A stretch of DNA of 64,000 bases from Candidatus Bathyarchaeia archaeon (lineage in GTDB: Archaea; Thermoproteota; Bathyarchaeia; Bathyarchaeales; Bathycorpusculaceae), in assembly GCA_049969855.1 (NCBI GenBank), contig JBMFOB010000003.1, forward strand, positions 1 through 64,000. The letters run 5' to 3'. The notes beneath the pieces were generated by a model. It ran no database searches. It saw nothing but the letters and a program-made list of their open reading frames with translations, and was not told the origin of the DNA. Both the position numbers and the translations under genes were made by a program. Positions 1 through 64,000 of this stretch are shown piece after piece. Every line of letters starts with the position of its first letter. The stretch's first letter is position 1.

Positions 1-54
1 CTTAATCTTCTCCTCTTCTCCACTCTTAACCATGACACATTCAACCTCTACCAT
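1..54 (-). CDS. 5' end of a hypothetical protein running off the window (MVEVECVMVKSGEEEKIK...)
   Basis: ATG at 54 on the minus strand, frame open to position 1, AT-rich promoter-like sequence upstream. Confidence 0.4.
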   Translation of the reverse strand, partial: MVEVECVMVKSGEEEKIK

Positions 55-196
55 TTTCTGCTCTCTAATTATAGCTTAAACCCTTTAAAAGATTTAAACC
101 TATATTACGATTTAAGTCATATTTCTAATGGTATAAGCTACAACCCACACGCGTTTCCATAAAAATATAGGGAGAATTATTGGCTTAAATCACCAC

Positions 197-397
197 TTAT
201 TTTTGTTTTTCCGGAAATTTCTCTGAGGCTGGTTCCCCGCCAATCCCCCAATGCGATTTTGGAATTTCATGCACCAAAACTTCCACAGCCTGCCTTGGTA
301 TGCCCAAGTCTTCAAAGACCCTTGTTATGTTCCGTATCAAAGTCTTAGCTTTTTCCTCGCCAAAACCTTCCCAAACATTCACATGAACAACAGGCAT
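197..397 (-). CDS. 4-oxalocrotonate tautomerase family protein
   Basis: M-P start giving catalytic Pro1 (PVVHVNV), about 66 aa, C-terminal HWGIGG motif. Confidence 0.85.
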   Translation of the reverse strand: MPVVHVNVWEGFGEEKAKTLIRNITRVFEDLGIPRQAVEVLVHEIPKSHWGIGGEPASEKFPEKQK

Positions 398-510
398 ATG
401 CACATCTCCAAAAATAGAAACTGTAACAATTAAGTTAAGTTCTTTACTGTTTCATTTCTTAACTCTAACACAAAATTCTTTAATCATCCCTGCAACTTTC
501 TAATAACACC

Positions 511-1404
511 ATGCAAAACCAAAAAACAAACACAAAAATTTCTGTGAGAAAAGCCAAAAATTCTGACCGCGAAGCAGTCTTCAATTTCTGCAAGAAAACT
601 TGGAGTTGGGGCGATTACATACCTAATGTTTGGGATAAATGGCTTAAAGAGAAAAATGGCAGAGTATTCATCGCCACAATAAATAATGCGCCCGTTGGAA
701 TTTCCCATTTAAGCATAGACAAACCCCATGAAGTTTGGCTTAGCGGGGCAAGAACAGACCCAAAATATAGACGCATGGGAGTAGCCACAGCCATAACCAA
801 AAAATGTTTAGAATATGCCAAGAAAAAAGGCGCAAAAGTTGCGAGACTCGTTACAGAATCCGATAATGCAGCTGCTAGGACTTTGCTCCAAAAACTTGGG
901 TTCAAACAAATAGCAGAATTCGTTGAAATGACAACAGAAAAAATAGCGAAAGAAAAAAGCAAAAACTCAAAATGGATAGAAGAAAACGAAATTAAGACTG
1001 TATGGAATTATCTGCAAAATTCAGAAGGATACCGAAAAGCAGCAGGCTTATACACGGTTCTATTTCACTGGTTCTCTCTCGAAAAAAATGACCTCGAACA
1101 ATTCGTTAAACAAAGAAAAGCAATACTACACATGAACGAAGAAAACAAAATAGATGGCTTGACGCTCATAGAAGATGCAACAGCCCAAGAGTGGCACAAA
1201 AACACCATACAAACATGCTACATAGACGGCGATAGCAACGCTGTTCTCGACATGATAAAGTTTCTAAAAAACCACTGCTACAACATAGGCATCAAAAAGA
1301 TTTATGGATTCGCATGCAACCACAAACCCATAACAACCGCTTTAGAAAAGTTAGGTTTCAAATTGCCAGACACTACAGAAATAGTTTATGAGAAAAAAAT
1401 ATAA
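511..1404 (+). CDS. GNAT family N-acetyltransferase (tandem GNAT-like domains)
   Basis: Acetyl-CoA motif RTDPKYRRMGVAT; NAAARTLLQKLGF. Confidence 0.85.
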   Translation: MQNQKTNTKISVRKAKNSDREAVFNFCKKTWSWGDYIPNVWDKWLKEKNGRVFIATINNAPVGISHLSIDKPHEVWLSGARTDPKYRRMGVATAITKKCLEYAKKKGAKVARLVTESDNAAARTLLQKLGFKQIAEFVEMTTEKIAKEKSKNSKWIEENEIKTVWNYLQNSEGYRKAAGLYTVLFHWFSLEKNDLEQFVKQRKAILHMNEENKIDGLTLIEDATAQEWHKNTIQTCYIDGDSNAVLDMIKFLKNHCYNIGIKKIYGFACNHKPITTALEKLGFKLPDTTEIVYEKKI

Positions 1405-1455
1405 TATGCCTACCAAATATGACATGGTTCTACTTACAATTCCAGCAATAAACTA

Positions 1456-1469
1456 GTAAGGTTTAAATA
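1456..1469 (+). promoter_or_regulatory. BRE/TATA promoter of the rps13 operon
   Basis: GTAAGG-TTTAAATA about 50 nt upstream of rps13. Confidence 0.55.
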
Positions 1470-1517
1470 AAATATAGCTCATTTCGTAGTTAGCTTCAAC
1501 AAAATGGATGGCAATAA

Positions 1518-1985
1518 ATGTCAGGGGAATTCCGTCACATACTAAGAATAATTGACACAGATGTAGATGGCACCCTAAAAGCGCCCTACGCCCTAAGAAA
1601 AATAAAAGGAATAAGCCTAAACCTTGCAAACGCAATATTAAAAAAAGCTGGAATAAACCCTGACACAAGAACCGGATTTTTAACAGAAGCAGAAGTTGAA
1701 CGAATAGAAGAAATCATTAACGAACCAACAAAGTTTGGACTGCCAAGCTGGCTCCTAAACAGAAGAAAAGACTTGGAAACCGGAAAGGACATGCACCTCA
1801 TCAGCGCAGACCTCGTCCTAAGAAACAAAATGGACATTGAACAGATGAAAGAAGTCAAATCATGGCGGGGATATCGCCACGCTTATGGATTAAAAGTGCG
1901 TGGACAAAGAACAAGAACCACTGGAAGAAGTGGAAAAGCCTTAGGCGTTAAAAAGAAAGAAATTGTAAGAAAGGAAGGTAAATAG
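1518..1985 (+). CDS. rps13: 30S ribosomal protein uS13
   Basis: SWRGYRHAYGLKVRGQRTRTTGR motif; operon position. Confidence 0.97.
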   Translation: MSGEFRHILRIIDTDVDGTLKAPYALRKIKGISLNLANAILKKAGINPDTRTGFLTEAEVERIEEIINEPTKFGLPSWLLNRRKDLETGKDMHLISADLVLRNKMDIEQMKEVKSWRGYRHAYGLKVRGQRTRTTGRSGKALGVKKKEIVRKEGK

Positions 1986-1986
1986 C

Positions 1987-2541
1987 GTGGGAGACCCGAG
2001 AAAGCAAAGAAAAAAATACGCAACACCACGTTTCCCATGGCGAACAGACATCCTTCAAGAAGAACTCAAACTTTTAGGTCAATACGGCTTAAGAAACAAA
2101 CATGAACTATGGCGCCATGAAACAATGCTTTCAAAGTTTAGAGGAATAGCCCGCTCCCTCATTGGCAAAGCGCCAGAAGAACGCGGAAAAATGGAAGAAG
2201 AACTGCTAAAACGCCTCAAAAAACTCGGAGTCCTCCCTGAAACAGCAGTCCTAGACGACGTTTTAGACTTAACAATAGAAGACATCCTTGAACGCCGACT
2301 CCAAACAATAGTCTTCAGAAAAGGACTCGCCAAAACCATCCACCAAGCACGACAACTGATAACCCATGGACACATATCCATAGGAAAACAACGAGTCACC
2401 GTGCCAGGCTACATGGTAACAAGAGAAGAAGAAAACCAAATAGCCTACACAACTCAAAGCCCAGTTGCAAATCCAAATCATCCAATACGCCAAACAATAG
2501 CTGTCGCAGCCACCACTGAAACAAAATCAAAAGAGGAATAA
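1987..2541 (+). CDS. rps4: 30S ribosomal protein uS4
   Basis: [11 protein letters not shown] start; [30 protein letters not shown]. Confidence 0.97.
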
Positions 2542-2543
2542 AA

Positions 2544-2948
2544 ATGAGTGGTGCCGCCAAAAAAACTGATAGATGGGCCGTAGTCCACATATACAGCTCC
2601 TACAACAACACACTAGTCCACATAACAGACATTTCAGGCGCAGAAACAATAGCCAGAACATCAGGCGGAATGTTCGTAAAAGCAGACAGAATGGAATCTT
2701 CCCCATACGCAGCAATGCGAGCAGCATCCGCAGCAGCAGAAGTAGCCAAAGACAAAGGAATAACAGCCATACACATAAAAGTAAGAGCACCCGGAGGCTC
2801 TGGACCCAGAACGCCGGGACCTGGTGCACAAGCAGCCATAAGAGCCTTAGCAAGAGCAGGTTTTCGCATAGGAAGAATTGAGGAGGTTACACCTATCCCC
2901 CATGATGGTACCCGGAGACCAGGCGGAAGAAGGGGAAGAAGGGTCTAA
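2544..2948 (+). CDS. rps11: 30S ribosomal protein uS11
   Basis: HIYSSYNNT; [14 protein letters not shown]; [19 protein letters not shown]. Confidence 0.97.
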
Positions 2949-3050
2949 CAAATTCCTGTTGTCCTTTTGCTGAGGGAAAAATTGAAATAATGCACTAGTA
3001 TTCTATTGAACGGCACGGCAGTTGTTATAGAATAATGGAGTGTCAAAATA

Positions 3051-3875
3051 GTGGAAGTAGAAGTGCTTGAAAAAGACGAGAAAAATTTGCGTTTAATCAT
3101 TAAAGGAGTTGACGTCCCATTTATTAACGCTTTAAGAAGGATAATAATTTCAGAAGTTCCATGCATGGCGATAGATGAAGTTGTAATGATTGAAAACTCG
3201 TCTATACTGCAAGACGAAATTATAGCGCATAGACTTGGACTTATCCCCCTAAAAACTGATTTAGACAGTTATAACCTACCAGAAGAATGCCCATGCAAAA
3301 GCGAGTTCGGATGCAACCTTTGCAGAGTTACACTTACACTTGATGTGGAAGCAAAAGAAGGAACAAGAACCGTCTATTCTGGCGAATTAAAATCGGAAAA
3401 CCCAGAAATAACGCCAGTAAGCGAAAAAATCCCAATCATAAAACTAGCAAAGGGACAAAAATTAAGACTTGAAGCTTATGCAAGACTTGGAAAGGGAAAG
3501 AACCATGCAAAATGGCAACCAGTCTCCATGTGCGCATACAAATATTTTCCAAAAATAGAAATTCTCAGCAAACAATGCGACGCCTGCGGAAAATGCGTGG
3601 AAATTTGCCCCAAAAAAGTTTTAGCAAAAACTGATGGTAAAATTGAAGTTCGTAACCTGACGGCTTGTACCCTCTGCCAGGACTGCGTTGAAACTTGCCC
3701 ACAAGATCCACCAGCAATAAAAGTGGACCGAGAAAAAGACACGTTTATATTCAGCCTTGAATCCACGAATGCGCTTCCACCAGAAAGAATATTGACAGAA
3801 GCCATCAAAATCTTGGATAAACAGTTCAACGAATTCGAAAACCAAATCAAGGTGGAAAAAAGTGAGGAAAGTTAA
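3051..3875 (+). CDS. rpoD: DNA-directed RNA polymerase subunit D (Rpo3) with 2x[4Fe-4S] ferredoxin-like insert
   Basis: NALRRIIISEVP; DEIIAHRLGLIP; HAKWQP; two CxxCxxCxxxCP motifs. Confidence 0.96.
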   Translation: MEVEVLEKDEKNLRLIIKGVDVPFINALRRIIISEVPCMAIDEVVMIENSSILQDEIIAHRLGLIPLKTDLDSYNLPEECPCKSEFGCNLCRVTLTLDVEAKEGTRTVYSGELKSENPEITPVSEKIPIIKLAKGQKLRLEAYARLGKGKNHAKWQPVSMCAYKYFPKIEILSKQCDACGKCVEICPKKVLAKTDGKIEVRNLTACTLCQDCVETCPQDPPAIKVDREKDTFIFSLESTNALPPERILTEAIKILDKQFNEFENQIKVEKSEES

Positions 3876-4224
3876 AGCAACAAATCCACAGCTTATAGAA
3901 CTCATCAACTTCCTAAAAAAGGAAAGCAGAGAAAACAAGGTTAACGTTTGGAAGGACATAGCTGAACGATTAGCTAAACCGAACAAAAGACGCATAGCTG
4001 TAAACCTCAGCAGGCTAAACAGACACACAAAAAGAAATGACGTTGTGGCTGTTCCTGGCAAAGTTTTGGGCGCTGGAGAAATAAACCATCCAATAACAGT
4101 GGCAGCCTTCGCCTTCTCTGCAAAAGCAAAGGAGAAGATAAAAGCTGCAAAGGGCAAATGCCTATCCTACTTTGACTTAATCAAAAAGAACCCGAAAGGC
4201 TCAAATGTCAAGATAATTGGGTGA
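3862..4224 (+). CDS. rpl18e: 50S ribosomal protein eL18
   Basis: VNLSRLNR; VPGKVLGAG; operon position. Confidence 0.95.
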   Translation: MRKVKATNPQLIELINFLKKESRENKVNVWKDIAERLAKPNKRRIAVNLSRLNRHTKRNDVVAVPGKVLGAGEINHPITVAAFAFSAKAKEKIKAAKGKCLSYFDLIKKNPKGSNVKIIG

Positions 4225-4228
4225 GAAA

Positions 4229-4663
4229 ATGGAAAAACAAGCAACCATAATAAATGCTGAAGGACTCATTCTTGGCAGAATGGCAAGCATAATTGCCAAA
4301 AAACTGCTGAACGGCGAAGAAGTAATAATCATAAACGCTGAGAAGGCTGTGCTTTCAGGAAAAAGAAAGAGCAAAATAAGAGAAGCAAAAGAATTCTTAG
4401 AAGTAGGATACCCAAGAAGAGGTCCGTTCCATTATAGGAGACCTGACAGAATAGTGAGAAGAACCATTAGAGGAATGCTCCCATATAAACAACCAAAGGG
4501 CAAACAAGCATACAAAAGACTTAAAGTTTTTATTGGAACACCAGAAAACCTCAAAGAACAAAAAACCGAAACACTATCAGAAGCGCAAGCTCAAAAGCTC
4601 AAATGCCCATACTTTACAATTGAAGAATTTGCAAAAGAAATAGGATGGAACATAGAGGAATAG
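4229..4663 (+). CDS. rpl13: 50S ribosomal protein uL13
   Basis: ILGRMASIIAK; RRTIRGMLPYK. Confidence 0.96.
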   Translation: MEKQATIINAEGLILGRMASIIAKKLLNGEEVIIINAEKAVLSGKRKSKIREAKEFLEVGYPRRGPFHYRRPDRIVRRTIRGMLPYKQPKGKQAYKRLKVFIGTPENLKEQKTETLSEAQAQKLKCPYFTIEEFAKEIGWNIEE

Positions 4664-4666
4664 TTT

Positions 4667-5077
4667 ATGCCAGCAAAAAAGGTTTTAGTTGTTAGTGGAA
4701 AAAGGAAAACAGCCACCGCAAGGGCTGTTGTCAAGCCTGGAATGGGAAGGATACGCATAAACAAAACTCCAATAGAAATTTTCGAGCCTGAAATTGCCAG
4801 AGAAAAAATCATGGAACCCCTCATACAGGCTGGCGACGAAATTTGGAAACAATTAGACATAGACATAAAAGTTTCAGGAGGAGGCTACATGGGACAAGCA
4901 GAAGCCGCAAGAATGGCAATAGCAAACGCCTTATTAAAGTGGACAAAAAGCGCTCATTTACGCACCATCTTCACAGAATATGACAGAACAATGGTTGTAG
5001 GAGACCCAAGAAGGAAAGAGCCCAAAAAGTTCGGCGGACCAGGAGCAAGAGCGAGGGATCAGAAAAGCTATAGATAA
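4667..5077 (+). CDS. rps9: 30S ribosomal protein uS9
   Basis: [10 protein letters not shown]; [19 protein letters not shown]. Confidence 0.97.
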
Positions 5078-5093
5078 ATGGAGGCTGAATTGG

Positions 5094-5324
5094 ATGATTA
5101 TACCTGTTAGATGTTTTACGTGCGGCAAATTGATTGGGGATGTGTGGGAAGAGTTTGCTAGGAGAGTTAAAACTGGAGAAAATCCTGGCGAAGTTTTAGA
5201 CAGTTTAGGAATTAAGAGATACTGTTGTAGGCGGATGTTGCTTTCGCATGTGGATATTATAGATGAAGTTTTACGCTTTTATGAAGAGGCTGAAAAACGA
5301 AAAGAGGCTAAAACCTACTATTAA
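5094..5324 (+). CDS. rpoN: DNA-directed RNA polymerase subunit N (Rpo10)
   Basis: [12 protein letters not shown]...[11 protein letters not shown]. Confidence 0.97.
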
Positions 5325-5338
5325 AAAGAGGAAAATGA

Positions 5339-6601
5339 ATGTCCACAGTTATTGAGGATATAATTGCAAGAAAGGTTTTCAACACTCGTGGAGAGGAAAC
5401 AATAGAAGTTGATGTTATAACAACTTCTGGTTTTGGAAGAGCCTCAGCCCCTGCTGGGGAAAGCCGTGGAAAAGCCGAAGTGATTTATTATCCACAGGGT
5501 GGAGTGGACCAAGCTTTAAAGAAGGTTGAAGAGGTTATTGCTCCAGAAATTGTTGGTTTGAATGCTGATTTTCAAGAGGAAATAGACAGGACACTGCATG
5601 AAATTGACGGTTCGAAAGATTTTAGAGTAATAGGCGGAAACACAGCCTTCGCCATTTCTTTGGCTAATGCTGAAGCCGCTGCAAACTCTTATGGCATTTT
5701 TCTCTTCCAATATTTAGGGGGACAAGTCGCTAACGAGTTGCCCTATCCCCTTGGAAACACCATAAGCGGCGGAAAACACACGCATGGAAAATCTCCAGAA
5801 ATTCAAGAGTTTTTGGCGCTTCCCTACGGAGCCGAATCCTTCAGTGAAGCTGCGAATGCCAACGCAAGAATCCACAGAAAAGTCGGCGAAATTCTCAAAA
5901 AGAAAGATAAATTTTTTGGTGGCGGAAGAAGCGATGAAGGAGCATGGGTTGCCCATATTGACAATTTAGACGCACTTGAAGTTTTAGCTAAAGCCTGCGA
6001 AGAAACCAACAATGAATTGGATTTTGAATGCGGTTTTGGAGTTGATGTTGCAGCATCCTCCATTTGGGATGAAAAAGAAAAGGCTTACGTATACGCCAGA
6101 GAGGGAAAGAAACGGGACTCGGGCGAACAATTAGATTTCATTTCAGAAATCATCAAAAAATATCACTTAGCCTACGTAGAAGACCCCTTCCATGAAAAAG
6201 ACTTTGAAAGCTTTGCAGAGTTAACCAGAAAAATCAGAAACTGCATGATTTGCGGAGATGACCTTTTTGTCACAAACAGTGAAAGATTAAGCCGTGGAAT
6301 AAAGATGCAGGCTGGAAATGCTGTTATAATTAAGGTAAATCAGGTTGGCACCCTCACAGATGCTTTGGAGACTGTTGAAATGGCGAAAAGAAATGGATAC
6401 ACGCCCATAATGTCGCATCGTTCAGGAGATACATGCGATTGGCACATAGCCCATTTGGCTGTGGCTTTTAGATGCCCAATAATAAAGACTGGTGTTGTTG
6501 AAGGAACACGCATAGCAAAGATAAATGAGTTAATAAGGATAGAGGAGTTTTTAGGAGATAGGGCTAAAATGGCAAGCATCCCAACTATTAAAGGAGGATA
6601 A
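5339..6601 (+). CDS. eno: Enolase
   Basis: GDDLFVTN, IIKVNQVGT, SHRSG, IKTG motifs. Confidence 0.95.
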   Translation: MSTVIEDIIARKVFNTRGEETIEVDVITTSGFGRASAPAGESRGKAEVIYYPQGGVDQALKKVEEVIAPEIVGLNADFQEEIDRTLHEIDGSKDFRVIGGNTAFAISLANAEAAANSYGIFLFQYLGGQVANELPYPLGNTISGGKHTHGKSPEIQEFLALPYGAESFSEAANANARIHRKVGEILKKKDKFFGGGRSDEGAWVAHIDNLDALEVLAKACEETNNELDFECGFGVDVAASSIWDEKEKAYVYAREGKKRDSGEQLDFISEIIKKYHLAYVEDPFHEKDFESFAELTRKIRNCMICGDDLFVTNSERLSRGIKMQAGNAVIIKVNQVGTLTDALETVEMAKRNGYTPIMSHRSGDTCDWHIAHLAVAFRCPIIKTGVVEGTRIAKINELIRIEEFLGDRAKMASIPTIKGG

Positions 6602-6604
6602 AAG

Positions 6605-7291
6605 TTGTCAGAAGACGAAGAAATTAAGGAAGGAAAAGAGGAAAAAATTGAAGAGGAAGCCGCAGAAATAACCGCAGAAGAGCTTTTGTTGCCAAGAGAC
6701 ACATTGTTATCTGCGGGAATACATATTGGAACAAGAATGAAAACAGGAGACATGGAACAATTCATATACCGCGTTAGACCAGACGGCTTATTCGTCTTAG
6801 ACGTTAAAAAAACGGATGACCGCATAAGAATTGCCGCCAAATTTTTGGCAAGATTTGAACCAGCAAAAATTGCGGCAGCGGCAGCCCGCCTTTACGCCCA
6901 AGAACCAGTCAGCAAATTCTGCCAAGTGACAGGAGCAACTCCGATTGTTGGACGTTTCATTCCGGGGCTTTTATCAAATCCGTTATATCCAAACCGTATT
7001 GAACCAGAGGTGCTAATCGTTTCCGACCCAAGGGCGGATTCCCAAGCTGTTAAAGAGGCAGCCTCAGAAGGAATTCCAGTAATCGCTTTATGCAGTACAG
7101 ACAACGAGTTTTCAGGAGTAGACTTGGTTATACCAACAAACAATAAGGGAAGAAGAGCCCTAGCCGTCATTTACTGGCTTTTGGCAAGACAGATATTACG
7201 GGAGAGAGGCGAATTACCGCCTGACAAGGATTTACCTTTAACTATTGAAGATTTTGAGGCGAAGATTTCAAAGGAAGAGGAGGAAACCTAA
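6605..7291 (+). CDS. rps2: 30S ribosomal protein uS2
   Basis: AGIHIGT; GRFIPG; [12 protein letters not shown]. Confidence 0.96.
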
Positions 7292-7295
7292 AAGA

Positions 7296-8147
7296 ATGGT
7301 GAAGGTTCGGCGTCCATGTCAAGCCGGAGCCTTCTATGAAGGGACAGCCGAATCATTAAAGAAACAAATAGAAAACTGCTTTCTTCACGAACTTGGACCT
7401 GGAAAAATTCCAGAAGTTGCCAAGGCTGGACCGAGAAACATAATAGGTTTGGTTTGTCCCCATGCGGGTTACATGTTTTCTGGTCCGGTGGCTGCTCACG
7501 CTTATTATCAGTTGGCTTTAGATGGTAAGCCAGATGTTGCAGTTGCTTTTGGTCCAAACCATACTGGTTATGGCAGCGCCTTGGCAGTTATGGATGAAGG
7601 AGTTTGGCGCACACCATTAGGCGATGTAGAAGTGGACGGTGAAACCGCCCATCAAATAGTGCGTGAATCCCGTATAGTTGATGTTGACGAATCTGCTCAC
7701 CGTTTAGAACATTCCATTGAAGTGCAGCTTCCATTTTTACAGTACCTTTACGGTTCACAATTTAAAATTGTTCCAATATGTTTCTTGATGCAAGATTTGT
7801 CATCAGCAAGAGATGTTGGAAAAGCCGTAGCAAAGGTTTTGGCTGGAAAAAACGCAGTTATTATAGCCTCTTCTGACATGACCCATTATGAACCACAAGA
7901 AAGGGCAGCTAAAAATGACAGGTTGGTGCTTGAAGCTGTTGAAGCCATGGATGAAGCCAAGGTTTACTCTGTTATTGAGTCTCATCGTGTTAGTGCTTGT
8001 GGATACGGTCCAATAGCAGCGTTGATTACTGCCGCTAAAATTTTGGGTGCAAAAGAGGCAAAATTATTATGCTATAAGACAAGTGGAGATATAATTGGCG
8101 ACTACTCAAGTGTGGTTGGGTATGCTGCCGTCTGCTTCACAAAATAG
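7296..8147 (+). CDS. MEMO1 family protein (AmmeMemoRadiSam protein B)
   Basis: AGAFY, PHAGY.FSG, EHSIEVQLPFLQ, ASSDMTHY, SVVGY. Confidence 0.92.
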   Translation: MVKVRRPCQAGAFYEGTAESLKKQIENCFLHELGPGKIPEVAKAGPRNIIGLVCPHAGYMFSGPVAAHAYYQLALDGKPDVAVAFGPNHTGYGSALAVMDEGVWRTPLGDVEVDGETAHQIVRESRIVDVDESAHRLEHSIEVQLPFLQYLYGSQFKIVPICFLMQDLSSARDVGKAVAKVLAGKNAVIIASSDMTHYEPQERAAKNDRLVLEAVEAMDEAKVYSVIESHRVSACGYGPIAALITAAKILGAKEAKLLCYKTSGDIIGDYSSVVGYAAVCFTK

Positions 8148-8156
8148 TGGTGAATA

Positions 8157-9140
8157 ATGGAGGTTGTTGCCTCAGCTCCAGCCAAAGTTATACTTTTTGG
8201 AGAACACTTCGTCGTCTACGGCGAACCAGCCATGGTTATAGCCATAGACAAAAGAACATATGCAAAAGCAGAAAACCGCAACGACAAACGCCTTTACATA
8301 CATTCATTAAACCTAAACCTCTCAGCATACTTTGAGGGAGAAAATTTCAAAATTGAAAAAGGCGAACCCAAAGAGGCAAAGTTAAAGTTTGAACCAGTTA
8401 GGCTGGCAGTTGAAAAAGTTTTGGAAAAACATGGTGAAAATGTCGGATTAAACATTGAAATCAACTCAACAGTTCCCGTTGCTGCTGGCTTAGGGTCTTC
8501 AGCAGCCGTAGTAGCCGCAGTAACCACAGCAGTCAGCACACTATTAAACGTAAGCATCTCGAAGGAAGAGGTTTTTCGAATAACCTACGAAGCAGAAAAA
8601 ATTGTACACGGCACACCATCGGGAATAGACCCAGCAATCGCAACTTTCGGCGGATCCCTATTGTTTCAGATGGACACTGGATTTAAACCATTAGAAGTTA
8701 AAATGGACATTCCTCTTGTCATTGGAGATACGGGCATAGAAAGGTCTACACGAGTCCAAGTTGACAAGGTAAGGGAGTTAAAAGAAAAGTATCCACAAAT
8801 AATGGAACCGCTCACATGGGCAGCCCGCCAAATCGTAATGAAAGCCCTAGAAGCCTTTAAGGAGAAAGATTTGGAAACCATAGGAGAGCTGATGAACATA
8901 AACCATGCATTGCTTTATGGAATAGGAGTGTCAGATGAGTCTTTAGAGTGGCTTATAAACGCGGCACGAAAAGCCGGAGCCTTAGGTGCAAAATTAACTG
9001 GGGCAGGAGGCGGCGGGTGCATGATAGCCCTAGCAAGAAATGAAAAACTTGAAGAGGTTTCGGAAGCCATCCAAAGGGCTGGTGGAAGACCTTTCATTGC
9101 TAGAAAAACGGATGAGGGAGCAAGAGTTGAGCGAGCTTGA
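8157..9140 (+). CDS. mvk: Mevalonate kinase
   Basis: PAKVILFGEHFVVYG; PVAAGLGSSAA; HGTPSGID; KLTGAGGGG. Confidence 0.95.
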   Translation: MEVVASAPAKVILFGEHFVVYGEPAMVIAIDKRTYAKAENRNDKRLYIHSLNLNLSAYFEGENFKIEKGEPKEAKLKFEPVRLAVEKVLEKHGENVGLNIEINSTVPVAAGLGSSAAVVAAVTTAVSTLLNVSISKEEVFRITYEAEKIVHGTPSGIDPAIATFGGSLLFQMDTGFKPLEVKMDIPLVIGDTGIERSTRVQVDKVRELKEKYPQIMEPLTWAARQIVMKALEAFKEKDLETIGELMNINHALLYGIGVSDESLEWLINAARKAGALGAKLTGAGGGGCMIALARNEKLEEVSEAIQRAGGRPFIARKTDEGARVERA

Positions 9141-9927
9141 ACCTACCATATTAAAGATTGGCGGTTCCGTAATCACAGACAAAAGTGGAGAACTTGCAGC
9201 GCGGATGCAAGACATAAGCCGTTTAGCAGAGGAAATACGCGCCGCAAATGTTAAAAACTTAATAATTGTTCACGGAGGCGGAAGCTTCGGGCACCCCATC
9301 GCCCAAAAATACGGCATAAGCGCTGGATTTAAACAAGAAAATCAGAAAATAGGATTCGCAGAAACCCACCACATCATGACAGTTCTCAACGGCTTATTCA
9401 TGGACGCACTGATTTGGCGCGAAGTTCCAGCCGTAAGCATCACGCCTTCCTCATGCATAATGACGAAACGGGGCAGAATACAATGCTTTGAAGAGGCACC
9501 ATTAAGGATACTGTTAAAAATGGGATTTTTGCCAGTCACTTTCGGCGACGCCGTTTTAGACATGGAGTGGGGATTCACAATCTTATCCGGAGACCAGCTT
9601 GTTTCCCATATTGCCACAAGGTTTAACGCAAAACAAATCATAATAGGCGTTGACGTTGACGGATTATACGACGCTGACCCAAAAGTTAAGAATACAGCGA
9701 AAAGGTTTACACATTTAACATTAGAGGAGTTGAAAAAGCTTCAAGGAAGCCTTGGCAAGCCAACAGCATGCGATGTTACGGGCGGAATGTTTGGCAAAAT
9801 AGCTGAACTTATACCAGCCATAGAAAAAGGAATCCCAGTAAAAATCGTGAATGCTGCGAAGCCAAATTATATTTACAAAGCATTAAAAGGAGAAAAAGTG
9901 GAAGGCACCATAATAGAGAAGGAATAA
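9127..9927 (+). CDS. ipk: Isopentenyl phosphate kinase
   Basis: LKIGGSVITDK; VHGGGSFGH; DVTGGM; lies between mvk and fni. Confidence 0.93.
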   Translation: MSELEPTILKIGGSVITDKSGELAARMQDISRLAEEIRAANVKNLIIVHGGGSFGHPIAQKYGISAGFKQENQKIGFAETHHIMTVLNGLFMDALIWREVPAVSITPSSCIMTKRGRIQCFEEAPLRILLKMGFLPVTFGDAVLDMEWGFTILSGDQLVSHIATRFNAKQIIIGVDVDGLYDADPKVKNTAKRFTHLTLEELKKLQGSLGKPTACDVTGGMFGKIAELIPAIEKGIPVKIVNAAKPNYIYKALKGEKVEGTIIEKE

Positions 9928-9929
9928 AT

Positions 9930-11033
9930 TTGGCTAAAGAAACAACAAAAAGAAAAGCAGAGCATATCAGAATTTCTTTAAACCAACACGTTCAAACCAG
10001 AAGAACAACAACGGGCTTCGAAGATGTCCATTTTATTCATAGGGCTTTGCCTGAAATTGACAAGCAAAAAATAGACTTGTCCACAAAAATTTTCAACCAC
10101 AAGTTCGCCGCACCAATAATCGTAGGCGCCATAACTGGCGGAACCCCAGAAGCAACAAAAATTAACGCAGCGATAGCTGAAGCCGTGGAAGAGTTAGGGT
10201 TAGGCATGGGTGTTGGAAGCCAACGGGCAGCCATAGAAGATGAAAAACTTGAAAAAACCTTTGCAATAGCAAGGAAAAAGGCTCCAAAAGCCTTCCTAAT
10301 CGCCAACATTGGCGGAGTCCAACTTGTCCAAGGCTATGGCTTAAAGGAAGTGAAAAAAGCCATAGAAATGATTGATGCAGACGCCATAGCAATACACTTA
10401 AACCCATTACAAGAGGCTATACAACCGGAAGGTCAAACAAACTTTAAGGGAATTCTCGCAAAAATTGGCGAAATAGCAGAAGAAATTGATAAACCAGTAA
10501 TTGCAAAGGAAACAGGCGCAGGAATAGCCGCTGAAGAAGCAAAGAAACTTGAGGCTGCAGGCGTGAAAGGAATAGACATCAGCGGAGCTGGCGGAACAAG
10601 CTTTGCAGCAGTTGAATATTACCGTGCAAAGGGTTTAGGAAATGATGTTCAACGTCGATTGGGCTATGTTTTCTGGGATTGGGGTATCCCAACCGCAGTA
10701 AGCGTTGCTGAAGTTTCTCAGACGGTGAATGTTCCAGTGATTGCTTCTGGGGGAATACGTAACGGTTTAGATGTTGCTAAGGCTTTAGCATTAGGCGGAA
10801 GCCTAACAAGTTTGTCGCAGCCAATCCTTCAATCAGCCTTTAAAGGGGTTAAGGAAACGGTGCATGCGCTTTCGCTTTTAATTGATGAGTTAAGGAATGG
10901 AATGTTTCTTGTGGGAGCGGATTCTGTCGAAGCCTTGCGGGAAACATCCATTGTTATAACTGGTAAAACGGCGGAATGGCTCAAGGCAAGAGGATTTAAC
11001 GTGGAAGATTATGCGCGAAGAAGGAGGAATTAA
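9930..11033 (+). CDS. fni: Type 2 isopentenyl-diphosphate delta-isomerase
   Basis: RKAEHI; MGVGSQR; HLNPLQE; KETG; GAGGTS. Confidence 0.95.
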   Translation: MAKETTKRKAEHIRISLNQHVQTRRTTTGFEDVHFIHRALPEIDKQKIDLSTKIFNHKFAAPIIVGAITGGTPEATKINAAIAEAVEELGLGMGVGSQRAAIEDEKLEKTFAIARKKAPKAFLIANIGGVQLVQGYGLKEVKKAIEMIDADAIAIHLNPLQEAIQPEGQTNFKGILAKIGEIAEEIDKPVIAKETGAGIAAEEAKKLEAAGVKGIDISGAGGTSFAAVEYYRAKGLGNDVQRRLGYVFWDWGIPTAVSVAEVSQTVNVPVIASGGIRNGLDVAKALALGGSLTSLSQPILQSAFKGVKETVHALSLLIDELRNGMFLVGADSVEALRETSIVITGKTAEWLKARGFNVEDYARRRRN

Positions 11034-11045
11034 ACCATTTTTGAT

Positions 11046-12110
11046 GTGGAGAAATTTCTTGAAGAAAAAGCCCTTTTAATAGATAAGGCTATTGAAAAGT
11101 ATATTCCAAGAAAATTTACAAAAGACTCCATAGTTTTCAAGTTAAACCAACCGCGCCACGCATATAATCTGGAAGCATTAAACAAGGCAATTGCCGAACC
11201 AATCTGGGAATTTCTCGAAAGAGGCGGAAAACGATGGCGCCCAGCCCTCTTCTTATTAATTATTGAAGCCTTAGGCAAAAATCCAGAAGCTTTCGTTGAT
11301 TTCGCCATAATTCCAGAAGTAATCCATAACGGAACATTAATGGTTGACGACATAGAAGACGCATCAGAATTCCGAAGAGGAAAACCATGCACATACAAAA
11401 TTTACGGCTTAGACATAGCCATAAACGCTGGAAACGCCATGTATTACCTGCCACTTCTCCCACTAATAAAAAACAAGGAGAAAATCTCCAAAGAAAAACT
11501 ATGCAAAGTTTACGAAATCTACGTGCAAGAAATGATTAGCCTAAGCATGGGACAAGCCATGGACATCGCATGGCACAAAGGCATAGCAGACGCAGACAAG
11601 ATAAACGAAGAAGATTATTTACAAATGTGCGCCTACAAAACTGGAACCTTGGCAAGAATGGCAGCCAAAATTGCAGCCGTCCTAGCGGATGCAAACGAAG
11701 AATTAACAGATAAGCTTGGACGCTTCGCTGAGAGCATAGGCATAGCTTTCCAAATGCAAGACGACATACTGGATTTGACTGGCGAAGAATTTGCAGAAAA
11801 GAAGGGTGGACGCGGACAAGACATAACTGAAGGAAAAAGAAGCCTAATTGTTATTCACACTTTAAAAGTGGCAAACACCAAAGACAGAAATAGGCTTATT
11901 GAAATCCTCAACATGCACACCTCAGACCAAAAGCTAAGAAACGAAGCCATCAAAATCATGGAAAAATACGGCTCCATAGACTATGTGAAAAATTTTGCGA
12001 GAAAAATTGTTGAGGAAAGCTGGAAGGAAGTTGAGAGACTTTTGCCAGCCTCAGATGCAAAGGAAAAGATAAATGCCTTTGCAAAATTCCTAATTGAAAG
12101 AAAAACCTAA
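11046..12110 (+). CDS. Polyprenyl (geranylgeranyl) diphosphate synthase
   Basis: GGKRWRP; first aspartate-rich motif DDIED..RRG; KT; second motif FQMQDDILD. Confidence 0.92.
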   Translation: MEKFLEEKALLIDKAIEKYIPRKFTKDSIVFKLNQPRHAYNLEALNKAIAEPIWEFLERGGKRWRPALFLLIIEALGKNPEAFVDFAIIPEVIHNGTLMVDDIEDASEFRRGKPCTYKIYGLDIAINAGNAMYYLPLLPLIKNKEKISKEKLCKVYEIYVQEMISLSMGQAMDIAWHKGIADADKINEEDYLQMCAYKTGTLARMAAKIAAVLADANEELTDKLGRFAESIGIAFQMQDDILDLTGEEFAEKKGGRGQDITEGKRSLIVIHTLKVANTKDRNRLIEILNMHTSDQKLRNEAIKIMEKYGSIDYVKNFARKIVEESWKEVERLLPASDAKEKINAFAKFLIERKT

Positions 12111-12136
12111 ACAGAAAAAGAGCAGAGTGCAAACCT

Positions 12137-13891
12137 TTGAAGTTAAAAGATGATGCGGAGCTTAAAGAGGCCATTCGAAAGATTGCTTTGCTAAATGCGG
12201 TTAGACATGATGGGAAAGCGCAAACTGGACCAGTTATCGGAAAAATTTTAGGCGAAAAACCAGAGTTAAAAACTAAAGTTAAGGAATTATCCGTGCTCAT
12301 TAATGTCATAGTTAAAGAAATAAACAGCCTTTCCATAGAAGAACAAAGGCATATAGTTGAAGAAGAATGGCCAGAAGCTCTTGTAAAGAAAATTGAAGAG
12401 GAAAAACATCTTCCGCCTTTGCCAAACGCAAATAAGTATGCTCAAGTTGTCACGCGTTTTTCGCCAAACCCAGACTGCGTACTACATTTGGGTTCAGCGA
12501 GAGCCATAATATTATGCCACGAATACGCCCGCATGTACAAGGGCAAATTTATACTACGATTTGAAGATACAGACCCAAAATTAAAGAGGCCTATTTTAGA
12601 ATTTTATGACCGCATAAGAGAGGATTTAGCTTGGCTTGGATGCAAACCAGATGAAGAATACATTCAAAGCGACAGAATCCCAATTTATTACGAGTTTGCT
12701 GAAAAATTGCTTAGAGAAGGCAATGCTTACATCTGCACATGCAAACCAGAACAATTCAGAAAAAAAATATTAGCCGCTCAGCCATGCAAATGCCGTGATT
12801 TGCCAATAGAAGAGCAGCTTGATAGATGGCAACGCATGCTCAAAGGCAATTACAAAGAAGGCGAAGCAGTATTCCGCATAAAAACAGATTTGAACCATCC
12901 AAACCCCGCCGTCAGAGACTGGCCAGCCCTCCGCATTATAGACTCCGAAAAATATCCACATCCAAGAGTTGGAAGCAAATACAATGTTTGGCCACTCTAC
13001 AATTTTGCATGCGGCCTAGACGACCACCTTATGGGAGTAACCCACATAATCCGAGGAAAAGAGCATTTAACAAACATGGTTCGACAAGAATACATGTATA
13101 AATATTTGGGGTGGCAGTATCCCGAAGCCATACACTATGGTAGGCTCAAAATAACTGGAGCATCCCTAAGCAAATCAAAAATTGTTCAAGGAATAAGGGA
13201 AGGACTATACAAGGATTGGGATGACCCTCGCCTTGCAACTTTTGCAGCACTGCGGAGACGCGGAATCACGCCGGAAGCCATTAAGAAAATGATAATTGAT
13301 GTTGGACCCAAAACTTCAGATGTAATTTTGAGCTGGGAAAACTTGTATGCTTACAACCGCAAAATCTTGGACGCATCAGCCAACAGATACTTTTTCGTGG
13401 AAAACCCCATAGAGTTGACAGTGAAGCAGATTCCAAAAAATGGGTTTAAGGCGAGGCTTAATTTGCATCCAGAACATCCAGAAAGAGGCTTCAGAGAATA
13501 CACTATAAAGCCTAAAGGAGATGAGCTAATTGCAACCTTTTGGGTTTCAAAGAAGGACGTGGAAGTTTCAAAAATTGGCAGCATAATTCGCCTCATGGAA
13601 TTGTTTAATGTGAAAATCGAAAAGGTGCAAGCATACTCTGCAGAAGCATCTTTTATCAGCGAATCCTACGAAGAGGCAAGAAAGGTTAGGGCTCAGCTGA
13701 TTCATTGGATACTTGTGGGCGAAGACATGCCATGCCAAGTGGTTATGCCAGACGCAACATTAGCAGAAGGCATAGCTGAGAATGTTTGCAGAAAATTAAA
13801 GCCAAACACCATAATACAGTTTGAAAGGTTCGGCTTTGTAAGAATAGACAAGGTTAACATGAAATTAACAGCCTATTATACACACAAATAA
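12137..13891 (+). CDS. gltX: Glutamate--tRNA ligase
   Basis: TRFSPNP...HLGS; LRFEDTDP; LSKS; QFERFGF. Confidence 0.96.
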   Translation: MKLKDDAELKEAIRKIALLNAVRHDGKAQTGPVIGKILGEKPELKTKVKELSVLINVIVKEINSLSIEEQRHIVEEEWPEALVKKIEEEKHLPPLPNANKYAQVVTRFSPNPDCVLHLGSARAIILCHEYARMYKGKFILRFEDTDPKLKRPILEFYDRIREDLAWLGCKPDEEYIQSDRIPIYYEFAEKLLREGNAYICTCKPEQFRKKILAAQPCKCRDLPIEEQLDRWQRMLKGNYKEGEAVFRIKTDLNHPNPAVRDWPALRIIDSEKYPHPRVGSKYNVWPLYNFACGLDDHLMGVTHIIRGKEHLTNMVRQEYMYKYLGWQYPEAIHYGRLKITGASLSKSKIVQGIREGLYKDWDDPRLATFAALRRRGITPEAIKKMIIDVGPKTSDVILSWENLYAYNRKILDASANRYFFVENPIELTVKQIPKNGFKARLNLHPEHPERGFREYTIKPKGDELIATFWVSKKDVEVSKIGSIIRLMELFNVKIEKVQAYSAEASFISESYEEARKVRAQLIHWILVGEDMPCQVVMPDATLAEGIAENVCRKLKPNTIIQFERFGFVRIDKVNMKLTAYYTHK

Positions 13892-13907
13892 AGAAGGAGA
13901 AAATGGC

Positions 13908-14207
13908 ATGCGCAAAACAGAAAAAATAATCATTTGGCCAGCCTACTTCGACTCAACAAGAACAAGAAAAGAAGGCAGACGTGTTCCAAAAAATTTGGCA
14001 GTTCCCTCGCCTAAAATTTTAGAGTTAAAAGAGGCTGCAGAAAAAATCGGCTTAGAATATGAAATTGTTCCAGATTCTAGCTATCCAAAAATGCCTTGGC
14101 TGAAAACTGGCATGCTCTTGGTAAAGAAAAAAGAAGCGAAGGCGCAGATAATTAAAAAGATTGCAAAGCAACTGACAAAAATCCGAAGCGTAGCCGCAAC
14201 AAAGTAG
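13908..14207 (+). CDS. srp19: Signal recognition particle protein SRP19
   Basis: IIWPAYFDSTRTRKEGRRVPK. Confidence 0.95.
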   Translation: MRKTEKIIIWPAYFDSTRTRKEGRRVPKNLAVPSPKILELKEAAEKIGLEYEIVPDSSYPKMPWLKTGMLLVKKKEAKAQIIKKIAKQLTKIRSVAATK

Positions 14208-14214
14208 GATTGGA

Positions 14215-14613
14215 TTAACTCTTTTCTTCCTCGCTCAAGAGTACAGCGTTTATTATTCCATCTTGTCCCGGGCGGGATGTGACACGGGCTAAGCCTAAGG
14301 AGGTTTCTATTATGGCGCCTTTTGTTATTACGCCTCTGCGGTCATAGTCAATGTTGACTGGATTTTTGGCGACGCGGATAATTTCCACTTTTTCTGTTTT
14401 TCCACTTTTTGGGTCAGTTACGCATGCATATTTGTCGCTTAAAGCCTTGATTTTCATGGTTTTTCCTCTTCCCTTAACTTTTTTCTTTTTTGGTTCGCCA
14501 ATGGTTGTTTCTGCTGGAAATCTTCCCTCTTCAAATTTTCTCTTACTTCTGTAGGCTCTTTTTCTGCCTCCTGAAGGCTTTTTCTTGTGCAAATCGCCAT
14601 GCCAAACTGACAT
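14215..14613 (-). CDS. rps8e: 30S ribosomal protein eS8
   Basis: KKPSGG; RRGVITKGAII; VTSRPGQDG. Confidence 0.96.
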   Translation of the reverse strand: MSVWHGDLHKKKPSGGRKRAYRSKRKFEEGRFPAETTIGEPKKKKVKGRGKTMKIKALSDKYACVTDPKSGKTEKVEIIRVAKNPVNIDYDRRGVITKGAIIETSLGLARVTSRPGQDGIINAVLLSEEEKS

Positions 14614-14677
14614 TTTACATTTCCCTTTTAATCTTCTAAACTAAGTGTTCACTAACACCGTTTTTTGCCATATAAAC

Positions 14678-15220
14678 CTATCCATGCTTGGATTCAAGCT
14701 TCTCTTGCTTTGAGTAATCTTCAAAAACATGTTTCAACTCTTTCTTCATAACTGCAACATCGTGGCTTAAACCGAAGTAATCTGCAAAATATTCAGTGGT
14801 TCTAAGAACAGTCGAGCGCCCGCTTCTTTCGGCAGCAACCAAACCCATCTCCTTTAACATTCTTATGTGACTGTAAACATGGTGCCCCCGAACCTCAATA
14901 ACCCTTTTTTGGGATACAGGTTGTCTATAGGCTATGTAGGAAAGCGTTTTCAAGGGACCAGTGGAAAGTAATGGTCTTGTAACAAATTTTCTAACATAAG
15001 GCGTGAAATCAGCTTTCAACTGCAAAACATATCGTTCATCCTTCAACTCTAAAATTTCAAGAGCCGTGTTCCTGTTCGCATAGGCTTTCATTAACTCCTT
15101 AACGAGTCTTTTAACTTTGTTTTTCGAACGTGTCTTCAAAACCGAACATAACTCGTTCACGTTTAAAGGTCGACCAGCCACATACAGCGCTGCCTCTAAT
15201 AAGGCTAGGTCATGCTCCAT
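14678..15220 (-). CDS. scpB: SMC-Scp complex subunit ScpB (start could extend to 15304)
   Basis: LEAALY; LKTLSYIAYRQPV; TTEYFADYFGL; downstream of scpA. Confidence 0.9.
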   Translation of the reverse strand: MEHDLALLEAALYVAGRPLNVNELCSVLKTRSKNKVKRLVKELMKAYANRNTALEILELKDERYVLQLKADFTPYVRKFVTRPLLSTGPLKTLSYIAYRQPVSQKRVIEVRGHHVYSHIRMLKEMGLVAAERSGRSTVLRTTEYFADYFGLSHDVAVMKKELKHVFEDYSKQEKLESKHG

Positions 15221-15260
15221 TTTCTCTGTTGATTGGTGCTTAAGAGATTCTGCGGATAAA

Positions 15261-15959
15261 TTAAGCGTTGGCTTGTCCGCCTTCTGCAAGTTTAAAATCC
15301 CCAATGGTTATGTATATTTCTTCAGTTTCTTCATCTTGCCAAAGGTTTACTTTTTCATTCTGAGCCAGAAACAGCAAAAGAATGAAGTCGCGGATGGCTT
15401 CAAGACGACTCAAACCCTTCGTAAAAGCTGAAAACTCAATTATCCCCGTGCCCTTAACCCTCTCCACAAGAGTGGCGTAAAGCTTCTCCATTTGCACCTC
15501 AATTTCCATAAGGTATAAGTCTAGTTGTGGCAGAATCTCCGAAGGAGTTGGAAGAACGCTTTCCTCAACAACTTTTTCAAAGTGGACCAGTTTTTCGCTC
15601 TTTAAAACGTCATCTAAAACTTCAAGCAAATGCCTTATTGTTGTCGAGGTTAACTCATGCCTAAGCGGCAAAAATAATGGTGGCGGAAGAAAGTCTTGCG
15701 GAGTTTTTGGCGGCGGTGGCTCTTCAAGTTTCAATAAAAGTTTTGACTTCATAAGGTATATGAGAGCTGAGGAATCAAGCGCCACACCAGAAGCCCTAAA
15801 ATCTATCCGTCCAGATTTTTCCATCTCTTCGAGAAAGCTCGTCAGCAAATAGGCGATGTTAATGTGCCAAGGAGTAAGCCTTTCAAGTTTATGGAAATCA
15901 AAGAGGATGTTCCATGGAGGACGAAGATAAAAAGGTTTTTTGACGGTTGCAGTTGCCAT
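15261..15959 (-). CDS. scpA: Kleisin ScpA
   Basis: PWHINIAYL; ALIYLMKS; C-terminal FILLLFLAQNEKVNLWQ; between smc and scpB. Confidence 0.85.
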   Translation of the reverse strand: MATATVKKPFYLRPPWNILFDFHKLERLTPWHINIAYLLTSFLEEMEKSGRIDFRASGVALDSSALIYLMKSKLLLKLEEPPPPKTPQDFLPPPLFLPLRHELTSTTIRHLLEVLDDVLKSEKLVHFEKVVEESVLPTPSEILPQLDLYLMEIEVQMEKLYATLVERVKGTGIIEFSAFTKGLSRLEAIRDFILLLFLAQNEKVNLWQDEETEEIYITIGDFKLAEGGQANA

Positions 15960-18900
15960 TAACTTGGCACCTCTAGGAATTTCGCTGAAATAACGTTTGA
16001 AACTCCGTTACGTTCATAAACTCCATAAACCTTCTGCGCCCTGTTCACCATTTCAGGCTTTAAAGTGATAACTATAAACTGCGTCTTTTCAGATTCTTCC
16101 AAGAGAAGGTCAGCAAGCTTTGAAACGTGAAAGGCATCTAAATGAGCGTCTATCTCGTCAAAAATGTAGAAGGATGTTGGCGTAATCTCCTTGAGCGTGA
16201 AGAGGAAAGCAACAGCAGCCACTGAACGTTCGCCGCCGCTTGCTCCACTTACAACGATTGATGGTTTGTGGGGAAACTGAACTAGCATGTCGATGCCGCC
16301 AGAAAACGGTTCATCAGGATTCTCAAGCTTTAAAGTGGCATTTCCTCCGCCAGTAAGTTTTGAAAAGTATTTTTGCAAGTTTGCGTTGATTTTTTCGAAG
16401 GCGTCCATGAAGACTTTCCGTTTCTTTCTCTCAATTTCATCCATAAACTGCACTATGGCTTGCTTTTCCTTCTCCAACTCATTCAATCTTAAAGAGAGTT
16501 CCTTATAACGAGAAATTTGCTCAGCATAATGTGACAATGCTAGCTGATTCACAGCGCCAATCCTTTCCAGTTCAAACTGCATCATCCTCATTGATGTTTC
16601 GGCTTCTTCAACCTGTTTAGGCGTTACCTCCAACGGCTGTTCATAACCAAGCTGTCTAAGCTCGTTTCTGTATTGCTCAAGCTGAAGCAGGGACGTTTGA
16701 ATGTTGAGTTGAAGCTGGTTTAACAAGCGGTCAGCTTGCTCATATTCTGAGTCGAGCTTGCGGAGCTCTTTATCTATATCATCTATTTGCGTGGTGAATT
16801 TTTTGGCTTCTTCTCTTGCAGAGAAGACTGTTTTAGAAAGTTCAATGCGACTCTTCTCCAGTTCTGCCAATTCTTGCTTCAATGATTCCCGTTCTTGCAA
16901 TGCATCAGCAACTTCTTTTTCAACCCTTCTCAACTGTTGTTCAACTTTAGCAAGTTCGATTTTTGCGTTTTTGTAGCCAACTCTCAAAACATTATCGAAT
17001 TTTGATTGAAGAGTTGAAATTTCAGTTTGAAGCGTCCCAAGTTTCTGTCTTAAAGTGATAATTTCTTCCGAGAGCTTTTCTCTTTTAACCTCCATTTCCT
17101 GAATGTGCGATGGGTCTGTTTTACGTTTCAAAGAAAGTAGCTCGTCTTGAAGTTTCCTTAATTCTTTCTGAATGGAACTTCTTTCAGCTTTATACAGCCA
17201 CATCTGCGTCTTTTCATTTTCAATTTCCTTCTCAAACTTTATAATGTAACGGTCAACCCTTCTGACGTTGCCCCTTGTCCTTTTAACACTTCTTTTAACT
17301 CTGGATATTTCCCTGTCAAGAGTGGTTATAGCCTCAGACAAGCGTGCAATTTCCACACGTGTCTTATCTATTTCCTCCTCAAAGGAGTTGATGTCGCTGT
17401 TTCTCCTCGAAAGATGCTGTTGGAGGGCGTTGACGGCTTCATCAAGGCTTTTGATGGCGACTTCGCTTGGAATAATGGTGGAGAAGTCTATTGGAGCTCT
17501 ATAGTAGCCGCTTTCAAAAGCGGCGCCCCCTGCCTCATAAAGGTCTCCATTAATTGTGACTGCTCTGTAACCTTCGCTTGATAGTGCAAAGGCGGTTTTG
17601 TCATCAGAAACAATTACTGTATCGCCGAAAACGAAGTTTATGGCTGGTTCATAATGTTTTTCACATTTTATGAAGTAGGATGCTGCGCCGTTTATGCCTT
17701 CTTTTTCTGGAACTTTTATGGTTTTGGGGGTTAATGTTCCTTGTAATGGGATTATTTTTATTCTTCCCAGCTTCATTCTTCTCAGCGTTTCTGTACATGT
17801 GAAGGCGGAGTCGAAATCTTTCACGACTATTGCGTCAAGCCATCCTGCTGCTGCAGCTTCAATAGCATGCTGATAAGTTTTGTCAATTTTGACGAGTTTG
17901 CGGAGTCTACCATAAACGCCTGGAATTACGCCTAACTCGCCTAGCTCTTCTATGCTTCTTAGGGCTTTTTCTTCTGAAGCAACAGTTTCTGCAATTTCCC
18001 TTTGCGTTGCAAACTCTACAACCGCAGCGCGAGCGGAATCGGCTATTTTTCCTGCTTCAGCTATTTCTCTTTCTATGGCTTCTTTTTGGGCGATTCTGCG
18101 TTCAAGCATCTTCTCCAAATTTTTAAGCTGCGTTTTCTGTTCCTTCTGCACCTTTTCAAGTTCAGCCAAAGATTTTTCAAGTTCACCTAATGTTGATGTA
18201 AACCTTTCTTTGCGGTCTTTTAAGTCGTTAAGTCTTCTTGTGCGGATTTTGATGGCTGTCTGATTTTTCACCTGTTCTGCTCTCAAATACGCAAGTTTTT
18301 TGTTATTATTGCTGATTTGCTGTTCAATTTCACGGATTCTTTTGCTGTTTTCTCCAATGTTTTCCCAAAGCTGAGCTGTTTCAGCTGCCAAAGCATCATG
18401 CTCAGCTTGTTTTGCCGTTATCTCGCTGGAAATTTCTTCGTATTCGCTTCTTAACTGTTTTATTTTGAGGCGGTTTTCACGAATTTCTTTTCTGATGGAT
18501 TCGTACTGTTGAAGAGTGTTTTCTCTAATCCGTTTTAAGCCTTCCAAGGTTGTTTTTCCAGAAGTCACTTTAGTTGTTAATTCCGTAAGTTTTGATTTTA
18601 ACTCGCCTATTCTTATTTGAACCTTTAATACTTGTGAACCGCCTTCTTCAACAATTTCTGAGCTTAATTTTCGCCATTCACCCTCAATTTCTCTTCTTTT
18701 TGACCTATACTTCTCTCGCAGCTCCCTTAGTTTTTCAACTCTGCTTCTGACGCCATCCGCTTGTGAGGAAACTTCCTTCATTTTCTTCTGCACTTGCGCC
18801 ATATCATGGGAAAGCTTCACACTTTCAAACTTTTTTATTTCTTCTCTGATGAAATTGTATCTCAAAAGTTCGTTGCGTTCCCTTTCTAAGTCATCCACTC

Positions 18901-19513
18901 TCTTCTGCACTTCATCGATTCTTCCCATAGCCGTGCTTATGGAAATGTCTGCTGCCCTAAGTTTTTCTTCAGCCTCAGCCTTCTCAGAATCATACTGGGC
19001 TATGCCAACCAAATCCTCAATGATTTTCCTACGCTCAATAGGAGAAATATCTGTCAAACGGGTTATTGTGCCTTGCAAGATTATGTTTTGGCTTGTTGAG
19101 CTTAACCCAGCCATGGAGAGAATCTCTAAAATGTGCGCCCTTGAGATTCTTCTGCCATTGAGCCTATACACGCTTTGTCCGTTTCTGTAAACTTCTCTTG
19201 AGATGGTAACGGTTGTTGTGTCAACTGGCATGTGCCCATCAGCGTTGTCAAATTGGATTATGACTTTAGCCATCTTCGCCCTTTCCAGTCCAGCCTTCTC
19301 AGAACCGTGGAAAATCAGTTTTGCAGCATTTTCAGCCCGAAGCCTTCTTGTACTTAACTCGCCTAAAGCGAATAAAAGAGCATCAACAATGTTTGTTTTC
19401 CCACTACCGTTTGGACCCGTGATTGCCGTGAAACCCTTATCTAGGGTTACTTTAACGGTTTGCGGACCGAAAGATTTGAAGCCTTTAAGCTCAATTTTTT
19501 TAATGTAGGGCAT
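15959..19513 (-). CDS. smc: Chromosome segregation protein SMC
   Basis: GFKSF; GPNGSGKTN; hinge GVYG...GRIKIIPL; coiled coils; SGGERS; FDEIDAHLD. Confidence 0.97.
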   Translation of the reverse strand: MPYIKKIELKGFKSFGPQTVKVTLDKGFTAITGPNGSGKTNIVDALLFALGELSTRRLRAENAAKLIFHGSEKAGLERAKMAKVIIQFDNADGHMPVDTTTVTISREVYRNGQSVYRLNGRRISRAHILEILSMAGLSSTSQNIILQGTITRLTDISPIERRKIIEDLVGIAQYDSEKAEAEEKLRAADISISTAMGRIDEVQKRVDDLERERNELLRYNFIREEIKKFESVKLSHDMAQVQKKMKEVSSQADGVRSRVEKLRELREKYRSKRREIEGEWRKLSSEIVEEGGSQVLKVQIRIGELKSKLTELTTKVTSGKTTLEGLKRIRENTLQQYESIRKEIRENRLKIKQLRSEYEEISSEITAKQAEHDALAAETAQLWENIGENSKRIREIEQQISNNNKKLAYLRAEQVKNQTAIKIRTRRLNDLKDRKERFTSTLGELEKSLAELEKVQKEQKTQLKNLEKMLERRIAQKEAIEREIAEAGKIADSARAAVVEFATQREIAETVASEEKALRSIEELGELGVIPGVYGRLRKLVKIDKTYQHAIEAAAAGWLDAIVVKDFDSAFTCTETLRRMKLGRIKIIPLQGTLTPKTIKVPEKEGINGAASYFIKCEKHYEPAINFVFGDTVIVSDDKTAFALSSEGYRAVTINGDLYEAGGAAFESGYYRAPIDFSTIIPSEVAIKSLDEAVNALQQHLSRRNSDINSFEEEIDKTRVEIARLSEAITTLDREISRVKRSVKRTRGNVRRVDRYIIKFEKEIENEKTQMWLYKAERSSIQKELRKLQDELLSLKRKTDPSHIQEMEVKREKLSEEIITLRQKLGTLQTEISTLQSKFDNVLRVGYKNAKIELAKVEQQLRRVEKEVADALQERESLKQELAELEKSRIELSKTVFSAREEAKKFTTQIDDIDKELRKLDSEYEQADRLLNQLQLNIQTSLLQLEQYRNELRQLGYEQPLEVTPKQVEEAETSMRMMQFELERIGAVNQLALSHYAEQISRYKELSLRLNELEKEKQAIVQFMDEIERKKRKVFMDAFEKINANLQKYFSKLTGGGNATLKLENPDEPFSGGIDMLVQFPHKPSIVVSGASGGERSVAAVAFLFTLKEITPTSFYIFDEIDAHLDAFHVSKLADLLLEESEKTQFIVITLKPEMVNRAQKVYGVYERNGVSNVISAKFLEVPS

Positions 19514-19653
19514 TCAGTTTACGCCCTCACCTTCCTGAAAGGATGAGCGTATTTTATCACAGACATTTTGTGTATGATCTTCTTATAAAAGTGTTTACAG
19601 CAGCAAGCTTTAACAGTTATGTACTTTTTAACGCTATTTTCCAGCTTCTAACA

Positions 19654-20148
19654 CTATTTTTTAGCCATTTTCTTGACAAACTCTTTTAGGCATTCATCTT
19701 CGCCATAAACAAGCAGATAACCATCACTTTGAAGTTCACATAGTAAATTTGATTTTTGAACTAACGCTTTCAATTTTTCAATTGGCAATTCATCTGAAGG
19801 CTTAACACGAATCCACTTCTGCTCCCGCGGCAAACCAGGAATAAACCTAGTCTCTTCCGTTTCATCTTCACTCTTTCTACCAGCCTCATCCAACCGCTTA
19901 AGCCATTCATACACATATCCAGGTCCAAATTTTTTCTGTCCTTCAGAAACCAGATAAGATTCCACTTTGAGAAGATATTCCTCAATTTTTTGGCTTGTAT
20001 CCACACAGCTGGGGTCGGCCCTTAAAACGTTGATTAAAGTTTTCGCAGATTTCAAATCGTTCATAACTTCAGCTGTAATTGCAATTCCCCTTTTACGAAA
20101 ATCAGCAACCATCTCATCTAACGCTTTCCACATAGCCAAATATCCCAT
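19654..20148 (-). CDS. DUF2096-like archaeal protein
   Basis: N-terminal WKALDEMVADFRKRG and FIPGLPR pattern recalled for DUF2096. Confidence 0.65.
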   Translation of the reverse strand: MGYLAMWKALDEMVADFRKRGIAITAEVMNDLKSAKTLINVLRADPSCVDTSQKIEEYLLKVESYLVSEGQKKFGPGYVYEWLKRLDEAGRKSEDETEETRFIPGLPREQKWIRVKPSDELPIEKLKALVQKSNLLCELQSDGYLLVYGEDECLKEFVKKMAKK

Positions 20149-20229
20149 AATTTACGTCTCCATTCTTTTGGATGGAATTCGCACTATAAAGAGTTACCTC
20201 TGAACATTATGAGGTACTGTCCCCAGCAT

Positions 20230-20628
20230 TTACATATGCCTCAGCGCATTTGTTGTTAGGCACAACTCACATTTTTCCACGTCAATTGTTGGGTCAAAGG
20301 TTTTGTGCAATTGGCATAATAATCCTTTGGCGCGGATCGCCCTACAGATTTCACAGAACTTTTGAATGAAATCTTTGTGGGATAAGTTGCCTTTGGCTAA
20401 TGCGTCAGCCAAATCTTCTATTAATTTTAGGATTTCTGGTTCATTTTCTAAGTTTATGGCTTTTCCGCGTCTTTTTCTGTCGTATAGGCTTATGGCTGGT
20501 TGGCTTATTCCGAGGAGTTTTGCTGCTTCTTTTTGGGTTAGGTTGTGTTTTGTGGTTAATGTTTTGGCTATTAGGGCGCGGACTGTGGGTAGTAGGCATT
20601 TTACGGCGACTTCGCATGGGATTAGCAT
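20230..20628 (-). CDS. HTH transcriptional regulator (COG2522-like) with Cys/His C-terminus
   Basis: PCE start; LTQKEAAKLLGISQPAISLY HTH; C..C...C..H...C..C. Confidence 0.85.
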   Translation of the reverse strand: MLIPCEVAVKCLLPTVRALIAKTLTTKHNLTQKEAAKLLGISQPAISLYDRKRRGKAINLENEPEILKLIEDLADALAKGNLSHKDFIQKFCEICRAIRAKGLLCQLHKTFDPTIDVEKCELCLTTNALRHM

Positions 20629-20676
20629 TTATTGTTGTCTCCGTTTGGTATTGTGTAGAAAGGCATAAATATACTT

Positions 20677-20692
20677 TATTACAATTGTAATA
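20677..20692. promoter_or_regulatory. Perfect 16-bp palindrome TATTACAATTGTAATA, putative operator just downstream of the fprA TATA box
   Basis: Self-complementary; TATA-like ATAAATAT at 20665-20672; lies between divergent regulator and fprA. Confidence 0.65.
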
Positions 20693-20714
20693 TTCAAAAA
20701 TGGAGAAACACAAA

Positions 20715-21905
20715 ATGAGTTGGCGAAACATAAACGAAATTTCAAAAGACATATACTGGGTCGGCATAAGAGACTGGAACCGAAAACTTTTCGACGCTTT
20801 AATCCCACTTCCAAAAGGAACAACTTACAACGCATACCTTATCATTGGCAAAGACAAAAAGGCGTTAATAGACACGGTTAACCCAGGCTTTGAAAAAGAA
20901 TTGGAAGAAAAAATACGCCTTGCAGTAGACCCAGCTGAAATTGATTACGTAATAATGAACCATGCCGAACCAGACCATGCAGGCGCCATACCCTACATAA
21001 TGAGGATAAACAGCAAAGCCAAACTAATAACTTCCATCAAAGGCGCAAAAATGGCCCAAACATTTTACAAAGTGCCAGAAAACCGCATAATCGCAGTTAA
21101 AGACCGAGAGAAAATAAACTTAGGCGATAAAACACTCCAATTTATCGAAGCGCCCATGCTTCACTGGCCAGAAACAATGTTCACATACATTCCAGAAAAC
21201 AAAATCTTGTTTCCATGCGACTTCTTCGGCGCTCACGTGGCTAAAGGGTTGTATGATGATGAAGTGGAAGATTTGATTGTTCACGCCCAGAGATATTTTG
21301 GCGAAATAATGATGCCCTTCAGAGTTATGGGACAAAAAGCCATGGAAAAAATAAAGAGTTTGGAAATTGAGATGATAGCGCCAAGCCACGGACCCATCCA
21401 CAGAAATCCAGAGCGCATCTTAAACGCTTATAAAAGGTGGGTTAACGGCGAAACAAAACAGAAGGCAATAATAGTTTATGCAACCATGTGGAACAGCACG
21501 GAAAAAATGATTCAACCAATAACCGAAACCCTAGCCTCAGAAGGCGTAGAAATAGCCCTATATAATTTAGTCTCTGCGGACATTGGCGACATAGCAAAGG
21601 ATTTGGTGGATTCAAAAGCCATAGTTTTAGGAGCACCCACAGTATTGGGCGGAGTGCATCCACTAGCAGTTTACGCCGCTTATCTCGTGAAGGCTCTGCG
21701 CCCACCATTAAAATTCGGAGTAGTCTTAAGTTCTTATGGTTGGGGCGGAGGCGCAGTAAAGCACATTCAAGAAATTTTGGGTTTGTCAAAGTTGGAAGTT
21801 GTTGGAGCATTGGAAATTAATGGTCCACCAACAGAAGATAACGTTAAACAAATAGTGGATATTGGAAAAGCGCTTGCCAAGAAAATTAAGGAAGAATCAA
21901 CGTGA
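20715..21905 (+). CDS. fprA: Flavodiiron protein FprA (O2/NO reductase)
   Basis: GTTYNAYLI; NHAEPDH; LHWPETM; PSHGP; C-terminal flavodoxin domain (SYGWGG). Confidence 0.95.
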   Translation: MSWRNINEISKDIYWVGIRDWNRKLFDALIPLPKGTTYNAYLIIGKDKKALIDTVNPGFEKELEEKIRLAVDPAEIDYVIMNHAEPDHAGAIPYIMRINSKAKLITSIKGAKMAQTFYKVPENRIIAVKDREKINLGDKTLQFIEAPMLHWPETMFTYIPENKILFPCDFFGAHVAKGLYDDEVEDLIVHAQRYFGEIMMPFRVMGQKAMEKIKSLEIEMIAPSHGPIHRNPERILNAYKRWVNGETKQKAIIVYATMWNSTEKMIQPITETLASEGVEIALYNLVSADIGDIAKDLVDSKAIVLGAPTVLGGVHPLAVYAAYLVKALRPPLKFGVVLSSYGWGGGAVKHIQEILGLSKLEVVGALEINGPPTEDNVKQIVDIGKALAKKIKEEST

Positions 21906-23125
21906 ATGAAATGTCTGAAGATAAAAAGAAAATGCTGAAAGAAATAATTAGGCAGTTGCATGCGGGAGCATCACCACAGGAAGTCAAAGAGAGGTTTAGA
22001 CAAGTTTTAGAAAACGTAAGCTCCTTAGAAATTGCAAAAATCGAAGAAGAACTCATAAAGGAAGGCATGCCCCGAGAAGAAATACAAAAACTATGCGACG
22101 TGCACATGGCAGTTTTCAGAGAACAACTCGAAAAGCAGAAACTTGCTGTTCCTGTTGACCATCCAATCAACATCCTTATGGAAGAACACAGGATTATGCT
22201 GCAAATCATAGAAAAACTAAACGTCATAGCAAACAAGATTCAAAAAACAAGCGACAAAAGCCATGCTGATGATGAAATACACACCCTTGAACACATAGCC
22301 GCAGACTTGTTAGACTCGGAAAAACATTATTTAAGAGAGGAGAACGTGCTTTTCCCAACTTTGGAAAAACATGGAATCACAGAACCGCCAGCGATAATGT
22401 GGATGGAGCACAACAGAATAAGAGAGGAAAAGAAGAAGCTCAGTCAACTAATAGAACAATATTCTAGCACAAGTTTTGAAGATTTCAAAAAGCAACTTGC
22501 AGAGACAGCCGAAGCCATAACAAGTCTTCTTCCAAGCCACATTTTCAAAGAGAACAACATACTTTTCCCAACAGCCTTACAGGTTGTAGCAAGCCAAGAA
22601 TGGAAAGAGATAAGAAGCGAATTTGACGAAATTGGATACTGCTGTTTTACACCTTCGCACTTGATAGGAGCACAAAAAATGAGGAAAGAGGAAAAGGAAA
22701 AAGTACAAACAGAAGAGGGAAAATTGCAGTTTGAAACTGGAACCCTTACAAAAGAAGAAGTTGAGGCGCTGTTGGATACGCTTCCAGTTGACATAACATT
22801 TGTCGATAAAGAAGACACCGTCAAATACTTCAACAAAGCCGAAAAAAGAGTTTTTGTCAGAACAAAAGCCATTATTGGCAGAAAAGTGCAGCTATGCCAC
22901 CCACAAAAAAGCGTCCACATAGTAAACCGCATCCTTGACTCATTCAAAGAAGGCAAGAAGGATGTGGCTGAATTTTGGATTCCAGCAAAAGACCGTCTAA
23001 TACACATTAGATATTTTGCTGTTAGGGACAAAAATGGAAAATATTTGGGAACGATGGAAGTAACGCAGGACATAACTGACATAAAGAAAATTGAGGGAGA
23101 AAAAAGACTTCTGGACTGGGAATAA
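21902..23125 (+). CDS. DUF438 / hemerythrin / PAS domain protein
   Basis: KLCDVH; HYLREENVLFP; MWMEH; HIFKENNILFP; PAS with CHPQKS. Confidence 0.88.
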   Translation: MNEMSEDKKKMLKEIIRQLHAGASPQEVKERFRQVLENVSSLEIAKIEEELIKEGMPREEIQKLCDVHMAVFREQLEKQKLAVPVDHPINILMEEHRIMLQIIEKLNVIANKIQKTSDKSHADDEIHTLEHIAADLLDSEKHYLREENVLFPTLEKHGITEPPAIMWMEHNRIREEKKKLSQLIEQYSSTSFEDFKKQLAETAEAITSLLPSHIFKENNILFPTALQVVASQEWKEIRSEFDEIGYCCFTPSHLIGAQKMRKEEKEKVQTEEGKLQFETGTLTKEEVEALLDTLPVDITFVDKEDTVKYFNKAEKRVFVRTKAIIGRKVQLCHPQKSVHIVNRILDSFKEGKKDVAEFWIPAKDRLIHIRYFAVRDKNGKYLGTMEVTQDITDIKKIEGEKRLLDWE

Positions 23126-23131
23126 CAGCTT

Positions 23132-23551
23132 ATGCCTAAGACATTCTTGATGAAGCTTGACAAGATACAACCAACCCAACTCTATATCAGCTCAGAAAAA
23201 CTATCCGAAGTAATGAAAACCTTTGACGTAAAAAACCCAAAAGCAATGGAACCTATACCAATAAAGAAACTTGGAAACGAAATAATCTTCGTGGACGGGC
23301 ATACAAGAGCTTTCGCCGCGTTCTTACATGGCTTTTCTGAAATCCCAGTTTATTGGGAAGATGAGGAACTTGACTGGGAAGAATACAAAATATGCGTTAA
23401 ATGGTGTAAGAAAGAAAAGATTCATACAATAGCCGCCCTTAAGAATAGGGTTGTGTCTCAAAGGGATTATGAAAGGTTATGGTATGAACGCTGCGAAAAA
23501 ATGCAGCAGAATTTAGAATGGAAAAGGAAACAGAAGCTTAAAACTACTTAG
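23132..23551 (+). CDS. ParB/Srx-like N-terminal domain protein
   Basis: IQPTQLYIS; PIPI...VDGHTRAFAA. Confidence 0.7.
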   Translation: MPKTFLMKLDKIQPTQLYISSEKLSEVMKTFDVKNPKAMEPIPIKKLGNEIIFVDGHTRAFAAFLHGFSEIPVYWEDEELDWEEYKICVKWCKKEKIHTIAALKNRVVSQRDYERLWYERCEKMQQNLEWKRKQKLKTT

Positions 23552-23628
23552 GAAAACGTCCACCGTAAATCTAACCTTTTTCCTTATCGGGCTTGCAGTA
23601 ATACGCCATTTTAAATGTATATCTTGTT

Positions 23629-24327
23629 TTAGCGTGCTCTCGCTCGCACTCTGGGCTCAAGCAAAGTCCAAAGCCACTCGACAAACTCTCCCAGATTTTT
23701 CGTCTGAATATAGACTTCTCCTGGACCCTCGATATTTACCACTAGACCTTCTCCTCCAAGGATTGTTTCTTTTAATCCGCCAAATTTTGTGACTTTGTAG
23801 TTGCATGTGCTACTGAAAGCTACTAGGTGAAAATTATCAATAATCATTGATTGACCAGGCTGTAAGACGTGTTTGTCTATGGCTCCGAAAGTGTTTATGA
23901 ACAGCATTCCGTCGCCTGTAACCTTTATCATGAACAAGCCTTGTCCGAACAAGCCTCTTGTGAAGCCTTCCCATTTAACGTCTAAATCCACATTTTCTGT
24001 GGAAGCTACGTAAGCGGCTTTCTGTATAATATAACCTTGATTTGGCTTGATTTCCAGTTTTTCAATGTCGCCTATTGGTGCAGAAACGAAAGCAACCTCT
24101 CCAGTGCCGTTTCTCGCAGTGTATTCATTTACCCAAAAGGATTGGCGTCCAAAAATTGCTAAACCTAAGGTGCCTAAGAGACTTGTTTCTCTTTTTCTTG
24201 TGTGGACTTCAATGTTTGGGTTCATATATGTCATCGCACCCGATTCAGCGACTATCTTCTCGTTTGGTTCTAGGTTTACCACAAACATTGAATAAGACGG
24301 CTTGTATTTTATTTCATACTTCATCAA
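23629..24327 (-). CDS. TIGR00266/AIM24 family protein
   Basis: AESGAMTYM; IDNFHLVAF; GGEGLV..GPGEVYIQTKN. Confidence 0.9.
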   Translation of the reverse strand: MMKYEIKYKPSYSMFVVNLEPNEKIVAESGAMTYMNPNIEVHTRKRETSLLGTLGLAIFGRQSFWVNEYTARNGTGEVAFVSAPIGDIEKLEIKPNQGYIIQKAAYVASTENVDLDVKWEGFTRGLFGQGLFMIKVTGDGMLFINTFGAIDKHVLQPGQSMIIDNFHLVAFSSTCNYKVTKFGGLKETILGGEGLVVNIEGPGEVYIQTKNLGEFVEWLWTLLEPRVRARAR

Positions 24328-24516
24328 ATTTCCTCTCCGTAAAATCCTATGCTGTTACCCTTTTAGCTCTTGCGTAAGCATCAATATACTTTTGAGTTTT
24401 CATAATTCTTCTTTAAGCGGGTAAACTAAAAGCGAGATTTAATAGGAAAAGGTTTTTAGTTTAGTTGTCATATGAAAGTCTGCAAATGTGTTTAAGTGAT
24501 GTGAGGTAGATGTTAA

Positions 24517-25245
24517 ATGTCTGTGTTTGCAGCACCAGGCGCTTATGACCGTGCCATAACCGTTTTCTCACCAGACGGACGGCTCTTCCAGGTTGAGTAT
24601 GCCATGGAGTTGGTTAACCGTGGAGCCACCATTTTGGGGATAAGATGCTCTGAAGGAGTTGTTTTGGGAGCTGAAGAAAGTGTTGAACCTCTTGAAGAGG
24701 CGGAATATTCATGGAAAATCTTTAAGGTTGACGAGCATATAGGCGCAACCATTGTCGGTTTAAGTTCGGACGCCCGCATTCTCATAGACCAAGCGCGAAT
24801 ATACGCCCAAAGTAACAAGTTAACTTATGATGAGCCAATAGACACGGAAGTTGTAACCAAGAGAATATGCGACATAAAACAGCTTTACACACAGCATGCT
24901 GGCGTTAGACCCTTCGGAGTTTCCATAATCTTCGGAGGAGTGGACAAAACTGGAAACCGCCTTTTCGGAACACACCCAAGCGGAACATATAGGGGTTATA
25001 AGGCTACGGCTCAAGGCGCAGGAAGAGAAACCGTACTATCCATATTGAAGGAAGAGTACCGTGAAGAAATGGGTCTTGAAGAAGCAGAGAAACTGGCTGT
25101 GAAATGTTTAGTAAAAGCCTTAGAAGCAAGGCAACTGCCGCCCAGAATAAAGATTGCAGTAATTCCTTCAGCTACAAAGAAAATGGAAATGTTAAGCGAC
25201 GAAAAAATTGAAGAGTACATGAAAAAGTTAGGCGTCGGCAAGTGA
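24517..25245 (+). CDS. psmA: Proteasome subunit alpha
   Basis: YDRAITVFSPDGRLFQVEYA; GVRPFGVS. Confidence 0.97.
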   Translation: MSVFAAPGAYDRAITVFSPDGRLFQVEYAMELVNRGATILGIRCSEGVVLGAEESVEPLEEAEYSWKIFKVDEHIGATIVGLSSDARILIDQARIYAQSNKLTYDEPIDTEVVTKRICDIKQLYTQHAGVRPFGVSIIFGGVDKTGNRLFGTHPSGTYRGYKATAQGAGRETVLSILKEEYREEMGLEEAEKLAVKCLVKALEARQLPPRIKIAVIPSATKKMEMLSDEKIEEYMKKLGVGK

Positions 25246-25249
25246 AACG

Positions 25250-25942
25250 GTGATGAGTGAAAAATACACGGTTGCACGCATAACAAAAGACAATGAACAC
25301 TTCGAAGTTCTTGTAAAACCCCAAAAAGCATTAGACTATCGAATGGGAAAAATAACAGCAATAACAGAAGTCTTAGTTACAGAAACAATATTTTCAGACG
25401 CAAACAAAGGCACAAAAGTTTCAGAAGAAAGCCTCCGCAAAGCCTTTGGAACAACAGAAACCCTCAAAATAGCAGAAACTATACTGAAAAAAGGGACACT
25501 GCAGCTGACAACAGAACAACGCAAAAAAATGATTGAGGATAAGAGGAGACAGATAATAGATTTCATATCGAGACAATGTGTCGACCCAAAAACAAACCTT
25601 CCCCATCCGCCGTCACGCATAGAAAACGCCCTAGAACATATTCACTATCCAATAGACCCCTTTAAACCCGTAGAAGAACAAGCCAAAGAAATAATAAAGT
25701 TACTGCGACAAATTTTGCCATTAAAAATGGAACAAGTATCCGTCGGCGTCCGCATACCAGCCGAATACTCTGCAAGAGCCTACGGAACAATAAAAGGTTT
25801 TGGAACAATAAAAAAGGAAGAATGGCGAGCAGACGGCTCTTGGTATGGAATCCTTGAAATGCCAGCAGGCTTATATGGACCATTTCTTGAAAAACTTGGA
25901 GAGATAACGAAAGGAAACGGCGAAGCGAAGATAATAGCTTAA
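25250..25942 (+). CDS. Ribosome maturation factor SBDS/SDO1
   Basis: HFEVLV; IFSDANKG; DPKTNLPHPPSRIE. Confidence 0.95.
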   Translation: MMSEKYTVARITKDNEHFEVLVKPQKALDYRMGKITAITEVLVTETIFSDANKGTKVSEESLRKAFGTTETLKIAETILKKGTLQLTTEQRKKMIEDKRRQIIDFISRQCVDPKTNLPHPPSRIENALEHIHYPIDPFKPVEEQAKEIIKLLRQILPLKMEQVSVGVRIPAEYSARAYGTIKGFGTIKKEEWRADGSWYGILEMPAGLYGPFLEKLGEITKGNGEAKIIA

Positions 25943-25965
25943 ATGTTATGAGGTTTTGGTGAAAC

Positions 25966-26676
25966 ATGCCAATATATGTTGAAAGTAGACAACTCGTAAC
26001 TCCAGGAGATTTAATCGCAGAAGGAGACTACATAGCAGGAGAAAACACATACGCAGAAGACAAAAAAATCTACGCCTCACGAATTGGAATAGTGGAATAC
26101 GAAGACAAAAAAGTGAACGTCGTAGCGTTAAGAGCCTTCTACATCCCAAGAGTTGGAGACATAGTCATAGGAACAGTTGTTGAAGTGGGATTTAACGGCT
26201 GGACTGTGGACATAAATGCGCCATACCAAGCCATTCTAAGGGCTTCAGACGTGCTAAGCAGACCCTTCAAACCACAACAAGACGAACTTTCCCAATTCTT
26301 GGACATAGGAGACCTTATAGTTGCAAAAATAACAGCCTATGACAGAGCACACGACCCCCAGCTAACAGTTGGCGAACCAGGATTAGGGAAGATAACCCGT
26401 GGACAAATAATAAGAATCACTCCAACAAAAATTCCCCGAGTAATTGGCAGAAAAGGCTCCATGATATCCATTATAAAAAAGGAGACAAACTGCCAAATAA
26501 TCCTCGGACTTAATGGAGTTATACTGATCACTGGAAAAAGTCTAGAAGATGAAGAATTGGCGATAATGGCAATACGCAAAATTGAAGAAGAATCCCATAC
26601 AAGCGGTTTAACGGACCGCATAACCCAGATGCTTAAAGAGGAAAAAGCAAAAAGGGAGGAAAATAAAAATGAGTGA
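25966..26676 (+). CDS. rrp4: Exosome RNA-binding subunit Rrp4
   Basis: VTPGD; [11 protein letters not shown]; [10 protein letters not shown] (S1+KH). Confidence 0.95.
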
Positions 26677-27403
26677 AAAATCTGAAAAGTTAATTGATAA
26701 AAAAGGTGTAAGACTGGACGGAAGAAAACCAGACGAGTTAAGACCAATAAAACTTGAAGTAGGCGTATTATCAAACGCTGACGGCTCAGCCTACATAGAA
26801 CAGGGGAAAAACAAAATTTTAGCCGCAGTTTACGGACCAAAAGAACTCCATCCTAAACATATGGCGCTTCCTGACAGAATGGTTTTGAGATGCCGTTACC
26901 ACATGGCACCCTTCTCTGTTCAAGAAAGAAAATCGCCAGCACCATCCAGAAGAGAAATAGAACTCTCAAAAGTCATAAGAGAAGCCCTTGAACCCTCAAT
27001 ATTCCTCGAATACTACCCAAAAACGGGCATAGACATATTCATCGAAGTTTTGCAAGCCGACGGAAGCACAAGATGCGCAAGCATAGTGGCAGCATCCTTA
27101 GCCTTGGCAGACGCAGGCATCCCAATGCGAGATTTGGTTGTCGCTTGTTCGGCTGGAAAAATTGACGACACAATAATATTGGATTTGATGGACACGGAAG
27201 ATAAAATGGGATTAGCCGATGTTCCTTTGGCTTTAATGCCAAACTTAAACGCCATAACATTGCTTCAGATGGATGGAACATTAACCCTTGAAGAGTTCGA
27301 AAAGGCTGTTAACCTGGCATTGGAAGGCTGCAAGAAAATCTATGCACTGCAAAAGGAAGCGTTAAAATCTAAGTATGTTAGCGTTAAAGAGGCTGAAGAA
27401 TAA
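26669..27403 (+). CDS. rrp41: Exosome exonuclease Rrp41
   Basis: [11 protein letters not shown]; ADGSAY; QADGSTR. Confidence 0.96.
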
Positions 27404-28194
27404 TGTCAGCTATGATTACCCGCGTAAAACAGAAACAGATCGCACAACTAATTTCCAGAGGAAAACGTTTAGACGGAAGAGGCTTAACGGATTATCGAGA
27501 AATAAAAGTGGAACAGGGAATAATTGAAAAGGCTGAAGGTTCAGCAAGAGTGTTGCTTGGAAAAACAGAAGTTATGGTTGGAACAAAAATAGAAACGGGA
27601 GAACCATTCTCCGACACACCAAACGAAGGCGTCCTAACAGTAAACGCCGAACTAGTGCCTTTAGCTTCACCAACCTTCGAAGCCGGACCGCCAGATGAAA
27701 ACTCCATAGAACTTGCCAGAATAGTCGACAGAGGAATAAGGGAGTCAAAAGCCATTGATTTGGAAAAATTATGCATAGAGCCTGGAAAGAAGGTTTTTGT
27801 TGTCTTCGTAGATGTTTATGTTCTTAATCATGACGGAAACTTGATAGACGCATCCGCTCTAGCCGCTTTAGCTGCTTTACTTAATACAAAAATGCCAAAC
27901 TATGAAGTTGAGGAAGGCGAAGTGAAAATTAAGTCAGGTTATACTCCGCTTCCCATAAGGAGACATCCCATAACAGTTACTTTTGCGAAAATAAGCGACA
28001 AACTCGTTGTAGACCCATGGTTAGAAGAAGAACAAGTGATGGATGCTAGGATTTCAATGGCAATAGACGATGACGGCAACATATGCGCAATACAAAAAGG
28101 CGGCAGCGGGTACTTCGAACCAAAACAGGTTTTAGAAGCCGCAAACATAGCCAAAGAAAAGGCTGAAGAAATACGCAAAAAACTAAAATGGTGA
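27403..28194 (+). CDS. rrp42: Exosome subunit Rrp42
   Basis: GKRLDGR; AEGSA; HDGNLIDA; IQKGG. Confidence 0.96.
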   Translation: MSAMITRVKQKQIAQLISRGKRLDGRGLTDYREIKVEQGIIEKAEGSARVLLGKTEVMVGTKIETGEPFSDTPNEGVLTVNAELVPLASPTFEAGPPDENSIELARIVDRGIRESKAIDLEKLCIEPGKKVFVVFVDVYVLNHDGNLIDASALAALAALLNTKMPNYEVEEGEVKIKSGYTPLPIRRHPITVTFAKISDKLVVDPWLEEEQVMDARISMAIDDDGNICAIQKGGSGYFEPKQVLEAANIAKEKAEEIRKKLKW

Positions 28195-28201
28195 AAAGAC
28201 T

Positions 28202-28501
28202 ATGGGAAAAAGAACAAAAAAGGTAGGACCCACCCGAGGCTTAGGAGCCCGCTATGGCGCTACTGTAAGAAAACGTTACATCAAAGTAATTACGGAAATG
28301 AAGAAACCTCATGCATGCCCCCAATGTGGATTTTCACGAGTTAAAAGAGTAAGTGTTGGCGTTTGGAAATGCAGAAAATGCGGTTTCACCTTTACAGGTG
28401 GAGCGTATACTCCAACAACAAAGCTTGGAACAGTTGCAAAACGTGTGGCTAAAGGCGCACCCATAGAAGCAGCAGCGGTGGAAACAGAAGAAACAGAGTA
28501 G
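28202..28501 (+). CDS. rpl37ae: 50S ribosomal protein eL43 (L37ae)
   Basis: GARYGATVRKR; CPQC...WKCRKC; GGAYTP. Confidence 0.96.
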   Translation: MGKRTKKVGPTRGLGARYGATVRKRYIKVITEMKKPHACPQCGFSRVKRVSVGVWKCRKCGFTFTGGAYTPTTKLGTVAKRVAKGAPIEAAAVETEETE

Positions 28502-28533
28502 CCCCCTCTTATATTTTATGAGTGATTTAAATA

Positions 28534-29103
28534 TTGAGCGAAAGACAGCGTCTGCTATTAACAACATCAAGAAGACCAACAAAAAATATGAGAACTCTCT
28601 GCAGAGAAATTTGCCACAACCTGCCATTCGCTGTACGGATAAATCGTGGCAAATTGAACCTTGAAGGAATTGCAGAAAAATCCTTAGAGCATGGTGCCGA
28701 AAAAGTTATGATTATTGAAAGATGGAAATTCGGACTTGGAAAAATACAACTTTTCAATGTAAAACCAGAAGGATTGAAAAAGGTTCAGCCAACCATTTAT
28801 GTGCATAATGCAAAATTTCGAAGAAACTTGGCAGAAGAAACGATGAAGGGAAGAAAAATAAAATCGTTAGCAATCGCAGTCTCCCAACACGAAAATTCCG
28901 AGGTTAAGAAGCTCGAAAAGGCTCTGTCAGACTTTTTTGCAATCCCAGTTTTCTCATTTAGAGAAGCCATTAATAGAAAATGCGACGCAGCAATGCAAAT
29001 CAAAATTAATCCACGAAAAGATTTAATCATTACTTTCATGCTTCTACCAGAAATGGTTGAAGTTGGTCCACAAATTTGGGTCTCACGTATAGATTGGAGT
29101 TAG
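28534..29103 (+). CDS. Brix-domain rRNA maturation protein
   Basis: LLTTSRRPT; INRGKLNL; EVGP; conserved operon position. Confidence 0.85.
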   Translation: MSERQRLLLTTSRRPTKNMRTLCREICHNLPFAVRINRGKLNLEGIAEKSLEHGAEKVMIIERWKFGLGKIQLFNVKPEGLKKVQPTIYVHNAKFRRNLAEETMKGRKIKSLAIAVSQHENSEVKKLEKALSDFFAIPVFSFREAINRKCDAAMQIKINPRKDLIITFMLLPEMVEVGPQIWVSRIDWS

Positions 29104-29107
29104 AAAT

Positions 29108-29359
29108 TTGAAGGCGAAAGCTGTTGTCAGATTACAGTTTCCTTCGAGAAAGCATTTAGAAATATTCGCTAAAGCTTTGGAGCCAGAGGTTAAAAAGCCC
29201 GCCACGTCACGTTCAAAGGCGAATATAGAGAAGAAAGAAAAGTTTCTAATTTTGAGGGTTGAAGCAAGAGACACTGTGGCTTTGCGGGCTACGTTAAATG
29301 CTTATTTAAGATGGATAAACTCGATTATGAATGTTTTTGAAGTTTTGGAATCCCAATGA
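29108..29359 (+). CDS. pcc1: KEOPS complex subunit Pcc1
   Basis: ALEPE; ARDTVALRATLNAYLRW. Confidence 0.9.
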   Translation: MKAKAVVRLQFPSRKHLEIFAKALEPEVKKPATSRSKANIEKKEKFLILRVEARDTVALRATLNAYLRWINSIMNVFEVLESQ

Positions 29360-29383
29360 CCAGTAGCCTTTGAAATTGCGAAT

Positions 29384-30127
29384 TTATGATGCCCACTTTT
29401 TGAGGGAGATGCTGAGTTTCAAAAAGCCTTTACCATGAATGTAAACGTCTTTCAACAGTCTTTTTAATGGAGTTCTAGTTCCACGCTTTTCTTCCCATTC
29501 AACTGGAAATTCGAGACACTTGTAACCTTTATGGACGCTTCGAACAATGATTTCGGTATCCCAAAACCAGTCTGTACTTTCACATGCATCCAAAAGGTCT
29601 TTCACAAGTTTGCCGGAAAACGCCTTAAACCCTATTTGATGATCATATACATGAGTTTTAAAGGCAACTCGAACAATCAAGTTGTACATTCTCGACACAA
29701 AATGACGAAGCCCTGGACGGCGCACCTTGGCTCCCTTTATATACCTTGATCCAGTGGCAAGATCATAGCCTTTCTTTATCGCTGTTATTAGCTGCGGGTA
29801 ATATTTCATATCTGTAGCTAGATCGCAGTCAAGATAGACATAGACGCTACCGTTAACTTTTTTCCAAGCGTTCTTGAGGGCTAAACCTCTGCCTAATTTT
29901 GTGTCCGCGTGAATATGAATAATGTGCGGATTCTCTTTTGCCAAACGTTGAGCGATAATATCAGACCCATCTGTGCTTCCATCTTCAGCTATGACGATAA
30001 TGTAATCATTTTCCAAAGCTTTGGTTTCCTTTAACAATGTTCTTACAGCTTTCTCTAGAAATTGAGATTCGTTATAAGCTGGAATCGTGACAACCAACAA
30101 ATGGTAACGCCTACAAACCACAATCAT
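29384..30127 (-). CDS. GT2 glycosyltransferase, Dol-P-sugar synthase (DPM1/ALG5-like)
   Basis: IPAYNE; EDGSTDG; GRG.A; DCD; GSRY; D.Q.GFK; FWDTE. Confidence 0.9.
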   Translation of the reverse strand: MIVVCRRYHLLVVTIPAYNESQFLEKAVRTLLKETKALENDYIIVIAEDGSTDGSDIIAQRLAKENPHIIHIHADTKLGRGLALKNAWKKVNGSVYVYLDCDLATDMKYYPQLITAIKKGYDLATGSRYIKGAKVRRPGLRHFVSRMYNLIVRVAFKTHVYDHQIGFKAFSGKLVKDLLDACESTDWFWDTEIIVRSVHKGYKCLEFPVEWEEKRGTRTPLKRLLKDVYIHGKGFLKLSISLKKWAS

Positions 30128-30237
30128 CTGCCAATAAATATAAAAATTTAGAAAAATAGGTACACCTTGAAATTTTTATATTACCAGCAAATAATAAGCT
30201 TAATTCAATGTAGGCTTAAACGTCACATAATGTTGGA

Positions 30238-31465
30238 TTGGAGAATATTATGGCAATATCCAAGTTTGGAGCAGATTTTATCACGCTATTCAGACAAAGT
30301 AATATCAATAGAACTGTTCTAAGCATAGGGTTAGCCTCAAGATTCATAGTCTTATTTTCCGCAATTGTTGGATATTACACAATAGGAGTTAGAGAACCCG
30401 TTTCTCATGAAGTTTTATGGGATTTAAACTTGCCTATAATGAACCTTTTCGCCCGCTGGGATTCAGGACATTATATAAACATTGCAATAAACGGGTATTC
30501 TGTTGGACCTGAAGGACCAGGTGAAGTTTGGGCGTTTTTTCCTCTATATCCTTTACTCATGCGTATCATAGGGGTTCCATTTGCGAATTTTTTCAGTCAG
30601 TTTCAAGCCGTTGCAGTTGCCGGTTTCCTAATAAGCAACATTTTGTTTTTTTATCCTAATTCTCTTTTTTTACAGATTAAGCGAAATTGTGCTTAAAAAC
30701 AGCCGTTTGGCGTTACTCTCTACTATTATGTTTTCGTTATGGCCTGGTTCACTGTTCTATTCGTGTGTGTATCCTGAATGCCTTTTTATGGTTTTAATTG
30801 TGACCGCTCTCTACTTTCTTGAGTGCGATAAAAATTTTGAGGCAATGATTCTAGGTTTTCTTGCAGGTTGGGCTAGACCAACTGGATTTTTAATTTTCAT
30901 ACCTTTCGTTTACAAAGCAATTGAAAAACGTAGTCGCTATTTGGTTTTCCAATCACTGATAGTTTTTTCACCTTATTTGTTGTTTAGCCTCTATGGGTTT
31001 GTCAGAACGGGCATTTTTCTAATAAGAGAATGGGTATACATGAAGTATTGGAGTCACCCAATTCCCATTGTATTTTGTCAGCTTTTGGATTATCCGCTTC
31101 CTAAAGGAGTCCCAAAGCTTGGGTATTCGCTTCTTGCTCTTATTGAACTAATTTTTGTAATGACAGTTGTTGTCAATCTTTTGTTGTCTAAAGATTTGCT
31201 CGTTGCCACTTTATCGCTTAATCTAAAAAAGAGACATGATGAAGCGAAATATTATGGTTTTGCCTTGGCAATACTTCCCACAATTCTGTTTTACGGAACC
31301 ATAAATAATCTACACAGATACGCCTTAGCCCTAATACCCATGTACTGGGTGTTAGGAAAAATCGCCACTCGTCACGAGGTAACCATGATAATACTTACAT
31401 CCATAATGTTAACGATGATGGTAATAGGAACTATCCTTTTTGCAACATGGAGATTTTATCTATGA
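30238..31465 (+). pseudogene. PIG-V/GT76-like GT-C mannosyltransferase split by a +1 frameshift (ORFs 30238-30696 and 30689-31465)
   Basis: RWDSGHY..IA..GY and AFFPLYP in ORF1; YPECLF, ARPTG and RY in ORF2; deleting one T from the T7 run at 30646-30652 fuses them. Confidence 0.75.
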
Positions 31466-31547
31466 GCCAACATCATCAGCTTTCAGTAGTTTTGAGAAAA
31501 TGTTAATTAATGGCTTAGCTTATTCATGTGCAACGGAAGGATAAAGA

Positions 31548-31919
31548 GTGAGTGACGAAATTTCGAAGCTTCCACCCCAAGTTCAAGAACGTTTGTTAAG
31601 GCTTCAGCAGCTTCAACAGACACTTCAGTCCGTATTGGTTCAGAAGCAACAGGTGGAGATTGAGCTTACAGAAATTGAACAAGCCTTGGGTGAATTACAG
31701 AAGATGAGTGATGACGCAGTTATATACAAGGCTATTGGCTCGCTTCTGGTTAAGTCGGAAAAAGCCAAAACAGTGGCTGATTTGAATGAACGAAAGGAAC
31801 TTTTCAACACAAGAGCTGCAGTTTTAGGAAAACAGGAGGAACGCCTGCGCAGTCAAATAAAAGATTTGCAAACTAAGCTTCAACAAGACTTAAGTCCAGT
31901 TTCTCCATCCCAACCCTAA
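31548..31919 (+). CDS. pfdB: Prefoldin subunit beta
   Basis: LPPQVQ..L..LQQLQQ; IYKAIGSLLVK. Confidence 0.95.
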   Translation: MSDEISKLPPQVQERLLRLQQLQQTLQSVLVQKQQVEIELTEIEQALGELQKMSDDAVIYKAIGSLLVKSEKAKTVADLNERKELFNTRAAVLGKQEERLRSQIKDLQTKLQQDLSPVSPSQP

Positions 31920-31943
31920 CAGAAGCCTTTTAGGTGGAAACTT

Positions 31944-32246
31944 TTGGAAGATTTAGGCATACCAGAGTTAACAAGTGAGCAAGTTGAGGAATTATGCGCT
32001 GTTGCAGAGAAGACTGCCAGAGAATACGTCACAGCAAAGGTGCCTTCAAAAAGAATAGAAACATTAAACATAAGCGTTGAGGTGGAAGGCACAAAACCTG
32101 TGACTGTGACCATAGATGTGGATGTTGTTTTGTCGCCTTTGATGAAGGATTTTGATGTGAAAGATTTGGTTGAAGGCGCTGTTAAGAAAGCGTTCGTTTC
32201 TGTGGATGAATATTTGAGGGCGCTAAAGTGTCATTCTCAAGAATAA
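31944..32246 (+). CDS. DUF3194-like protein
   Basis: IPELTSEQVEELC; usual position between pfdB and the DHH gene. Confidence 0.65.
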   Translation: MEDLGIPELTSEQVEELCAVAEKTAREYVTAKVPSKRIETLNISVEVEGTKPVTVTIDVDVVLSPLMKDFDVKDLVEGAVKKAFVSVDEYLRALKCHSQE

Positions 32247-33223
32247 TGAAAATTCTGGAAGAGATAAATGCTAAACTTGTTGTTTTGTTATGCCACCATA
32301 ATGCCGACCCAGACGCCGTCTGTTCAGCCTATGCCTTCGCAAGCTTGCTGAAAAGTTTAAAACCAAACATTGAAGTTGAAATTGTGGCGGCACAGGGAAT
32401 AAGTCGACTATCAAAACATCTTCTAAAACATATTCCAATAGAAGTTAAAACCCGCTCTAATGTTGAAAAGGCAGACGCAATAGTTTTGCTTGACACAAAC
32501 ACAATCCAACAACTCAACGATTTAGGTGAAAAAGTGAAAACGTTAAGGGCTCCGCTCATAGTCATAGACCACCACGCAGCCCATCCAGAAACGGAACAAA
32601 TGGCAAAAATCTGCATAACCAACGAAGAAGCATCATCAACATGCGAAATTGTATACAATTTCTTTAAAGAGTTAAACATTAAACCTGGAGAAAATGAAGC
32701 TAAAGCATTATTTTTGGGTATAGCCTTTGACACACGTCATTTTGTATTAGCGAATTCGTCCACACTAAAATCAATAGCAGAACTCATCGACGCAGGCGTA
32801 AATGCACAAGAGACATTATCCTTGCTTTCTTTGCCCATGGACTTTTCTGAAAGAGTTGCAAGGTTAAAGGCTTGCAGAAGAGCCAAACTTTTCAAAGTTG
32901 GAGAATGGATAATTGCCTTTTCCCATGTCAGCGCTTACCAAGCTTCAGCAGCAAGAGCCATAATAGACTTAGGCGCTCACGTGGCTGGTGTGGCGGGACA
33001 AAAAAATGAAAATCTTGAAATTAGCCTACGCTGCGTTCGCGAGTTTCACGAGAAAACGGGCATACATTTAGGCAGAGACATTGCCAAACCCTTAGGCGAA
33101 TATCTCCACGGCATGGGAGGGGGACATGCAACGGCTGCTGGAGTGAACGGCGTTGGAGACATTGAGACGGGACTTAAAAGGTGTTTGCGACTTCTTAAAG
33201 AAAAGTTGGCAGCTACAACATAG
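32228..33223 (+). CDS. DHH family phosphoesterase
   Basis: HHNADPDA; IDHH; SSTCE; GGGH. Confidence 0.92.
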   Translation: MSFSRIMKILEEINAKLVVLLCHHNADPDAVCSAYAFASLLKSLKPNIEVEIVAAQGISRLSKHLLKHIPIEVKTRSNVEKADAIVLLDTNTIQQLNDLGEKVKTLRAPLIVIDHHAAHPETEQMAKICITNEEASSTCEIVYNFFKELNIKPGENEAKALFLGIAFDTRHFVLANSSTLKSIAELIDAGVNAQETLSLLSLPMDFSERVARLKACRRAKLFKVGEWIIAFSHVSAYQASAARAIIDLGAHVAGVAGQKNENLEISLRCVREFHEKTGIHLGRDIAKPLGEYLHGMGGGHATAAGVNGVGDIETGLKRCLRLLKEKLAATT

Positions 33224-33299
33224 TTTAGTATAACATATTTAAGTAGCTACTCTTAAATGAGCCAAAGTAACCGCTTAAAAGTTGGTAGGCACCACAAGC

Positions 33300-34154
33300 A
33301 TGACAGTGATTGAAACAAAGAATCTCACTTACACTTATCCTGGTGGAACAAAACCATCAATTAGTGATGTTTCCATAAAAATAGAGAAAGGCGAATTCAC
33401 TCTCATAACAGGTCCAAGCGGATGTGGAAAGACAACCCTCTGCCGCTGTTTCAATGGGTTGATTCCTCATTTCTATCAAGGCGAATTAAAAGGAGAAATA
33501 ACAGTCGCTGGACTGAACGTTCTCGAAAATCCAATTTATGAAATGGCAAAGCATGTGGGACTTGTGTTCCAAAACCCTGAAAATCAGCTTTTCGCTCTCT
33601 CGGTGGAAAAGGATGTTGCTTTTGGTCTTGAAAATTTGGGAGTGCCAAGGGAAGAGATGCGAAAAAGGGTGGATTGGGCGCTGAACCTTACGGGCATATA
33701 TGATTTGAGGGAGAGGGCTCCTCACGAACTTTCTGGTGGTCAACAGCAGCGTGTCGCCATAGCCTCCATATTAGCAATGCAGCCAGAAGTGATGATTTTG
33801 GACGAGCCAACATCTTTCCTTGACCCATTAAGTGCAAAGAAAATTTTCGAAGTAATTTATGAATTGAATAAAAAGCTTGGAATAACCGTGGTGCTTGTTG
33901 AACATAGACTTGATTTAACAGCTAGATATGCCGACCACATAATCGTGATGGATGATGGAAAAATTGTTTTGGACGGTGAACCCCGAGAAATCTTAAGCTC
34001 AGAAGAAGCCCGCCTTATTGGAATAGGAATTCCAAAGGCAACACGCCTCTATCACATTCTTAGAAAGGATGGAGTAAAACTCGGCAACACCATTCCCTTG
34101 TCTTCCGATGAGATGGCAAATCTCTTAAAGGAGGCTTTAAAAGTTCATGATTGA
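33300..34154 (+). CDS. ecfA: ECF transporter ATPase EcfA
   Basis: GPSGCGKTT; FQNPENQ; LSGGQQQR; LDEP. Confidence 0.92.
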   Translation: MTVIETKNLTYTYPGGTKPSISDVSIKIEKGEFTLITGPSGCGKTTLCRCFNGLIPHFYQGELKGEITVAGLNVLENPIYEMAKHVGLVFQNPENQLFALSVEKDVAFGLENLGVPREEMRKRVDWALNLTGIYDLRERAPHELSGGQQQRVAIASILAMQPEVMILDEPTSFLDPLSAKKIFEVIYELNKKLGITVVLVEHRLDLTARYADHIIVMDDGKIVLDGEPREILSSEEARLIGIGIPKATRLYHILRKDGVKLGNTIPLSSDEMANLLKEALKVHD

Positions 34155-34971
34155 AGTTGAAGACGTCTACTTTAGGTATCCAAACGGCGTTGAAGCATTA
34201 AGAGGGATATCTCTAACAATAAAAAACGGCGAATTCGTAGCCATAATGGGACAAAACGGCGCGGGAAAAACAACATTGGTTAAACATTTTAATGGATTAT
34301 TAAAACCAACCAAAGGAAAAGTGTTGGTTGATGAAGTTGAAACAACAAAAGTTAGTGTGGCAACCCTAGCCAGAAAAGTTGGTTTTGTTTTCCAGAATCC
34401 AGACCATCAACTTTTCAGCGAAACAGTGAAAGAAGAAATAGCCTTCGCATTGAAGAATTTCGGGTTCAAAGAAACAATCATAAAAAGAAGGGTTCAGTGG
34501 GCTTTAAACCTTTTAGGTTTAACTCAATACATAAAAACTTCGCCATTCATGCTTAGCGGTGGAGAAAGAAAACGTGTAGCCCTTGCTTCGGTTCTTGCAT
34601 GGAACCCTAAAATACTCATATTGGACGAGCCCACAATAGGGCAAGATTATCAACAAAAAGAGAAGCTTAGACAGTTTATTCTTCAGATGAAAACGCAGAG
34701 AAAGACGGTGATTATTGTTACGCATGATGTGGAGTTTGTGGCTGAATGCAACCCAAGGGTTGTTTTAATGCGGGAAGGAAAAATTGTTGCAGACGGCGAA
34801 GCAAAAGAGATTCTAACAAACGAGGAAGTCTTAACCCAAGCATCCATAGTTCCGCCTCAAATCGCTCAAATTTTCATGCAGATTCCAAGTTTAGAATTGC
34901 CAAAAAACGTCATTGACGTCTACGAAGCAAGAGAAATACTGCTTAAAAAATTGGAGAAGGATGCTAAATGA
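34147..34971 (+). CDS. ecfA2: ECF transporter ATPase EcfA'
   Basis: GQNGAGKTT; FQNPDHQ; LSGGERKR; LDEP. Confidence 0.92.
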   Translation: MIEVEDVYFRYPNGVEALRGISLTIKNGEFVAIMGQNGAGKTTLVKHFNGLLKPTKGKVLVDEVETTKVSVATLARKVGFVFQNPDHQLFSETVKEEIAFALKNFGFKETIIKRRVQWALNLLGLTQYIKTSPFMLSGGERKRVALASVLAWNPKILILDEPTIGQDYQQKEKLRQFILQMKTQRKTVIIVTHDVEFVAECNPRVVLMREGKIVADGEAKEILTNEEVLTQASIVPPQIAQIFMQIPSLELPKNVIDVYEAREILLKKLEKDAK

Positions 34972-35756
34972 GCGTTTTTGACGGACTAAAATTCCGAAGG
35001 GTCTACTCTCCAATTCACAATTTAGACCCAAGAATAAAATTCATCTACGTCCTCGCAATTTTTGTCATAGCAATAATGTTTTGGGAACTCATACCCTTAA
35101 TGGTGCTTTTTGTTATTCAGATTCCCTTCGTCGTTTTGGCTAGAGTTAAACGGGAATGGATTCGTTCAATGCGTGGAGGAGCCTTTTTAGCCGCAATAAT
35201 TTTCATAACGAACTTTGCCGTCGCATACATTGGAGGACGAGGATTAGCAGAGAGCCTAGAAAATGCTATCGCTTTAACATTACGTTTCGTGGTTCTCATA
35301 GAATCTTTCTCAATTTTCTTTTTGACAACATCACCAGACCACTTGGGTTTAGCCCTAGAACAAACTGGGATACCCTACGAGTTTTGCTTTGCCTTCACAA
35401 CCGCCGTGCGTTTTGTGCCTGTTTTAGCTGAAGAAGCCCAAACAATAATGGATGCCCAAAAGGCTAGGGGTTTAGAGCTTGAAAGGGGAAACTTTCTGAA
35501 AAGAATTAGAAATTATATTCCAATCCTTATACCATTAATCATAAGCGCCATTCGAAGAAGCCTTGAATTAGCTGAAGCCATGGAATCCCGCGCTTGGGGA
35601 GCCACCAAAAAACGCACAAACCTTTACGTGTTAAAAATGCACAAAAACGATTTTCTCCTGATAGCCATAACCCTTGGAATCTTGGCAACAGCAATTTTCA
35701 TTCGCCTATACGTTCCAATTCCATCATTAAACCAACTTTTAAAAGGACAATTTTAA
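34968..35756 (+). CDS. ecfT: ECF transporter transmembrane component T
   Basis: LDPRIK; AQKARG; AMESR. Confidence 0.92.
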   Translation: MSVFDGLKFRRVYSPIHNLDPRIKFIYVLAIFVIAIMFWELIPLMVLFVIQIPFVVLARVKREWIRSMRGGAFLAAIIFITNFAVAYIGGRGLAESLENAIALTLRFVVLIESFSIFFLTTSPDHLGLALEQTGIPYEFCFAFTTAVRFVPVLAEEAQTIMDAQKARGLELERGNFLKRIRNYIPILIPLIISAIRRSLELAEAMESRAWGATKKRTNLYVLKMHKNDFLLIAITLGILATAIFIRLYVPIPSLNQLLKGQF

Positions 35757-35787
35757 ACCATAAGGCTTTTAATACGGACACAATTTA

Positions 35788-36408
35788 ATGGGTTTCGAGG
35801 TTCAAAAGTTGGAAATGCTTAAGGCAGCAGCAGAAGAAATCATTGACGGAATTAAACGCTGCATTGAAGAGCTTAACATGAAAGAAGTTGAAAGGTTAAT
35901 TGAGCTCTTGCTGGAAGCAAAAGAGAAGAAAATATTTATTGTAGGCATTGGAAGAAGCGGATTCGTCGCCAGAGCCTTCGCCTTGCGCCTAATGAATTTA
36001 GGATTTAATGTTTACTTCTTAGGCGAAACAATCACGCCAGCCGCTGAAAAAGGAGACTTGCTCATTGCTATTTCAGGAACGGGTGCCACAAAAATGGTTT
36101 TAACCGCAAGCTCAGCAGCCAAAGAAATAGGCGCCACAGTAATTGCCATCACATCCTTTCCAGAATCTCCACTTGGTCAAATGGCTGACCTTGTAGTAAC
36201 GGTGAAAGGAAGGACAAAGATGGGTTGGCCGAGAGAGGAGGATTATTTGGCTAGGCAGATTATGGGTGAAAGGGAACCGTTAACGCCTCTTGGAAGTGTT
36301 TTTGAGAATAATTGTATGGTGTTTCTTGATAGCTTAATTGTGGAGTTAATGCATCGGTTGGGAAGAACTGAAGAGGATTTAAAGCGTAGGCATGCAACAA
36401 TAGAGTAG
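35788..36408 (+). CDS. hxlB: 6-phospho-3-hexuloisomerase
   Basis: GIGRSG; RLMNLG; GETITP; PLGSVFE; RHATIE. Confidence 0.92.
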   Translation: MGFEVQKLEMLKAAAEEIIDGIKRCIEELNMKEVERLIELLLEAKEKKIFIVGIGRSGFVARAFALRLMNLGFNVYFLGETITPAAEKGDLLIAISGTGATKMVLTASSAAKEIGATVIAITSFPESPLGQMADLVVTVKGRTKMGWPREEDYLARQIMGEREPLTPLGSVFENNCMVFLDSLIVELMHRLGRTEEDLKRRHATIE

Positions 36409-36425
36409 GCTTAAAGAGATGGAGA

Positions 36426-36512
36426 GTGCCGCATATACGGGCTAAATGGAAAAAGAAAAGGATGCGGAAGCAGAAGAAGAAACGTCAAAAGAGAAGAGCA
36501 CGGTATAAGTAA
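36426..36512 (+). CDS. rpl41e: Ribosomal protein eL41/eS32 (MPHIRAKWKKKRMRKQKKKRQKRRARYK), absent from the ORF track
   Basis: Translated by hand; matches the eukaryotic eL41 pattern [21 protein letters not shown]; start may instead be ATA at 36435. Confidence 0.85.
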   Translation: MPHIRAKWKKKRMRKQKKKRQKRRARYK

Positions 36513-36669
36513 GTAATTTATGTATCACTGAATTTTCTGGCTTGTTTTGAGTTGTAAGTGTTAAGCATGCTAAAGATTAATTATGCATATAACTTATTAA
36601 GACACACGACACACTATACTCATGGAAAACCACCCAACACCATAAACCAAAACACAACGGTGAAAACCA

Positions 36670-38223
36670 ATGCCGAAAGCCCAAAAAACTACAGCGGAAG
36701 AAACAAAACCAACAATAACAGTAGGGGCGGAAATAAAAAAGCCAACAATTTTCAGAGAAGTCTACCCAATAAAAGAACCTTACGTTTACGCAGCAATAGT
36801 GAAAGACCCAGAAACCCAGAAAATTCTCTACGAAATTGTGGAACCAACCCTCCAAAAAGAAGAAGAAAAGCTGCTGAAGGAAATAAAGGCATTTTTAATG
36901 GATGAGTTAGACGTAAACCTAAAAGAAATAGAAACCAAAGAGAAAGCAGAAAAATATCTTGAAGAAAAAACAAGGGAGATAATTAAAAAATACCGAATAA
37001 AAGTTTCACAAGAAGCCATCGACAAACTCATATACTATCTGACAAGGGACTTCATAGGCTACGGAAAAATAGACCCATTAATGAAAGACCACTTAATTGA
37101 GGACATATCAGCAGACGGCGTTAACATACCAATTTACGTTTGGCATAGGCTTTACGAATCATTACCAACAAACATAATATTCAGAAGCGAAGCAGAGCTA
37201 AACTCATTCATAATCCGTCTGGCATACTTGAGCGGAAAAAACATTTCCATAGCATCCCCAATTTTGGACGCATCCCTTCCAGACGGCAGCCGTGTACAAC
37301 TAACTTATGGAAATGAAGTGACAAGGAGGGGGTCAACATTCACAATTCGACGCTTTAGAGTTGACCCACTAACAATCTCAGACCTTATCGCCTTCAACAC
37401 AATTTCATCAGAAATGGCTGCCTTCTTGTGGTATATAATAGAAAATAGGGCTTCAGTGCTTGTTGCTGGGGGCGTAGCTTCTGGAAAGACAACCATGCTG
37501 AACTGTTTGTCAATGTTCATAAAGCCTGAAATGAAAATAGTAAGCGTAGAAGACACGCAAGAGCTGAACCTTCCCCATGAAAACTGGATACCTTCAGTCG
37601 TAAGACTGGGGTTTGGACATGAAGACAAAAAAGGCGGCACAATAACTCTATTCGACTTGTTAAAGGCTGCTGTTAGACAAAGACCAGACTACATAATCGT
37701 AGGCGAAGTCCGCGGAGAAGAAGCCTACACGCTTTTTCAAGCCATGGCAACAGGCCACTTGGGAATGAGCACAATCCACGCAGAATCAGTTGAAGCCACA
37801 ATAAATCGTTTACAATCTGAACCAATGAACATTCCAAAACCGCTCATAGCCATGACCAACGTCATAATGGTTATGACCAGAACAGAAATTGAAGGAAAAC
37901 CAGCAAGAAGAGCCAGCATAACAAGCGAGATTTTAGGGTTAAATTCAAAAACAAAGAGCATACTAACAGAAGACGTTTTCCGCTGGAACCAAAAAGAAGA
38001 CAAGTTTGTATTTTCAGGCCACAGCAGCCTCCTTGAAAAACACATGAAGAAAATGGAAATCAGCGAAGAAGACATTAAACGAGAAATGCATCGCAGAAAA
38101 ACCGTTTTAGAGTGGATGGTGAGGAAGGGCATTCGACGCCACATGGACGTTTCAAATGTTATTCGAGAATATTATGCTAACCCGAATAGGGTTTTCCAAA
38201 AAGCAAGGGTTGGGTTGAAATGA
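36670..38223 (+). CDS. Type IV pilus assembly ATPase (ArlI/PilB/TadA family)
   Basis: GGVASGKTT; EDTQE; RQRPDYIIVGEVRG; TGH...TIHA. Confidence 0.93.
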   Translation: MPKAQKTTAEETKPTITVGAEIKKPTIFREVYPIKEPYVYAAIVKDPETQKILYEIVEPTLQKEEEKLLKEIKAFLMDELDVNLKEIETKEKAEKYLEEKTREIIKKYRIKVSQEAIDKLIYYLTRDFIGYGKIDPLMKDHLIEDISADGVNIPIYVWHRLYESLPTNIIFRSEAELNSFIIRLAYLSGKNISIASPILDASLPDGSRVQLTYGNEVTRRGSTFTIRRFRVDPLTISDLIAFNTISSEMAAFLWYIIENRASVLVAGGVASGKTTMLNCLSMFIKPEMKIVSVEDTQELNLPHENWIPSVVRLGFGHEDKKGGTITLFDLLKAAVRQRPDYIIVGEVRGEEAYTLFQAMATGHLGMSTIHAESVEATINRLQSEPMNIPKPLIAMTNVIMVMTRTEIEGKPARRASITSEILGLNSKTKSILTEDVFRWNQKEDKFVFSGHSSLLEKHMKKMEISEEDIKREMHRRKTVLEWMVRKGIRRHMDVSNVIREYYANPNRVFQKARVGLK

Positions 38224-39227
38224 AAAACACTAAGGCTTACCAAAAAATCAGACAGCTCTACAACCGTTTCAAATTAATGTTTAAACTACCATCAATAAAA
38301 CTTTCGAGAACCAAACCAGAAGAGACACAACAAAAACACAAATTTGAGCTAAAAGAAACGCACACACTAGCTTACCAACTTATTGGTGGCAGAATAGGAC
38401 GCTTTATGCCGCTTTTCAGAGATTTGGACTTGAATTTGCAGAGGTCAGAGTTGAAGATTAATTTTAAGGCTTATGTTAGCCTAACAGTTTTTGTAACAAT
38501 TTTAGCTTCACTCACAACATTAGCCCTTGTTCCATCCATGCTGCTTTTCTTTTTAAAAATCCCGCTTTTGCCAGCAATACTCTTCGGCTTTGGCGGAAGC
38601 TTATTCACAAGCGCCTTCTCAATTATTGGATTTTACGCATACCCAGTCTATCGTGCAGACAAACTCAAGAGAGAGTTAGAAGACGAATTGCCCTTCACTA
38701 CAGGTTATATGGCAATCCTTACAACCGCCGGCGTTTCTCCAGAAAAAATCTTCTATTCACTTTCAAATCTCAGCGAACCATTAACAGTTTCCATAGAAGC
38801 CAAAAACATTGTTAGGGATGTGGGACTTTTCGGTTTCGACATAATCTCCGCCTTAGAAGAGGCGTCCAAGCGAACTTCTTCTGAAAGATTTCGCGAAATG
38901 CTTCAGGGGTTTATTTCAACAATACATTCTGGAGGAAACTTGTCCGCTTATCTTAGGGAAAAATCTAGGCAATATATGAAGCTTAAGAGGATAAGTCTTC
39001 GAAAATTTTCTGATACGTTGTCCATTTTGTCAGAATTTTATGTTGCTTTGATTGTGACTGGTCCTTTGCTTCTCATAATCATGCTTGCAGTTATGGAGAT
39101 GATGGGCGGCGGCTTTCTCGGCATGTTAAGTCCAAATCTGCTGCTGAGTTTGCTGACTTATCTTGGAATACCATTAGGCTCCATAATGTTCCTGATTATC
39201 CTAGACGCTGTTTCGCCTAAGTGGTAA
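38220..39227 (+). CDS. Type II secretion F / TadC-like pilus platform protein
   Basis: ELPF..GYMAIL..AG; ISALE..S.RTSS; SGG; transmembrane segments. Confidence 0.88.
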   Translation: MKNTKAYQKIRQLYNRFKLMFKLPSIKLSRTKPEETQQKHKFELKETHTLAYQLIGGRIGRFMPLFRDLDLNLQRSELKINFKAYVSLTVFVTILASLTTLALVPSMLLFFLKIPLLPAILFGFGGSLFTSAFSIIGFYAYPVYRADKLKRELEDELPFTTGYMAILTTAGVSPEKIFYSLSNLSEPLTVSIEAKNIVRDVGLFGFDIISALEEASKRTSSERFREMLQGFISTIHSGGNLSAYLREKSRQYMKLKRISLRKFSDTLSILSEFYVALIVTGPLLLIIMLAVMEMMGGGFLGMLSPNLLLSLLTYLGIPLGSIMFLIILDAVSPKW

Positions 39228-39232
39228 TTGAG

Positions 39233-40048
39233 ATGCCGAAAATAGAAGAGCGTGTCAAAAAAATTGCGTGGGTTGCCTCGGTTTCAGTAGCCGTTTCCAT
39301 AATCCTTTTTGCTTACATCTTGTTTGGGGGAAGCAGAGCCTTCGATGAATTCGTATTTTTTGCCGTAATAATCGCCGTTTCTCCCCCAACAATTCTAAAC
39401 TACATCGACTATAAATGGAGAAAAGCAATAGATGAGCATTTGCCAGACCTTTTCAGAAGCATAGTTCAAGCACAAGAAACGGGCATGACGCTTCCCCAAG
39501 CCTTAGAGGAAGCCTCAAAAAGAAATTATGGACCCCTCACGGCAGAACTGAGAAAAATGAACACCCAAATTTCTTGGGGAATGACCTTTGAAGAGGCACT
39601 GGTGGCTTTGGGAAAACGTGTCAACACAATTCTTGTTCAGAGAACTGTGCCATTAATAATCGAGGCAAGCCGTTCTGGAGGACACGCGGAAAAAGTTTTT
39701 GATCCAACTGGAAAGTTCATTCAAACAACGCTTTTGCTGGATAAGGAAAGAAGAAATCAAACGAGACCGTATATTGCAATAATTTATGTGGCATTTTTCG
39801 TGTTCATATTCACAATAATACTGCTTTTCAGGTCGTTTTTCCTAAGCATAGAAGGTTTACCAACCCTTGGGGCAGCAGTAACATCTCCAGAGGAAATGCA
39901 GCGAATGTTTTTCCATTTAGCCGCAATCCAAGCCTTTTTCGGCGGGTTGGTTGCTGGAAAAATGGGAGAGGGAACCATAAACGCTGGTTTAAAACACAGC
40001 ATAATTATGATGTTGTGCGGCTACATAGCCCTAAAACTTTTCTTGTAG
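39233..40048 (+). CDS. Type II secretion F / TadC-like pilus platform protein
   Basis: IDEHLPDLFR; YGPLTAEL; GKMGEG...AGLKH. Confidence 0.88.
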   Translation: MPKIEERVKKIAWVASVSVAVSIILFAYILFGGSRAFDEFVFFAVIIAVSPPTILNYIDYKWRKAIDEHLPDLFRSIVQAQETGMTLPQALEEASKRNYGPLTAELRKMNTQISWGMTFEEALVALGKRVNTILVQRTVPLIIEASRSGGHAEKVFDPTGKFIQTTLLLDKERRNQTRPYIAIIYVAFFVFIFTIILLFRSFFLSIEGLPTLGAAVTSPEEMQRMFFHLAAIQAFFGGLVAGKMGEGTINAGLKHSIIMMLCGYIALKLFL

Positions 40049-40058
40049 GTGAAGGAAA

Positions 40059-40475
40059 ATGAGTAAAAAGTTTAAAAGATTTTTGTCGGATTCACGGGCT
40101 ATAACTCCAGTTTTAAGCAACCTTTTGCTTACGATTGTGGCTGTAGGCGCCATGGCAATTGCGACAACGGCAACATATGTCATAACAACTAACATGCGGG
40201 AAATAATGAGCGAACGCCTCATCATTGAGGATTTATGGTTTAACAATTCCACTGGCAACATTCAAGTTTATCTTCGCAACGTAGGAAAAGTTGCCATTCA
40301 CATCTCCGCCGTTTACATCAACCACACTTCTCAATCTTTCTCATCTTTCAGTTTAGAAATAGGCGAACATGGGTGGCTTAACATATCCTATACTTGGGAT
40401 TCTGGCAGCCTATACTACATAGATATTGTAACAACAAGGGGAACGCACGTTGCAGAATACTATAAGGCTCCTTAA
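40059..40475 (+). CDS. Archaeal type IV pilin
   Basis: Class III signal peptide SRA/ITPVLSNLLL; ERLIIE; RNVG; IVTTRG. Confidence 0.85.
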   Translation: MSKKFKRFLSDSRAITPVLSNLLLTIVAVGAMAIATTATYVITTNMREIMSERLIIEDLWFNNSTGNIQVYLRNVGKVAIHISAVYINHTSQSFSSFSLEIGEHGWLNISYTWDSGSLYYIDIVTTRGTHVAEYYKAP

Positions 40476-42264
40476 AAAATTCAGACAAGCAAAAAAGGGC
40501 ATAAGCAACGTAATAGTTGTAATGCTAAGCCTAATCCTAATAGTGCTTATAGTTTCAAACGTGGTTTTATGGAGCTACCAAATGAACCAGTTTGACCTAG
40601 AAAGAATGCAGGAAAACATAAAAATTGCCAATGTTACAAGAGTTACACGCTCCTCATGGTTTACTGCGCAAAACGAATTTTCAACCAGCGTAGGTATCAA
40701 ATTAAGCGGCAATTACGCAGATACAAATTTTATTGATGATTTTCATGAAACTTTCAGAGAGGAACTTCCATCAATTTCATATAATCCTCTAGACTATACT
40801 CTATGGAATTCCACAACCCTCGTTTCCGGCTCACCAGCTGACCTGCAAACCGATGACGGCGTTTACATGCAGTTTCGCAGTTATCCTTCTACATTTTCTG
40901 ATACTACTGAAACCTTTGGAAACACAGTAGCTGGAGGAAGTTATCGCAATACAGAAGGCACTATTGTCGGTTCAGTTTTTACACCTGCAAAGGATGGCGA
41001 AGCGCAAAGCATCACCGCATATATCCGCATGACAAGCAGTTCCAAAAATATGAAATGTGCCATTTACTTACACAGCGACCTAAGTTTAGTAGCGCAAACA
41101 GAAGAGAAAAACGTGCCAACAGGGACAGCGTGGGTTACATTTAATTTTCCCACGCCTAAACCTATACTTAAAGCAAACACGGAATATTTGCTTGTAGCAT
41201 GGTCTTCTTCTGGAAACGGTTATGCTTATCTCGCATATACTTCAGGAGCATCAAACCAAGGACATTATGTTAGTTCAGCCTATGGAGCAAACTTTCCAAA
41301 CCCAATGCCAAATCCAATTCATGAATCGAGAGCGTATAGCATTTACTGCACATTTAAACCAGCAACCGAGGAAAAAGTTGAAGTAGAATTCACTGGAACA
41401 TCAAACACTGGATCTTGGATAAACTTGACATGGATGGTTAACGGCTATTTTACGACAGACGGAGTAACCGCAATAGCTCAACTTTACAATTACCATGAAG
41501 ACGCGTACCCAACAAGCGGAGATGGATACATGACAAATATCAACAACAGCCAGACAATAACAAGCAACGCAACACACTTCAGAGATGCAGATGGAAACTG
41601 GAAAATGAAGATTAAAGGAGTTAAAGCTGCCGCTACACAGTTTGAACTTAATGTTGACTGGATTGAGTTTAAAGTAACAATGTCAGACATTTACAGACTA
41701 TGTATCAGCAATAATTTCACAATAGACACATCAACTTACCCGTTGAACTATATCCATGGCATTGAAATATTCATTAGATATAAAGTCACGGAGGCTGCTG
41801 AAAAATGGTTCTTAAGTGCATACAACTGGACAGAACTAAACTTTAGCAATGTAGGATTTAATACCACGGAAGGAAATCAACCAATACTTGACGAATGGAA
41901 CGAATATGCCGTTAACATAACAGAGAACTGGAGGAGCTACGTAAAAGATGATGGCACTTTGCTCATAGAATTTGTTGACGAAGGATTAAACACAAACCAG
42001 ACAACCGTCGAAATAGACTTTTTCGGAACAAGAACAATAATTGACGGCGCATGTTTCGATTTAAGGAACAATGGCTCAACAACAACCCATGTTGTCTCAA
42101 TATGGATAATCAACGCGACAAATCATCAACGGTACAACGCTAACTTATTCATAAACGCTGGAGAAAACGCAGTTTACATTCGTGCTGACATTAGCTTGCC
42201 AGAAGAGTTTATAGCGAAAGTTGTTACAGAACGAGGCAACATGGCTGTTTTTTCAGAAAGTTGA
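40450..42264 (+). CDS. Large minor pilin/adhesin
   Basis: Class III signal KKG/ISNVIVVML; C-terminal pilin half NNG...KVVTERGN; many N-x-S/T sequons. Confidence 0.8.
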   Translation: MQNTIRLLKKFRQAKKGISNVIVVMLSLILIVLIVSNVVLWSYQMNQFDLERMQENIKIANVTRVTRSSWFTAQNEFSTSVGIKLSGNYADTNFIDDFHETFREELPSISYNPLDYTLWNSTTLVSGSPADLQTDDGVYMQFRSYPSTFSDTTETFGNTVAGGSYRNTEGTIVGSVFTPAKDGEAQSITAYIRMTSSSKNMKCAIYLHSDLSLVAQTEEKNVPTGTAWVTFNFPTPKPILKANTEYLLVAWSSSGNGYAYLAYTSGASNQGHYVSSAYGANFPNPMPNPIHESRAYSIYCTFKPATEEKVEVEFTGTSNTGSWINLTWMVNGYFTTDGVTAIAQLYNYHEDAYPTSGDGYMTNINNSQTITSNATHFRDADGNWKMKIKGVKAAATQFELNVDWIEFKVTMSDIYRLCISNNFTIDTSTYPLNYIHGIEIFIRYKVTEAAEKWFLSAYNWTELNFSNVGFNTTEGNQPILDEWNEYAVNITENWRSYVKDDGTLLIEFVDEGLNTNQTTVEIDFFGTRTIIDGACFDLRNNGSTTTHVVSIWIINATNHQRYNANLFINAGENAVYIRADISLPEEFIAKVVTERGNMAVFSES

Positions 42265-42267
42265 ATT

Positions 42268-43245
42268 TTAAAGCATTTTTTCTTTTAAGGCTTTTATTGC
42301 TTCTTTTTGGTTTTTCGCTTCAATCACTTTGATGTTGTATAGTTCTGCCATCTTCTTTCCGTTTTCGCTTACTTTTGGAATTGCGATTAAATATGCGCTT
42401 TCTGGGGCAACATCGAAAACTTTGGCAAAAAGTGCGATTATTGGTTGTTCTGAAACGGCGTTTTCGGTGGATGTGGCTATGTCAATTACCGTTATTTTGT
42501 TGGCGGTATCCTTCAAATAGGCTGCGATGTCAAACATGTGGTTTGCTCCAGATTTGCCCTTCACAAAAGCTGGAGTTTCAACTTCGAACCCATTTTCGAC
42601 GAGGAACTCTCTTATTGGCGAAATTATAACCCAGCCTAAAGCCGCCTCTTCCTTCACCTCTTCGTTTAGGCTGTAGGCGTAAACGTCTTTAATCACGGCT
42701 TCTTCAAAAGTGAAGCTTCTGTGGCAGTCTCTGCAGAAATGGGCAGTTAAGGGAATGTCAAAGCTTTTGCTGCAGTCTCTGCAAGTGCACCATGTTCCAG
42801 CCTTCCTATAATCAACATCAAGCTTCTTTAATTCTTCATGGCATTTTGGACAGACAAGCTTGTTGCCTTTTTTGAAGTTTTCCTCAACATCCATGTAACC
42901 GCATTTGACATGCTCAATCAAGGCGCTTCTTTGAATATCGAAGGATTTGCAGTATGGACAACGATAATGGATGGAAATGTTTGCGGAGCCACACTTCGGA
43001 CAGTAAATCACTTTATCGTAAAGCCTTCTCTTGAGTATACCAGCATCAAAAAGCCTATTCAAGAAAGGCTCAACCTCAGAAGCATCACCAAGAATTGTCT
43101 CCACCATGGGATAACGATAACCAAGTTTCGGGTCATAAACAGGCTCAAGCTCACTTATTTCGCCACTTAAAAATTTACTTAGGAAAGCTTGCGTATTACG
43201 CTCTCTGTAAAGTTCCATCCTTTCAATCTTATTTGGCTTCAGCAT
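42268..43245 (-). CDS. TackOD1-like multi-zinc-ribbon protein with C-terminal PD-(D/E)XK-like domain
   Basis: GYRYP; CPKCGS; CPYC; LIEHVKCGY; CPKC; C..C; C..C; then GKSGANHMFDI. Confidence 0.7.
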   Translation of the reverse strand: MLKPNKIERMELYRERNTQAFLSKFLSGEISELEPVYDPKLGYRYPMVETILGDASEVEPFLNRLFDAGILKRRLYDKVIYCPKCGSANISIHYRCPYCKSFDIQRSALIEHVKCGYMDVEENFKKGNKLVCPKCHEELKKLDVDYRKAGTWCTCRDCSKSFDIPLTAHFCRDCHRSFTFEEAVIKDVYAYSLNEEVKEEAALGWVIISPIREFLVENGFEVETPAFVKGKSGANHMFDIAAYLKDTANKITVIDIATSTENAVSEQPIIALFAKVFDVAPESAYLIAIPKVSENGKKMAELYNIKVIEAKNQKEAIKALKEKML

Positions 43246-43409
43246 CCTATTCCCAGACTATTCGTTTCTCCGCAAACACATTCATATAAACGCTTGAACA
43301 TAATATTATAGCTTCAAGTATTGTTAAAATTTTCGAATAAAAACGCAGAATTTTTCAAGAAAGGTTTTTAAAATTCCATCGACTGGTTGATTATGAAAAG
43401 TGACACATA

Positions 43410-43577
43410 ATGAAAATAAAAACACAGTCAAAATCTATGGTGAAATGCCCAAAATGCGGTTTCACATTCGACATAACATACGGCAGAGCCTTCGCCTGTT
43501 CTGGATGCCCCTCCTCTGTGCAATGTGGAATGGCTAAATGTCCCAAATGTGGACATGAATTTCCCTTGTCACAATGA
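43410..43577 (+). CDS. Cys-rich microprotein, 55 aa (two CPKCG motifs, CSGC and a seventh Cys), absent from the ORF track
   Basis: Hand translation MKIKTQSKSMVKCPKCGFTFDITYGRAFACSGCPSSVQCGMAKCPKCGHEFPLSQ; TTTTTAAA preceded by GAAAGG upstream. Confidence 0.8.
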   Translation: MKIKTQSKSMVKCPKCGFTFDITYGRAFACSGCPSSVQCGMAKCPKCGHEFPLSQ

Positions 43578-43674
43578 TGAAAGCGAGAATGTATTGTAAT
43601 TTTCAGCAGCACGTTTTTTAATAGGAACTTTCATATTTCAAACACTCATAAAATGAAAGACGCAAAGCTTAACG

Positions 43675-44499
43675 GTGAAGCAATTGTCAGCTAAGAATAC
43701 TCCTAAACGTTTAATGATTCGATGGACAACATTAAAGGGGCTAACCGCAATAATTCTATTCTTAATAATAGCAGCCTTAATCGAATACGTTATTGTCCTT
43801 TACGCCATAAAACTCGGAGTTAATGAAGCCCCCTTACAATTTAGCCTCCAAATTCCAGGAACAGACTGGATAATAACAACAGCCATCAGTCCACTATTCC
43901 ACCTAGTTCCAATAGCAGTTATAATCGCCTTAGCATCCAGTTGGGCATACCTAACGAGACATATTACTATAAAACCTCGTGAAACTACGAAGGGAAAAGC
44001 TCAACCCGCTAAACGAAAGAAAGAGGGAAAAGTTTTCGGTAAAATTAAGAGCGGGTTATTACGCATTAAAAGTGTTGCATACGTATGGCAAAAAATACAT
44101 TTTGCAAGAGCAACCATAAAAAGCGCCTTGACAGTACTCCTAATTTTTTCAGCATTCGCTTTCATGATTTCCCTTCTAGCCTATCCACAACTGATTTACA
44201 GAACAATATCAAACGCCTACCAAAACAATCCTTCACTACTTGGCTTTGTGAAGAACACTGCAGAAGCATTAGCGCCCGTTGGCGCAGTTTTTTCGGGCAT
44301 AAACAGCGCCTTATTGTCTGCAGCACCAACATTCAGAGACTTCGTTCTAAACATTGGAATAGTAATTAAGCCCTTAGTGGATTCAGACAATGTTGGAAAA
44401 TATTTGGTTTTTCAAAACGCTGCAGCTTGGATTTGCGCCATAGCCGTCTTAATTTATGGGGAGTACACTCGAAAAGGTTATCGGTACAAGAAGAAATAA
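43675..44499 (+). CDS. Hypothetical membrane protein (about 4 TM)
   Basis: 274-aa ORF with hydrophobic segments; no family recognised. Confidence 0.7.
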   Translation: MKQLSAKNTPKRLMIRWTTLKGLTAIILFLIIAALIEYVIVLYAIKLGVNEAPLQFSLQIPGTDWIITTAISPLFHLVPIAVIIALASSWAYLTRHITIKPRETTKGKAQPAKRKKEGKVFGKIKSGLLRIKSVAYVWQKIHFARATIKSALTVLLIFSAFAFMISLLAYPQLIYRTISNAYQNNPSLLGFVKNTAEALAPVGAVFSGINSALLSAAPTFRDFVLNIGIVIKPLVDSDNVGKYLVFQNAAAWICAIAVLIYGEYTRKGYRYKKK

Positions 44500-44517
44500 A
44501 GTTTATAGGGCTTTTAA

Positions 44518-45384
44518 ATGGCTGACCGTCCAAGATTTGGTCCAGCTGGAGTTCCTCCCACATTTAGAATGATGAAAGCAGCCTTGTCGGATGTTCCCAG
44601 ACTTTTGCGAGAGGAGGGACTTGACGCTTTTGAGTATCAAGCTGTTCGTTGGGGCGCAAAACCCCAGATTAAGAGGGAAGAAGCTGAAAAACTTGGTTCA
44701 GAAGCAAAAGAAAAAGATGTTTGGCTAAGTTTGCACGGCTCCTATTTCATAAACTTCTGCGGCGAAAAAGACGTTATAGAGGCAAGCAGACAACGCCTAA
44801 TCGCATGCGCAACAGCAGCCGAATGGATGAACGCACATATTGTGGTTTTTCATCCTGGATTCTACGGTAAAAAACCTCAGAAAGAAGTTTTTAGAAACTG
44901 TTTGGCAGCAATAAAAGAAACTGTTGAATCATTAAAAAATTTGGGAATAGAAAATGTTAAAATTGGACCTGAAACCATGGGCAAACCTTCGCAGTTTGGA
45001 AGCCTAGATGAAGTTTTAAGCCTATGCGAGGAAGTTGAACAAACCCAGCCGGTGATTGATTGGGCACATTTGCATGCGAGAGATAAGGGACGCTTCAAAA
45101 CTATAGATGATTTCCGCAAGGTTGTGGATGAAATTGAAAAGCGTCTTGGAACAGAAGCTATCAAAAACATGCATTGCCACTTTACAAAAGTTGAATACAC
45201 AGACAAGGGCGAAAAATGCCATCACGTAATGGACGAAGCGGATTATGGACCAGACTTCACCATGCTTGCAAAAGTAATAGCCGAATACAAACTGAACCCA
45301 GTTATTATAAGCGAAAGCCCAATTCTAGACTTGGACGCTGTTAAAATGCGTGATATTCTTCAAAACGCGCTTAGAAACGCTTAG
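44518..45384 (+). CDS. nfo: Endonuclease IV-like AP endonuclease (TIM barrel)
   Basis: FGPAG; H.SYFIN; FHPGFY; PETMGK..QFG; DWAH; HCHF; GEK.H. Confidence 0.88.
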   Translation: MADRPRFGPAGVPPTFRMMKAALSDVPRLLREEGLDAFEYQAVRWGAKPQIKREEAEKLGSEAKEKDVWLSLHGSYFINFCGEKDVIEASRQRLIACATAAEWMNAHIVVFHPGFYGKKPQKEVFRNCLAAIKETVESLKNLGIENVKIGPETMGKPSQFGSLDEVLSLCEEVEQTQPVIDWAHLHARDKGRFKTIDDFRKVVDEIEKRLGTEAIKNMHCHFTKVEYTDKGEKCHHVMDEADYGPDFTMLAKVIAEYKLNPVIISESPILDLDAVKMRDILQNALRNA

Positions 45385-45454
45385 TCTCATTTGTAGATAA
45401 GGCTTCTAACAAATTTGATGCGATACATTTTTTATATCCTCTGCGGTGCTGTCT

Positions 45455-46717
45455 ATGGGTGCCTTTTTGGTACGGTTGAAGGGATTCCAAAAACTTACAA
45501 CCATAGAAGAAGCACTGCAACTATTTTTTAAAAATTTGAGAATTGAAAATCCGAAAACGGCTGTTGTCCAAGTGCACGAGGCTTTAAACCGTGTTATCGC
45601 TGAAAATGTAATTGCAAAGGAAGATTTGCCAAGATTTGACCGCTCAGCCGTTGACGGATACGCAGTAAAAGCCGAGGACACCGTTGAAGCCTCACAGTTT
45701 AAGCCGAAAATCTTGCAAATAACCGCTAAAAATGAGATAGAGAATGGACAAGCAAGACAAGTGTGGACTGGAACCCCAATTCCAAAAGGCGCAAACGCTG
45801 TCGTCATGCTGGAGAACACTAAAAGAATTGACGAAAAAATCGAAGTTTGGATTTCTGTAACGCCCGGCGAAAACGTCTCTAAGAAAGGCGAGGATGTTGC
45901 AAGGGGCGAAGTGGCATTAAAAGCTGGAACGCGCTTAAAACCTCAACATTTGGGCTTGCTGGCTGCGTTGGGAGTTGCTGAAGTTAATGTTTTTGAAAAA
46001 CCAAAAATCGCAATTTTAGCCACCGGAAACGAACTTGTGGAAAGAAGCGAGAAACCGAAAGAAGACCAAATTTTCGAGGTTAACAAGCTTGTTCTCTCCA
46101 GCCTATGCCATGAATTGGGCGCTGAACCTATAGATTTAGGCATTGCAAAAGACGATGCAGATGAAATATTTAAGAAAATAAAAACTGGACTGGAAAAAGC
46201 TGACGCTGTAATAACTACTGGTGGAACAAGCGTTGGAGCCTCCGACTTGATTCCAGAAACTGTCAACAGAATTGGAAAGCCAGGCGTTATTGTGCATGGA
46301 GTGGCTATGCGTCCAGCCATGCCCACAGCCCTTGCAATAGTGAGTGGAAAACCAATAATCATCCTTTCAGGCAATCCTGTTGCTGCAATGATTGGTTTTG
46401 AAGTTTTCATCAGACCATTAATATGTAGAATGCTTGGACTAAAACGAGAAGAACAAAGACCACTTGTAAAGGCGAAAATGACTAGACGAATCAGCACGTC
46501 TCTTGGAAGGAAAACCTTTGTGCGAGTCCATGTTTTTCAGCGTAACGGCGAATTTTTCGCGGAGCCCATAAGCGCTCGTGGTTCAGGAATAATTTCAACC
46601 ATGACTAAGGCTAATGGGTACGTTATTGTTCCAGAAAATAGGGAGGGCTTAGAAGAGGGAGAAACCGTTTCAGTGCACCTATTCGATTACGTTGACTTGG
46701 TGGATGAGAATGTTTAG
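45455..46717 (+). CDS. moeA: Molybdopterin molybdotransferase MoeA
   Basis: FDRSAVDGYAV; TGNEL; TGGTSVG; SGNP. Confidence 0.93.
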   Translation: MGAFLVRLKGFQKLTTIEEALQLFFKNLRIENPKTAVVQVHEALNRVIAENVIAKEDLPRFDRSAVDGYAVKAEDTVEASQFKPKILQITAKNEIENGQARQVWTGTPIPKGANAVVMLENTKRIDEKIEVWISVTPGENVSKKGEDVARGEVALKAGTRLKPQHLGLLAALGVAEVNVFEKPKIAILATGNELVERSEKPKEDQIFEVNKLVLSSLCHELGAEPIDLGIAKDDADEIFKKIKTGLEKADAVITTGGTSVGASDLIPETVNRIGKPGVIVHGVAMRPAMPTALAIVSGKPIIILSGNPVAAMIGFEVFIRPLICRMLGLKREEQRPLVKAKMTRRISTSLGRKTFVRVHVFQRNGEFFAEPISARGSGIISTMTKANGYVIVPENREGLEEGETVSVHLFDYVDLVDENV

Positions 46718-47945
46718 AAAATTATTAACATTAGAAGAGGCAAGAAAAGTCATTCACCAAAATTTTAAACCAACACCTTTAGGCGTGGAGGAAATCCCCC
46801 TTTTAGAGGCTTGGAACCGAGTTCTCGCAGAAAATGTAACCGCAAAAATGGATATTCCACCTTTCAACCGCTCAACAGTTGACGGATACGCAGTAAAAGC
46901 CGAAGATACTTTTGGCGCAGAAGAAAACAAGCCAACAAAACTGAAAATTTGCGGAACCGTGAATGTTGGAGAAACCCCAAAAACAATCGTCAAACAAGGC
47001 ACAGCCGCAGAAATCGTAACAGGCGCACCCATACCAGAAGGAGCAGACGCCGTTTTAATGTTTGAGCATACACAGCGCAAAGGTGATGAACTTTATGTTT
47101 ACAATGCCGTGGCAAAAAACGAAAACGTCATGAAAGCCGGAGCAGACATCAAAAAAGGCGAAACTGTCCTAAAGGCTGGACAATTTTTGGGTTCACGCGA
47201 AATAGGAGTTTTAGCCTCGTTAGGAACGGCAAAGGCTAAGGTTTACATAACTCCAAGAGTTGCGGTTCTCTCCACGGGCAATGAGATAGCAGAACCTGGC
47301 GAAAAACTTCCGCCAGGAAAAATTTATGATATAAACGCCTACAGCCTAAGCGCAGCGGTTCTGGAAAGCGGCGGAAAACCAGTTTATTTCGGAGTTTTAC
47401 CAGACGATATGAGTGTATTGCAGAAAACATTAAAAAATGCATTGGCATCAGCTGACATGGTTGTAACATCAGGCGGAGTTTCCATAGGACCAAAAGATGT
47501 TGTGCCTCAAACATTAAATTCGCTTGGAAAGCCGGGAGTCATCATTTGTGGGATGGCAACCAAACCTGGAAAGCCAACAACAGTGGCTTTGATTGATGGA
47601 AAAATTGTTTTTGCGCTTCCAGGTCATCCAACTTCAGCGTTGCTCACTTTCCACTTAATTGTACGCCCAATAATTCAACGGGTGGCTGGGAGAAAGGCAC
47701 AGAAGCCTTTGAAGGTGAAGGCTTTTGCTTCTATGCGAATGTTTCCAGCAAAGGGCAGACGAACCTTTGTAATGGTCAAATTAAGGCGTGATGAGTCCAA
47801 TAGGCTTGTAGCAGAGCCAGTTCCAACAGGATTATCTGGAGCTATTACGACTCTTGCGAAGGCTGACGGATTTGTGGAAATAAGTGAAAAACAGCAGTTT
47901 GTTGATGCTGGCGAGGAAGTTTTGGTGCAACTTTTAAAGCGTTAG
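46710..47945 (+). CDS. moeA: Molybdopterin molybdotransferase MoeA (second paralog)
   Basis: FNRSTVDGYAV; STGNE; SGGVS.G; KPGKP; LPGHP. Confidence 0.93.
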   Translation: MFRKLLTLEEARKVIHQNFKPTPLGVEEIPLLEAWNRVLAENVTAKMDIPPFNRSTVDGYAVKAEDTFGAEENKPTKLKICGTVNVGETPKTIVKQGTAAEIVTGAPIPEGADAVLMFEHTQRKGDELYVYNAVAKNENVMKAGADIKKGETVLKAGQFLGSREIGVLASLGTAKAKVYITPRVAVLSTGNEIAEPGEKLPPGKIYDINAYSLSAAVLESGGKPVYFGVLPDDMSVLQKTLKNALASADMVVTSGGVSIGPKDVVPQTLNSLGKPGVIICGMATKPGKPTTVALIDGKIVFALPGHPTSALLTFHLIVRPIIQRVAGRKAQKPLKVKAFASMRMFPAKGRRTFVMVKLRRDESNRLVAEPVPTGLSGAITTLAKADGFVEISEKQQFVDAGEEVLVQLLKR

Positions 47946-48298
47946 CCTTCGAAAATCTTTCTCTTCGCCACAATATACACTGTAAAAACCCATGTCAAAA
48001 TGAGATAGGCAAATATGCCTATGTCAAAGAGAACGTCTTTCCCAAACAAATAGTAAAGCATGAAAGCTGAAAATGTTGTGGCTATAAAAAGTAACATAAC
48101 AACAAGCCAAACCGCCCAAACCCTCTTTTTAAAAATTCCATAAGCTGTTATTAAGCTTAAAACGCCAATTATGCCGATGTGTGGAGGAAAATTCGCTAGT
48201 GGCAAGACAACAAAGCATATTACTCCAACAACAGCGTAAAAAGCGATGGCTAAAAAAACTCCGATGTTTTCCATTTTAATTTTGGACTTAATTGACAT
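47942..48298 (-). CDS. Small hypothetical membrane protein (4 TM)
   Basis: Four hydrophobic segments; fills the gap convergent to moeA. Confidence 0.7.
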   Translation of the reverse strand: MSIKSKIKMENIGVFLAIAFYAVVGVICFVVLPLANFPPHIGIIGVLSLITAYGIFKKRVWAVWLVVMLLFIATTFSAFMLYYLFGKDVLFDIGIFAYLILTWVFTVYIVAKRKIFEG

Positions 48299-48499
48299 TG
48301 ATAACCGCCTTTTAACCCTAAATGGATGACGCCATCATTAATAAATTTAATGTCTCATTACATCTGTTTTAGGTGAATTATCGTGCCCTTTCACTCCCTT
48401 TCATCTATGGCTTTTGCAGTTTAACCACAATTTTGGGCATAGCCTTATATTTGCATAAAACCGTGAAAATAAGGCTGAAAGAAAAAGGAAGAAGAAGAA

Positions 48500-49396
48500 A
48501 TGAGCCATCATGAACTCTTTGCTTCGCAATCAAACATTTTCAGCGGTTTCCAGAAACCATTTGAAAAAGCAGACTACATAGTTTTAGGTGTTCCATTCGA
48601 TGTTACGAGCACTTACCGAACTGGAGCAAGGTTCGCGCCAAACGCTATTAGGCAAGCATCGCTTAACATAGAAACCTACAGTTTTCGCACAGGCTTGGAT
48701 GTGGAAGATTTAAAATTGCATGATTTAGGTGATTTGCACATATCAACTGACACGGAGAAAACTTTGGAAAAAATTGCACTTGTCATTAAAGAGATTATAG
48801 AAGCTGGAAAAACGCCTGTAACCATAGGTGGAGAACACACAATCACCCTTGGCGTAATGAAAGGTTTAGAAAAGAAAGCCTCAAAAACAGCATTAGTCAG
48901 TTTTGATGCCCACTTGGATTTACGCGACGAATTCATGGGTTTAAAGCTTTCTCACACAACTTTTATGCGAAGAATAAATGAGGGGGGAAAGCCAGCCAAA
49001 ATTATCGAGGTTGGAACAAGAGCGGTCTGCAAAGAAGAACTTGCCTATGCAAAAAAGGCTGGAATAGAATTTTTCACAACACAACAAATCAGAAAAGAAG
49101 GATGCGAATCTATAGTGAAAAAGTTGAAGGAAAAATTGGCAAAATACAAAAGCATTTACTTGTCAATCGACATGGACGTCCTTGACCCAGCCTATGCGCC
49201 GGCAGTGCAAAATCCAGAACCCGAAGGGCTGGAAATGCATAGTTTGCTTGACATTTTATGTAATGTTTGCGACAAACGTGTTGTCGGTTTTGATGTAGTT
49301 GAGGTGGCGCCAAACTATGATGGAGTATCCGCAATACAAGCTGCAAAAGTGGTTTTTGAGGTGTTATGTGGTATAGAAAAGGCGAGAAGATGTTAA
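48500..49396 (+). CDS. speB: Agmatinase
   Basis: GGEHTIT; DAHLD; SIDMDVLDP. Confidence 0.93.
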   Translation: MSHHELFASQSNIFSGFQKPFEKADYIVLGVPFDVTSTYRTGARFAPNAIRQASLNIETYSFRTGLDVEDLKLHDLGDLHISTDTEKTLEKIALVIKEIIEAGKTPVTIGGEHTITLGVMKGLEKKASKTALVSFDAHLDLRDEFMGLKLSHTTFMRRINEGGKPAKIIEVGTRAVCKEELAYAKKAGIEFFTTQQIRKEGCESIVKKLKEKLAKYKSIYLSIDMDVLDPAYAPAVQNPEPEGLEMHSLLDILCNVCDKRVVGFDVVEVAPNYDGVSAIQAAKVVFEVLCGIEKARRC

Positions 49397-49402
49397 GCCT
49401 TT

Positions 49403-49702
49403 TCACTTCTTGACTCTTTTAATTTCGATTACAACTTTTTGTCGGTCGGGGCAGCTTGAAGTGAATGTGTCTTTGTTTTCTTTCCATGGGAAGACTCCGC
49501 CAAACTGCAGAGCAACCAGATATGGAAAAATTGAGTCGTAGAAGAAACTGCAAATGTTTGGGGCTCTAAGGCTTTTGTTTGCCTCTTCAGAGTAAAGCGT
49601 TAAATCATATTCTTCTCCAACATGGTGTCCTGCTGAGCATTCACCTTCAACCTTTACAATTTTCCCAATTAATTTACACCCTTTCAAACCAGCCACCTCC
49701 AA
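49403..49702 (-). CDS. TIGR04076-like small Cys protein
   Basis: GECSAGHHVGEE; IC..FY.SIFP; FPW; SCPD. Confidence 0.7.
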   Translation of the reverse strand: MEVAGLKGCKLIGKIVKVEGECSAGHHVGEEYDLTLYSEEANKSLRAPNICSFFYDSIFPYLVALQFGGVFPWKENKDTFTSSCPDRQKVVIEIKRVKK

Positions 49703-49709
49703 ATTCTTG

Positions 49710-51086
49710 TCATGTTTTACTCCTTAACAATTTTGCGATAAAGAAACCATTACACTCATGCATGTGCGGATAAAGCCTCTGGCATTTTTCCATCCCCCTT
49801 AACCCTGGTAAACCAATTTTCGGCGTTATCTCTGCCAACGAAAAATCTGGATACCATTTTAGGAATTTTTCGATGAGCATTTCGTTTTCTTCTATTGTTA
49901 TGCTGCACGTGGAATAAATCAGTGTGCCGCCAGATTTCACTTTTTCAGCGCAGTTGCGCAGCATCTGCCATTGAATTTCAGCCATTTTATCAATTGAACG
50001 CCTTGTAAGTCTCCATTTGGCTGAGGGCAACTTGCCGAAGGCGCCTGTGCTTGTGCATGGCGGGTCCAAAATCACAATATCTGCTTCCGCAGAAAAGGGT
50101 AAGGGATTACAAGCGTCAGCAATTATTGGCACCGCAATTTTGACTCCCATGCGGGCTACTTCGCTTCTCCAAACTTCTAATCTTCGCCTTGAATAATCCA
50201 TGGAGTAAATGGAACCACGGTTCTGCATGAGCTGAGCCAAATAAGTGGTTTTGGCTCCAGGCGCTGCGCAAACGTCTAGAACTGTCATTTCTGGTTTTGG
50301 GTTTGCCGCTTCAGCTGCGAAACAGCTTGCTTTGTCCTGAATGTAAAATAAGCCTTCTCCAAAGCTTGTTGTGCTGGTTAAGGGTTGCTTTGTGTTTAAA
50401 ACCGTGTATGCATGTCTTAACCCTTCAACCTTTTCAACTTTAACGCCTTCTTTTGCGAGTTTTTCGAGAATTTCGTTTTCATCCGCCTTCAACGTGTTAA
50501 ACCTAATGTAAGTTGGCGGAGGCTGCATATTCGCTTCCAAAATTGTTATGGCTTCCTTTCTCCCGAACAATTTAAAACAGTATTTCACAAACCACGCAGG
50601 ATGAAAAGTTAAAAGTCCAATTTTCTCTTCGTCGCTTAAACCTTCAAAAATTGGCGCGGGCTTTTGCGTCAGTAAAAAGCCTAAAAACTGTTCGATTTTT
50701 CGCAGGGTTTTCCATCCGAGAATGGAGCGGGCGAGGCTTGCTATGTTTTCTGCTTCTTTAACATCAATTTTTGACCAGTTTTTGGCTATGCGGGTTTGGT
50801 AAATGTAAAGTCTCAAAAAGGCTTGAACGCCCAAATCGAATTCGCTTATGGTTTTCGGCTTTAAAATATTGTTTATGAAAGCGTCAATGAAGTTCCGCCG
50901 TCTAATGGTTTCGCATACCAGCATGTGCGCAAGCCTTACAGCATCAGCGTCACTTATGCCCAACTGCTTAACAGTTTTCGCCAATGCCAGACGCTCACTT
51001 AGTTTTTGCATCTCCATCCAGCTTAGGCTTTCAATGGCAAGCGTCCAGGCTTCTTTAAGCAATTCTATCCACAAATCCATAAACAA
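49710..51086 (-). CDS. RsmB/NOP2 family RNA m5C methyltransferase with NusB-like N-terminus
   Basis: IQDKAS; DVCAAPGAKT; DPPCTSTG; YSTCS. Confidence 0.92.
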   Translation of the reverse strand: MFMDLWIELLKEAWTLAIESLSWMEMQKLSERLALAKTVKQLGISDADAVRLAHMLVCETIRRRNFIDAFINNILKPKTISEFDLGVQAFLRLYIYQTRIAKNWSKIDVKEAENIASLARSILGWKTLRKIEQFLGFLLTQKPAPIFEGLSDEEKIGLLTFHPAWFVKYCFKLFGRKEAITILEANMQPPPTYIRFNTLKADENEILEKLAKEGVKVEKVEGLRHAYTVLNTKQPLTSTTSFGEGLFYIQDKASCFAAEAANPKPEMTVLDVCAAPGAKTTYLAQLMQNRGSIYSMDYSRRRLEVWRSEVARMGVKIAVPIIADACNPLPFSAEADIVILDPPCTSTGAFGKLPSAKWRLTRRSIDKMAEIQWQMLRNCAEKVKSGGTLIYSTCSITIEENEMLIEKFLKWYPDFSLAEITPKIGLPGLRGMEKCQRLYPHMHECNGFFIAKLLRSKT

Positions 51087-51267
51087 ATGCGTGAGACATA
51101 AATAAAATTAAAGGCGCTAGTTCGCCAGAAAACTAGAGAGGGTAGGTCCGTATTGGTTGCTTCCAAAGCCAAAAACAAGTCCTTTAAATATTAAATAATT
51201 CGAGGAATGCGATTAGTAAGAGATTTTAGGTTATACTGCTCATAAGGTTAGTTGGGTTAAGGGCTGA

Positions 51268-53949
51268 ATGGCGCAGAAACGTTTAGAAGATTTTGCCAAA
51301 ATACAAGCTGAAAGTTTAAAGGAAAAAGAAGCGGAAGCCCTACCCTTCATGGAAGCCATAACAAAAGAAAAACAAAAACGTGCCTATCCACCTTTAGCGC
51401 CTGAAAACTTGCCGCCTTCATATTTTATTTCTGCAACATATGATGGAAAAACTGGGAAAGCCCTAATCAAACTTTACGAGCCAGTTTCAAGCAAAATCTA
51501 TTTCTGGTACGACAACACCGGGCATAAGCCCTATTGCCTAACAAACCTTTCACCATTAGAGCTTGAAAAAATAAACCGTTTAATGCAACATCCAGGATTT
51601 GACCATTTTGAAATTGTTGACAAAATTGACCCCTTATTGGATAAGGCTGTGAAAGTGACAAAGATTGTGGCTAGAGACCCATTAGCCATCGGAGGACGCC
51701 CAAAAGGCTGCATAAGAGACATAATCCCAGAAGATTTCCCAATGGTGGCGGAAACCCCAATTTCCCCAGAGCAAATCAAGGTTTGGGAATCAAAAATAAA
51801 GTATTACCAATCCTACATTTATGATAGAAATCTTTTGCCTGGAATGATTTACGAAGTTAAAAATGGCAAACTAATTCTCAAAAATGTTGAAGAAGCAGAA
51901 AAAATGGTTAGACGAATAAAAGAAATTTTCAAGGAAGCCACAGCAGAGGAGCTACAACACATTGAAGAGTGGGCAAGACTTTTAGAGTATCCCGCCCCAA
52001 AATTTCTTTATGTAGCCCTTGACATAGAAGTTTACTCACCTGTTCCAACAAGGATGCCAGACCCAAGAGATGCTGCCTACCCAGTTGTCTGCGTATCCCT
52101 ATATGGCTCAGATGGACAGAAAAGAGTTTTACTCCTAAAAAGAGAGGGAACCCGCGAAGGAACAGAACGCTTGCCTGCTGACGTAACCCTTGAGTATTTT
52201 GACTCGGAAGCAAAGCTGATAAAAGCTGTTTTTGATGCGCTTTGGAGTTATCCCTTTGTGGTAACCTTCAATGGCGATGACTTTGACTTGCGCTATTTGG
52301 CGCATAGAGCCCTTAACCACGGCTTCAGAAGAGACGAAGTTCCAATAGAAGTTGGCAGACGCGTATGCCTATTAAAGTATGGCGTGCACATTGACCTTTA
52401 CAAGTTCTTCTTCAACCGTTCAATCCAAATCTACGCTTTCAACAACCGTTATCGGGATGTAACCCTTGACGATGTTGGAAAAGCCCTAATTGGGATGGAA
52501 AAGATTAAACTGGAAAAAAACTTGGGCGAATTAACCTACACGGAACTCGCCAAATACTGTTTCAGAGATGCGGAAATCACTTTTAAACTTGCAAGCTTCG
52601 AAGACGAGTTGGTTATGAAGCTAATTTTGGTTTTAGCCAGAATCAGCAGCATGCCAATGGAAGACGTAAGCCGCCAAGGAGTTTCCAGATGGATAAGAAA
52701 CTTCATGCACCGCGAACACAGAAAAAGAAACATGCTCATCCCAAACGCAGAAGAAATAATTGCCGCAAAAGGAAAAGCAACCACAAAAGCCATAATTAAA
52801 GGCAAAAAATACAAAGGCGCAATAGTTGTCGAACCAACTCCAGGCGTCCACTTTAACGTTTCAGTAATGGACTTCCCAAGTCTATACCCATCCATAATAA
52901 AAGTCTGGAACCTAGGCTACCAATCCATACTATGCAAACATCCAGAATGCCGCAGCAACATAATTCCAGACACACCTCACTGGGTTTGCACAAAAAAACA
53001 CGCCCTAGAAAGCCTCCTAATAGGCTCGCTCAGAGATTTGCGAGTTCAATGGTATAAACCAAAATCAAAAGACAAAACGTTACCAGCTGAAATTAGAAGT
53101 TGGTATAACATAATTCAAGGAGCTCTTAAAGTTATTTTGAACGCAAGCTATGGAGTTTTCGGAGCCGAAAGTTTCGACCTTTACTGTCCTCCAGTGGCAG
53201 AAGCAACAGCAGCCATCGCTAGGCATTCGCTAACCCAAATACTGAAGGAAGCGGAAGAGCTTAACATCCAAGTGCTTTACGGCGATACAGACAGCATATT
53301 CCTAAAAAATCCATCAAAAGAACAAATTGAAAAACTAGCCCAATGGACAGAAAAAGCGCTAAAAATGAGTTTAGACGTAGATAAAGTGTATAGATATGCC
53401 GTTTTCAGTTCAAGAAAGAAAAACTACTTGGGAGTTTTGGAAGACGGAACCGTTGACGTTAAGGGGTTAACTGGCAAGAAGAGGCACATACCCCTTTTCA
53501 TAAAAAAGGCTTTTGACAAAATGAAAGAACGCCTAGCCATTGTAAAAACACCAGCCGACTTTGAAAAGGCAAAAAAGGACATTTGCGAAATCATCCGCGA
53601 CTGCTACATGCGACTAAAAAGAAGAGAATGGGAAAACCTAAACGAACTTGCCTTCAACGTGGTTTTAGGCGAAGAACCAGAACACTACACAAAAACAACA
53701 CCCCAACACGTGAGAGCCGCAAGAATACTAAAAGAAGGCGGAATGGAACTGAAAGCAGGCGACCTAATAAGCTTCGTAAAAGTCGTCAAAGAACCCCACG
53801 TAAAACCAGTTGAATTAGCAACAAAAAACGAAATAGACGTAGACAAATACATCGCCTATCTCCATTCAACATTCGACCAAGTTTTAGACGCGTTAGGCTT
53901 AGACTTCGACGAAATAATAGGATTAACAAAACTGGAACGCTTCATGTAA
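51268..53949 (+). CDS. polB1: Family B DNA polymerase, crenarchaeal PolB1 type
   Basis: DNTGHKPY; exonuclease motifs DIEV, FNGDDFD, YCFRDA; DFPSLYPS; KVILNASYG; YGDTDS. Confidence 0.95.
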   Translation: MAQKRLEDFAKIQAESLKEKEAEALPFMEAITKEKQKRAYPPLAPENLPPSYFISATYDGKTGKALIKLYEPVSSKIYFWYDNTGHKPYCLTNLSPLELEKINRLMQHPGFDHFEIVDKIDPLLDKAVKVTKIVARDPLAIGGRPKGCIRDIIPEDFPMVAETPISPEQIKVWESKIKYYQSYIYDRNLLPGMIYEVKNGKLILKNVEEAEKMVRRIKEIFKEATAEELQHIEEWARLLEYPAPKFLYVALDIEVYSPVPTRMPDPRDAAYPVVCVSLYGSDGQKRVLLLKREGTREGTERLPADVTLEYFDSEAKLIKAVFDALWSYPFVVTFNGDDFDLRYLAHRALNHGFRRDEVPIEVGRRVCLLKYGVHIDLYKFFFNRSIQIYAFNNRYRDVTLDDVGKALIGMEKIKLEKNLGELTYTELAKYCFRDAEITFKLASFEDELVMKLILVLARISSMPMEDVSRQGVSRWIRNFMHREHRKRNMLIPNAEEIIAAKGKATTKAIIKGKKYKGAIVVEPTPGVHFNVSVMDFPSLYPSIIKVWNLGYQSILCKHPECRSNIIPDTPHWVCTKKHALESLLIGSLRDLRVQWYKPKSKDKTLPAEIRSWYNIIQGALKVILNASYGVFGAESFDLYCPPVAEATAAIARHSLTQILKEAEELNIQVLYGDTDSIFLKNPSKEQIEKLAQWTEKALKMSLDVDKVYRYAVFSSRKKNYLGVLEDGTVDVKGLTGKKRHIPLFIKKAFDKMKERLAIVKTPADFEKAKKDICEIIRDCYMRLKRREWENLNELAFNVVLGEEPEHYTKTTPQHVRAARILKEGGMELKAGDLISFVKVVKEPHVKPVELATKNEIDVDKYIAYLHSTFDQVLDALGLDFDEIIGLTKLERFM

Positions 53950-53963
53950 AAACTGCATAGCCT

Positions 53964-54467
53964 TTAACTCTGATTTTTTCTCAGCGTATCTTTCACTATG
54001 CCGCTTCGGCGTAAACTTTCTTCCAATGCAAAGCCTAAAATGTTTATTGCTACAATTGAACCGACGAAGATGCCAAACACTCCAAGTTCAACTGGAACGT
54101 CAAATATCAGCCATAGATAGCCACCAACAATCCCTGTTATAACCAGCGTTTCGACAAAACTTCCCAGAAACCTACGCACAAAATCTCCTCTGCCAACATA
54201 CCACGCCAAAGTACATGCCAAGAAGTTTGCAACAGTCCCCCCAACAACGTCGATAATGCCTAATCCTCCGTAAACATTTGCGACCAAACAGCCCAAACCG
54301 AATCCAATAGCGCTTGGCAACCCAAACATCATTGATAATGGCAGTAATGCATCAGCCACTCTTACTTGATAAATTCCAAAACTTATAGGCGCCAGAAGAA
54401 TCACACCAACTGCATAGAGTGCAGCAAAAATCGCTGCCAAAGTCAAATTTTTAGCGTCAAATTTCAC
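53964..54467 (-). CDS. queT: QueT family 7-deazaguanine precursor transporter (ECF S component)
   Basis: AAIFAALY; PISFGIYQVRVADAL; GCLVAN; GIIDVVGG; GTG start 6 nt downstream of GGAGGT. Confidence 0.88.
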   Translation of the reverse strand: MKFDAKNLTLAAIFAALYAVGVILLAPISFGIYQVRVADALLPLSMMFGLPSAIGFGLGCLVANVYGGLGIIDVVGGTVANFLACTLAWYVGRGDFVRRFLGSFVETLVITGIVGGYLWLIFDVPVELGVFGIFVGSIVAINILGFALEESLRRSGIVKDTLRKNQS

Positions 54468-54471
54468 ATTT

Positions 54472-54532
54472 TCACCTCCTACACCGGGGTTTTTATGGCG
54501 GAACGGGTGGAGGTCCACTCACCCGCCACACT
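54472..54532 (-). ncRNA. Candidate cis-regulatory RNA (preQ0/preQ1 riboswitch-like) in the queT leader
   Basis: GC-rich stem UGGCGG/CCGCCA, internal anti-SD ACCUCC, then UAAAAAC tail and SD GGAGGU. Confidence 0.55.
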
Positions 54533-54594
54533 TCTATCCACAAATTCTTAGGCTATTAATTTTACTGAAACAACTAATCAGCCAAAACATTTAC

Positions 54595-55071
54595 TTACTG
54601 TTTCTTCGCCTCAGTTTCAGCTTGAACCTCCACAGATTCTGCGGCTTCTGGGGATATTTTCACTGTTACATCTTCAACTGGAATTCCCTCTTTATGTGAA
54701 AAGAGCAAATCCTGAGGTGGCGGAGGAACATTAAGTATCGTAGATAGAAGATACATGGCTGTAAACGCTGTTTGATAAATTCTTTGAAAGACATATGGCA
54801 CTTTTGTTTCTGGATCAACCTCCAACATTTTATTTATCTCAGCATCTTTACCGCTTAATGTTGCCGTTCCTTCAACCTCAAACTTTACAAGGCTTGGCTT
54901 AGTCGTCAAAAAAAGTTTAAAATCTAAAATAACCATCTGGCTTTTGCGTTCTCTTTCCTCCAATTTTGCTTTAACATCAAAATTTACACTCTCAGCTCCG
55001 CTCTTAACATCTAACCGAACACCTACAAGACTGGTTATTTCTACTTTAACCGAAGCATTTGGAACATACAA
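54595..55071 (-). CDS. Conserved archaeal hypothetical protein, possibly SecB-like fold
   Basis: Four predicted beta strands, then a helix and a VPPPP tail. Confidence 0.65.
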   Translation of the reverse strand: MYVPNASVKVEITSLVGVRLDVKSGAESVNFDVKAKLEERERKSQMVILDFKLFLTTKPSLVKFEVEGTATLSGKDAEINKMLEVDPETKVPYVFQRIYQTAFTAMYLLSTILNVPPPPQDLLFSHKEGIPVEDVTVKISPEAAESVEVQAETEAKKQ

Positions 55072-55202
55072 TGTTGGACAAATAATGGATTCCCCACATT
55101 AAACAGTTATAGCCAGTTGCTTCTCTAACCCTCCGTAGTAAGCCTCACAAAAAACTGATTTTTGCCTTTTGTGTGTCACAAAACATACACACAACATAAC
55201 GG

Positions 55203-56063
55203 CTACGAAAACCAATAAAACAACAAAGCAGCAGAAGTAGAAGCCGCCATTAAAAGCGAAATTGCCACAACCACTTGTCGCTCCGTCAAACGCCTATGAT
55301 AAGTAATAAGGGTAACAAGACTTCTTCTATTATCAGAAAAAAGTTTTTCCCCATCAAAAGAAACGCGAGCTTTGGCTCTAAAAAAGAAGTAATTCAACAA
55401 AATCAACGAAGAATTAAAAACGTAAGGCAGAATAGAAATAAGCAAAACAGATTTTAAATCCGAAATTATGGCAAACGCTGCCAATGTTATCCCAATAGCG
55501 AAAGACCCAGTATTTCCAACGAAAATTCTGCCCTGAAAATTAAAAAAGCACAGCAAAAGCCAAACGATTAAGGGAACAAGCAAAAGGACAGCATGCGCTC
55601 CTGAAATAGCCATCAACCCCATTATCACTATTGCTGGCGGAATCGTCTCTAAACCATTCAACCCGCCAAGCTGATTCACAGTATTAGTAGTCACAGTTAC
55701 AATTAACGGAATAACTATGAAATAATATGAAAGCCCAAAATCCACAGACCCGAAAATGGGAAAAGTTATAGCTGTACGTAGCCCAAGCCGTGTCGCCAAT
55801 GAAACAAGCGGTATAGACGCTATAATGGGAAAGAAAGCTTTATAACGCCACCGCAAATCCATCCAGTCGTCAAGTAAACCCATAAAACCTCCAAACAAAA
55901 TGCAAACAGCCAAAGTCAAAGCAGAAGAAACATTATCGGTTGAAGACCGAAAATATTCAAGAATGAAAAGATACAACGCACTAGCCAAGACATAGATTAC
56001 GCCTAAACCATTTGGAACTAAAGGATTGTTTGGCTTATGCTGATCTGGAACCTTTGGGAACAA
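55203..56063 (-). CDS. aglH: UDP-GlcNAc:dolichyl-phosphate GlcNAc-1-phosphotransferase (MraY/GPT family)
   Basis: D.HKP...VP..LG; GLLDDW; NTVN..GGLNGL; IFVGNTG; directly downstream of aglB. Confidence 0.8.
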   Translation of the reverse strand: MFPKVPDQHKPNNPLVPNGLGVIYVLASALYLFILEYFRSSTDNVSSALTLAVCILFGGFMGLLDDWMDLRWRYKAFFPIIASIPLVSLATRLGLRTAITFPIFGSVDFGLSYYFIVIPLIVTVTTNTVNQLGGLNGLETIPPAIVIMGLMAISGAHAVLLLVPLIVWLLLCFFNFQGRIFVGNTGSFAIGITLAAFAIISDLKSVLLISILPYVFNSSLILLNYFFFRAKARVSFDGEKLFSDNRRSLVTLITYHRRLTERQVVVAISLLMAASTSAALLFYWFS

Positions 56064-56078
56064 TGGCTTACCTTCCTT

Positions 56079-58343
56079 CTATTCTGGATATTCAATACGA
56101 TAGAGACAAACCAACGGAATGATTCCACCATAATTACTACTAGCATCCGACGGAGTAAGTGTTAGTCCAGAAATAAATTCCGGCACAAAATATTGCGGTT
56201 CAACGCCAGCTTCGTCTGGGCTTATTTGATTTTGGCTGCACCATAACTGTTTAGCCCAACTCATTAATTTGTATATGGTGGTGCTCTTCCCAATGTCATT
56301 CCACTCCCACCTATTAGTTTGATTGTTATAGCTCCCAAACATCGTCTCGTTAGTCCAAGCTGAGTTTTCGTCAAGAAAATGATATTTGTATATGAAGTCG
56401 TCTCGTGCCTGTCCAGAGATTCTAGCCATCCACATCCACTTTCCTTCATCACCATATCCAGCCCACGTCGCATAATACGAACCGCCAGATTGAGATTGCC
56501 CTAATCCAAGCGTTGTGAAAACTAGGATGTACTTTGCATCGTAAAGCTTCAGCATTTTCAATGCTTGGGTTTCGTTAGCCATGAATATGAAGCCTATATT
56601 CTCTATTTGCGTAGCATTTATTGTTGCGTTATCCGCAAGCGATGTAACATTGCCAAGAATTGACAGCCAATATCCGTAGTCCCACCATGCACAAACAACT
56701 TTTTCACCTATTGGCTTAGGTCCCAAGTTGCTTCTCAACCAGTTCAGCATATCTAACCACTCTTTAACAGGCTGGTTAGGTGATATTGGAAGACTGCCTG
56801 CTGAAATCGTAGTTGGCGCATATGCTTGTCTATAAACCCTTGGCACACCCCCTGATTGTGGCGAAAAAGCAAAGTTCGCCATCAAAATTAGGAATATTAA
56901 GAAGATTGCTGTTCCGCTGAATTCTTTTCCAACATGTTCTAAGCCATACTTCTTCTTTGTAATTAATTTTGGCGGTTCTTTCAGCACTGTGTAAAAGGGC
57001 TTTAGAACACCAATTATGCCACTGGATGCTACAAGGCCAAAGGCTGGAGCCATAAGCACAAATAACCGCACCATAGAACATGCAAAGTAAAGCGATGTTA
57101 TACCGAAAACTATCATAAACAAGTTTTTATTGGTTGGATTCCTCAACAGGAAATACAAACCAGCTAGGAAGAATATTATTCCTATGCCAAACTCATAGTA
57201 TATGGAACCCCAAGCCGAAATTCTATGTTCAGCCACGGACTCTACAAGCGGTTCCTCCGCCCTCGCAAATGGATTAATTACAGCAAAGAATTTGCCAAGG
57301 CTCCCAAGACGCTCAAAATGCCACAAAACAACAAATCCGCCTATTAACAAACAAATGAAAACAATAGCAAACACCATCTTCATCTTAGTCGATGATATAT
57401 TACGTAGAATTTCGACAAGACATAATAGAACGAAAAATCCTGCAACTAACATTATAACTGAGCCTGTCAGGTATCCTAAGGAGAGATATGGAGTGCTTAC
57501 CGCCATAAATAAGCCTGTTCCAAAGGTTATGGCATAAGATAAAAAGAGACGCTGTGTATATCGCATCATCAAAATTAGGATGAAAACGAAAAGTATCGTT
57601 AACCCAATCGGATAAAGTGCTGCACCCCACGCGCAAATGAAATATCCTAAAGCTAATCCAGAGCCAATTGCATATTTTAAAGTTGAACTAAGCGGTCTTT
57701 CATCTTCAATTGACCTTAAAAACATATACGTAAACAAAAGCAAGGCAACTATGCCCACTGTCTCATCATCGAAAAAGCCTAGGGAAGTTCTCTGAATATA
57801 GGATGGACTTAAAGCCAGAAAAAGAGCTGCAAGAAATCCAGTTGGAGCACCTCCAATGTCTTTACCGATAAAATAAATTATTAAACATGCCAGAGTTCCC
57901 AGAATTGCTGGGAAAAGGGCGCAGAAGCTCATTACGTCAATGTTTACGCCCAACATAGAGATTATGTCATATAGAAAAGCTGCAGTCATTGGTAATGAAG
58001 GATAGGACATTCTCATGTTTATTCCATCGGGGTACCATCGTTGATGATCAACCCATCCCGGAGGCATGTAAGGTGAAAATAAGCCATTTTTCACCATGTA
58101 ATTTGTAAGACTATAATAATAGTAGGGGTCAAATTCTGAAAGGAGTAAAGTGTTTTTTCCTTCTGTTATTTCCCAACGCAAAGGTAAGATGCGGATTGTG
58201 AAGGCAACAAATAATATGAGAAGCAAAATTGAAAGACTTATCATTGAACCGTGGCTAATCTTGACGCGTAGTTTCCCCAAATTTTTTATTCCGTTTCTGA
58301 TGCCTTCTTTTGATATGGCTTTGCGGATGTCCATTAAGTTCAT
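56079..58343 (-). CDS. aglB: Oligosaccharyltransferase AglB/STT3
   Basis: EFDPY; GFFDDE; SVAEH; WWDYG; DNAT; DEGKWMWM. Confidence 0.95.
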   Translation of the reverse strand: MNLMDIRKAISKEGIRNGIKNLGKLRVKISHGSMISLSILLLILFVAFTIRILPLRWEITEGKNTLLLSEFDPYYYYSLTNYMVKNGLFSPYMPPGWVDHQRWYPDGINMRMSYPSLPMTAAFLYDIISMLGVNIDVMSFCALFPAILGTLACLIIYFIGKDIGGAPTGFLAALFLALSPSYIQRTSLGFFDDETVGIVALLLFTYMFLRSIEDERPLSSTLKYAIGSGLALGYFICAWGAALYPIGLTILFVFILILMMRYTQRLFLSYAITFGTGLFMAVSTPYLSLGYLTGSVIMLVAGFFVLLCLVEILRNISSTKMKMVFAIVFICLLIGGFVVLWHFERLGSLGKFFAVINPFARAEEPLVESVAEHRISAWGSIYYEFGIGIIFFLAGLYFLLRNPTNKNLFMIVFGITSLYFACSMVRLFVLMAPAFGLVASSGIIGVLKPFYTVLKEPPKLITKKKYGLEHVGKEFSGTAIFLIFLILMANFAFSPQSGGVPRVYRQAYAPTTISAGSLPISPNQPVKEWLDMLNWLRSNLGPKPIGEKVVCAWWDYGYWLSILGNVTSLADNATINATQIENIGFIFMANETQALKMLKLYDAKYILVFTTLGLGQSQSGGSYYATWAGYGDEGKWMWMARISGQARDDFIYKYHFLDENSAWTNETMFGSYNNQTNRWEWNDIGKSTTIYKLMSWAKQLWCSQNQISPDEAGVEPQYFVPEFISGLTLTPSDASSNYGGIIPLVCLYRIEYPE

Positions 58344-58454
58344 CTCTCCTACAGAGATTATTGACGTGTTTTATTATTCTTACGGTTGATAAAGCTTCAT
58401 AGACCAGAATCACTCGTATATACCTTTCCCAATTCTTCCGTAGCCATTGCAGTT

Positions 58455-59606
58455 TTAAACCAAAGCTTCACGTTTATACCCGTATTTATTTGCGTCGTAA
58501 AATGGAAAACCAACAATCTTTGCTTTAGCCATTTTGCCACGTATCTTCACATTTACAATGTTCCCTTCTTGAGCGCTTGACATATCCACATAAGCCATAC
58601 CTATTCCGCATTTAAGCAAAGGCGAAAATGTCCCACTCGTCACCTGCCCAATTTTTTGGTATCTGTCGTTGTACACTTCAAATTTTGGTCTCGGTATGCC
58701 TTGCTCAACCATAAGCAAGCCTACACGCTTGCGTTTGATTCCTTCAGTTTTCTGTTTCAGCAACATCTCTTTCCCTATAAAATTATCTTTCTGAAACTTC
58801 ACTACAAAACCCAACGCCGCTTCCAATGGGGTTGTGCTCTCATCAATGTCGTTTCCGTAAAGGCACATTCCAGCTTCAAGCCTTAAAGTGTCTCTTGCAC
58901 CTAATCCGCAGGGTTCAATTCCGAAGGGTTTGCCAGCTTCTAAGATTGCATTCCACACTTTTACTGCATTGTCTGGGTTGGATAGTGGGGTGTTCCATAT
59001 GAAAACTTCGAATCCATCCTCGCCTGTATATCCTGTTCTGGAGAGGAGGGCGTCAATGTTTGCTAAACGTGAAGGTGCACATTTGAAGCGTTCAATCTTG
59101 CTTAAATCATCTGAGGAAATTTTTTGCAGAGTTTTTTCAGCGTTTGGACCTTGAACTGCCAGCATTGCAACATTATCTGAAACTTCTTCGATGCGAACGT
59201 TGAAGCCTTTAGCGTTTTTAACCAGCCAATTATAGTCTTTTTCTCTGTTGGCTGCGTTGGCAACAAACATGAATTTCTCCTTTTCTAAGCGGTAATATAC
59301 GAAATCGTCTATTATGCCACCTTTCTCGTTGCACATCACAGAGTATTGGGCGCTGTTTGGTGGCAGTTTAGAAACATCGTTTGTTACTACATAGTTTAGG
59401 AAACGCTCTGAATCGGCGCCTGTGATTATTATTCGTCCCATGTGGGAAATATCGAAAATGCCTACGCTATTCCGCACAGCTAAATGTTCTGGTATTACGC
59501 CTTTATACCATAGTGGCATTTCAAAACCAGCAAAAACCGTGAGTTTAGCCTTTTTTTGATGCACTTCGTAAAGCTGAGTTCTGCGATTTTTCTCCGTTGA
59601 AATCAC
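58455..59606 (-). CDS. gcvT: Glycine cleavage system aminomethyltransferase T
   Basis: FAGFEMP; FDISHMG; SRTGYTGEDGFE; GLGARDTLRLEAG. Confidence 0.95.
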   Translation of the reverse strand: MISTEKNRRTQLYEVHQKKAKLTVFAGFEMPLWYKGVIPEHLAVRNSVGIFDISHMGRIIITGADSERFLNYVVTNDVSKLPPNSAQYSVMCNEKGGIIDDFVYYRLEKEKFMFVANAANREKDYNWLVKNAKGFNVRIEEVSDNVAMLAVQGPNAEKTLQKISSDDLSKIERFKCAPSRLANIDALLSRTGYTGEDGFEVFIWNTPLSNPDNAVKVWNAILEAGKPFGIEPCGLGARDTLRLEAGMCLYGNDIDESTTPLEAALGFVVKFQKDNFIGKEMLLKQKTEGIKRKRVGLLMVEQGIPRPKFEVYNDRYQKIGQVTSGTFSPLLKCGIGMAYVDMSSAQEGNIVNVKIRGKMAKAKIVGFPFYDANKYGYKREALV

Positions 59607-59618
59607 CTCAACAACATT

Positions 59619-59783
59619 TTATTTTATTGGTTTTACTTCCACATTGATGGGTATGAGGGAAAGTTTCTTGCCGCATTTTGGACATTTTCCGCCGTGTTGA
59701 TGTAAAATTTCATCAGGAGGCTTAAGCTCAGCACCCTCGTATAATACATAGCCACATCCTTGACAGACAACACGCTGAGGCAA
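59619..59783 (-). CDS. Zinc-ribbon microprotein, 54 aa (CQGCG...CPKCG), absent from the ORF track
   Basis: Hand translation MPQRVVCQGCGYVLYEGAELKPPDEILHQHGGKCPKCGKKLSLIPINVEVKPIK; TTG start with GGAG upstream. Confidence 0.8.
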   Translation of the reverse strand: MPQRVVCQGCGYVLYEGAELKPPDEILHQHGGKCPKCGKKLSLIPINVEVKPIK

Positions 59784-59916
59784 TTCAACACGCTCCAAGT
59801 AACAACATAAGCAGTAAGTTTCACGGCATATTTATTGGTTGCTGAACTAAAACCCCACAGAAACTTTTAATCTTAGAATAAAGTTAATTCTGGAAGCATT
59901 TCCAAACAAGCCTCAA

Positions 59917-62031
59917 ATGGTTTGTGCTGAAATGGGAAACTACACATTAATTATAACCGAGAAACCAGATGCAGCGCAAAGGATAGCTTCAGCTCTTGAC
60001 ATTCAGGGAAAAACGAGAAAAATGGAGGAGAAAGGAGTACCCTATTATGTGGCTAAACGGGACAAGGAGATAATTGTGGTTCCAGCCATAGGACACTTGT
60101 ACACGGTTGCGGAAGAAAGCGGTGGAAGAAACTATTATCCAGTTTTCAATTTTAGATGGGTGCCAAGATACGCTGTGGAAAGAGGCGCAAAACAAATTCG
60201 AACATGGCTGGAAACCATATCAAAATTGGCAAAGGATGCGGATGCATTTGTCGATGCATGCGACTACGACATTGAAGGAAGCATAATCGGATACAGCATA
60301 CTAAAATACGCTTGCGGAAACAAAGAAGCCATATCAAAACGCATGAAATATTCAACATTAACCAAAGAAGAACTTGAAAAATCATACAATGAACTGCTGC
60401 CACGCTTAGACTTCGCATTAATAGAGGCTGGACGCACAAGACATGAAATTGATTGGTTGTATGGCGTTAACCTTTCAAGGGCTTTAACAATAGCGGCAAA
60501 AGATTGGAGTGGAAAATACGCTACATTAAGCACTGGAAGAGTGCAAGGTCCAACCCTCCGATTCCTTGTCGCTCGAGAAAAAGCCATAAGATGTTTCGTG
60601 CCAACTCCTTACTGGAGCATTAAAGCAGAAGTTAAAATAAATGGCTCAGTCTTTGAAGCAGAATACGAAAAGAAAATTATCGAAACCAAAAGAGAGGCAA
60701 ACGCCATACTGGACGCTTGCAAAGGAAAAAATGGCGTAATAGAAAAAATAGACTATAAAAAGTTCCAGCAGATGCCGCCAACACCCTTCGACTTGGGCGC
60801 TTTGCAAAGCGAAGCCTACAGCCTTTTCGGGTATACTCCCATGCGAACTTCAAACATTGCCCAACGATTGTACTTGGACGCCCTAATTTCTTATCCGAGA
60901 ACAAGCAGCCAAAAACTTCCACCATCAATAAATTACGAAGCAATTCTAAGAAGCTTAAACAGAGTTTCGGAATACAAAAAACTTACAGCAGAACTCCTCG
61001 CAAAAAAGGAGTTAAAACCAAGAGAAGGAAAAAAGGAGGACCCGGCACACCCAGCAATTTATCCAACTGGAAACTTGCCAGAAAGAACCTTAGACGCTTC
61101 TGAAAGAAACATTTGGGACCTTGTTATCCGAAGGTTTATGGCAGTTTTTGACGAACCAGCCATAAGGCAAAGCATGAAAGTTTACATAAACGTGGATGGA
61201 CACCGCTTCTACCTAAGGGGAAGACAAACCCTAAAAGAAGGATGGCTACGTTTCTACGAACCCTACATAAGATCAGAAGAAGTCATTCTTCCACAAATAA
61301 AAGAGGAACAAACTATAAACATCAAAAAAGTCATTTTGGAAGACAAATTCACAAAACCGCCTCCAAGATACAATCCAGGCAGCCTCCTAAAAAGAATGGA
61401 AGAAGCCGAAATTGGAACCAAAGCGACAAGGGCGGATATTATACAGACACTTTATGATAGAAAGTATGTTCGAGACGAAAGAATGACTGTAACAAATTTA
61501 GGCTTCGAAGTCCTAGAGGTTTTGGAAAAACACTGTCCAACTGTTGTTTCAATAAAGTTAACGAGGGAACTTGAAGAAAGAATGAATAGGATTCAGGTGA
61601 ACAACGAGAAAAGGGAAGAAGTCCTCATAGACGCTGTTGAAATTCTCAAACCAGTAGTAGAAGAGCTTAAAGAGAAAGAAGAAGAGATAGGCGAACAATT
61701 AAGCAATGCCATAAAAAGGGCAAGACTTGAAGAAAGAATCATAGGAACATGTCCAATATGCAACACTGGAAAACTCATGACACTATATTCGCGGAGAACA
61801 GGCAAACGTTTTGTCGGATGCACAAACTATTTCAAAGGATTATGCAAAGCATCGTTTCCGCTTCCCCAGAAAGGCACAATTAGACCCCTTGGAAAAAACT
61901 GTCGAGGATGCGGTTGGCCCATAGTTCAAGTTCGAATAAAAGGGCGGAGACCTTGGACATTATGCTTCAACCCGAATTGCCCATTAAAGGAGGAGAGGAG
62001 GAAGAGACTTGAAATGCGTAATATGCAATAG
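59917..62031 (+). CDS. topA: Type IA DNA topoisomerase with C-terminal zinc ribbons
   Basis: ITEKP; DYDIEG; STGRVQ; ISYPRT (catalytic Tyr); GTKATR. Confidence 0.95.
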   Translation: MVCAEMGNYTLIITEKPDAAQRIASALDIQGKTRKMEEKGVPYYVAKRDKEIIVVPAIGHLYTVAEESGGRNYYPVFNFRWVPRYAVERGAKQIRTWLETISKLAKDADAFVDACDYDIEGSIIGYSILKYACGNKEAISKRMKYSTLTKEELEKSYNELLPRLDFALIEAGRTRHEIDWLYGVNLSRALTIAAKDWSGKYATLSTGRVQGPTLRFLVAREKAIRCFVPTPYWSIKAEVKINGSVFEAEYEKKIIETKREANAILDACKGKNGVIEKIDYKKFQQMPPTPFDLGALQSEAYSLFGYTPMRTSNIAQRLYLDALISYPRTSSQKLPPSINYEAILRSLNRVSEYKKLTAELLAKKELKPREGKKEDPAHPAIYPTGNLPERTLDASERNIWDLVIRRFMAVFDEPAIRQSMKVYINVDGHRFYLRGRQTLKEGWLRFYEPYIRSEEVILPQIKEEQTINIKKVILEDKFTKPPPRYNPGSLLKRMEEAEIGTKATRADIIQTLYDRKYVRDERMTVTNLGFEVLEVLEKHCPTVVSIKLTRELEERMNRIQVNNEKREEVLIDAVEILKPVVEELKEKEEEIGEQLSNAIKRARLEERIIGTCPICNTGKLMTLYSRRTGKRFVGCTNYFKGLCKASFPLPQKGTIRPLGKNCRGCGWPIVQVRIKGRRPWTLCFNPNCPLKEERRKRLEMRNMQ

Positions 62032-62242
62032 AGAGGCAGAAAAGGAAGGCTACTGCGAATTGCATATGAAAGCTTATGAAAGCATTTCAAAAAAGTATGA
62101 GTTATGGAAAAAAGCTCTAGAAATTTCTTGGAAAGAGTATTTAAGTGAGATTGTCAAGAATCCGTTAACAGGTGAGTGGGCTCGAGAAGTGGCGGAATAC
62201 TTGATAAAAAGTGGAGAAGAACAAAATGTCAAAAAAAGTTAA
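62009..62242 (+). CDS. Small CxxC...CxxH zinc-binding protein
   Basis: CVIC...YCELH; overlaps the topA stop and the next start. Confidence 0.75.
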   Translation: MKCVICNREAEKEGYCELHMKAYESISKKYELWKKALEISWKEYLSEIVKNPLTGEWAREVAEYLIKSGEEQNVKKS

Positions 62243-62645
62243 GAGACAAATCACATCACTTTCATATTCAATAAACAGGTTTTACAGAAAAATCTCAACG
62301 GCAAAACCTTCCTCGCTTATACTTTCAATATTAGCTATTGCAATTGCCATATTCCTGCTTGGAGGAGGCTTATACGACATTATAATGAAGCCCTATCCAG
62401 CAGTTTATTATAGTGGGCGTTTCATCTTTCTTTACCCGCAATTGTCAGAGCAATTTATAACAGACAGCATAGTTGTCATAACTCTCTATACATTGGGCGT
62501 TGTTGGGTTAGTAGCAATTTACCAAAGCACAAAATACGCATACAAACCAAGACAAGCCTACATGATGTTTCTGGTAGGGCTTAGCCTTTTACTAATAGCT
62601 TACGTATTTCTCGAAGTTGCAATACGAATAAAAGTCGGCGGATAG
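62226..62645 (+). CDS. OST3/OST6 family (DC2/OSTC-like) 3-TM protein
   Basis: GGGLYDII..P; QFITDS....LYTLG..G pattern resembling eukaryotic DC2. Confidence 0.65.
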   Translation: MSKKVKRQITSLSYSINRFYRKISTAKPSSLILSILAIAIAIFLLGGGLYDIIMKPYPAVYYSGRFIFLYPQLSEQFITDSIVVITLYTLGVVGLVAIYQSTKYAYKPRQAYMMFLVGLSLLLIAYVFLEVAIRIKVGG

Positions 62646-62647
62646 GA

Positions 62648-63142
62648 TTACCAAGGGTTACTTTTTAAACCCAGTTTGTAGGCTGCAAAATTCGTTAACA
62701 AATGTATTGGTGGAGTTATAATTAACACTGTTATTGCAAGGTTTAAATCCAAAATTTGCAGTGGAAGCGAAAACAAAATGGCTCCTATAATGAAATCAAT
62801 TTGGTCGATGACTGGCAACAAATCTCCAGGAGCCAAGTCAAGCCTCCGCTTTAAGAAGGCTCCAGCCAAATCTCCAAACAAGGCGCCAAAAGATAAGAGG
62901 AAACCAAATGGAATGGGATAACCGAAGAACATGCTTTCTAATAATCCAACAGCCGTTCCAACAATTAATCCAGAAAAGAAGCCTCGGAAGGTTTTGTTTT
63001 TTCCAAGGATTGGTTTTCCATCAAAAAATTTTTTTCCAAAATCGATAGGGTAGCCTCCGCCTGTGATTACTGGTATGGCGTTGGCGCAGTATGCTGGGAA
63101 TATGAATTTTAATGCTTCAATGATTAGTTGTGTTATTTCCAT
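62648..63142 (-). CDS. carS: CDP-archaeol synthase
   Basis: PAYCANAIPV; PIDFG; GKNKTFRG; GDLAGAFLKRR; DQIDF. Confidence 0.93.
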   Translation of the reverse strand: MEITQLIIEALKFIFPAYCANAIPVITGGGYPIDFGKKFFDGKPILGKNKTFRGFFSGLIVGTAVGLLESMFFGYPIPFGFLLSFGALFGDLAGAFLKRRLDLAPGDLLPVIDQIDFIIGAILFSLPLQILDLNLAITVLIITPPIHLLTNFAAYKLGLKSNPW

Positions 63143-63154
63143 TTTCGACGACCA

Positions 63155-63859
63155 TCAACGAGGTAGATGCTCATGGATTCCCGTTTCTTCTATTTTTAAT
63201 TCACAAGTTAAGGGTTGATTCCATTTTTGACTTTTCTCTAAAACTGCCCTAATTATTGACGAGTTTTCGGTTGGGCGCAAGGCAATTATTGTGTCTGCCC
63301 AAAATTTTAGGACTCGCGTAGCCACGGGTTCTATGCTCACAAAATTTTCATCGAAGGCGCTTCGCACTTGACTTGCCACTATAACCGCAATTTTTCTGGT
63401 CTTGGCAATCTGCGCCAACAAAGCCATCTGCCTATTTAATTCGCGGTTCAGTTCAAAGGCTTTATTTGGGTGTTCCGCGATTTCGACACGATAAAGCGAC
63501 GTGAACGTGTCAACAACTATAAGTCCAAAATTTTTGGCAACATACTCTGGCAGCTTATCTATGACTATGATTTGTTCACGGAAACTGTTTGGTTTCACCA
63601 AAATTATTAGTTCAGAAACCTTTTCGAAGTTCTCAGAAGCTATCTGAGAAAGGCGCCGCGCTGAGAAGGTGCCGTCGCAGTCCATGAATAAGGTTTTGTA
63701 ACCATGCAGTGCACAGTTCACAGCCAACTGCATAGCAAAGGTGGTTTTTCCAGTTTCCGCTTCTCCATAGATTAAGCTGACATTTTCAAATGGGATGCCG
63801 CCATCAAGAAGGTTGTCAAGCCTTCCGCAGCCGGTGGGAATCTTCTGTGGCAAGGTCAT
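63155..63859 (-). CDS. radB: RadB-like RecA-family ATPase
   Basis: IPTGC..LDNLLDGGI; GEAETGKTT; IVVDT..SLYR; no RadA N-terminal domain. Confidence 0.78.
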   Translation of the reverse strand: MTLPQKIPTGCGRLDNLLDGGIPFENVSLIYGEAETGKTTFAMQLAVNCALHGYKTLFMDCDGTFSARRLSQIASENFEKVSELIILVKPNSFREQIIVIDKLPEYVAKNFGLIVVDTFTSLYRVEIAEHPNKAFELNRELNRQMALLAQIAKTRKIAVIVASQVRSAFDENFVSIEPVATRVLKFWADTIIALRPTENSSIIRAVLEKSQKWNQPLTCELKIEETGIHEHLPR

Positions 63860-63932
63860 GCACATTAAGGAATATAAACAGCGAAACTAATAATTTGTTT
63901 TGTGTTCAAAACTTCAAAAACAGGAAGATGAC

Positions 63933-64000
63933 ATGAAAGCGAAGATTGCTGTTGCAACAGTTTCAGGAAAAGCTTACTACCTAATCGTTAATGAATTGAA
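63933..64000 (+). CDS. 5' end of a hypothetical protein (MKAKIAVATVSGKAYYLIVNEL...)
   Basis: ATG at 63933, frame open to the window end. Confidence 0.6.
   Translation, partial: MKAKIAVATVSGKAYYLIVNEL

Follow-up and report, generated by a model that had tools for sequence, protein, structure and literature searches.

A candidate preQ0-responsive riboswitch class in the leaders of archaeal queT genes

Introduction

In bacteria, genes linked to queuosine precursors are controlled by several preQ1 riboswitches, of which preQ1-I is described as acting on queT and on queCDEF-type genes (PMC11625349), and a literature search with most subscription journals outside its reach retrieved no report of an archaeal preQ0 or preQ1 riboswitch. 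The locus studied here, in a 64,000-nucleotide stretch of a Candidatus Bathyarchaeia contig (JBMFOB010000003.1; hereafter the window), raises the question of whether an archaeal queT gene is preceded by an RNA of this kind. The initial annotation of the window had proposed a preQ0/preQ1 riboswitch in which an anti-Shine-Dalgarno (anti-SD) element of the leader competes for the ribosome-binding site (RBS). We address here the architecture of this leader, its conservation and covariation, the genes that it precedes and the ligand that it may recognize.

Results

The gene at the centre of this locus lies on the minus strand (53964-54467, 167 amino acids plus stop) and encodes a QueT protein, as judged from a match to PF06177 over residues 8-152 (93.7 bits against a cut-off of 33.7; E = 1.6e-26). 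It starts with a GTG codon (54465-54467), and GTG, TTG or ATG is found at the aligned position in homologues. The GC content is 0.50 over 54460-54549 and 0.32-0.37 just upstream, in agreement with the GC-rich island in an AT-rich intergenic region that had been noticed at first. Numbering the leader from the first base of its outer stem, P1 is formed by G1 G2 C3 G4 G5 (GGCGG, 54523-54527) and C27 C28 G29 C30 C31 (CCGCC, 54497-54501), and the longer strands UGGCGG (54528-54523) and CCGCCA (54501-54496) of the original proposal are both exact on the minus strand. An internal loop with G6 U7 on its 5' side (54521-54522) and G24 U25 U26 on its 3' side (54502-54504) separates P1 from P2, in which G8 A9 G10 U11 G12 G13 (54515-54520) faces C18 C19 A20 C21 C22 C23 (54505-54510). 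The anti-SD A14 C15 C16 U17 C18 C19 (ACCUCC, 54509-54514) occupies the apical loop together with the uppermost part of the P2 3' strand; both its position and its exact complementarity to GGAGGU (54479-54474) are as originally claimed. The SD itself, GGAGGUG (54473-54479), lies 5 bases upstream of the start codon, and between P1 and the SD stands an A-rich linker, whose 3' end reads AAACCCCGG, with a conserved tail (A32 U A A A A A C39 C C C G43 G44, 54484-54496; core AAA-N-CCC-GG). According to the window sequence and its fold, this stretch from P1 to the SD is a 17-nt single strand devoid of any hairpin.

Taken as a single sequence the hairpin is only mildly unusual, since 3 of 200 shuffles fold equally well (-19.7 kcal/mol for the hairpin alone, z = -2.83). 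It is the conservation of the leader RNA that places it beyond chance: over 26 homologous leaders the mean identity to the window is 88% for a core of 58 columns, as against 46% for the QueT proteins. We considered whether the leader might encode an N-terminal extension of QueT, the longest open reading frame beginning at a GTG at 54518, and rejected this, as the length of P2 differs by 1 or 2 nt between homologues; such differences, not being multiples of 3, indicate a non-coding region. A terminator of the upstream gene was likewise rejected, as no U-run follows the hairpin.

Upstream of P1 lies a candidate TATA-like box, AAAATTAATAG (54553-54563), with an A-rich, BRE-like stretch on its 5' side, which is the putative promoter of the queT mRNA. 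The presence of the box had been correctly recognized in the initial annotation, but the element AAAATTAATA occupies 54563-54554 and not 54562-54553, a shift of one base. When 172 leaders are anchored on the first base of P1, an A-rich signal is seen at -40 to -36 and a T/A-rich signal at -34 to -28; TT[TA]A[TA]A is present in 74 of these leaders, with 58 of its starts falling at -35 to -31 and that of the window at -32. From the position of the box and the TATA-to-start distance usual in archaea, transcription is expected to begin at 54529-54533, about 3-6 nt upstream of P1. The claim that it starts just before the stem fits this positional TATA-like signal about 31 nt upstream of P1, which suggests that the putative riboswitch RNA stands at the very 5' end of the transcript.

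Of 151 sampled genomes belonging to the class of the window, 93 carry the motif according to a covariance model built in this work (E <= 2e-4); 9 of the 102 matches of this class-level search are weak and probably noise. The motif is also found in other classes of the same phylum and recurs in hundreds of genomes. Among the pattern-scan matches listed, it was confirmed at 75 of 80 loci from public genomes and at 76 of 80 from metagenomes. The five bacterial pattern matches all failed the covariance model, so that among the matches listed the confirmed carriers are archaeal records only. The same core is kept across several classes and two superphyla, as labelled.

The initial annotation had named orthologous leaders as the place to look for conservation and covariation, in the outer stem as well as in the anti-SD:SD helix, and both were observed as predicted: in the alignments, P1, P2 and the predicted pseudoknot helix all covary. 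With U7.G24 included, P1 and P2 are 91.5% paired in alignment A2 (94 rows), compared with 34-51% when the 3' partners are slid, and in a second set, A3, the corresponding values are 94.4% and 38-56%. In A2, changes on both sides were found in 8 of 12 pairs and the covariation score was reached by none of 500 shuffles, a control whose apparent significance is inflated by related sequences. A set of 173 distinct instances was parsed with a regular expression that fixes G6, U7, G24, U26, the central letters of P1, AAA and CCC, and is therefore uninformative on these letters. Pair 1:31 is G:C in 121 instances, A:U in 26, G.U in 10, U:A in 5, C:G in 3 and otherwise composed in 8; pair 11:20 is U:A in 132, G:C in 21, C:G in 4 and U.G in 2; and at pair 5:27 every instance is complementary, 158 with G:C and 15 with C:G, although the 15 C5:G27 instances, from sampled genomes, belong to three related families and may reflect a single event. 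Setting aside two adjacent linker columns, these three pairs, 1:31, 11:20 and 5:27, also lead the mutual-information ranking of column pairs. The three central P1 pairs, whose letters the expression fixes, contribute no covariation: 2:30 and 4:28 are constant in A2, in A3 and among the parsed instances, and 3:29 changes only to U.G. Nor does an extension of P1 into its flanks find support: of the cells at the column pair concerned (7:50 or 7:53), 42 of 94 and 29 of 88 do not pair.

The unpaired positions are nearly constant in the model alignments. G6 and U7 are near-invariant there and invariant in alignment A1, and the columns of U7 and G24 hold U.G in all 90 rows of A3 and in all but one of the 94 of A2. 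G24, U25 and U26 are likewise invariant in A1, and U25, which the regular expression leaves free, is U in 166 of 173 instances. Within P2, positions 9 and 22 oppose A to C, a mismatch, in 130 of 173 instances and form G:C in 42; position 22 is nevertheless C in all 173, despite facing A9 in those 130. The mismatch lies at 8:23 in some instances and at 9:22 in others, and about 23 of the 173 lack it, which argues against a rigid pocket at this site of P2. A conserved leader structure with covariation, surrounding a conserved unpaired core, is generally expected of riboswitches, and both features are present here.

The columns of the anti-SD and SD are 93.3% and 93.8% paired in two alignments, compared with 50-75% when slid, and their covariation largely amounts to one change of register, CCUCC/GGAGG against CCUCCC/GGGAGG. 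Part of this complementarity comes free, since CCUCC complements any canonical SD. Leaders fit their own RBS (score 17.07) better than the RBSs of others (permuted mean 15.67, sd 0.16; best of 300, 16.09), and unusual RBSs are accompanied by matching anti-RBSs, as in CAUCUC/GAGAUG, UUCCGAC/GUCGGAA, GCCCCC/GGGGGC and CCUUCC/GGAAGG. The apical anti-SD thus varies freely and the core remains constant. With regard to energy, the full hairpin was estimated at -14.0 kcal/mol, the opening of the top two P2 pairs at a cost of 6.5 kcal/mol and the anti-SD:SD duplex at -8.7 to -11.4 kcal/mol, so that the hairpin and pseudoknot states lie near each other and a ligand could decide between the two.

Several other pairings were tried and not retained. 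The initial annotation had also offered CGGGUG/CACCCG as an alternative fold, which is contradicted by the covariation of G5 with C27: this fold needs a G5-C22 pair, and position 22, C in 173 of 173 instances, stays C in all 15 with C5:G27. The MFE fold of the window leader pairs ACCCC with GG-A-GGU; a role of the tail CCCC as a second anti-SD is unsupported, as the tail is constant even where the RBS is GAGAUG or GUCGGAA, and it is the apical anti-SD that tracks the RBS. Pairing of the tail ACCC with G4-G6/U7 was rejected because the tail is unchanged where G5 becomes C; C22 C23 G24 with C42 G43 G44 is lost in 6 instances that carry AA for GG, the positions being otherwise invariant; and G24 U25 U26 with A37 A38 N39 shows no compensation where U25 is C. 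The tail itself is highly constrained: AAA and CCCG are invariant in A1, and in the parsed instances the N of AAA-N-CCC is C in 127, U in 25 and A in 21, followed by GG in 166 of 173. A mutual-information scan of the columns yielded no covarying partner for AAA-N-CCC-GG. The tail may form part of a ligand pocket, although in view of this result such a pocket model is a guess.

The genes following the motif belong mostly to one pathway. In the 173 distinct instances the gene directly downstream is queT in 156, queE in 3, queC in 1 and an unnamed ECF-S-like membrane protein in 6. The order queT-queC occurs in 45 of the 156 queT instances, the single queC instance is a queC-queT operon and the queE instances are queE(-queC); the metagenome loci give the same picture of the regulon. 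The link to 7-deazaguanine genes is therefore stronger than queT alone would provide, as the motif also precedes queE-queC, queC-queT and queT-queC operons, and an association with the genes of one pathway across several classes and metagenomes is again what is generally seen with riboswitches. In the genome of the window, which is 93% complete, TgtA was found (573.8 bits), and a profile search did not find queC, queD or queE: the best QueC match reached 28.6 bits and fell in long unrelated open reading frames, the best QueE match reached 23.4 bits, and PTPS/QueD gave none. This combination suggests that the organism probably salvages preQ0. As a separate observation, two very different QueT alleles are found behind identical leaders.

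Discussion

We consider it probable that the queT leader represents a riboswitch class absent from Rfam 15, which would recognize a 7-deazaguanine, most likely preQ0, and turn translation off. Ligand binding, the identity of the ligand and the OFF direction are proposed on the basis of the gene context and of the bacterial preQ1 switches. The most likely ligand, preQ0 (7-cyano-7-deazaguanine), is the free precursor of archaeosine; a very close 7-deazaguanine is the alternative within this reading. The riboswitch would span the initial ~65 nt of the queT transcript (54531-54465, minus strand). Without ligand, the RNA would adopt the simple hairpin, holding the anti-SD in the top of P2 and leaving the SD free, and queT would be translated. 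Upon binding, the A-rich/CCC linker may dock along P1 and the internal loop and build the pocket, thereby laying the SD on the apical anti-SD in a pseudoknot helix of 5-7 bp at the expense of the top two P2 pairs; with the RBS hidden, preQ0 import, or synthesis in other genomes, would be shut down. In the organism of the window, which has TgtA and in which queC, queD and queE were not found, it is salvage that would be placed under feedback control.

The same architecture might serve another ligand, such as preQ1, 7-carboxy-7-deazaguanine, archaeosine base, queuine or guanine, an option that we regard as unlikely. The context of queT, queC and queE indicates a pathway rather than a single intermediate, the queT-linked switches of bacteria sense preQ1 and QueT is described as a preQ1 transporter (PMC11625349), and the substrate of QueT could differ between the two dissimilar alleles that follow identical leaders. 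However, archaeal TgtA is reported to insert preQ0 directly (PMC4770233) and free preQ1 is consequently not expected in archaea. In addition, queE-queC yield preQ0 as their end product and their control is thus in line with feedback by it, and the genome of the window holds TgtA where preQ0 synthesis genes were not found.

Rather improbable, in our assessment, is a protein operator free of metabolite sensing, in which a protein tunes the anti-SD:SD helix, for instance by TgtA/ArcTGT binding the leader or exchanging a base in it. The invariant unpaired nucleotides and the central P1 pairs would suit a protein footprint equally well, and there is precedent in the action of bacterial TGT on an mRNA and in the suggestion that ArcTGTs may use RNAs other than tRNA (PMC4770233). 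Nevertheless, in the loci examined the motif is accompanied by que genes and transporters alone and by no candidate regulator gene; a K-turn was rejected, as the internal loop lacks tandem G.A pairs; the persistence of one core in several classes and in two superphyla, as labelled, is typical of a metabolite aptamer; and the size of the RNA and its pseudoknot-with-SD layout agree with those of known small riboswitches. A constitutive or thermal damper that masks the SD and so holds down the amount of a membrane protein, with no ligand at all, seems highly improbable: anti-SD:SD pairing alone would reduce translation and the two folds are similar in energy, but this would leave unexplained why some 20 nucleotides outside the anti-SD and SD hardly vary, why the apical anti-SD varies freely next to a fixed core, and why that core occurs upstream of the cytoplasmic enzymes QueE and QueC and of two unrelated transporter families.

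Returning to the reading of a preQ0-responsive class, its relation to known riboswitches has to be considered. A cmscan with Rfam 15 gave no match of preQ1-I, -II, -III or any other class on the motif at E <= 10, either in window positions 54300-54700 or in 20 diverse representatives, and preQ1-I (RF00522) had no match at gathering score in the whole window, which bears out the earlier impression that no known class is matched exactly. The closest parallel is preQ1-II (RF01054, the COG4708/queT motif of Streptococcaceae and relatives), likewise a queT leader with a hairpin-loop anti-SD:SD pseudoknot, in which the loop anti-SD pairs an SD further 3' and control is described as translational only (PMC11625349). 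Sequestration of the SD in a Watson-Crick pseudoknot helix, as in preQ1-II, is predicted here as well, over 5-7 bp that are 93% paired in two alignments. In contrast, preQ1-II has a P4 hairpin upstream of the SD where the archaeal RNA has a single-stranded A-rich linker with AAA-N-CCC-GG; the floor of its pocket is the SD, whereas the conserved core of the archaeal RNA lies at the P1/P2 internal loop, several bp from the SD helix; and it is given as limited to Bacillota (PMC11625349), whereas the present motif occurs in archaea.

The archaeal leader shares with preQ1-I (RF00522, types 1-3) a G/C-rich P1 of 5 bp, an A-rich tail directly 3' and the logic of an H-type pseudoknot, but the class I-like appearance of stem and tail pointed out in the initial annotation amounts to no more than a resemblance, and the specificity C that defines class I is absent. 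This C stands just 5' of the P1 3' strand, within UC in type 1 and AC in types 2 and 3 (PMC11625349), where the archaeal RNA has U25 U26, and C27 pairs with G5. Moreover, the archaeal "loop" contains the whole covarying helix P2, which makes the aptamer larger (about 55 nt), and the end of the preQ1-I tail pairs with the loop; for that of the archaeal tail, CCC-GG, the mutual-information scan revealed no such partner. With preQ1-III (RF02680), described from Ruminococcaceae and metagenomes (PMC11625349), it has in common the queT leader, the docking of a distal-hairpin-loop anti-SD on an SD in the 3' tail and a pocket, here presumed, remote from the expression platform; but preQ1-III is built of five helices over about 100 nt and includes an HLout pseudoknot, compared with about 55 nt, two stacked helices and one pseudoknot helix. 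It is barely conceivable that an inserted hairpin has hidden from the Rfam models a divergent member of one of the three preQ1 classes. The 5-bp P1 of the RNA followed by AUAAAAA does resemble class I, its burial of the SD in a pseudoknot class II and its distal-loop anti-SD class III (PMC11625349), but neither the window nor the 20 representatives match RF00522, RF01054 or RF02680 at E <= 10, UU replaces the class I specificity C, C27 is by covariation the Watson-Crick partner of G5, and both the class II P4 hairpin and the class III fold of about 100 nt and five helices are missing.

A broader proposition, towards which the evidence in our view leans slightly, is that this is the first riboswitch class confined to archaea in the collections scanned and the fourth fold for a queuosine/archaeosine precursor, tuned to preQ0 and not to preQ1. 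Its distribution would be wide within Bathyarchaeia and extend to genomes labelled Methanomethylicota, Nitrososphaerota and Asgard, and its regulon would include a hitherto unrecognised second family of 7-deazaguanine transporters; perhaps the near-invariant sequence of the motif also acts as a recombination anchor through which relatives swap queT cassettes. McCown et al. (2017) describe archaea as using very few known riboswitch classes, mostly TPP and fluoride (PMC5473149). These are, like the queT-leader motif, cis-acting leader RNAs of archaeal mRNAs, but they also occur in bacteria, whereas the queT-leader motif was confirmed, among the matches listed, in archaeal records only. If the proposal is correct, an abundant archaea-confined class would change the picture of archaea with essentially TPP and fluoride riboswitches (PMC5473149), and a fourth, independently evolved 7-deazaguanine fold would be useful for the study of the multiple solutions that RNA finds to one recognition problem. 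It would also open a first direct way to study the control, in uncultured Bathyarchaeia, of a nutrient that these organisms cannot make themselves, and mark preQ0 as a metabolite traded in sediment and soil communities. An RNA of about 65 nt that acts through the SD lends itself to direct testing in vitro and probably in bacterial reporters too. Archaeal QueT and the unnamed ECF-S-like family would gain a function as preQ0-linked transporters. A relationship of this family to QueT was rejected (hhalign probability 16%), and in one instance the gene of the ECF-S-like membrane protein is itself followed by queC.

Architecture of the queT leader

It is close to certain that genes related to preQ0 are regulated in cis by a conserved, structured RNA motif, seen here in the minus-strand leader of queT. 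Numbered from G1, the first G of GGCGG (54527), all its elements lie on the minus strand: helix P1 is formed by G1-G5 (54527-54523) and C27-C31 (54501-54497), and helix P2 by G8 A9 G10 U11 G12 G13 (54520-54515) and C18-C23 (54510-54505), with G6 U7 (54522-54521) and G24 U25 U26 (54504-54502) as the 5' and 3' sides of the internal loop and A14 C15 C16 U17 (54514-54511) as the apical loop. The linker AUAAAAACCCCGG (A32-G44, 54496-54484), the spacer UGUA (54483-54480) and the Shine-Dalgarno sequence (SD) GGAGGUG (54479-54473) lead to the GTG start codon at 54467, from which the ORF encodes QueT (PF06177, E = 1.6e-26). The coordinates of hairpin, anti-SD, SD and start in the initial annotation all agree with the sequence; the TATA-like string reported there is also present, displaced by one base, as AAAATTAATAG (54563-54553, minus strand). 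This box lies in the A/T-rich spacer that follows the end, at 54595, of a 158-aa ORF (54595-55071, minus strand) without a Pfam family, whose product has an acidic C-terminal end that is conserved, and syntenic, in many relatives' loci.

When 172 leaders were anchored on the first P1 base, an A-rich signal appeared at -40 to -36 and a T/A-rich signal at -34 to -28. The string TT[TA]A[TA]A is present in 74 of the 172, with 58 occurrences starting at -35 to -31, and the box of the window starts at -32. Given this position and the usual archaeal spacing between TATA box and start site, the predicted transcription start falls 3-6 nt upstream of P1. The longest ORF leading into queT (184 aa, 53964-54518, minus strand, in frame) opens with a GTG at 54518, inside P2, and gene callers that favor the longest ORF would hide the RNA within a false N-terminal extension of queT.

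Covariation of P1 and P2

The folding energy of the P1-P2 hairpin (-19.7 kcal/mol, z = -2.8, RNAfold) is, for a single hairpin taken alone, not remarkable. The comparative data come from a covariance model built from the motif, R1, with 184 of its 187 matches in the genome sets parsed into 173 distinct instances; the parsing pattern fixes G2, G4, G6, U7, G24, U26, C28-C30 and, in the tail, AAA and CCC, and for these positions the evidence is taken from the model alignments A1-A3 and not from the 173-instance count. Pair 5:27 of P1 is G:C in 158 instances and C:G in 15, with no mismatches, while 1:31 is G:C in 121, A:U in 26, G.U in 10, U:A in 5, C:G in 3 and otherwise in 8; the three central pairs show no change beyond two U.G. 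Within P2, pair 11:20 occurs as U:A (132), G:C (21), C:G (4) or U.G (2), and 9:22 is an A.C mismatch in 130 instances and G:C in 42, the mismatch lying one step lower, at 8:23, in 19. The nested structure is paired in 91.5% of the cells of A2, against 34-51% with partners slid, and both sides change in 8 of 12 pairs; for A3 the values are 94.4%, 38-56% and 6 of 12. None of 500 shuffles reached the covariation score in either alignment, a control inflated by related sequences, and the slid-partner control is free of that weakness. Among all feature pairs, mutual information peaks at 1:31, 11:20 and 5:27, besides two neighboring linker columns. Hence the stem covariation by which the initial annotation proposed to judge its hairpin is found, both in the pairing of A2 and A3 and in the changes at 5:27, 1:31 and 11:20.

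The length of P2 ranges from 11 to 22 nt and changes by amounts other than multiples of three, and in some genomes it is down to two or three pairs with the core unchanged; the apical part is therefore a module of variable size, and the region is non-coding. Outside any demonstrable pair, G6 U7, C22, G24, U26 and the tail A-N-AAA-N-CCC barely vary in the model alignments. C22 is C in 173/173 instances, even opposite A9, and U25 and the GG after the CCC tail are each kept in 166. A comparison of changes at G5, in the ribosome-binding site (RBS) and at variable positions across leaders found no partner for the tail, which is unchanged when G5 changes, does not follow changes in the RBS, and shows no clear covariation at its one variable position.

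Pairing of the apical segment with the SD

A single register of apical segment and SD serves both CCUCC/GGAGG and CCUCCC/GGGAGG. In two alignments these columns are 93.3% and 93.8% paired, compared with 50-75% with partners slid, and because this signal is largely one register difference, an alignment-free duplex test was added. The best contiguous duplex that each apical segment can form with the RBS region of its own leader has a mean length of 6.6 bp and a score of 17.07, whereas 300 partner permutations gave 15.67 (sd 0.16, maximum 16.09). The most telling cases for the anti-SD:SD helix are leaders in which an unusual RBS comes with a matching anti-RBS: CAUCUC/GAGAUG (L201; L305 similar), UUCCGAC/GUCGGAA (L116, L118; L065, L292 similar), GCCCCC/GGGGGC (L070), CCUUCC/GGAAGG (L102, L091) and CCCUCU/AGAGGG (L086). 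Likewise, the nucleotides just 5' of CCUCC and just 3' of GGAGG change together, as A-U, G-C, G.U or U-A. The slid control, the permutation score and these matched RBSs all favor the anti-SD:SD covariation that the initial annotation had set as a test.

Since C18 and C19 are needed both by this helix and by the top of P2, the two pairings are mutually exclusive. For the leader in the window, 6.5 kcal/mol is needed to open the top two pairs of P2, and the anti-SD:SD duplex yields -8.7 to -11.4 kcal/mol before pseudoknot loop penalties; the energies of hairpin and pseudoknot are close, as a switch needs. Five leaders (L003, L026, L042, L198, L199) carry ACG, not ATG, GTG or TTG, at the aligned queT start behind a normal SD, and may use non-canonical initiation or a different start.

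Distribution and gene context

QueT is present in 54 of 61 genomes (that of the window and 60 relatives), and in 27 of the 30 loci listed from these the motif directly precedes the queT start; in L016 and L017 it lies further upstream, before a QueT-like paralogue, queC and queT. The 58-column core keeps 88% mean identity to the window in 26 homologues, whose QueT proteins average 46% (minimum 30%). L007, from genome G054, encodes a QueT 58% identical to that of the window, yet has a different, longer leader with a GGCGG...CCGCC hairpin at its start, then UUUACCCC, and CCUCC further downstream; R1 found no match in this leader, which may be a rearranged variant.

In the genome of the window, R1 gave a single strong match, to the queT leader (90 bits). 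In the class sample 102 of 151 genomes matched at E <= 0.1, 93 of them at E <= 2e-4, the remaining nine being weak and probably noise. The phylum sample yielded 31 of 151 genomes at E <= 0.01, 17 of which are outside the window's class (15 at E <= 7e-8). A strict pattern scan of public species genomes returned at least 119 stretches, and R1 confirmed 75 of the 80 loci listed, titled Bathyarchaeia or Bathyarchaeota in 63 cases and with other archaeal labels in 12 (among the loci listed, Methanomethylicota 2; Nitrososphaerota, Nitrososphaeria or Nitrosopumilales 6; Promethearchaeota 1; Hodarchaeota 1; unnamed archaeon 2). None of the five bacterial loci among the 80 listed was confirmed by R1, and they fit the chance matches predicted in advance from the information content of the pattern. 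Both Asgard-labelled genomes fall within one small class in which the motif precedes queT in all seven genomes examined; the labels are the submitters' own, quoted with reserve, as the seven measure 1.3-2.0 Mb. In metagenomes the same pattern returned at least 120 stretches, with 76 of the 80 loci listed confirmed.

The first gene after the 173 instances encodes a QueT homologue in 156, followed by queC in 45 of these. In three it encodes a radical-SAM protein, whose five best NCBIfam matches are all QueE models, below their cut-offs, and queC comes next in two of these; in one it is QueC (PF06508, 212 bits), then queT. Four instances lie at a contig end with no downstream gene, and three have other first genes, namely two short QueT-family ORFs before queC and one apparently frameshifted queT. 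In the latter (L180:6659-7162), which follows a good motif copy (52 bits), the coding sequence is divided among two or more frames, owing either to a frameshift in the gene or to faulty assembly of a long-read MAG. In the remaining six the first gene encodes a membrane protein of 229-277 aa, with queC next in one (L058:1570-2265, L139:5327-6022, L182:863-1549, L194:4165-4866, L195:3856-4566 and L167:5727-6557, all directly behind the motif). This family has no Pfam or NCBIfam match and no link to QueT by hhalign; it adjoins 'ECF transporter S component' clusters in a protein atlas (0.94; a lead only), and may represent a new component of 7-deazaguanine transporters. Among the 76 confirmed metagenome instances, QueT comes first in 66, the membrane family in five and QueE-QueC in one, with three contig ends and one QueT 284 nt downstream.

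Genome G331 (that of L149) holds three strong copies, C22:66204-66276, C1:23734-23803 and C11:168931-169002 (73.8, 66.6 and 48.5 bits), one of which precedes queE-queC. L068-L072 and L120 form a divergent subgroup (23-33 bits, all before queT) in which AAAA replaces GG after the CCC tail, the linker is longer and of GACAU type, and C replaces U25 in three members; this subgroup is useful for telling which core contacts are dispensable.

Relation to known riboswitches and proposed mechanism

No Rfam 15 family (all 4227, cmscan) matches the motif in a 401-nt search at E <= 10, in the whole window at gathering score, or, again at E <= 10, in 20 diverse representatives taken from other genomes; the motif is therefore no detectable member of preQ1-I, -II or -III, as had been judged by eye. 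Compared with these classes as described in the review PMC11625349, the motif is closest in working to preQ1-II, with which it shares the queT leader and an SD in a pseudoknot helix, and to preQ1-III, which also has its anti-SD in a distal loop and its pocket far from the platform (the pocket here being a predicted one). However, P4 of preQ1-II and the five-helix fold of preQ1-III are absent. To preQ1-I there is a slight likeness, a 5-bp P1 plus an A-rich tail, but the specificity cytosine of that class is missing, the nearby C27 being a covarying Watson-Crick partner. Hence, the motif is not a member of any of the three. A 2017 distribution survey records mainly TPP and fluoride classes among archaeal riboswitches (PMC5473149). 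No archaeal preQ0/preQ1 riboswitch, nor such a motif in Bathyarchaeia, was found in full-text searches of a literature that includes few subscription journals and no supplements, and the motif is put forward as a new class, at some risk of an existing description elsewhere.

Taken from sequence comparison, the leader presents a conserved two-helix hairpin whose internal loop and tail are conserved too, pairing between an apical anti-SD and the SD, and linkage to genes for preQ0 transport and synthesis. Because an H-type pseudoknot would lay the linker along the P1 minor groove and across the internal loop, we hypothesize that linker and loop together form the ligand pocket. Binding of preQ0 or a close relative at this loop/tail core would favor the pseudoknot, which in turn would block translation initiation. 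That the motif directly senses a 7-deazaguanine as a translational OFF switch, the initial interpretation, is in our view likely, and every computational test proposed with it lends support.

preQ0 supply and possible exchange of queT

The window's genome, 93% complete, encodes TgtA (573.8 bits, cut-off 350), the archaeal enzyme that inserts preQ0 into tRNA according to PMC4770233. In the same assembly no convincing QueC was found, the best match (28.6 bits) falling within ORFs of 415-525 aa, nor any PTPS/QueD, nor QueE (best 23.4 bits). Together, these observations would imply, as far as the assembly shows, that preQ0 is needed and must be imported.

Comparison of window 53950-54466 with three same-genus genomes (L027, L023, L030) showed that the DNA flanking queT, comprising the polB 3' end on one side and the leader with the upstream genes on the other, is 82-94% identical, whereas the queT coding sequence is not alignable by blastn and the QueT proteins are 35-38% identical. 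This pattern looks like a precise cassette swap, with one breakpoint 11-65 nt into the coding sequence from its 5' end, adjoining the invariant leader, and the other at the 3' end of the gene.
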